NCBI GenBank assembly: GCA_038873795.1
Contig: JAVZDR010000006.1
Location: forward strand, 1-21,298
DNA: 21,298 bases
Origin: Candidatus Micrarchaeaceae archaeon
GTDB lineage: Archaea > Micrarchaeota > Micrarchaeia > Micrarchaeales > CABMGC01
Direction: 5' to 3'
Below the pieces are notes generated by a model, which worked only from the letters and a program-made list of their open reading frames with translations, ran no database searches and was not told the DNA's origin. The position numbers and the translations under genes are program-made. Positions 1-21,298 of the stretch are shown here, in pieces (position 1 is the first letter of the stretch; the number at the start of each line of letters is the position of its first letter).

Positions 1-127
1 TACATTCCGGCAAAACAGACTGTAGTTGTCTCTCGGCCATCCTGCTGAATCTATGGTCTACGAAAATCAAGTATGTTTTTTCTTCTTTATGTTCAACCAC
101 TTTATCACTTGCAATTACTGCATTCAT
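1..127 (-). CDS. 5' part of a CDS running off the left edge (MNAVIASDKVVEHKEEKTYLIFVDHRFSRMAERQLQSVLPEC...), function unknown
   Basis: Manual translation of the minus strand gives ATG at 127-125 and 42 open codons to the window edge. A TATA-like TTTTATA lies on the minus strand at ~150-156, at leaderless-transcript spacing. Confidence 0.6.
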   Translation of the reverse strand, partial: MNAVIASDKVVEHKEEKTYLIFVDHRFSRMAERQLQSVLPEC

Positions 128-272
128 GAGAAATTACACAGCACGCGCCTATAAAACTTGCGCAGTCCATTCTCTAAGCCAGAAAATTAGCAGTTCATAA
201 GGCTCATCGGCCATTTTGCCCGCAGCCTCATCTTCCAACAGATTTTTAGATTTTTAAGTGTTACTAGTTTCC

Positions 273-896
273 ATGGAGCTGCTTGAGAAAGTGGTTGTTT
301 ACGCAGTTGTTACCGCAGTAATCATTGTAGGAATATACTTTGCAGCTCTGCGGCTCGGCATAGGCGCACAGGTGAGCGAGTCGCAGGCCAAAGCCCTTGT
401 GCTTTCTGATCTTGTCAACACGTATCCCGGCGCAGCGATAAACATAACAAACGTCACGCCTTCGCAGTTCTCCGGAAGCTGGCACATAGTCGCTTCGATA
501 GTGATCAACGCCACAAAGCCATGCCCCTCATTCTTCATCTATTCCTTCGACTACCCAAAGTACGGCTTCATCTACAGGGTTGAGAACAACTACACAAGCA
601 ATTGCATAGTCTATGGCCTTCTTCAGAACAAGAGCTACATACTCGCTTCCTATCCTGTGGCCATAGCTAGGTCCTATAGCATGCACATACCGAGCGTAGA
701 CAATTTCGTTGGCAGATTCGGATTCAACAACACGGTCGTGCATGCAACCTATTATCCTAAGCTCAGCCTCTTCGGCATAAACTACACAAGGATCTGGCTT
801 GTCAACTATTCTTCCCCAAAAGCCAACTATTCAGAATATGTCCTGATATCGCAGCAGGGAGGCAACCTTGTCGCAAATTACACTATTTCACATTGA
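273..896 (+). CDS. Membrane-anchored, probably N-glycosylated surface protein of unknown function
   Basis: ORF track gives 258..896; ATG at 273 is the more likely start. Single N-terminal hydrophobic helix, 10 N-x-S/T sequons, a Cys pair, and Tyr/Asn/Ser-rich composition. Confidence 0.8.
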   Translation: MELLEKVVVYAVVTAVIIVGIYFAALRLGIGAQVSESQAKALVLSDLVNTYPGAAINITNVTPSQFSGSWHIVASIVINATKPCPSFFIYSFDYPKYGFIYRVENNYTSNCIVYGLLQNKSYILASYPVAIARSYSMHIPSVDNFVGRFGFNNTVVHATYYPKLSLFGINYTRIWLVNYSSPKANYSEYVLISQQGGNLVANYTISH

Positions 897-1368
897 TTCT
901 TTTCTTCATTTTCAGTATTTCATGGCCCTCCCTGAAGAGACCCGTTTCACCGCTCTCTACAAAGCCTCGGTTCTTGAAGAAGCTTATCGCGGCCGAGTTA
1001 CGCTTGTCTATCTCTGCAACCATAGTGCTTATGCCTATCGCTGCCGCAGCTTCCTCCCCTGCATTGAGCAGGTTAGACCCTATGTGCATGCGCCTGTAAT
1101 CCCTGCTTATTATTATGCCAACCTTGCCCTCGCTCCCATCTTTTATCACTTCGCATTCCCCAATAGCTCTGCCTCCATCAACGGCAACAAGCGCCACTGC
1201 GCTGCCCTCAACAATCATTGCAATCTTCTTGTTGAACATATAATTCAACTCATCCTCTCCCGGCTCATGCTCGAACCACGTGAAGTAGTCTGATTCTTCG
1301 TATATGCTCCTTACGAGCCCGATTAGGCTCTTTATGTCCTCGTATTTTATACTCCTTATGTCCATCAT
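883..1368 (-). CDS. GNAT family N-acetyltransferase
   Basis: 161 aa with acetyl-CoA motif A (IIISRDYRRMHIGSNLL) and the C-terminal N..AI.FF...GF motif (NSAAISFFKNRGF). Confidence 0.9.
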   Translation of the reverse strand: MMDIRSIKYEDIKSLIGLVRSIYEESDYFTWFEHEPGEDELNYMFNKKIAMIVEGSAVALVAVDGGRAIGECEVIKDGSEGKVGIIISRDYRRMHIGSNLLNAGEEAAAAIGISTMVAEIDKRNSAAISFFKNRGFVESGETGLFREGHEILKMKKRINVK

Positions 1369-1485
1369 ATCATCTAAAATTGTATTTGCATGAAAGATTG
1401 AATAGTGGCATATACACGCTTACAATAATTTGTAAGGAACATTCTTAAATGCTTATTCAAAATGCATAATATTGTGGGGATATGG

Positions 1486-2142
1486 ATGGCCAAAACAAAA
1501 AGGGTCAGTGCTTCTCCTTTTTCTAGATACACGCTCAGGTGGGCACCTGGCGGCAAACTCACGACTGCGCAGTATGCGCTCTTCGCAATACAGATGGCTG
1601 TTGTTATACTGCTCTCTTGGCTCGGCACAGTAGCAACGCCGGTGGTTGGTCCTGGTATAGGCTTCCTCTATTGGGCATATCCTTTCTTCGTGGTCTTCAC
1701 TCTATGGTGGGGCATCTGGGGCATAATAGGCGCGTGGCTAGGCTGCGTCGTCGGCTCAGGTCTTCTGACAGGCTTGCCTATAATACCATCGCTCGCCTTC
1801 AGCCTTGGCGACTTCCTACCCGCATTGCTTATCTTCCTTCTCTATAGGGGTTACCTTGCAAAGCATAATGTCGACCCTCTGGGCAGGGACATACTGAGCA
1901 ATAAGGTTGCTGCTGCGTGGTTCATCTTCTGGGTAGTGGGCATAACCAACATAATCGGCGGCATGTGGGGCGTCTGGGTATTGGTCCAGCTCAACTTCGT
2001 TCCAGCAAATGCGTACTGGCTTGGTGCTGGTTTGTGGATACTCGGCGATGCGATAGTACTGATAATAGCGCCGTTCCTTTCAAAATACCTAACGCCAATA
2101 GTTGAAAGGTATGGTCTAGTGAACCAAGGCTGGTTCTCTTGA
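1486..2142 (+). CDS. Integral membrane protein (~6 TM, MASE1-like), putative ECF substrate-binding S-component
   Basis: ORF track gives 1462..2142; ATG 1486 follows GGGGA. Hydrophobic helices with GD motifs (SLGDFLPAL, WILGDAIVLIIAPFL). First gene of the operon, with its stop overlapping the ecfT start (TTGA). Confidence 0.7.
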   Translation: MAKTKRVSASPFSRYTLRWAPGGKLTTAQYALFAIQMAVVILLSWLGTVATPVVGPGIGFLYWAYPFFVVFTLWWGIWGIIGAWLGCVVGSGLLTGLPIIPSLAFSLGDFLPALLIFLLYRGYLAKHNVDPLGRDILSNKVAAAWFIFWVVGITNIIGGMWGVWVLVQLNFVPANAYWLGAGLWILGDAIVLIIAPFLSKYLTPIVERYGLVNQGWFS

Positions 2143-2996
2143 ACAATGCGACTCGCGGTGCTGGCAGAGCTGGTAAGAAGTATGTCAAGACTATAATGTT
2201 CTCTGCTCGCGCCAATTCTTTATTCGTCAAGGTGCATCCATTTGCCAAGATTGCGCTGCTCCTAATAGTCTCTACTGCCGTTGTAATATCAATGACCAAG
2301 GCCAAGCCAGACGTGCTATTCAACATGATTGTCGTTGTGCTTGCGCTCGCCTTCATGGTTGAATCTGGAACAATCAAGTATCTCGTGAAGAGCTACATTG
2401 CTGCCATATTCATAGCACTGTTCATGCTTGGCATATGGTGGCTTGCCTTCAACCAGATTGGTGGCAATGCCATAGCCACATTCAACCTCTTCGGCGCTGT
2501 AATAAAGATAACAACAGAATCTCTCTACATAGCAATTGGCAGGGTGACTGGCTATGCAGCCATGGCCTTCCTCACAATACTTACGGTAATGACGACAAGG
2601 GATGCTGACATAATCTCCGCGCTGCGCAAGCTAAAGATGCCGTTCAAAGCGGTGTTCTTCGCGTCTCTTGTCTCGCGCAACATCAACATAATGGCTGAAG
2701 ACTTGAGCTCCATAAGGCAGGCGCAGTTCGTGAGAGGCTCTTCGATAAACAGCAGGAATCCAATTAAGCGCATAAGGGAATTCATAATGCTTTCCGTGCC
2801 CCTCACAGCCACAATGATAAAGAGGTCGGTAGACGTGGGCAATGCGCTCGAAGCGAGGGGCTTCTCCAAAGCAAGCACTTTCACCGGCTATCTCGACGAG
2901 CGCGGCTTTGGCGCAGTTGATTTTTCCATCATTGCATTCTCCATAGCCATGCTTGCGCTGTCAATCACCACAAACCTAACCATAATTGCTTTCTAG
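2139..2996 (+). CDS. ecfT: Energy-coupling factor transporter transmembrane T component (EcfT/CbiQ family)
   Basis: N-terminal HPFAK motif, several TM helices, and two X-R-G coupling motifs (QAQFVRG, ALEARGF). Start is either TTG 2139 or ATG 2196. Confidence 0.92.
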   Translation: MNNATRGAGRAGKKYVKTIMFSARANSLFVKVHPFAKIALLLIVSTAVVISMTKAKPDVLFNMIVVVLALAFMVESGTIKYLVKSYIAAIFIALFMLGIWWLAFNQIGGNAIATFNLFGAVIKITTESLYIAIGRVTGYAAMAFLTILTVMTTRDADIISALRKLKMPFKAVFFASLVSRNINIMAEDLSSIRQAQFVRGSSINSRNPIKRIREFIMLSVPLTATMIKRSVDVGNALEARGFSKASTFTGYLDERGFGAVDFSIIAFSIAMLALSITTNLTIIAF

Positions 2997-3005
2997 GGTG
3001 TTTAT

Positions 3006-5666
3006 CTGGAAAAGGCAGTCGAAATAAGAAAACTCTATTGGAGATATCCAAACTTTACTGGCATAGTCTCCGATTATGCGCTAAAGGGCATAAACCTCGA
3101 GATATACAAAGGCGAATTCTTCGGCATCACTGGCGCCAGCGGGGCCGGCAAGTCGACACTCTGCTACACTATGCTCGGCCTCATACCGCACCAGATAAAG
3201 CTGCCTTTCAACAGCATCGGCATGCATTTCAGGGGAAGCGTTAAAGTATTTGGAGAAATAGTAAGCGCTTTAGCAAAGGGCAAGGGGAGAGAGGTAATAA
3301 TCGGGAAAGGCGTTATGGTCCCTGATGTTGGACTAGTTATGCAGGATCCTGAGAGCCAGTTCCTGAGCATGAGCGTGCTTCACGAGCTTTCCCTGGGACT
3401 GCAGATGCAGGGCCTTGGAAAGGACGAAATAGAGCGCAGGGTAAGGGAAGCCCTCAGCATAGTCGGTCTTGAAGAGATGGCTGACGCTGCAAGCCTCATA
3501 CATCCCTCAGAGCTCTCTGGCGGCCAGAAGCAGCGCCTCATAATAGCGAGCTTCATAGCGATGCGGCCCCGCCTCCTCATACTTGACGAGCCTACCTCAG
3601 ATTTAGATCCTGCAGGCAAGATTGAAGTCATAGAAGCGATAGAGCGGCTTCGCGCCAAAACAAAGATGACGATAGTGCTTGTGGAGCATAATCCGGAAAT
3701 CATGCTGAAATTCGCGGACAGAATGGCAGTGATGCACAATGGTTCGATAGTCAAGATAGGCAGACCAAAAGAGATTTACAGCGACATAGAATTTGGGAGG
3801 ATGTACAACATATACATGCCTGAGCACGCAGAGCTCTCAAATTATGTAAACGAGGACATGTCACTCAAAAAAGTTCCAGCAAAGGGCTTCAGGATAAAGA
3901 GGGAGGCGGTATCAGGTTCAAAGGAGAGCGTTATAGACATAAAGGGGATGAGCTTCAGGTATGAGGATGGGACACAGGCCCTTAGCGGGATAAACCTCAG
4001 GATAAACAAGGGCGAGTTTGTTGCCATAGTTGGGCAGAACGGCAGCGGGAAGAGTACGCTCTGCAAGGTCATCTCCGGGATAAACAGAAGATTCGAGGGC
4101 AGCGTAAATGTGATGGGCTTCGATGCAAGGGACAAAAGATATTTATCAAAAGTGCCGTTGTATGTCGGCTATGTCTTCCAAAATCCCGATCACCAGATAT
4201 TTGCAAGGAGCGTCATCGACGAGGTCGAATTTGGGCTCAAGAACCTAAAAGTCGAGAAGAGCGAAGCAAGGGAGAGGGCAACAAAAATATTGAAGAGGTT
4301 CAATCTCTACGACAAAATGGATGAGGATCCACTCTTTCTCGGGAGGGGCCAGAAGAGAAGGCTGGCTGTAGCGAGTACACTTGTGATGGACCCGAAGGTT
4401 CTCATTGTTGACGAGCCCACTACGGGCCAAGATTACAGGATGACAAGGGAGATAATGGAGATACTTGCTGAGCAGAATTCCAAGGGCAGGACTATAATCG
4501 TGATAACGCACGACATGCGCATAGTAGCAGAGTACTGCAGGCGCGTGGTAGTGATGAGCGGCGGCACCATAATATTTGATGGAACCCCCGAAAGCCTCTT
4601 CATGAAAGAGGATGTGATGCGGAAGGCCGCCCTGACCGAGCCAGAGTCTGTAAGGCTTTCCAAGAAACTGATGCGCGAGGGCATCATCAAAGATCCCTTG
4701 ATAAGTGCAAGGGAGTGGCTCGAGTTCTTCGAGTTTGAGAAGAGGAAGACAAAATTTGAAATGTTTAGGTATCCAGAGATGCTGGATGCGGCAAAGGCGA
4801 TTGCAAAAATGTTCGCCAGCAGGTATGGCAAGCCCGATGGGGTATTATACATAGAGAGAGGCGGGATGATTCCTGCTGCGCTCGTAGCAAGAGAGCTCGG
4901 CGTAGGCAGACTTCTCCACGTCAGCGCTGGCTATTACACAGATGCGGGCGTGCCTTCAAAAAGCGTCAAGATATGGAGTATAGATGGCAAAATAAGTAGC
5001 ATAAAGAAAGGCCGAATCCTCCTCATAGATGACATAGCCGATACGGGAAAAACGCTCACGGATGTTTATAAATCAATAAAGAAGCTGACAAAAGCCGAGA
5101 TAGTGACGGCAACGTTTCTCTACAAGTCCAAGTCAATAATAAAGCCAGAATTTTACTATGCTGAAAAAGACAATAGCACATGGATAATCTTTGATTATGA
5201 AGAGAATGAAACAATGCAGAGCTTCACCAAAAGCAAAAACAAAGTGGGCCTTGATTTCTTGAATGCAAGCTTCGGTCCAGAAGCAATAGCCGGTTCTAAA
5301 ACAGAGTTTCAGCGAATCAAGGACGGGGTAAAGCTTGCTGCAGAGAGAATAAAGAATGCCGAAGGCGTTCCGGCAGCCATAGCCTACATAAAGCCTTCGG
5401 GAAACATCATGGCTAGGCTTGCGAGCGACTACCTCCAGGTAAAGGCTATGCTCGCAATCGATGCTGATGGAGATTTCAGCACCAAACTGGCAGAGCGCAT
5501 ATATAGAAGCGGCGGATACGTTCTCCTTGTCGATGATAATTCAGATGGCTCAGATGCAAGATTAAGGAAGGCCTTAACTAGGCTAGCGTCTGCAGGGCTT
5601 AAGGTAGTCTCTTGCACAAGTCTCAAAACAGATGACTCTTCTGCGAGGAATTACTTTCTGAGCTGA
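3006..5666 (+). CDS. ECF double ATPase (EcfA-EcfA') fused to a type I phosphoribosyltransferase domain and a second degenerate PRT-like domain
   Basis: The frame is open upstream of the track's ATG 3171 and contains the first Walker A (GASGAGKST), so the start was extended to CTG 3006. NBD1: QDPESQ, LSGGQKQR, ILDEPT, EH. NBD2: GQNGSGKST, QNPDHQ, LGRGQKRR, IVDEPT, TH. PRT: IERGG, ILLIDDIADTGKTL, WIIFDYE. Second copy: VLLVDD. Confidence 0.9.
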   Translation: MEKAVEIRKLYWRYPNFTGIVSDYALKGINLEIYKGEFFGITGASGAGKSTLCYTMLGLIPHQIKLPFNSIGMHFRGSVKVFGEIVSALAKGKGREVIIGKGVMVPDVGLVMQDPESQFLSMSVLHELSLGLQMQGLGKDEIERRVREALSIVGLEEMADAASLIHPSELSGGQKQRLIIASFIAMRPRLLILDEPTSDLDPAGKIEVIEAIERLRAKTKMTIVLVEHNPEIMLKFADRMAVMHNGSIVKIGRPKEIYSDIEFGRMYNIYMPEHAELSNYVNEDMSLKKVPAKGFRIKREAVSGSKESVIDIKGMSFRYEDGTQALSGINLRINKGEFVAIVGQNGSGKSTLCKVISGINRRFEGSVNVMGFDARDKRYLSKVPLYVGYVFQNPDHQIFARSVIDEVEFGLKNLKVEKSEARERATKILKRFNLYDKMDEDPLFLGRGQKRRLAVASTLVMDPKVLIVDEPTTGQDYRMTREIMEILAEQNSKGRTIIVITHDMRIVAEYCRRVVVMSGGTIIFDGTPESLFMKEDVMRKAALTEPESVRLSKKLMREGIIKDPLISAREWLEFFEFEKRKTKFEMFRYPEMLDAAKAIAKMFASRYGKPDGVLYIERGGMIPAALVARELGVGRLLHVSAGYYTDAGVPSKSVKIWSIDGKISSIKKGRILLIDDIADTGKTLTDVYKSIKKLTKAEIVTATFLYKSKSIIKPEFYYAEKDNSTWIIFDYEENETMQSFTKSKNKVGLDFLNASFGPEAIAGSKTEFQRIKDGVKLAAERIKNAEGVPAAIAYIKPSGNIMARLASDYLQVKAMLAIDADGDFSTKLAERIYRSGGYVLLVDDNSDGSDARLRKALTRLASAGLKVVSCTSLKTDDSSARNYFLS

Positions 5667-5745
5667 AATTTACTCCTACGCGAAGGTTGCCTGCACCAAA
5701 ATATAATAATCTATTTGCGATAGAGATATTGTGCTGGGCGTATCC

Positions 5746-6489
5746 ATGGGCATAATAGATGTTGAGAAGATTAAGTTTGAGTTCGGCGCAAACCTGGTCA
5801 TAATAGACGGAATCTCGTTCAGCGTCGAAAAGCAGGAGTTTGTCACATTGGTTGGGCCTTCAGGCTGCGGAAAGAGCACGCTGCTCAGGATAATAGCTGG
5901 CCTAATCAAGCCAAACTCAGGCAGTGTCTATTTCATGGGAAGGAAAATAACAGAGCCAACAACTGGAATTTCATTTGTATTTCAAGACTTTGGGCTTCTG
6001 CCATGGCTCACTGCAATGGAGAACGTGAAGCTTGGGATGTCAATGCTTGGCATAAGCGAGTATGAAAAGGAAAAAAGAGCCGCAGAACTCCTTGAAAAAT
6101 TCGGCCTCTCGAGTTTTGCAAATGCATACATCAATTCGCTGAGCGGCGGCATGAAGCAGCGCGTCGGTATAGCAAGGGCCCTCTCATCCGATCCAAAGGT
6201 GCTGCTCATGGATGAACCATTCAGCTCTATAGACGAACTCACAGCGGAATCTTTGAGGAGCGATGTGCTTAGCACGCTGAAGAACCCGGAGACCCCTGTC
6301 GATTCGGTGATAATGGTCAGCCACAATATAGAAGAAGCTGTGGAGCTTTCAGATAGGATCATCGTACTCTCTGACAAGCCATCTAAGGTAAAGGGCATAA
6401 AGAGCATAAGCCTACCTTACCCGAGGAACAAGCACGACAAGAGGTTCATGCAGAATGTTGACGAAATATATTCGATACTTACCGGCTAG
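5746..6489 (+). CDS. NitT/TauT (SsuB/TauB-like) family ABC transporter ATP-binding protein
   Basis: GPSGCGKST, FVFQDFGLLPWLT, LSGGMKQRVGIARAL, LLMDEPFS and VSH motifs. The track starts at GTG 5731; ATG 5746 is equally plausible. Confidence 0.93.
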   Translation: MGIIDVEKIKFEFGANLVIIDGISFSVEKQEFVTLVGPSGCGKSTLLRIIAGLIKPNSGSVYFMGRKITEPTTGISFVFQDFGLLPWLTAMENVKLGMSMLGISEYEKEKRAAELLEKFGLSSFANAYINSLSGGMKQRVGIARALSSDPKVLLMDEPFSSIDELTAESLRSDVLSTLKNPETPVDSVIMVSHNIEEAVELSDRIIVLSDKPSKVKGIKSISLPYPRNKHDKRFMQNVDEIYSILTG

Positions 6490-6961
6490 GCTGCGCAGTC
6501 CATGTATCCCGCTCGCTGTTGTAGCGGACTATGCCAGCCCTCACGCCCCAGCTGAGCATTAGACTCTTGAATATCTCTTCATTTGTGATCTTATCAGCAT
6601 GGAAGCTTATCCCCTTCTTTCTGATCTTCTCGGTAAGCTCTGGTGTAGCCAGCTCATGCTCGCTCAACGCCGCTATGACGGTCCTGAACGGCTCTATCTC
6701 TCGCAGCCTGCTCCTTGCATTCTCTACGAATCTCTTAGCATCAAACTTGCGGCCCTCCTCCTTTACGCTTATCATGCCCCCCTTAACCTTTATTGTATCA
6801 AGGAGCTCGCATGCGTCGAGGAGAGGGAGAAGATTGTCTATGTTCTCATTTATCTCGTCAGCAAGCTGCGCGATGCTCATTGTGCCTCCATTCTCATTGA
6901 GAACCTTCAGCACGCCCCTGACCTGGCCTATCGAAGGCCCGACAGGAAACCGTTGCACCAT
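6479..6961 (-). CDS. Stand-alone AAA-associated C-terminal domain protein (AAA_assoc_C-like, winged-helix-like) of the NitT/TauT ABC system
   Basis: The pattern P..SIGQVRGVL..L...GG...I..LA.E....ID.LLPL.DA..LL, together with EPF and WG..AG...Y, resembles the domain usually fused C-terminally to these ATPases. Lies next to the ATPase and permease genes. Confidence 0.72.
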   Translation of the reverse strand: MVQRFPVGPSIGQVRGVLKVLNENGGTMSIAQLADEINENIDNLLPLLDACELLDTIKVKGGMISVKEEGRKFDAKRFVENARSRLREIEPFRTVIAALSEHELATPELTEKIRKKGISFHADKITNEEIFKSLMLSWGVRAGIVRYNSERDTWTAQPSR

Positions 6962-7006
6962 CGAATAACCAATTTTATTGCATTATAAAGCTATTAAATT
7001 TTTCTG

Positions 7007-8584
7007 TCAGCCATACACTTTTGCCACATTGTTGTAAAGCCTCCTCCAAATGAACTTGTTCACAAGCAGTATCATAATTGTGAGGTTTGCAAGCGCGATG
7101 AGCATGAGCAACATATTGCCGCTGTCAAGGGAAAGGTCCAAAAGCTTGCCTATGCCCACGCTGACGCTGCTTATCACAGCACCATTGCCTATCGCTGTGC
7201 TTGTGAAATACTCTGCGACTATGCTTGCATTCCATTCTGCAGCTATGCCCGTGACAGCGCCTGTTATCAATCCTGGCATTATGGCCTTGAGGTATATATT
7301 CCTGAATGCATTCTTGCCCTTTACCTGGAATACCTCCTTTACCTCCATTATGCTCTGTGGCATTGTTCTGGTGCTTGCTATTATGCTGAATATCACGTAC
7401 CATATCCCGCTCAGGACAAAGACGAAGAATGCTACAAGCTCTCCATGCAGAGGCTGCCTGCTCAGAAGTATAGCAACTGGCGGCAATAGGACAGTGGCAG
7501 GTATGGAAGCGAGTATCTGCATGCCAAGAAGATAGCTGCCCGGATGTTTTGAGAGGAATGCTATGTATATTGAGAGGGGCACTCCTATGAGCAGTATTAT
7601 TGCAAAAGAGAGCCAAACCCTGGCTATGCTTGCAGCAAGGGCAAGCAGCACCTCCGACTCATACGAAAAGATCTTTGCGCCAAATATGTAGACAAGAAGC
7701 GCTATAATTGTCAAAACCGCAGCAGCCGCCGCTACTACGTATTTTGGCCTGCTTTTTTGCAATGAACTTGCCTCAGCATATTCTCTCGCCTTGGCCATGT
7801 GCGCCCGCCTCCTGAAGAGCCTGATGCGGGAACTAATATGGATTCTTGGCACGTTCATAATGAAGAATCTGCGATGGTGCTCCCTCAATCTATACTGCTC
7901 CTTGGTTTTAGCAAAGCCCCCTTTCACATATACATTAACCTTCCTCTCTAATGGTGCGAAAAAAAGGAATCTTGTAAGGATGACAAACGCAATGAATACG
8001 CCAAGTGCAATAGCATATCCAACGAAGTTTCCGCTAAGCGCGAGGTTGGTTATCGCAACCCCTATGCCATACTTAACAGCGTAAGTGGCTCTACCTGTTG
8101 AAAATATTTCGCTTGTCACGAGGTAGAAGAGGCCTATGGACCATGAGAGTACAGATTGCTCGATAACTCGAGGCATTGCCGCGGGTATGAATATCTTCCT
8201 AAGCTTCTCAATCACACCCATATGATATAGCATTGCAAGCTCCATAAATTCTTTTGGCAAGGTCTTTATCGATTCATAGACGCCGAATGCTATATTCCAT
8301 ACCATGCTTGTTATTATCAGGAAAATCACTGCCACGTTGATTCCTATGAATCCGGGAAGCAATGCAACAAATACATATATGACGAAAGGGAAGAATGCAA
8401 GTATTGGTAGCGTTTGGAATATGTCAAGCACAGGTATTATAACCCGCTCTGCCTTCCTGTTTAGTGCTGCATATATGCCGACGCCAAGGCTTATAAGTAT
8501 TGAAAAGAAGAGGGCTATGAACATCCTCACCCATGAGAAGGTCGTGTCTACAAGCAGATTCGCAAGCAGGCTATAGGCAAGCAT
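7007..8584 (-). CDS. NitT/TauT family ABC permease with two fused transmembrane domains
   Basis: Two repeats (DIFQTLPILAFFP...WNIAFGVYES...EAA-like loop...IPAAMP and QILASIPATVLLP...WYVIFSI...LKAIMP) joined by a basic linker. The track starts at GTG 8596; ATG 8584 after GGTG is likely. Confidence 0.92.
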   Translation of the reverse strand: MLAYSLLANLLVDTTFSWVRMFIALFFSILISLGVGIYAALNRKAERVIIPVLDIFQTLPILAFFPFVIYVFVALLPGFIGINVAVIFLIITSMVWNIAFGVYESIKTLPKEFMELAMLYHMGVIEKLRKIFIPAAMPRVIEQSVLSWSIGLFYLVTSEIFSTGRATYAVKYGIGVAITNLALSGNFVGYAIALGVFIAFVILTRFLFFAPLERKVNVYVKGGFAKTKEQYRLREHHRRFFIMNVPRIHISSRIRLFRRRAHMAKAREYAEASSLQKSRPKYVVAAAAAVLTIIALLVYIFGAKIFSYESEVLLALAASIARVWLSFAIILLIGVPLSIYIAFLSKHPGSYLLGMQILASIPATVLLPPVAILLSRQPLHGELVAFFVFVLSGIWYVIFSIIASTRTMPQSIMEVKEVFQVKGKNAFRNIYLKAIMPGLITGAVTGIAAEWNASIVAEYFTSTAIGNGAVISSVSVGIGKLLDLSLDSGNMLLMLIALANLTIMILLVNKFIWRRLYNNVAKVYG

Positions 8585-8692
8585 GGTCAGCACCACATCT
8601 CAGGATAATTCATAAAACGCTGCCAAATTATAAAAGGTTGTGTGATGGACTTTAGCGGCTATTTTTTTAAGCTTATATGCAAATAGATATCC

Positions 8693-8887
8693 ATGGCAAT
8701 TTCAAAGAGGCTTGCACTTCAGATACTCAAGGAGATGGGCGCCAAGCGCGTCAGCGAATCCGCAGCATCCGAATTCTCAGACAGGCTAAACAAGCTCGCA
8801 TACAGGATTGCGGGCAAGGCCGTCAAGCTTGCCGCCCACGCAAAGAGAAAGACTGTTAAAAAATCTGATATAGACCTCGCGGAATGA
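8693..8887 (+). CDS. Archaeal histone (HMfA/HMfB family)
   Basis: 64 aa with GAKRVS (L1), A.HAKRKTVK..DI.LA (L2/alpha3) and conserved H49/D59 equivalents. TTTTTAA TATA-like box ~23 nt upstream. Confidence 0.95.
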   Translation: MAISKRLALQILKEMGAKRVSESAASEFSDRLNKLAYRIAGKAVKLAAHAKRKTVKKSDIDLAE

Positions 8888-9319
8888 TCAGACGCTTTTG
8901 TTTGCTATGGTGTTTGCAACGGTTGCATTTATGGTTGTGCTGGGCGAGGTTGTGGGCGCTGTGGGCATTACCGTCGTTATTCCGGTTATCTGAGCAAACC
9001 TGCCGTTAGCGAACCATGTGTATATGTCGTAGAGAAACGCTGTCGAATACGAAACCGAAAACGATCCATACTTGAGGAAGTAATAGGCTGTAGAAGCTAT
9101 TACCAATAATATTATTACAACGAAGATGGCACTCACAAGGAGGCGCAGAAACTTGTAGCCTATGAAGAGCAGTAGTATTATCAGAGCCAAGCCGACTATG
9201 CCCCTATATATCGGCGGAACCGGAGTCGTCTGCCCCAGAGCCGTCGAATTTATCGCAAGCGTGGAATTTATCGAGTTGGTGCCAAGCACTGGGAGCAGCA
9301 TCATCATCAGGTAAATCAT
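8888..9319 (-). CDS. Small membrane protein with two central TM helices and Thr/Pro/Asn-rich termini, unknown function
   Basis: The track gives 8888..9379, but a TATA (TTTTATAT, minus strand ~9341-9348) favours ATG 9319 or 9307. Hydrophobic helices and 4 N-x-S/T sequons. Confidence 0.7.
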   Translation of the reverse strand: MIYLMMMLLPVLGTNSINSTLAINSTALGQTTPVPPIYRGIVGLALIILLLFIGYKFLRLLVSAIFVVIILLVIASTAYYFLKYGSFSVSYSTAFLYDIYTWFANGRFAQITGITTVMPTAPTTSPSTTINATVANTIANKSV

Positions 9320-9383
9320 GCAATCATATTGGCAAAAACAATATAAAAGCCTTGCTGCATTCTCGCGTTCGCCTCCCATCCGG

Positions 9384-10010
9384 TCATCTCTGCTTCTGCC
9401 TCTCTAGCCTCTTCTTCACATGCTTCAGGGCTGCAAACATGTCCCTGTCGATTTCCTCAAGTCGCATGGCTATATATTTAGACTGGTTCAGTATGCTTGG
9501 TATGACAACATACTCCAGCGCATTGACCCTCCGCTTTGTCTTATCGATCTCCATGACCAGCCTTTTCAGCCCCTGCTCCCTTTGTGCAACATCGATCATC
9601 ACATTTGCTGCATTTGAGAAGTCACTGCTTATGTCGTCAGCTGCAACATTCGTCGATATGATGTTGTAGTCAACCGCAGCCTGCTCTCCAGCCCTGCTTA
9701 TCTCAGGCACCTTCACACCCATTATGTTCTTAACAGTTATTTTTATTGGCGCAGCCTCTTCCACGTGCATTGCGACCTCCTCAAGCTCAAAGTTGCCTAT
9801 GTATGCTGAGGCTATTGCGACACCTCTGTATGCCCTTTCCATTATTGCGTTAAGGTAATTTATGTCGCTCTTAGACATCTTGAGCATCTTGAGAAACTCT
9901 ATCACAAGGACCTCCCTCTTCCTCTTCAATATGCTGTGGCCTTTCCTGGCCATTGCCACCCTCCTTCTGAGGTTTATGAGGTTCATCCTTGTAGGGTTTA
10001 GATTCTGCAA
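9384..10010 (-). CDS. atpD: A/V-type ATP synthase subunit D
   Basis: PTRMNL, GHSILKRKRE, NIMGVKVP and TKRRVNALE motifs; TTG start; last gene of the operon. Confidence 0.97.
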   Translation of the reverse strand: MQNLNPTRMNLINLRRRVAMARKGHSILKRKREVLVIEFLKMLKMSKSDINYLNAIMERAYRGVAIASAYIGNFELEEVAMHVEEAAPIKITVKNIMGVKVPEISRAGEQAAVDYNIISTNVAADDISSDFSNAANVMIDVAQREQGLKRLVMEIDKTKRRVNALEYVVIPSILNQSKYIAMRLEEIDRDMFAALKHVKKRLERQKQR

Positions 10011-10014
10011 TGCA

Positions 10015-11394
10015 TCACTTCTTTCTGTAATACTTTGATATGTATTCTTCCTTTATCCTTGTGAGCTCTGATTCTGGCAGCATGGAGAGCAGGTTCCAGC
10101 CTATGCCAAGGGTATCCTCTATGCTTCTATCTTCGTAGGGCCCCTGCCCTATGAACTTGCTTTCAAAAGCCTCACCGAACTTTAGGTACATCTTGTCGCT
10201 CTCGCTCAGCGCCTCTGCCCCAACAATTGAGCTCAGGTTCCTCGCATCTTGGGCCTTCGCATATGCGCCGTAGAGCTGGTCCGCCACTCCCCTGTGGTCC
10301 TCCCTGGTCTTTCCAGCGCCTATCCCATTGCTCATTAGCCTCGACAAGGATCCCAATGGGTTTATTGGCGGATAAATGCCCCTGTTGCTCAGCTCCCTTG
10401 CAAGGAAGATCTGGCCCTCTGTTATATAGCCTGTAAGGTCGGGTATTGGATGCGTAACGTCGTCGCTCGGCATTGATACAACATTGAGCTGGGTTATGCT
10501 GCCCTTCTTACCCTTGACTATGCCTGCCCTCTCATATATGCTTGCAAGGTCTGTATACATGTAGCCAGGGTAGCCCCTTCTTCCGGGCACCTCCTCCCTG
10601 GCGCTAGAGAGCTCCCTCAGCGCCTCGCAGTAGTTTGTCATGTCGTCGAGCATAACAAGCACATGCATCTCTTTCTCATAGGCGAGATACTCGGCTGTCG
10701 TGAGCGCGAGCCTTGGCGTCAGTATCCTCTCTATGCTTGGGTCGTCTGCGAGGTTTATGAAAGCCACGCTTCTTGAAAGGGCGCCGGTCTTCCTAAACTC
10801 ATTTATGAAGTACATTGCATCGTCATATGTTATGCCTATCCCAGCAAACACAACCGCGAACTTTTCCTGGGTGCTCTTGACCTTTGCCTGCCTTGCTATC
10901 TGCGCTGCAAGTTGGTTGTGCGGCAGCCCTGACCCTGAGAAGATCGGCAGCTTCTGGCCCCTAACAAGGGTCATTAGCCCATCTATTCCAGATACTCCAG
11001 TCTCTATGAAATCTGAAGGCATGGCCCTTGCAGCCGGATTTATCGGTGCACCATTTATATCGCGCTTTTCTTTGTATGGCACCTCGCCTCCAGAATCCCT
11101 CGGCCTGCCCTGGCCGTCGAATATTCTGCCAAGCATCTCTTCTGATACACCAACGCTGAAAGTCTCGCCGAGGAAGCTCACAGAGGCCTTCTCAATGTCT
11201 ATGCCGGTTGTAGGCCCGAAGACCTGCACAACAGCATTTTTGTCGCTGGTATCGAGCACCTGGCCCAGCCTGGTTTCGCCGTTCTGCAGCTTTATCCTTA
11301 CTATCTCGCCGTAGGCTGCGCTGCTAACCTTCCCCACGACTATCAAAGGCCCTGCAATGCTTTCTATGGTCCTATAATCTATATCAAATCTCAT
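10015..11394 (-). CDS. atpB: A/V-type ATP synthase subunit B
   Basis: [32 protein letters not shown] and [16 protein letters not shown] motifs. Confidence 0.98.
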
Positions 11395-11396
11395 GC

Positions 11397-13184
11397 TTAC
11401 ACCCTTGCGGCACCCTCGCTCTCCTCAGCCTGCTCTTGCTTCCTGAGCCGCGCGAATTCCTCGTCTATCTTCTCATTTATTTTTGCTATCGATTTCTCAG
11501 CATCAGCTTCCTTTATGCCTTTCATCCTTGCTATATCGCCCCTGACCATCATCTTTGATACAGCGTCTGCCGAAACCCCCGCGCCCACCGCATCAATAGC
11601 GCCCTTAGCAAAGTGCAGTATAGTTGAGAGCATCAGGTGCTGCTTCTTTAGGCTTGTGTATGTATCTATATCGTCATATGCACTCTGCCTCAAATAATCC
11701 TCTCGGAGCATCCTGCCTATTTCGAGTATGACTCTCTCCGAGTCTGGAAGTGCGTCTGCCCCGACAAGCTGCACCACATCCTTGAGTTCGCTTTCCCTCT
11801 GCAGTATCTTCATTGCCTCCTTTCTCTCTGTGGCAAACCTTTCTCCGACGTTCTTGGCATACCATTGCTCCAGCGCATCAAGGTAAAGCGAGTAGCTGGT
11901 GAGCCAGTTTATTGCCGGGAAATGCCTCGATCCGGCAAGCGCAGCATCGAGCGACCAGAATGTCTTCACGACCCTTAGGGTGCCCTGCGAGACAGGCTCA
12001 GAAAGGTCGCCGCCAGGAGGCGATACCGCACCTATCACGCTTACTGAGCCTATCTTACCGCTCAGCGCAACGACCTTGCCCGCACGCTCGTAGAATTCTG
12101 CAAGCCTCTTCGGCAGGTATGCAGGATAGCCCTCCTCGCCAGGCATCTCCTCCAGCCTTGCCGATATTTCCCTCATCGCCTCCGCCCATCTCGATGTGGA
12201 ATCAGCCATGAGCGCAACGCTGTAGCCCATGTCCCTGAAGTATTCAGCTATGGTTATGCTTGTATAGATGCTAGCCTCTCTTGCAGCTACCGGCATATTG
12301 CTCGTGTTTGCAATGAGCACAGTCCTTTCCATGAGCGGCTTGCCGCTCTTTGGATCTTTGAGCTCGGGGAATTCTGTCAGCACCTCTGTCATCTCATTGC
12401 CCCGCTCGCCCGCGCCGCAGTAGACTATAACATCTGCATCAGACCATTTTGCCAGCTGATGCTGGATTACTGTCTTTCCTGATCCGAAGGGCCCAGGTAC
12501 CGCAGCTGTGCCTCCCTTTGCTACAGGGAAGAATGTGTCGATGACGCGCTGGCCTGTTATGAGAGGCTCCTCAAAGCCTATCTTCTCCTTATATGGTGAA
12601 GCATTCCTCACAGAGCGAGTCTGCGACATTGTAACCAATGCAATGCCCTTTCCTGTATCAACTTTTGCAACCCAGTCTTTGACAGTAAACTTGCCACTCC
12701 TTATCTGCTTCAGCTTGCCCTCAATCCCTGCAGGAACCATAATGTAATGTTTTATCAAATCCGTCTCTTGCACATAGCCTATTATCATGCCCTGCTTTAT
12801 CTGATGCCCCTCCTTCATGGATTTATCTGCAACGAAGTCCCACTTCTTTGATCTGCTTATCGGCTCTGCGACTATGCCCTTCCCTATGAAAGTGCCGCTC
12901 TTGCTCCTTATTGTCTCAAGGGGCCTCTGCGTTCCGTCATATATGTTGCCAAGCAGGCCCGGCCCGAGTTCTACAGAGAGAGGCATGCCTGTTGATTCAA
13001 CAGGCTCGCGAGGCCTAAGGCCATTCGTATCCTCATATACCTGTATGATGGCCATGCTGCCCCTGAGCTGTATTATCTCTCCAATGAGCTTCTGCTTGCC
13101 TACCTTGACGACATCATACATCTTGCTTCCAAGCATTTCCTCAGCAATGACCAGAGGTCCTGAAATTCTTTCTATATAGCCCAA
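11397..13184 (-). CDS. atpA: A/V-type ATP synthase catalytic subunit A
   Basis: Walker [28 protein letters not shown] and [15 protein letters not shown] start after GGTGG. No intein (595 aa). Confidence 0.98.
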
Positions 13185-13192
13185 TTGACCAC

Positions 13193-13534
13193 CTAAACAT
13201 TCTTCGTAATGTCTATGCCTATTGCTTTTATTATAAGCCTCTTAAGTGTCTCGCTCTCGACGCCCTTCTCGCCATATTCCGGTATCTCTATTATAAGGGG
13301 CAGGAGGCTGTTTGTTATAGCGTTCTGCAGTTTTCTGTCTTTTATCTGCCTCACGAGCCCGCTTGTTATCGCTATGAGCCCTATGTCCTGCCTCTGCAGC
13401 AGCTCCCTGAGAAGCCTCTCAGCCTCTTCACCCCTCTCCACCTCGAATGCCTCTGTTATGCCAGCAAGCTTGAAGCCGAGCACTGGGAGCTCGCTGCCTA
13501 TCACCGCTATCTTGTAGCTCTTTACAGATTCCAT
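13193..13534 (-). CDS. atpF: A/V-type ATP synthase subunit F
   Basis: IAVIG, GFKLAGI, P.IIEIP and AIGIDI motifs; lies between C and A. Confidence 0.95.
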   Translation of the reverse strand: MESVKSYKIAVIGSELPVLGFKLAGITEAFEVERGEEAERLLRELLQRQDIGLIAITSGLVRQIKDRKLQNAITNSLLPLIIEIPEYGEKGVESETLKRLIIKAIGIDITKNV

Positions 13535-14595
13535 GTTATCAGTTCGCTTATCTCCTCCTTGCTTAGGCCATAGAGCATGCCCTTTGCGAGTATCCTTATA
13601 GTAAAGACCTCTATTTCCTTTAGGTACATATATGCAAGTATTGTGGTAAAGGAGAGCACGCTGTGCCTGAGCAGCTTTATGCTTGAGTTGAAGATACTGT
13701 TCCTCATGCCAACTTCAAATGTGAGCATGCGCTTTGCATCGTCCTTCTTGTAAACCTCTATTGCGTGCTTCAGGTCGAAGCCCCTGAGCTGCGCCGCCAT
13801 TTCCTCAATCTCTTTAGATGATTCGTAAATCCTCTCGAGCTCTGCGCCCTTGATATCGCCCCCCTCAATAAGCAGCGGCCTTACAGCGGAGAAGCCAAGC
13901 TGCCTCCTCTTCGCCCTTATCATTGTAAGAGCATTCCTCATGTCTATGTCCATCTTTGCTATCCTTGCCGCTTCAGCGCCTATGTCCTTCATTGGTATGA
14001 TCACGCGCCCTAGCTGGGTGTAGTAGACTTTGTCAAGCTCCGCTATTGCATCAAGCGTATTCCTGCTCTTCCTATAGGCATCGAGGCTCTGCTGTATTGC
14101 CTTTGCGTATGGTGAATTTGGGAGAAGCCTTGAGAGCATTCCCTCTACAGTTTCCTCCCTGAGCACATCCTTGATCACAGTCGCGTTGTACATGCCATAA
14201 TCCACAATGTATGCTGCTATCTTCTCGAAGCCGAGGGATTTGCCCTTTGCCTCTATGGCTATGCGCACGTTGTATAAATCCCACTTGCCGATTATTGCCC
14301 TCGTTATGCTCCTGTACTCTGTCGGGGTAGCCGCCACAAGCTTGCTCAGGCTTATGGCCAGACTCTTGCTCAGGACAAAGTCGAGGAATTCCGGTTGTGT
14401 GTTTACGCCGCCGAACTCAATCATCTGCTCCCTGTAGCTAGTGCCGAATAGCGTAGAGACAATGCTCCCAACGTCCTTGGCATTGATTATTGACTGCATG
14501 GTCTCCCTGCTGATGAGCCTGGATTCCATTGCCTTTACTCTTGCGGTGGAGTAGCCGAAGACCGAGGCTGCGCTGTATCCGGATAGCACCATCAA
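13522..14595 (-). CDS. atpC: A/V-type ATP synthase subunit C (d/AC39 family)
   Basis: Y..ARVKAM...L, WDLYN, D..N....R.K and AY...KE.EV..IR....G motifs; operon position. Confidence 0.93.
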   Translation of the reverse strand: MMVLSGYSAASVFGYSTARVKAMESRLISRETMQSIINAKDVGSIVSTLFGTSYREQMIEFGGVNTQPEFLDFVLSKSLAISLSKLVAATPTEYRSITRAIIGKWDLYNVRIAIEAKGKSLGFEKIAAYIVDYGMYNATVIKDVLREETVEGMLSRLLPNSPYAKAIQQSLDAYRKSRNTLDAIAELDKVYYTQLGRVIIPMKDIGAEAARIAKMDIDMRNALTMIRAKRRQLGFSAVRPLLIEGGDIKGAELERIYESSKEIEEMAAQLRGFDLKHAIEVYKKDDAKRMLTFEVGMRNSIFNSSIKLLRHSVLSFTTILAYMYLKEIEVFTIRILAKGMLYGLSKEEISELITWNL

Positions 14596-14596
14596 A

Positions 14597-15232
14597 TTAC
14601 CTCTTCACATTTTTTACCGCATTGCGCTTCGCCTTTGCTGTGCTGCGCTTCCTCGGGTGTGCGCCATGCATCACTGCACGCTCAGGCAAGGCCTCGGAGA
14701 CTGCGCCAAAAATGCTGCTGGCATATCTCTCAACCATGCTCTCTGGTGTGGCTCTCAGTGTGAGCCTGCCATCTGCGCTTCTTATGGTAAAGCCCTCTAT
14801 ATCACTTATCACCACATTCATGCCACTGGCCTTTGCTGCCTCAGCATACCTTTTGCCGACCTCTATTCTCGCGCCCTCAAGCTCTGTGACCTTTGCGAAG
14901 CTCTTCACAGCCGCTTGGATTATCTCGCCCATATGAGATTCGAGCTCTCTTGCGACCCTCCTTTTTATCAGCTCAGCCTCTCTCTCGATAGCCGCGCTCC
15001 GCGCCTTTGCTATTCTGCCCTTTGCCTCGTACTCAGCATTTGCTTCGCCAGATGCTCTTATGCTTGCAGCCTCTGAATCCGCAGCTTTCTTAGCGTCTTC
15101 AAGCATCTGCCTGGCCTTGGATTTAGCCTCCTCTAAGAGCCGCTCGGCCTCAGCCTCAGCCTGCCTCTTGAGAGTTGCAGCTTCTTCTGCCGCTTTCTGC
15201 TCTATCTCTTTCTCTATAGCTTCTAGGGCCAT
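14597..15232 (-). CDS. atpE: A/V-type ATP synthase subunit E (peripheral stalk)
   Basis: MALE.I..EI start, long Ala/Glu/Lys coiled coil and C-terminal GF.I.S.DG; lies between K and C. Confidence 0.88.
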   Translation of the reverse strand: MALEAIEKEIEQKAAEEAATLKRQAEAEAERLLEEAKSKARQMLEDAKKAADSEAASIRASGEANAEYEAKGRIAKARSAAIEREAELIKRRVARELESHMGEIIQAAVKSFAKVTELEGARIEVGKRYAEAAKASGMNVVISDIEGFTIRSADGRLTLRATPESMVERYASSIFGAVSEALPERAVMHGAHPRKRSTAKAKRNAVKNVKR

Positions 15233-15241
15233 GCAAACCCC

Positions 15242-15478
15242 TTATATTATCCCGGCGTATAGCATGACCAATATGGCTATGACGAAGCCGAAGATGAGGA
15301 GAGTTTCTGGCAGCACCAGGAAAAGCAGCACAATGCCCATCTGGTCTGGTTTCTCAGCTATCAAGCCAAGCCCAGCGCTGCCTATTCCGGACTGCGCCAT
15401 TCCTGTGCCTATTGCTCCTCCAGCTATTGCTATCCCTGCGCCGATTGCCGCTATCGCGGCTTCAGTTGTTATTGCCAT
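15242..15478 (-). CDS. atpK: A/V-type ATP synthase proteolipid subunit K (c), single hairpin
   Basis: 78 aa, Gly/Ala-rich helix 1, AEKP loop, and the ion-binding Glu in LPETL. Confidence 0.97.
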   Translation of the reverse strand: MAITTEAAIAAIGAGIAIAGGAIGTGMAQSGIGSAGLGLIAEKPDQMGIVLLFLVLPETLLIFGFVIAILVMLYAGII

Positions 15479-15486
15479 AAAACCAT

Positions 15487-17370
15487 CTATTCCTCTTTAG
15501 TATAAAACCTCTTATAAGAGAAGGGCCTAAACTTAATGCCGCCGCCCATGTAGAACTTTGAGAAGAACTCCACAAAATTCAGCCTTATGCCTTGCACTAT
15601 GCCCTCGAATATTGCGAGTATCATATTCAGGAAGTGAAGCATTATAAATACAATCAGCAGCGCAAAGAAGACGAGTATGCCATGGGCAAATGTCGGCGTG
15701 AAGGCCATATCTATAAGCATTGCTATTATTACGCTCCCCAAGCCGAAGCCCATCAGCCTCGCATAGCTCAGAGGGTGGGTTATGAGGTTTGTAAGCTCGC
15801 TCGCCTCTATGCCGCTCAATGCGCCGGTTGCGCCAAGGGCTATCACAGCTATTATTGCAGTGGGCACAGCCAATGATGCGCTGAGCAGGCCGAAGAAGCC
15901 GCTTGCAACCGCGACTGTGCCGAAGGCTATTGTTGCTATGCCAGTGAGCTTGCTTACAGCGAGCTTTTTCTTGTTGTGGTTATAGTCGTTTACGAAGCCG
16001 AAGAAGAGGCCGAGGCAGACCTGGACTATGCCAAAGAGTATGCTTATGCCTATTATGACTGTAGCGTCCTTAAGCCAGCTGAAGCCAGCGAAATTGATAA
16101 AGTACTGGTTGAGCTGGAAGCCGAAGTATTGGTTTGAAAGGAAGCCAAAGACTATGGCAGAGAGAGAAGTTAGCTGCCAGATCTTCGCTGCGTTGTGCAC
16201 AAGGCCTTCTGGATTTGTTATCTTTGCTATCCATGTCACAAAAAGCAGAGATGCAAGCCCGTAGCCGACATCGCTGACCATTAGGCCGTAGAAAATGGGG
16301 AAGAAAATTATGAAGACCCATGTTGGGTCTATCTCATCGCTTCTTGGGACTGAGTAGAATTCCATCATATAATCGAATGGCTTGAGAAAGCCAGGCCTAG
16401 ACATGAGCGTAGGTGCCAATTCGTCTGCCTTTACCTCTTCTATATAATACCTGCCCTTTGCAGCTCTTTTTATGCCCTCTTCAAGGCTAGCCATACTCCT
16501 CTTAGGAAGCCAGCCCTCTACAACAAACGTGCTCTCTGTCCTCTTGAATGAGCTGCTTATGCCAGCCCTTGCAGCCTCTATCTCAAGCATTTCCTTTATG
16601 CTTGCAAGCTCGTTGTAATGCCTTATGCTTATCCCGGCAATTTCGTCGTTGATCCTCTTGAGCCGCACCGAATATTCCTTTTCGAGCCGCTCTACATTCT
16701 TGAGCACAGTCTCTGGCTTAGCGTCCAAGTACTTTGCGCCCAAATCTATCTCCCTGAGCTTGGCCTCCTTTATTGCCTCTTCTATGCTTGAGGATTTTTC
16801 ATAAGCCACTAGCATGCCGATGTTTTTCTTGCCTGAGCCAATTATCACCTCAGCCCTTATCTTGGATTTTGAAATAAGATCTGCAGCCTTCTCCGCTTCC
16901 TTCCTCTCAGCCTCGAAAGCCCTGAATGAAAGTACACCGCTCCTTAATGCGCCGAAATCTATGCCAGTGCCTTCAAAGAGCCTCGCCACATGCGCTGCAT
17001 TCCTAAGCGCCGCAATCTCGTCACCGAGCTCCCTTCTGGTGTCATTGAGTTTGTATATCCTATCAATGATGTCATATCCCCTGAGCCTTGCCAAAAGTGC
17101 GGCAACCTCCTCATGGGCTTCGAGGTGTGCAGGCCTCTTCCATGCTTCGCTCCTCTTTTTCTTCCTCTCTATAATCTGCAGCGCACCTCCAACCTTTATA
17201 AGCATCTCAGAGATCTCGTTCAGCGATTCTGCAGGCGCATCATCCATGACCTGCAAGCCCCCTTTCCTTATCTCAAGCACGCCAAGCCTATGCAACTCCT
17301 TTATGATGGCCTGCTTGTCGCTCTGCAAGCCTATGATTCTCACTTTCTGCATCCGCTCCGTGCGTAACAT
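15487..17370 (-). CDS. atpI: A/V-type ATP synthase subunit I (a)
   Basis: EGW.P, EIDPT, GLM.SDVGYG, essential Arg in LSYARL, and RLNFVEFFSKFY.GGG..F.PF. Confidence 0.97.
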   Translation of the reverse strand: MLRTERMQKVRIIGLQSDKQAIIKELHRLGVLEIRKGGLQVMDDAPAESLNEISEMLIKVGGALQIIERKKKRSEAWKRPAHLEAHEEVAALLARLRGYDIIDRIYKLNDTRRELGDEIAALRNAAHVARLFEGTGIDFGALRSGVLSFRAFEAERKEAEKAADLISKSKIRAEVIIGSGKKNIGMLVAYEKSSSIEEAIKEAKLREIDLGAKYLDAKPETVLKNVERLEKEYSVRLKRINDEIAGISIRHYNELASIKEMLEIEAARAGISSSFKRTESTFVVEGWLPKRSMASLEEGIKRAAKGRYYIEEVKADELAPTLMSRPGFLKPFDYMMEFYSVPRSDEIDPTWVFIIFFPIFYGLMVSDVGYGLASLLFVTWIAKITNPEGLVHNAAKIWQLTSLSAIVFGFLSNQYFGFQLNQYFINFAGFSWLKDATVIIGISILFGIVQVCLGLFFGFVNDYNHNKKKLAVSKLTGIATIAFGTVAVASGFFGLLSASLAVPTAIIAVIALGATGALSGIEASELTNLITHPLSYARLMGFGLGSVIIAMLIDMAFTPTFAHGILVFFALLIVFIMLHFLNMILAIFEGIVQGIRLNFVEFFSKFYMGGGIKFRPFSYKRFYTKEE

Positions 17371-17694
17371 CTATGCACCTAGGATGAGCCTCACAATCTC
17401 CTTTACTATCTTCTTCCTCTTTGCTTCGCTGAGCTTTAACCTGCCGAGCCTTTCTGCCACATCATCAGCCTCAGCAATCTTCCTGTTCTTCAGTTCAGCC
17501 ACAGACTTTTCAGCACTTTCAAGCACCTCATTCCTGATTGCTTTAGCCTTAGCTTCCGCCTCTGCAATTATTGCTGCAGCCTGCTCGTTGGCCTTTGCAA
17601 TCCTCTCCCTCTTTTCACTCTCGGCCTTTTCTATCAGTTCTTTTGCCCTCTTTTCTGCGCTCTGGACTTTGTTTATTGCGTCGGCGCCCTGCAT
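17371..17694 (-). CDS. atpH: A/V-type ATP synthase subunit H/G (peripheral stalk)
   Basis: 107-aa charged coiled coil (AE..A...I..A); first gene of the operon, abutting atpI. Confidence 0.85.
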   Translation of the reverse strand: MQGADAINKVQSAEKRAKELIEKAESEKRERIAKANEQAAAIIAEAEAKAKAIRNEVLESAEKSVAELKNRKIAEADDVAERLGRLKLSEAKRKKIVKEIVRLILGA

Positions 17695-17713
17695 CCAATC
17701 ACAATTAGCTACA

Positions 17714-17728
17714 TTATAAACTTATAAA
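17714..17728 (-). promoter_or_regulatory. Tandem TATA boxes (TTTATAA x2) upstream of the ATP synthase operon
   Basis: The minus strand reads GCTTTATAAGTTTATAATG, 20-35 nt upstream of the atpH ATG. Confidence 0.6.
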
Positions 17729-17854
17729 GCGCAACAATTTTAATAGTTAGCCACTTTTTCCAAAATTCCATTGTGCCAGCGGAAGGGAAAAGCAAAATGC
17801 ATAACCCAAATTGGCAAATATAGATTGTGATAACCTGGCATGCAGAACTATTTC

Positions 17855-17870
17855 AGAAAAAGATATAAAG
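17855..17870 (+). promoter_or_regulatory. BRE/TATA promoter of the RNase P RNA gene
   Basis: AGAAAAAGATATAAAG lies ~25 nt upstream of helix P1. Confidence 0.65.
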
Positions 17871-17891
17871 GGCAAGAGGCATAATATTTGC

Positions 17892-18123
17892 GTGGTGCGC
17901 GGGTGGCTTACCGTTTTTTAACGGAGGAAGCTCTCCCCATGCAGAGATTGCGAATGCCTAAGGCATAATTCGATACAGAAACGAACCGCTGCCGCACATT
18001 GCCATGACAATACGAGCGTGCGGGTGCGGATGAAACGCATCGATGCGCAATCGGTGAGCATGCAAGGCATATGCCGCTTAGTCGGATGCCACCTAAAACA
18101 GAAGGGAGGCTACGGCGCACCAC
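17892..18123 (+). ncRNA. rnpB: Archaeal RNase P RNA, compact type-M-like
   Basis: Hand-folded: P1 17892-17900/18115-18123; P2 GGTGGC/GCCACC; P3 hairpin; CR-I GAGGAAG; P4 AGC(T)CTCCC/GGGAGGCT; P5 CATGC/GCATG; P7 GATTGCG/CGCAATC; CR-II ACAGAAA; P12; CR-III TGAAA; P15 GGC-ATAT-GCC; CR-V AACAGAA. Confidence 0.95.
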
Positions 18124-18170
18124 ATAATGCTATTTGCTTCCAAATACTGCAAACACGCACGCCAAACCAT

Positions 18171-18190
18171 AAAAAAAGCTTTGCTGTTTT
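18171..18190. terminator. Probable oligo-T terminators between the convergent RNase P RNA and tRNA genes
   Basis: An A7 run (T7 on the minus strand, downstream of the tRNA) is followed by TTTT runs on the plus strand (downstream of rnpB). Confidence 0.45.
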
Positions 18191-18209
18191 GCTGATATAC
18201 CTCATGATT

Positions 18210-18330
18210 TGGCGGGGGCGAGATTTGGACACGCGACCTCTAGATTTCTTAGCAATCATAGCAAAATGCTCATCACTCATAATGCTTGGCATATGAGTCT
18301 AGCGCTCTAACCAGGCTAAGCTACCCCGCC
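18210..18330 (-). tRNA. tRNA with CAT anticodon, most likely elongator tRNA-Met, with a 46-nt intron at 37/38 (intron 18246-18291)
   Basis: GGCGGGG/CCCCGCC-A acceptor; D arm GCTT..GAGC; anticodon stem CTAGA/TCTAG with CT-CAT-A|A; T arm GCGTG-TCCAAAT-CTCGC. Not an initiator (no A1-U72, no GGG/CCC stem). Ile2 identity is not fully excluded. Confidence 0.9.
18254..18283 (-). ncRNA. Putative intron-encoded box C'/D' guide element (antisense ATTATGAGT + D' ATGA + K-turn)
   Basis: 9-nt perfect complement to the spliced anticodon loop, with D+5 falling on C34, followed by AUGA-GCA-UUU-UGC-UAU-GAUU K-turn geometry. Confidence 0.6.
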
Positions 18331-18370
18331 AACTATTATAGAATTATCGGAAATATTATTATTGCTTTCT

Positions 18371-18997
18371 ATGGTGCAAAGAGGCAATGCAGAGATGGTA
18401 AAGGCCCTTGTTGAGGAGGGCGATGCCGACGAAAAGGTTGCCAGGGCAATGCTGAAATTTGACAGGAAGGACTTCTTGCCAGAGAGCGAAAAGGAAAATG
18501 CGTATGTGGATGTGCCACTGCCAATAGGTGATGGCCAGACAACATCAGCACCAAGCATAATAGCATTTATGCTGAAGAGCCTTGAACTACGCAAAGGCAT
18601 GAAGGTGCTGGAGGTCGGCACAGGCACTGGTTATCAGACCGCATTGCTCTCAGATCTTGTGGGGAATAGCGGTTCTGTAATAAGCATGGAAATATCAAGG
18701 GTCATTTTCATGTTTGCATCGCAGAACATAAAAGCCCACAAGATAAGCAATGTCAAGCTCGTAAATGCCAATGCACTAGTAGCATACAAGCAGTATGCGC
18801 CATACAACAGGATAATATTCTCAGCGGCAATGAAAAGGCTTGATGAGGATGTGGCAATGGCGCTTGTAGATGGTGGCATAATGGTAGCACCAATCGGCGA
18901 TTTCTTCGGCCAATATCTGTACAAGATAACAAGATCTGGAAACAGCCTTGAAAAGGAGGCGTTGCTACCAGTGGCGTTCGTAAGCATACTGCCGTGA
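18371..18997 (+). CDS. pcm: Protein-L-isoaspartate O-methyltransferase
   Basis: R..F.P, AY.D.PLPIG.GQT.SAP, VLEVGTGTGY, APY.RI, GG.MV.P.G and V.FV motifs. The track uses TTG 18362; ATG 18371 is also plausible. Confidence 0.95.
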   Translation: MVQRGNAEMVKALVEEGDADEKVARAMLKFDRKDFLPESEKENAYVDVPLPIGDGQTTSAPSIIAFMLKSLELRKGMKVLEVGTGTGYQTALLSDLVGNSGSVISMEISRVIFMFASQNIKAHKISNVKLVNANALVAYKQYAPYNRIIFSAAMKRLDEDVAMALVDGGIMVAPIGDFFGQYLYKITRSGNSLEKEALLPVAFVSILP

Positions 18998-19062
18998 ATT
19001 TTTATTGGAGTAGCGCTGATTTTCTGTAATATATTTATATTTTTTCTACACATAACCAATAT

Positions 19063-20073
19063 ATGGTTCCTTTTGCTAGCTTTGTAGAATCAATCTTTAG
19101 TTTTACTGCTCTGCAGATCAACCTCTACAATCCCCAGAATGTTGGCTTCTACTCGGCAATTGTTATAGCGTTGCTTCTTGGCTTCATCCATGGCATAACC
19201 CCGGACGAGCATACGTGGCCCATCACTTTCTCCTATGCTGTGGGAAGCTACAGCACAAAAGGAGGGGCAAAAGCCGGCTTGATATTCTCTGCAGGCTTTA
19301 CAGTCCAGAGGACTGTGCTTTCAGAAATTGCATACTTTGCACTGGCCGGCATATTCATGACAGCTGCGGCATTCGGCATAACCTACATTGTTGTTGGCAT
19401 TGCGATGTTTGTTGCAGGTATGTACATAAAGAATAAGAAAATCTACCCGCATTGGCATTGGCTTGAGGGTAAACTTGCATGCCTCATTGGTATACACAAA
19501 GCTGGGAGCAGGTGTTACAAGCTTGAAGAGGCACACAAGCTCAACCCCATAGACTCGACAGACGCGACAAAGGAACTCAAGGCTGTGCCATTGAGGCTTG
19601 CTTTCCTGCATGGCGTGATAGCCGGCTTCGGCTTCGGCGCTTTTGCGCTAATAATCTATACCGTGCTCTCGCCAGCAATGCCAAACGCATGGGTCGGCTG
19701 GATTCCTGGCTTTATGTTCGGCATCGGCACAATGGCGATGCAGATATTGTTGGGAGCGGGCTTCGGCAAATGGCTCTCAAGGGTGAAGAGGCTCACGCAG
19801 AAGGGCATAGCCTTCGTAGCAAGGACCATAAGCTCTGACGTGCTCTTCTATGGTGGAGTTGCGTTCATCTTTGCTGGCATTCTGATACTTGTATATCCGC
19901 AGATCCTTAATTATGGGATCTCCACAGGCATAAAGATACACAACCTTGACAATTTGGGATTTGGCTTTTTCATAGTGATATTTGTTGTTGTTGTGATCGC
20001 TCTCTTATCGTACTTCAGGGCAATGCGAATTGCTAGCGAGTCAAAGGCATTGTGCTGTGCAACAGGCGCATAA
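19063..20073 (+). CDS. NicO/UreH/RcnA-like (LysE superfamily) membrane protein, possible Ni/Co or other metal transporter
   Basis: TM1 motif LLGFIHGITPDEH (cf. LG..HA..PDH), second-repeat LAFLHG, F.IGT..M, and a His/Cys-containing central loop. Confidence 0.65.
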   Translation: MVPFASFVESIFSFTALQINLYNPQNVGFYSAIVIALLLGFIHGITPDEHTWPITFSYAVGSYSTKGGAKAGLIFSAGFTVQRTVLSEIAYFALAGIFMTAAAFGITYIVVGIAMFVAGMYIKNKKIYPHWHWLEGKLACLIGIHKAGSRCYKLEEAHKLNPIDSTDATKELKAVPLRLAFLHGVIAGFGFGAFALIIYTVLSPAMPNAWVGWIPGFMFGIGTMAMQILLGAGFGKWLSRVKRLTQKGIAFVARTISSDVLFYGGVAFIFAGILILVYPQILNYGISTGIKIHNLDNLGFGFFIVIFVVVVIALLSYFRAMRIASESKALCCATGA

Positions 20074-20155
20074 AATCATATGCACAATATTTGCGCAATG
20101 GCGTAGCTAACATAAAAGGATTTAAAACTTGCAATTTATACAATATTGTGATTTA

Positions 20156-21178
20156 TTGAACTTTGGGGAATACGTCGAAAAATACAGGCAGCAGGTATAC
20201 AAGACAATATGCAATTATGTACCAATCAAAGACCCAGTTGAGCACTACTCTATAATGCGCGACTACATAGACAGGCAGGGCAAATACAGAAGGCCTGGGC
20301 TTGTGATGCTTACGGGCCAGCTCTTCGGCGCACCGATAGATAAGCTCATACTTCCGGCAGCGGCCCAGCAGCTCTCCGAGGACTGGATACTTATGCAGGA
20401 CGATATTGAAGATGATTCAGAGCTGAGGCGCGGGAAGCCCGCTGCCCAAAAACTTTATGGCTGGGTGCACGCCCTAAATGCATCAAATACAGGGCACATG
20501 GCTATGTGGCGAATACTCAAGGACTACATGCTCCAGGTTGGCCCTGAAATAGGCAACAGAATGTACGAGAAGTTTTATGACATGCTTACTTATACTGTTG
20601 AAGGCCAGCACATTGAAAACAACTTCATCCACTATACGAAAGATCTGAGCAAGGTCTCAGAGGATTTTTATTACAGAATTGCAGACAGCAAGACCTGCTA
20701 TTACACTGTCTATGGACCTATGCAGATAGGAGCCATAGCCGCAGGTAAAGACGACAGCACTCTGGCAATGCTAAAGGAGATAGGTAAGCCTGCGGGAGTG
20801 GCATTCCAGATTGTCGACGACATACTCGACATGACTGCCGACGAGGCAAAGTTCGGCAAGAAAAGATACGGTGATCTCTACGAGGGCAAGGTCACACTCA
20901 TAATACTGCATACATATGCAAGCGCAACCAAAGATGAGCAGGAAAGGATCAATGCCATATATGCAAAGAAGAGAAGCGAGAAGACAGCAGAGGAAATAAA
21001 TTTCCTGGTTGACATGATAAACAAGTATGGTGGCATAGAGTATGCAAAAGAGCAGGCAAACAGGTGGGGCAAAAAAGCTGAAGAGACATTAGAAAAATAC
21101 CGCGACAGCTTGCCGAATAATGAATACCTGCCTATAATGATCTCTGCTATAGAGGAGCTCTACATAAGGAATAAGTGA
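20156..21178 (+). CDS. idsA: trans-Polyprenyl diphosphate synthase (GGPP synthase-like)
   Basis: GK.RRP, FARM DDIED..LRRG.P, EGQ, KT, AFQI.DDILD (SARM) and GDL.EGK.T. The track starts at TTG 20129; TTG 20156 after GTGAT is more likely. Confidence 0.92.
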   Translation: MNFGEYVEKYRQQVYKTICNYVPIKDPVEHYSIMRDYIDRQGKYRRPGLVMLTGQLFGAPIDKLILPAAAQQLSEDWILMQDDIEDDSELRRGKPAAQKLYGWVHALNASNTGHMAMWRILKDYMLQVGPEIGNRMYEKFYDMLTYTVEGQHIENNFIHYTKDLSKVSEDFYYRIADSKTCYYTVYGPMQIGAIAAGKDDSTLAMLKEIGKPAGVAFQIVDDILDMTADEAKFGKKRYGDLYEGKVTLIILHTYASATKDEQERINAIYAKKRSEKTAEEINFLVDMINKYGGIEYAKEQANRWGKKAEETLEKYRDSLPNNEYLPIMISAIEELYIRNK

Positions 21179-21225
21179 CTGTGCGGCACTTTGCCGCTTG
21201 CAATATGGCCAATGCAATGCAAGGT

Positions 21226-21298
21226 TGCGATCGCCGGGATTTGAACCCGGGTCTTTGGCTTGGAAGGCCAGAGTCCTACCAGGCTAGACTACGATCGC
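21226..21298 (-). tRNA. tRNA-Gly(TCC), intronless, CCA not encoded
   Basis: GCGATCG/CGATCGC-A acceptor, GTCT..GGAC D arm, CT-TCC-AA loop and CCGGG-TTCAAAT-CCCGG T arm. Its 5' end coincides with the window end. Confidence 0.96.

Follow-up and report, generated by a model that had tools for sequence, protein, structure and literature searches.

Dedicated group I ECF transporters, a class reportedly set out by Rodionov and coworkers in 2009, include BioMNY, CbiMNQO and YkoEDC, and some of them have a duplicated or fused ATPase. The locus described here lies in a window (the whole stretch of DNA analysed) of 21,298 nucleotides from a Candidatus Micrarchaeaceae archaeon. It shares with those systems an operon-encoded S component with the S fold, a CbiQ-family EcfT and two EcfA-type ATPase domains, but differs from them in its unannotated S family, in its candidate cargo (a purine, where theirs are vitamins or metals), and in a putative metabolic enzyme, a phosphoribosyltransferase (PRT), at the C-terminus of the ATPase. 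The original prediction had known of no EcfA-PRT fusion, and our literature search likewise found no paper describing one. We consider it probable, though far from settled, that the operon encodes an ECF importer of the dedicated, group I-like kind whose cargo is a purine base (or nucleoside), and that an active 6-oxopurine-type salvage PRT tethered to it traps the cargo by proximity.

The three genes follow the order S component, EcfT and fused ATPase-PRT (1486-5666, + strand), and the membrane protein and ecfT genes stand upstream of the double ATPase as first proposed. Their features are as follows.

1486..2142, + strand: predicted S component, 218 aa, tryptophan-rich, the substrate-capture membrane subunit (AF2 fold, Foldseek, ESM Atlas)
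2139..2996, + strand: EcfT, 285 aa, transmembrane scaffold; its TTG start overlaps the S stop and its own stop is TAG (Pfam CbiQ)
3006..5666, + strand: fused gene EcfA-EcfA'-PRT1-PRT2, encoding 886 aa from an apparent CTG start (open frame, starts of homologues)
3006..3875, + strand: ATPase domain 1 (Pfam ABC_tran, NCBIfam ECF_ATPase)
3132-3158, 3513-3536 and 3573-3608, + strand: Walker A, signature LSGGQKQR and Walker B of domain 1
3921..4694, + strand: ATPase domain 2, residues 310-563 (NCBIfam ECF_ATPase_1 and ECF_ATPase_2)
4032-4058, 4338-4361 and 4398-4433, + strand: Walker A, signature-like LGRGQKRR and Walker B of domain 2
4707..4745, + strand: junction helix AREWLEFFEFEKR, with which the ATPase naturally ends (model, relatives)
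4752..5240, + strand: PRT1, intact type I purine phosphoribosyltransferase with PPi loop IERGG and PRPP loop ILLIDDIADTGKTL (Pfam PF00156, PDB, Foldseek)
5295..5657, + strand: PRT2, degenerate PRT-like domain in which IKPSGN replaces the PPi loop and YVLLVDDNSDGSDARL the PRPP loop (PRT1 profile, model)

The S component had no matches in Pfam or NCBIfam. Its AF2 model (pLDDT 89.7) was searched against the PDB with Foldseek, and ECF S components filled all of the top nine ranks with scores that are weak but consistent (TMt 0.48-0.72, E 1.8e-3 to 7e-2), among them BioY 4dve (E of 1.8e-3) and 4huq_S (TMt of 0.72); the ESM Atlas feature “ECF transporter S component” scored 0.95. The model thus predicts a small integral-membrane S component of the S fold. 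It is the operon's most conserved protein, at 71-78% identity in all eight fusion-carrying loci, and none of the 27 clusters of its family has a functional name, the names given being “hypothetical protein” (twice) and “MASE1 domain-containing protein” (once). EcfT is a scaffold of the CbiQ family (Pfam PF02361, E 7.2e-21; score 75 bits, cut-off 25) and was found once in the host genome, at this operon. Pfam ABC_tran matched the fused protein twice (E 1.2e-51), and ECF_ATPase_1 (TIGR04520, 421 bits against a cut-off of 315) and ECF_ATPase_2 (TIGR04521, 430 bits against 330) each matched in two stretches; there are two EcfA/CbiO-type ATP-binding domains, both with Walker A and Walker B motifs.

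The frame of the fused gene (2997-5666, + strand) runs for 889 codons without a stop, which confirms that the ATPase continues openly into the PRT domain. No in-frame ATG, GTG or TTG occurs upstream of the first Walker A motif, a lack of a canonical start codon that the original prediction overlooked. Alignment with the homologues, which have methionine there, places the start at CTG 3006, 9 nt past the ecfT stop and in the frame shared with ecfT; the database protein P0003 begins at the same aligned position. Read-through from ecfT is unlikely, since TAG ends 166 of the genome's 434 long frames, more than any other stop codon.

The remainder of the protein (the tail, residues 566-886 of 886) carries the PRT domains. 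Pfam Pribosyltran (PF00156) matches residues 595-730 of the 886 at E 1.4e-16 and 60.7 bits (cut-off 26.3), with no domain besides PRT found by Pfam in the tail, and the motifs quoted at the outset are all present: IERGG at tail residues 51-55, the PRPP loop at 106-119 and the terminal WIIFDYE, within WIIFDYEENE, in the stretch 159-170. Sequence matches in the PDB were Pyrococcus horikoshii 1vdm (3.8e-14), the Sulfolobus solfataricus HGXPRT 4z1o (5.1e-14) and Escherichia coli XGPRT (6e-6). In the model of the two-domain tail (pLDDT 92.2, pTM 0.91), PRT1 was closest by Foldseek to 4zfn/4z1o (TMt 0.82-0.83), the best being S. solfataricus HGXPRT (0.83, E 2.5e-13). Among solved structures, archaeal 6-oxopurine PRTs are the closest relatives, which bears out the proposed Gpt/Hpt-like character. 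The [EQ]RGG and PRPP loops are both kept in PRT1 of all 24 fused proteins examined, and 20 sequences share E52, R53, G54, G55, D110, D114, G116, T118, K142 and W161 without exception. By these residues PRT1 looks catalytic, and it shows neither the loss of catalytic loops nor the nucleic-acid-binding, ACT or TOBE module of a regulatory PRT. The adenine PRT 4trb is also near (E 1.6e-10) and shares the Lys that aligns with the 6-oxo-binding position, a residue present in the S. solfataricus adenine PRT as well; the base specificity of PRT1 is not readable from sequence, and the case for guanine rests on metabolism.

PRT2, which the original prediction missed altogether, matches the PRT1 profile (E 3.4e-9) and is modelled with an alpha/beta core resembling that of PRT1, with IKPSGN and DDNSDGSDA in place of intact PPi and PRPP loops. 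The second domain lacks a PRPP loop in 11 of the 12 fused proteins with a tail of at least 90 aa; the 975-aa protein P0024 has two intact PRT domains at the corresponding place. Judging from this confident model, PRT2 most probably takes the place of the second subunit in the dimer that PRTs usually form.

The host genome (600,028 bp, 94.3% complete) gives these domains a metabolic setting. A PF00156 search recovered three genes, namely Apt, Prs and the fusion, and there is one PNP-family gene; at this completeness, the AIRS domain (PurM/PurL), IMPDH, adenylosuccinate synthetase (PurA) and an NCS2 permease were not found. The host would appear to be a tiny symbiont-type archaeon unable to make purines; without GuaB and PurA it presumably cannot convert IMP to GMP, and Apt would serve adenine only. 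Because the other PRT-fold genes are Apt and Prs, and the genes of purine synthesis and interconversion were not found, the fused PRT is probably the host's only candidate for salvage of guanine or other 6-oxopurines, a role that these gaps would make necessary. Gene neighborhoods add some purine context. In two genomes that carry a solitary S homologue (G009 and G071, 47-48% identical) and have no EcfT, this gene adjoins a DeoD-like nucleoside phosphorylase, an amidohydrolase of the MtaD/guanine-deaminase family and RpiB; purB, guaA and guaB lie downstream of one unfused operon (L072) and an adenine deaminase lies upstream at another locus (L108). The neighbors at most loci are unrelated housekeeping genes (76/127 neighbor frames scanned).

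The fusion is found in Thermoplasmata and in small Micrarchaeia-like genomes. A search with the tail yielded 20 homologue clusters, of which 14, the window's own included, combine PF00005 with PF00156; among 301 genomes of the phylum, seven have open frames, 769-889 aa in length, that include the tail. The order S-T-A(PRT) was kept in all eight genomic loci. The fusion is recurrent but not universal: of 13 close metagenomic operons whose 3' end is complete, nine carry it and four (L070-L073) lack the PRT, as do all 16 complete operons of a distant S group. The unfused close and distant operons have no PRT gene within ~7 kb, and the ATPases of the four close ones are 585-616 aa long, as expected if ECF ATPases normally end soon after the second nucleotide-binding domain. 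In many Micrarchaeia the PRT pair is also fused behind an unrelated PF14907-like domain, and a stand-alone enzyme form of ~190 aa exists; because of these forms, the PRT module is not specific to transport. In the PRT-domain tree there are four changes, two of them forced by well-supported branches, and a single origin of the fused forms is not resolved. The fusion is nonetheless a conserved, unstudied design.

A genome of the same genus (G019) shows the PRT pair without its transporter. About 300 nt, which still hold traces of the start of S and of the 3' end of the ATPase gene, stand in place of window positions 1499-4724. The S and T genes have been deleted along with the two ATPase domains, EcfT was found nowhere in this genome, and the PRT1-PRT2 frame persists over 360 codons (64% identical, motifs intact). 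Between the window and G019, pN of PRT1 is 0.13, within the 0.09-0.19 of neighboring genes; synonymous sites are saturated (pS 0.62-0.76), so that the selection argument is coarse and the deletion cannot be dated. The intact frame suggests that the PRT is needed on its own account. Since this genome keeps the pair alone and close unfused operons exist, the fusion is not obligatory, and coupling of transporter and PRT is facultative in both directions.

Could the fusion simply have been made in assembly? A mis-assembly or sequencing error that merged an ATPase gene with a separate PRT gene would suit a metagenome-type contig such as the window, as well as the missing canonical start codon. The junction itself was to be checked with reads; the support obtained is from contigs rather than raw reads, and at that level there is neither a stop nor a frameshift. 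Logan contigs of runs X1 (3783-5079) and X2 (4671-5434), from two studies, cross the junction with substitutions only (X1 may be the source sample), and zero indels were listed across the contigs of four runs compared with the window. Three runs gave contigs with an identical CTG start region, and the same architecture recurs in the 14 of 20 clusters and at eight independent loci. The artefact reading is close to refuted, and it would be very surprising if it were correct. The boundary lies at the natural end of the ATPase: in the predicted model tail residues 3-15 form a helix and residues 18-22 a strand, the first PRT strand follows within ~8 residues of the junction helix, unfused relatives terminate in a similar “..KEW..” helix, and stand-alone PRT relatives start at a strand aligned with the first PRT strand.

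Two biological alternatives accept the fusion as real. The PRT domains could be sensors, as the original prediction had also suggested by analogy with PyrR/PurR, binding PRPP or the nucleotide product and gating the ATPase, with catalysis secondary or absent. The C-terminus of the ATPase is where ABC importers bear regulatory domains, the very short linker could pass on conformational changes, one of the two PRT-like domains is non-catalytic by its sequence, and conserved ligand-binding residues would be expected here too; but G019 keeps the pair with no transporter left to regulate, which weakens the sensor idea, the module also exists as a stand-alone enzyme and in fusions unrelated to transport, and the host has no other gene able to supply a 6-oxopurine PRT reaction. 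A purely sensory role is decidedly improbable and less likely than a tethered salvage enzyme, although the domains may do both, as an enzyme and as a brake on the ATPase. It is also conceivable, if on the whole unlikely, that the fusion serves plain co-expression, with a general salvage PRT attached without kinetic gain to an importer whose cargo is other or broader (a nucleoside, a 7-deazapurine or another heterocycle). The facultative nature of the fusion in both directions, an S family of 27 clusters with no characterised member, phosphorylase and deaminase-family genes that suit a nucleoside as well as a base, and the tree without a single resolved origin all fit this explanation. Against it, the fusion has lasted across Thermoplasmata and Micrarchaeia-like genomes with frame and halves intact, the accompanying S component is held at 71-78% identity, and fusion to the importer's own ATPase is a classic sign of a shared pathway; even with a nucleoside as cargo, the PRT would act just one or two steps downstream.

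We thus favor the tethered salvage enzyme, for which we infer the substrate, the catalysis and the kinetic gain of tethering. The importer would consist of the family-specific S component, EcfT and one polypeptide bearing both ATPase domains, with PRT1 and PRT2 at its natural C-terminus. The S component would take up an extracellular purine, perhaps guanine as the base most needed by the genome, or alternatively hypoxanthine, xanthine or a purine nucleoside cleaved by the host's nucleoside phosphorylase; ATP hydrolysis would let the purine into the cytoplasm, and the PRT tethered below the ATPase would convert base and PRPP to the nucleotide, keeping the free base low and the purine trapped. 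Of the trapping and channelling initially proposed, proximity trapping is the most that the data favor; strict channelling or group translocation is not indicated, because the fusion is facultative both ways. In solved ECF complexes the C-terminal end of the ATPase faces away from the membrane, which makes a closed channel between S component and PRT unlikely. The coupling is one of proximity and fixed stoichiometry, not an obligate mechanism, since each half exists without the other in nature. If this is true, purine scavenging is tied directly to salvage in one motor protein.

Several known systems resemble parts of this arrangement. S. solfataricus HGXPRT (GpT-2; 4z1o, 4zfn) and the P. horikoshii purine PRT (1vdm), the nearest to PRT1 (TMt 0.81-0.83), share its PPi and PRPP loops at an identity of only 24-29%, so that specificity may differ; they are free soluble enzymes, whereas PRT1 is attached to the ATPase of a transporter and has a degenerate copy behind it. 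Permeases and PRTs are paired in operons in xpt-pbuX of Bacillus subtilis and upp-uraA of E. coli, and in the 1970s Hochstadt-Ozer and Stadtman reportedly proposed a “group translocation” of purines by membrane-associated PRTs. As in those operons and that proposal, base uptake here would be tied to immediate nucleotide formation; xpt-pbuX and upp-uraA, however, use separate proteins and secondary carriers, while the present fusion makes the link covalent and has an ATP-driven ECF system as its carrier. The ATPases of some ABC importers end in regulatory domains (C2 in MetN, TOBE-type in ModC and MalK) that act in trans-inhibition. The present protein likewise has an extra C-terminal domain on its ATPase that could bind a cytoplasmic metabolite, but the domain is a PRT fold rather than ACT or TOBE, keeps its catalytic loops and survives in G019 without the transporter. 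Zobellia galactanivorans reportedly has a bifunctional HGPRT/adenylate kinase (PMC7326950), in which a purine PRT is again joined to a nucleotide-handling domain; its partner is a soluble kinase, whereas the partner here is the motor of a transporter.

The original prediction of a three-gene operon, in which an ECF-type ATPase frame runs on into a phosphoribosyltransferase (PRT), is borne out by the reading frames, which lie head to tail on one strand:

1486-2142, + strand, membrane protein (S component), 218 aa
2139-2996, + strand, EcfT, CbiQ family (E 7.2e-21)
2997-5666, + strand, ATPase-PRT open frame, 889 codons stop-to-stop

The fused product, 886 residues when counted from the position where homologues start, contains two ABC_tran domains followed by a Pribosyltran domain at residues 595-730 (Pfam, E 1.4e-16), exceeds the curated NCBIfam cut-offs for both ECF_ATPase_1 and ECF_ATPase_2, and carries the predicted PRT motifs in its translated sequence. 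Two features had been overlooked. The intact PRT domain (PRT1) is followed by a degenerate second one (PRT2, ~5295-5657), which matches the PRT1 profile at E 3.4e-9 and has IKPSGN at the position of the PPi loop and YVLLVDDNSDGSDARL at that of the PRPP loop. Further, no ATG, GTG or TTG is found in frame ahead of the first Walker A motif of the ATPase-PRT gene; a CTG at 3006 aligns with the initiator Met of homologues, lies in the same frame as the ecfT stop codon TAG and 9 nt after it, and is preceded by GGGTG (window 2994-3008). Read-through of this TAG, which would give either a T-A-PRT mega-fusion or a pyrrolysine-type recoding, is unlikely since TAG is the commonest stop in the genome (166 of 434 frames of at least 200 codons), and it was rejected.

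An assembly artefact was likewise rejected as the origin of the fusion. The contigs (assembled, not raw reads) of four public sequencing runs were aligned over 2900-5700, and all four differ from the window by substitutions only, with no insertion or deletion; the ATPase-PRT junction is bridged by a contig of run X1 (3783-5079), which may be the source sample of the window, and by one of run X2 (4671-5434). The region of the CTG and TAG is unchanged in the contigs of the three runs covering 2920-3074. Among the 12 runs listed, none containing the stretch is an RNA run. No riboswitch or other RNA element was found near the operon at the Rfam gathering threshold, the only matches in the window, away from the operon, being RNase P RNA and two tRNAs. 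The archaeal RNase P RNA is short (232 nt, 17892-18123, +), and one tRNA match (18210-18330, -; 121 nt, 50 bits), not called by ARAGORN, possibly contains an intron. Immediately after the fusion comes another, unrelated ABC system (5731-8596), with no binding-protein gene seen for it:

5731-6489, ABC ATPase, nitrate/taurine/SaoA-like, below cut-offs
6479-6961, - strand, small AAA_assoc_C protein
7007-8596, - strand, double BPD_transp_1 permease, 529 aa

By sequence, PRT1 is nearest to archaeal purine PRTs (1vdm, 3.8e-14; Sulfolobus solfataricus HGXPRT 4z1o, 5.1e-14), with further matches to the S. solfataricus adenine PRT (4trb, 1.6e-10) and E. coli XGPRT (6e-6). It is nearest to archaeal purine PRTs by fold as well (best match 4zfn, TMt 0.83) in a model of the tail, the part of the protein after both ATPase domains, that scores pLDDT 92.2 and pTM 0.91. 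Both catalytic loops of PRT1 are retained in all 24 fused proteins. Among 12 long-tailed fused proteins, the second domain is degenerate in 11; in P0024 (975 aa) both PRT domains are intact. From the confident two-domain model and general knowledge of type I PRTs, PRT2 probably takes the place that the second subunit has in a PRT dimer. The helix just before PRT1 (AREWLEFF...) is similar to the C-terminal helix of unfused relatives, and the first strand of PRT1 begins within ~8 residues after it. Lys142 was dropped as a sign of 6-oxopurine specificity because the S. solfataricus adenine PRT has Lys at the aligned position too.

The fusion is not confined to this genome. Among 5.8 billion proteins the tail gave 20 clusters, 14 of which (753-886 aa, the window's own included) show ABC_tran with Pribosyltran, the architecture that had been proposed; their sources are Thermoplasmata, Thermoplasmatales and one record named Marsarchaeota, and none of their database names mentions PRT. 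The remaining six are PRT proteins of 531-591 aa, two of them with PF14907. When 1.84 billion representatives were searched exhaustively without a profile, 1767 relatives of the tail were found; of the best 150, only four are long enough for a fusion, the others being mostly free enzymes of 150-200 aa. In the window's phylum, 113 of 301 genomes have a relative of the tail, and seven have open frames of 769-889 aa. Scanning genome contigs with one protein yielded four relevant loci out of 18 (L001-L004), the remaining 14, all generic ABC ATPases, being set aside. Fusion and operon are conserved together: the order S, EcfT, fused ATPase is kept in all eight fusion loci for which flanks were fetched, with identities to the window of 71-78% for S, 48-56% for EcfT, 55-61% for the ATPase part and 36-46% for PRT1. 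A quick tree of PRT domains with an open backbone, leaving out P0003, P0023 and P0060 (near-duplicates or fragments) and all rows under 113 bits, places the fused forms in at least four groups; judged from these sequences, the ECF-PRT fusion may or may not have had a single origin.

The cassette of PRT1 and degenerate PRT2 has also been joined to a ~260-aa N-terminal domain in many Micrarchaeia-like genomes (loci L003, L004, L027, L028, L032 and L034-L039; proteins P0013, P0014, P0017 and P0019-P0021). This partner is labelled PF14907 (uncharacterised nucleotidyltransferase) in two database clusters, and the forms that carry it make up one well-supported clade. Another protein, P0036 (369 aa), combines a PRT1 relative with a C-terminal region similar, on inspection by eye, to nucleoside 2-deoxyribosyltransferase, and would be another salvage-type fusion.

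Each half of the protein is also found alone. G019, a genome of the same genus, is syntenic on both sides of the operon (downstream, the ATPase and AAA_assoc_C genes are shared within the fetched locus, to ~window 7146), and in it window 1499-4724 is replaced by ~300 nt that retain remnants of the start of S and the 3' end of the ATPase. No EcfT was found in this genome (94% complete), which nevertheless keeps a 360-codon PRT1-PRT2 frame, 64% identical and with its motifs intact. Synonymous sites were saturated, and proportions are reported in place of dN/dS: PRT1 has diverged no faster (pN 0.13) than neighbouring genes (0.09-0.19). Retention of an intact pair after deletion of the transporter indicates that the PRT pair works without it. 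Conversely, when metagenomes were scanned with the S alignment, 52 loci were found. In 18 of these S is at least 72% identical; five are cut by contig ends and 13 extend past the end of the ATPase into downstream DNA, nine fused and four unfused (L070-L073, with ATPases of 585-616 aa). In the other 34, S is 41-51% identical, and none of the 16 with a complete ATPase is fused. The existence of unfused operons indicates that the transporter, too, works without the PRT. The separate adjacent PRT gene that might have accompanied the operon follows one fused PRT in two genomes (G272 and G140); in L070-L073 no PRT is within reach.

The S component has no family match in Pfam or NCBIfam, but its model (pLDDT 89.7) has ECF S components as its top nine PDB matches, with weak E-values and TMt up to 0.72, and ESM Atlas also points to an ECF S component. 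The S component belongs to a small sequence family of 27 clusters (53-79% identity, the window's own cluster at 100%), none of them with a functional name. Two genomes without EcfT carry a solitary homologue:

L059 (genome G009), 6008-6628, solitary S homologue
L060 (genome G071), 3615-4265, solitary S homologue

Their neighbours are a DeoD-like phosphorylase and an amidohydrolase of the TRZ/ATZ-MtaD/guanine-deaminase family, both below NCBIfam cut-offs, and RpiB, above its cut-off. Solitary BioY acts as a stand-alone carrier, and by analogy these homologues may do so as well. No constant gene neighbour naming the substrate emerged from the 76 of 127 neighbour frames scanned in 20 loci; nucleotide-metabolism neighbours occur in some loci only (L064, L072, L074, L078, L108 and L111), most neighbours being unrelated. 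In L072, purB-guaA-guaB (10382-14615) lies after the unfused operon and convergent to it, and in L108 an adenine deaminase precedes an unfused operon. Upstream in L072 are folE2, a radical SAM gene and ApbE. The settings in which the S family occurs independently point to a purine or purine-nucleoside cargo.

The window makes up one whole contig of the 55 in its genome (600,028 bp, 94.3% complete); same-phylum genomes in the collection are 0.5-1.6 Mb. Elsewhere the window carries, besides the RNase P RNA, an archaeal A-type ATPase operon and an archaeal histone-like frame (both named from reading translations, not by family search), and Micrarchaeia are among the named relatives of the PRT module; we treat the host as a DPANN-type, Micrarchaeia-like symbiont. 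Only three genes of this genome have PF00156: Apt (183 aa) and PRPP synthetase (303 aa), both identified by reading translations, and the fusion. There is one PNP-family gene, and the only EcfT is that of the window. No AIRS domain (PurM/PurL), IMPDH, adenylosuccinate synthetase or NCS2 permease was found in this 94% complete genome; among 14 control genomes, each of the four families was picked up in 12 to 14. Should they be truly missing, the cell has no way of turning IMP into GMP or AMP; adenine salvage falls to Apt, and the fused domain would be the sole candidate enzyme for producing GMP out of guanine. For this reason we favour guanine as the substrate from the metabolic gaps, specificity being something that sequence alone cannot give. 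Given such gaps, the cell cannot do without the PRT reaction.

The fusion links transporter and PRT in one pathway, and import-coupled salvage, as originally predicted, can be read in more than one way. With a tethered PRT, the salvage enzyme would be present in a fixed one-to-one ratio at the entry site, where the incoming base would be trapped as its nucleotide. Because each half exists alone, we favour such tethering over an obligate joint mechanism. The alternative prediction, a PRT that regulates transport, survives in part: besides catalysis, the PRT may serve as a brake that senses PRPP or product, but this cannot be its sole role, given that G019 keeps the PRT pair without the transporter. 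A vectorial machine, in which the very short junction transmits conformational change between the ATPase cycle and the binding of PRPP and incoming base, coupling import to phosphoribosylation, we consider improbable. If true, it would be a hard-wired modern version of purine "group translocation," a long-disputed idea, and a single gateway for all guanine nucleotides in a 0.6 Mb symbiont-type archaeon, therefore a central node of host dependence.

The fusion is a natural system in which to ask whether enzyme tethering speeds or pulls uptake, with natural variants as ready controls: fused and unfused operons, a transporter-deleted lineage and proteins with two intact PRTs. For reduced DPANN archaea, it indicates a likely route of guanine nucleotides from host or surroundings. 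The fused proteins have already entered public databases, where their names are generic; in the full-text literature searched (subscription journals and supplements lying outside it) neither an ECF ATPase-PRT fusion nor a purine-specific ECF S component is described. What is new here is the reduced-genome context, a second PRT domain that is degenerate in the window and intact in P0024, the CTG start, a relative that has lost the transporter, close relatives that are unfused, and solitary S homologues beside nucleoside-salvage genes. ECF transporters are known to import vitamins and metals; a family dedicated to purines would widen that range, and an ATPase with a metabolic enzyme attached to it would be the first example found.

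Follow-up and report, generated by a model that had tools for sequence, protein, structure and literature searches.

An intron of elongator tRNA-Met in Micrarchaeota resembles a one-kink box C/D-type guide aimed at its own wobble base

Wobble-base methylation of tRNA-Met helps to separate AUG from AUA codons. Ribose-methylation guides are thought to require two kink motifs, both of which Tran et al. in 2003 reportedly found necessary for efficient methylation, and whether the particle contains one RNA or two has been debated for more than ten years. To our knowledge, natural archaeal guides have two K-turns. Among the closest described systems, as far as the accessible text of the sources goes, are the euryarchaeal pre-tRNA-Trp introns that act as guides, namely Pyrococcus sR50 and that of Haloferax volcanii (PMC7994747, PMC4033218), and the stand-alone guides for Cm34 of elongator tRNA-Met, described as haloarchaeal sR-tMet (Joardar 2011, PMC4033218), as a Pyrococcus sRNA (PMC7994747) and, in human, as SNORD97/SCARNA97 (PMC6601510). 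The intron of the Nanoarchaeum equitans elongator tRNA-Met has been described as a stable, abundant RNA of 66 nt with a six-GC hairpin and C/D elements that is potentially an sRNA of the C/D box type (Randau 2012, Genome Biol 13:R63, PMC3491384); this is the intronic Nanoarchaeum case to which the initial annotation of the present locus had alluded, and, by the accessible part of that account, it is real. Synthetic half-mers of box C/D RNA, with one K-turn and a guide, have been studied by crystallography with L7Ae, Nop5, fibrillarin and a target strand (Xue 2010, as reported in PMC6239191), and in the available text of the latter source the crystallised half-mer mono-RNP is deemed inactive because the target lies far from fibrillarin, and a di-RNP would be needed for catalysis (PMC6239191).

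The locus considered here lies within a stretch of 21,298 nt from Candidatus Micrarchaeaceae archaeon (GCA_038873795.1, contig JAVZDR010000006.1), the whole of which is referred to below as the window; the assembly comprises 600 kb in 55 contigs and is 94% complete. An elongator tRNA-Met(CAU) gene with an intron occupies 18210..18330 on the minus strand (Rfam tRNA model, 50.1 bits), with the 5' exon at 18330-18292, the 3' exon at 18245-18210 and, between positions 37 and 38, an intron of 46 nt at 18246..18291 (UGCCAAGCAUUAUGAGUGAUGAGCAUUUUGCUAUGAUUGCUAAGAA). The Rfam tRNA model match (18330-18210, minus strand) places a 48-nt insert in the anticodon loop; with E allowed to rise to 10, the interval 18150-18400 still gives no Rfam family other than tRNA (RF00005). 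ARAGORN missed the gene in its default mode and called it Ser when introns were allowed. The tRNA is an elongator, not an initiator, because it carries G1-C72 and an anticodon stem CUAGA/UCUAG without GGG/CCC, and because a separate initiator tRNA (C5:14517-14592, with A1:U72 and GGG/CCC) and a tRNA-Ile(UAU) (C3:38854-38929) are present elsewhere in the genome. TiaS was not found in this 94%-complete genome, and the same family was matched in 4/4 archaeal control genomes. AUA appears to be decoded by tRNA-Ile(UAU), and Nanoarchaeum has been described likewise, with tRNA-Ile(UAU) for AUA and without TiaS. The concern that C34 might be agmatinylated, which the initial annotation had raised, consequently does not apply to this tRNA; with tRNA-Ile(UAU) and no TiaS, a strictly AUG-reading wobble base of tRNA-Met would matter more.

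Within the intron, whose bases are numbered from i1 and whose features all lie on the minus strand, the guide consists of bases 7-17 (GCAUUAUGAGU, 18275..18285; helix 96.5% paired). Bases i12-17 (AUGAGU) pair with U36-A31, i11 is bulged, and i10, i9, i8 and i7 pair with A37 and with intron bases 1, 2 and 3, respectively, to give a hairpin duplex of about 10 bp with one bulged base. Intron bases 1-6 (18286..18291) supply the 5' strand of this small hairpin (UGC) and the CAA loop, and would tether target and guide in cis. The wobble base C34 (18295), which is the predicted target of 2'-O-methylation, pairs with G14 of the intron (18278), five bases upstream of the D'-like box. The initial annotation had read this C:G pair from the single sequence, and it is found in 54/54 aligned orthologues with its spacing fixed. 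A single unpaired spacer, i18 (18274; G 42, A 8, U 4 of 54), separates the guide from the D'-like box AUGA (NNGA, 18270..18273), of which G21 and A22 are present in 54/54 and the first two bases vary (i19: A 50, G 2, C 1, U 1; i20: U 38, C 12, A 3, G 1; n=54). There follow a capped canonical K-turn stem, GCA-UUU-UGC (18261..18269), and a 3-nt bulge UAU with a C'-like GAUUG (NRU-GA, 18253..18260), in which i33 is A in 43 and G in 11 of 54 sequences and i34-36 are UGA in 54/54, with one gap that is an alignment artefact. Every base of the intron layout first proposed, from AUGA at 18273-18270 through GCA/UGC, UUU, UAU, the G.A/A.G pairs and U.U to A-U, proved to be correctly placed. The last of these, the 4b:4n pair beside U.U, had been interpreted as compensatory, in agreement with A-U in 20 sequences and G-C in one wherever both bases are present.

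Compared with an archaeal box C/D RNA, the intron contains a K-turn in which a D-type and a C-type box (xUGA and UGAUxx in such RNAs) make tandem sheared G.A pairs, both boxes being off consensus (AUGA and AUGAUUG), and an antisense guide just upstream of D' with the target at N+5, in the form of 6 bp, a bulge and 4 bp. There is only one kink in place of two box motifs (terminal C/D and internal C'/D') about 12 nt apart, and neither the intron nor the exons or flanks conserve a further RUGAUGA/CUGA pair. Because the two-motif feature is lacking, the element is better regarded as working like a C/D guide than as a plain member of the box C/D family. Two other ways of drawing the boxes were considered and rejected. 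GUGAUGA (i16-22) as box C with AUGA (i33-36) as box D would place i18 and i19 within the box, where they vary (UA, GC, UC and GU at the level of the class, against invariant G21, A22 and G23), and no terminal stem is possible; the K-turn register originally proposed is the conserved one. A terminal box D was also considered at the CUGA near the 3' end of longer relatives, but CUGGG or CGGG can stand in its place; from the comparison of these relatives the series CUGAG/CUGGG/CGGG appears to be read better as a 4-bp splicing helix with CUCA.

Minimum free energy folding of the single sequence is unremarkable, with z-scores of -1.69 for the precursor and -0.03 for the intron. The initial annotation had also observed that AUUAUGAGU (18283-18275, intron bases 9-17) complements A31-U39 in the spliced tRNA without a mismatch, which is the case in this genome; this 9-mer complement occurs 2 times in the 21-kb window compared with 0.20 expected, and the word by itself is weak evidence. 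The case rests on comparison with relatives.

A BLAST search with the 131-base region against 61 genomes (its own and 60 relatives, in three families) recovered full-length intron-bearing tRNA-Met orthologues in 57/61 genomes of the order, a tally which includes two genomes flagged as unpublished; the four genomes lacking a full-length match are 84-93% complete. From 57 aligned sequences, removal of one from an unpublished genome gave alignment A1 with 56 rows, and removal of the very divergent L060 and L061 gave alignment A2 of the anticodon arm and intron with 54 rows. Across these 54 sequences of the order, in which the introns measure 39-51 nt, i13-17 are UGAGU throughout except for one A at i16 (conserved in 53), i21-23 are GAG in 54/54, and there are no indels between the guide and the GA. 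Over the structure formed by the anticodon stem, the guide hairpin and the kink stem, 92.7% of cells are standard pairs and both-sided changes occur at 10/19 pairs; the observed pairing values were reached by 0/500 shuffles, and slid-partner controls were 24-42% paired. The pairs of the K-turn stem are G-C in 51/51, C-G in 50 with one U-A and, at the third position, AU 26, CG 9, UA 5 and UG 1. RNAalifold, with no structure supplied, recovered the same hairpin and kink stem. Chance is excluded, since the guide, GAG and UGA are conserved with fixed spacing and the stem covaries. The comparison supports the suggestion that the intron is a minimal guide of the C'/D' type, with a single K-turn, directed at the C34 of its own tRNA, and guide and K-turn do covary among orthologous introns as that suggestion would imply. 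For the alignment itself, covariation is proof of pairing and would not amount to proof of methylation.

A second case was identified in the intron of tRNA-Ser(UGA), at C3:8322-8446 on the minus strand (locus L063/L064; miscalled Thr by ARAGORN), which has a length of 40 nt and the same numbering as that of tRNA-Met. Here i12-17 (UCAAGA) pair with U31-A36, i18 is unpaired, a consensus CUGA stands at i19-22, and a short loop is followed by AUGAUGC; A14, at N+5, pairs with U34. Full-length matches were present in 58/61 genomes of the order, from which 49 sequences were collected, with one from an unpublished genome excluded and some second copies left out. CUGA and the downstream UGAUG are each found in 49/49, with no indel in the register. 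The wobble base and the N+5 base form U:A in 41 sequences, C:G in 6 and C:A in 2, that is, N+5 is A in all 41 UGA genes, and G in 6 and A in 2 of the 8 CGA genes; the six compensated CGA genes span five genera and two families, and these tallies are counts rather than probabilities, as relatives are not independent. The splicing-helix base opposite position 34 is G in 4/8 tRNA-Ser(CGA) genes. Upstream in the tRNA-Ser introns, a hairpin changes freely in sequence with its complementarity kept. By its sequence, the tRNA-Ser intron is taken as an independent second instance of the one-kink guide design; since guide and anticodon change together in it, it shows a design that can be carried from one tRNA to another instead of a single oddity. 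No such module was seen by eye in the other listed intron-bearing tRNAs of this genome or in four of one complete relative, from inventories of tRNA introns that are incomplete, the Rfam tRNA model having missed the Ser gene of the complete relative.

The 3' end of the tRNA-Met intron offers the anticodon a different partner. At 18245..18251 (minus strand), UAAG pairs with C32-A35 with one C.A mismatch and is followed by the 3' bulge A-A/A38, the slash marking the splice site; the sequence is UAAG-AA/A here and CGAG-AA/A in another family, with a bulge of the form A-N/A and a last intron base that is A in 48, U in 3, G in 2 and C in 1. Among 51 distinct rows, C32 is paired with G in 51/51 and U33 with A or G in 51/51, and C34 is paired in 23/51. 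Of the 4-bp splicing helix, 3/4 pairs are formed in this genome and 84% of cells are paired overall, and the inner helix of a bulge-helix-bulge is found in only about half of the sequences. Judged on these alignments, the splice-site fold looks like a relaxed form of the bulge-helix-bulge, in which two 3-nt bulges with the splice sites flank a helix of 4 bp. The guide fold and the splicing fold are mutually exclusive, as both use the same anticodon bases. A search of this assembly, which is 94% complete, gave no match to the catalytic domain of tRNA splicing endonuclease (PF01974); the domain is present in 20/20 relatives, including members of the same genus, as frames of about 390 aa with two catalytic-type repeats, and the missing gene is probably an assembly gap. 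The two-repeat enzyme of about 390 aa presumably resembles the broad-specificity endonuclease described for ARMAN archaea. At least 10 tRNA genes of this genome carry introns, and those for Ser GCU, Leu UAA, Thr GGU and Leu CAA (C8:9401-9502, C25:1-101, C18:318-404 and C45:782-878) have non-canonical introns in the D-loop or T-loop, a pattern that fits a broad-specificity splicing endonuclease.

A partial second copy of the tRNA-Met gene was observed at L040 (33-100 of contig C29 in genome G026), about 1.2 kb from the full gene. It runs from the intron hairpin loop through the guide, the kink and the 3' exon to the acceptor end and has no 5' exon; the sequence ahead of it contains two AUGAU words. 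This copy could be a pseudogene, or else a split tRNA gene's 3' half.

Distribution beyond the order was assessed in 151 genomes sampled across the phylum, using a covariance model (R1) built from A2 with a threshold of E up to 0.01. Matches were obtained in 118/151 of the sampled genomes, all listed as belonging to the same class, with 46/46 genomes in family f3, 21/24 in f1, 22/27 in f9 and 0/8 in f11. The pattern UGAGU-N-NNGA-G, the capped stem and RUGA were kept in 20/20 of the best matches outside the order, in which introns reach about 100 nt. A pattern scan of public genomes, informative on distribution only as the pattern forces the motif, returned at least 119 stretches, with most of the listed records titled Candidatus Micrarchaeota or Micrarchaeia. 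The same intron is also carried by a record titled Candidatus Micrarchaeum sp. A_DKE, and members of this class are available in co-culture. Among 19 of the matches listed, the module lay within a tRNA-Met gene in records titled Aenigmatarchaeota, Nanoarchaeota/Nanoarchaeia and Woesearchaeota and in three labelled Methanosarcinales. Pattern matches in Nitrososphaerales, Methanophagales and two bacteria were set aside, being without tRNA context and having the appearance of chance.

The genome encodes fibrillarin (238.5 bits), Nop5 (187.8 bits) and L7Ae (98.5 bits), so that the C/D proteins presupposed by the initial annotation are in place. A regular-expression scan of the genome gave two ordinary two-kink C/D sRNA candidates compared with 0 in 10 shuffles, both stand-alone with full C, D', C' and D, near 2517 of C9 (plus strand) and near 7241 of C20 (minus strand). 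No FtsJ/Trm7-type enzyme was found in the genome, the sole FtsJ-family match being fibrillarin, and one SpoU-family methyltransferase is encoded. Beside the tRNA promoter lies PCMT, a protein-L-isoaspartate O-methyltransferase (18362-18997, plus strand, 178 bits), its weak fibrillarin-family score reflecting the shared methyltransferase fold only. On the other side, an archaeal RNase P RNA of the short form (RF00373, 232 nt, 17892-18123, plus strand, 101.7 bits) is convergent with tRNA-Met, its 3' end lying 87 bases from that of the tRNA. The genes nearby, which encode PCMT, a polyprenyl synthetase and subunit I of a V-ATPase, have no connection with the intron guide.

It is observed that guide and anticodon pair, that a kink stands in fixed register with this pairing, that both are conserved and that the genes for the proteins are present; the reading placed upon these observations here is that the intron probably serves as a one-kink box C/D-type guide that directs formation of Cm34 on the precursor, which would then refold and be spliced. 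Under such a scheme, intron bases 7-17 of the unspliced pre-tRNA-Met would fold back on A31-A37 and the first three intron bases, presenting one base downstream of the duplex a single K-turn made of the D'-like NNGA, the capped 3-bp stem, the 3-nt bulge and the C'-like UGA. L7Ae would bind the kink and recruit Nop5-fibrillarin, and C34 at N+5 would be 2'-O-methylated to Cm34. The anticodon would then re-pair with GAG/UAAG at the 3' end of the intron, an order of events suggested by the competition between the two pairings, and the resulting bulge-helix-bulge-like substrate would be offered to the broad-specificity endonuclease of the lineage for removal of the intron. This reading is favoured because guide, single unpaired base, xxGA, kink and UGA follow one another as in the half of an archaeal box C/D RNA that carries the D' guide, the wobble base standing at N+5, and because box C/D guides of Pyrococcus and haloarchaea are documented to act on position 34 of tRNA-Met, the pre-tRNA-Trp intron being the classic case of a self-guide. 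Counting against it are the lone K-turn, the latitude of the first two D'-box bases, the length of the continuous guide-target helix, at only 6 bp (A31-U36) shorter than in usual guides, one family in which the bases after the C'-like GA are unpaired with the first two D'-box bases, the uncompensated N+5 base in 2/8 tRNA-Ser(CGA) genes, the presence of the SpoU-family methyltransferase, and the splicing endonuclease that was not found in this assembly.

The guide and its target may lie in one molecule, or two precursors may be brought together on one Nop5 dimer. By analogy with the laboratory half-mers, the introns could be natural half-mers that work only as pairs, with two pre-tRNAs on one dimer, each contributing a kink and a guide-target hairpin, and each fibrillarin methylating the target of the other half. 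Once the particle is released, the anticodon would be free to re-pair with the 3' end of the intron, and splicing would thus be gated by methylation. Such an arrangement is put forward because a half-mer mono-RNP places fibrillarin far from its target, which a di-RNP would fix, and it is regarded as possible, if rather doubtful. An intron acting in trans once excised, whether linear or circular, either on the spliced tRNA-Met through the 9-bp A31-U39 match or on other precursors, seems unlikely. The match is perfect in this genome and is formed in most orthologues (35/51 at i11:37, 39 at i10:38 and 42 at i9:39), the 2/8 tRNA-Ser(CGA) genes that keep A at N+5 would suit U34 of a sister tRNA-Ser(UGA), and the pre-tRNA-Trp guide was, by the accessible text of PMC7994747, later shown to act in trans or intramolecularly. 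Against this, the junction-crossing pairs (i11:37, i10:A38 and i9:U39) are paired in 76.8% of cases, no better than the 76.4% in shuffles, whereas pairs specific to the precursor covary: 37:i10 is A-U in 39 of the A2 rows, G-C in 4 and other in 7, i1:i9 is U-A in 40, A-U in 2, G-C in 2, U-G in 2 and other in 4, and i2:i8 is G-C in 48, A-U in 1, G-U in 1 and other in 1. All 4 sequences with G37 have C at i10, which restores the precursor pair and breaks i10:A38, and i9 tracks intron base 1 in the same manner. The perfect 9-mer is accordingly a by-product, as A37 and A38 are alike and the U at i1 and U39 are alike, and the guide pairs with the unspliced precursor. Of the initial annotation's proposal, the complementarity to positions 31-39 and an action on the precursor are supported, and the pairing across the splice junction does not rise above the level of shuffles. 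On this comparative evidence, selection appears to act on pairing with the unspliced RNA and not across the splice junction, with the proviso that a guide acting in trans on a second precursor would form the very pairs that it forms in cis, so that this evidence does not separate the two.

The kink might instead be an L7Ae site with a structural or chaperone role that times or permits processing, beside an ordinary anticodon helix and with no methylation. A structural hairpin beside an L7Ae site would covary likewise, archaeal and eukaryotic tRNA introns often pair with the anticodon, and a lone K-turn is atypical for a methylation guide. The conservation of two exclusive anticodon pairings, one with the guide and one with the 3'-end GAG, points to a conformational switch, and L7Ae is described in the available part of PMC5539422 as binding many non-guide RNAs. 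A purely structural role nevertheless leaves unexplained the exact N+5 wobble base and the one spacer in two unrelated tRNAs, with no indel in 54 and 49 sequences, as well as the full consensus CUGA/UGAUG of the Ser version, and box C/D guides are known to act on position 34 of tRNA-Met in other organisms; a purely structural role is considered quite improbable. A decaying, functionless remnant of a two-kink intron guide, which might be sought in the longer introns of some other families in this class, where they reach about 100 nt, and in the off-consensus D'-like box, is extremely improbable, the invariant core, the compensatory covariation and the occurrence in 118/151 genomes being incompatible with neutral decay.

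If the one-kink guide reading is true, a natural and conserved guide tethered to its target would provide a ready-made minimal system for the question of one RNA or two, and DPANN archaea with genomes of 0.6-1 Mb would keep wobble methylation of tRNA-Met without a separate gene. That guide and splicing pairings compete points to steps in a set order, methylation first and splicing second. Were the precursors instead to work in pairs, very small genomes would possess a built-in quality checkpoint and a living example of the disputed di-RNP geometry.

Apart from the account of Randau 2012 (PMC3491384), the accessible part of the literature, in which several key papers are subscription-only, revealed no description from Micrarchaeota or DPANN of a one-kink guide in an intron of tRNA-Met or tRNA-Ser, and, within the same limit, nothing on the conservation, covariation or spread in Micrarchaeota of a one-kink design or on a tRNA-Ser counterpart. 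That account and the present locus have in common an elongator tRNA-Met, the class of intron position, C/D-type elements and a DPANN host; the two introns, compared by description, differ in length (66 vs 46 nt), and the accessible text on N. equitans names no target, conservation, covariation or N+5 rule, whereas for the present intron the guide-target pairing and the kink have support throughout a class. With the pre-tRNA-Trp guide, as its available descriptions present it, this intron shares a place within the intron of its own target, Cm34 chosen by the N+5 rule, pairing with the precursor and exclusive guide and splicing folds. The pre-tRNA-Trp guide differs in belonging to another tRNA and in having the complete set of C, D', C' and D boxes, with C34 and U39 as its two targets, whereas the tRNA-Met intron has one kink, one guide and one target in less than half the length. 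The pre-tRNA-Trp intron of H. volcanii measures about 100 nt. The stand-alone tRNA-Met guides, so far as their accessible descriptions go, have the same target nucleotide and the same presumed chemistry as this intron; each comes from a gene of its own, has two box motifs and works in trans, whereas here the guide is part of the target transcript. Joardar and colleagues in 2011 are said to have noted that sR-tMet also pairs with exon and intron of the precursor. The half-mers, which in the available text are laboratory constructs, are built of the same parts, one K-turn and a guide, and this intron would be their natural counterpart.
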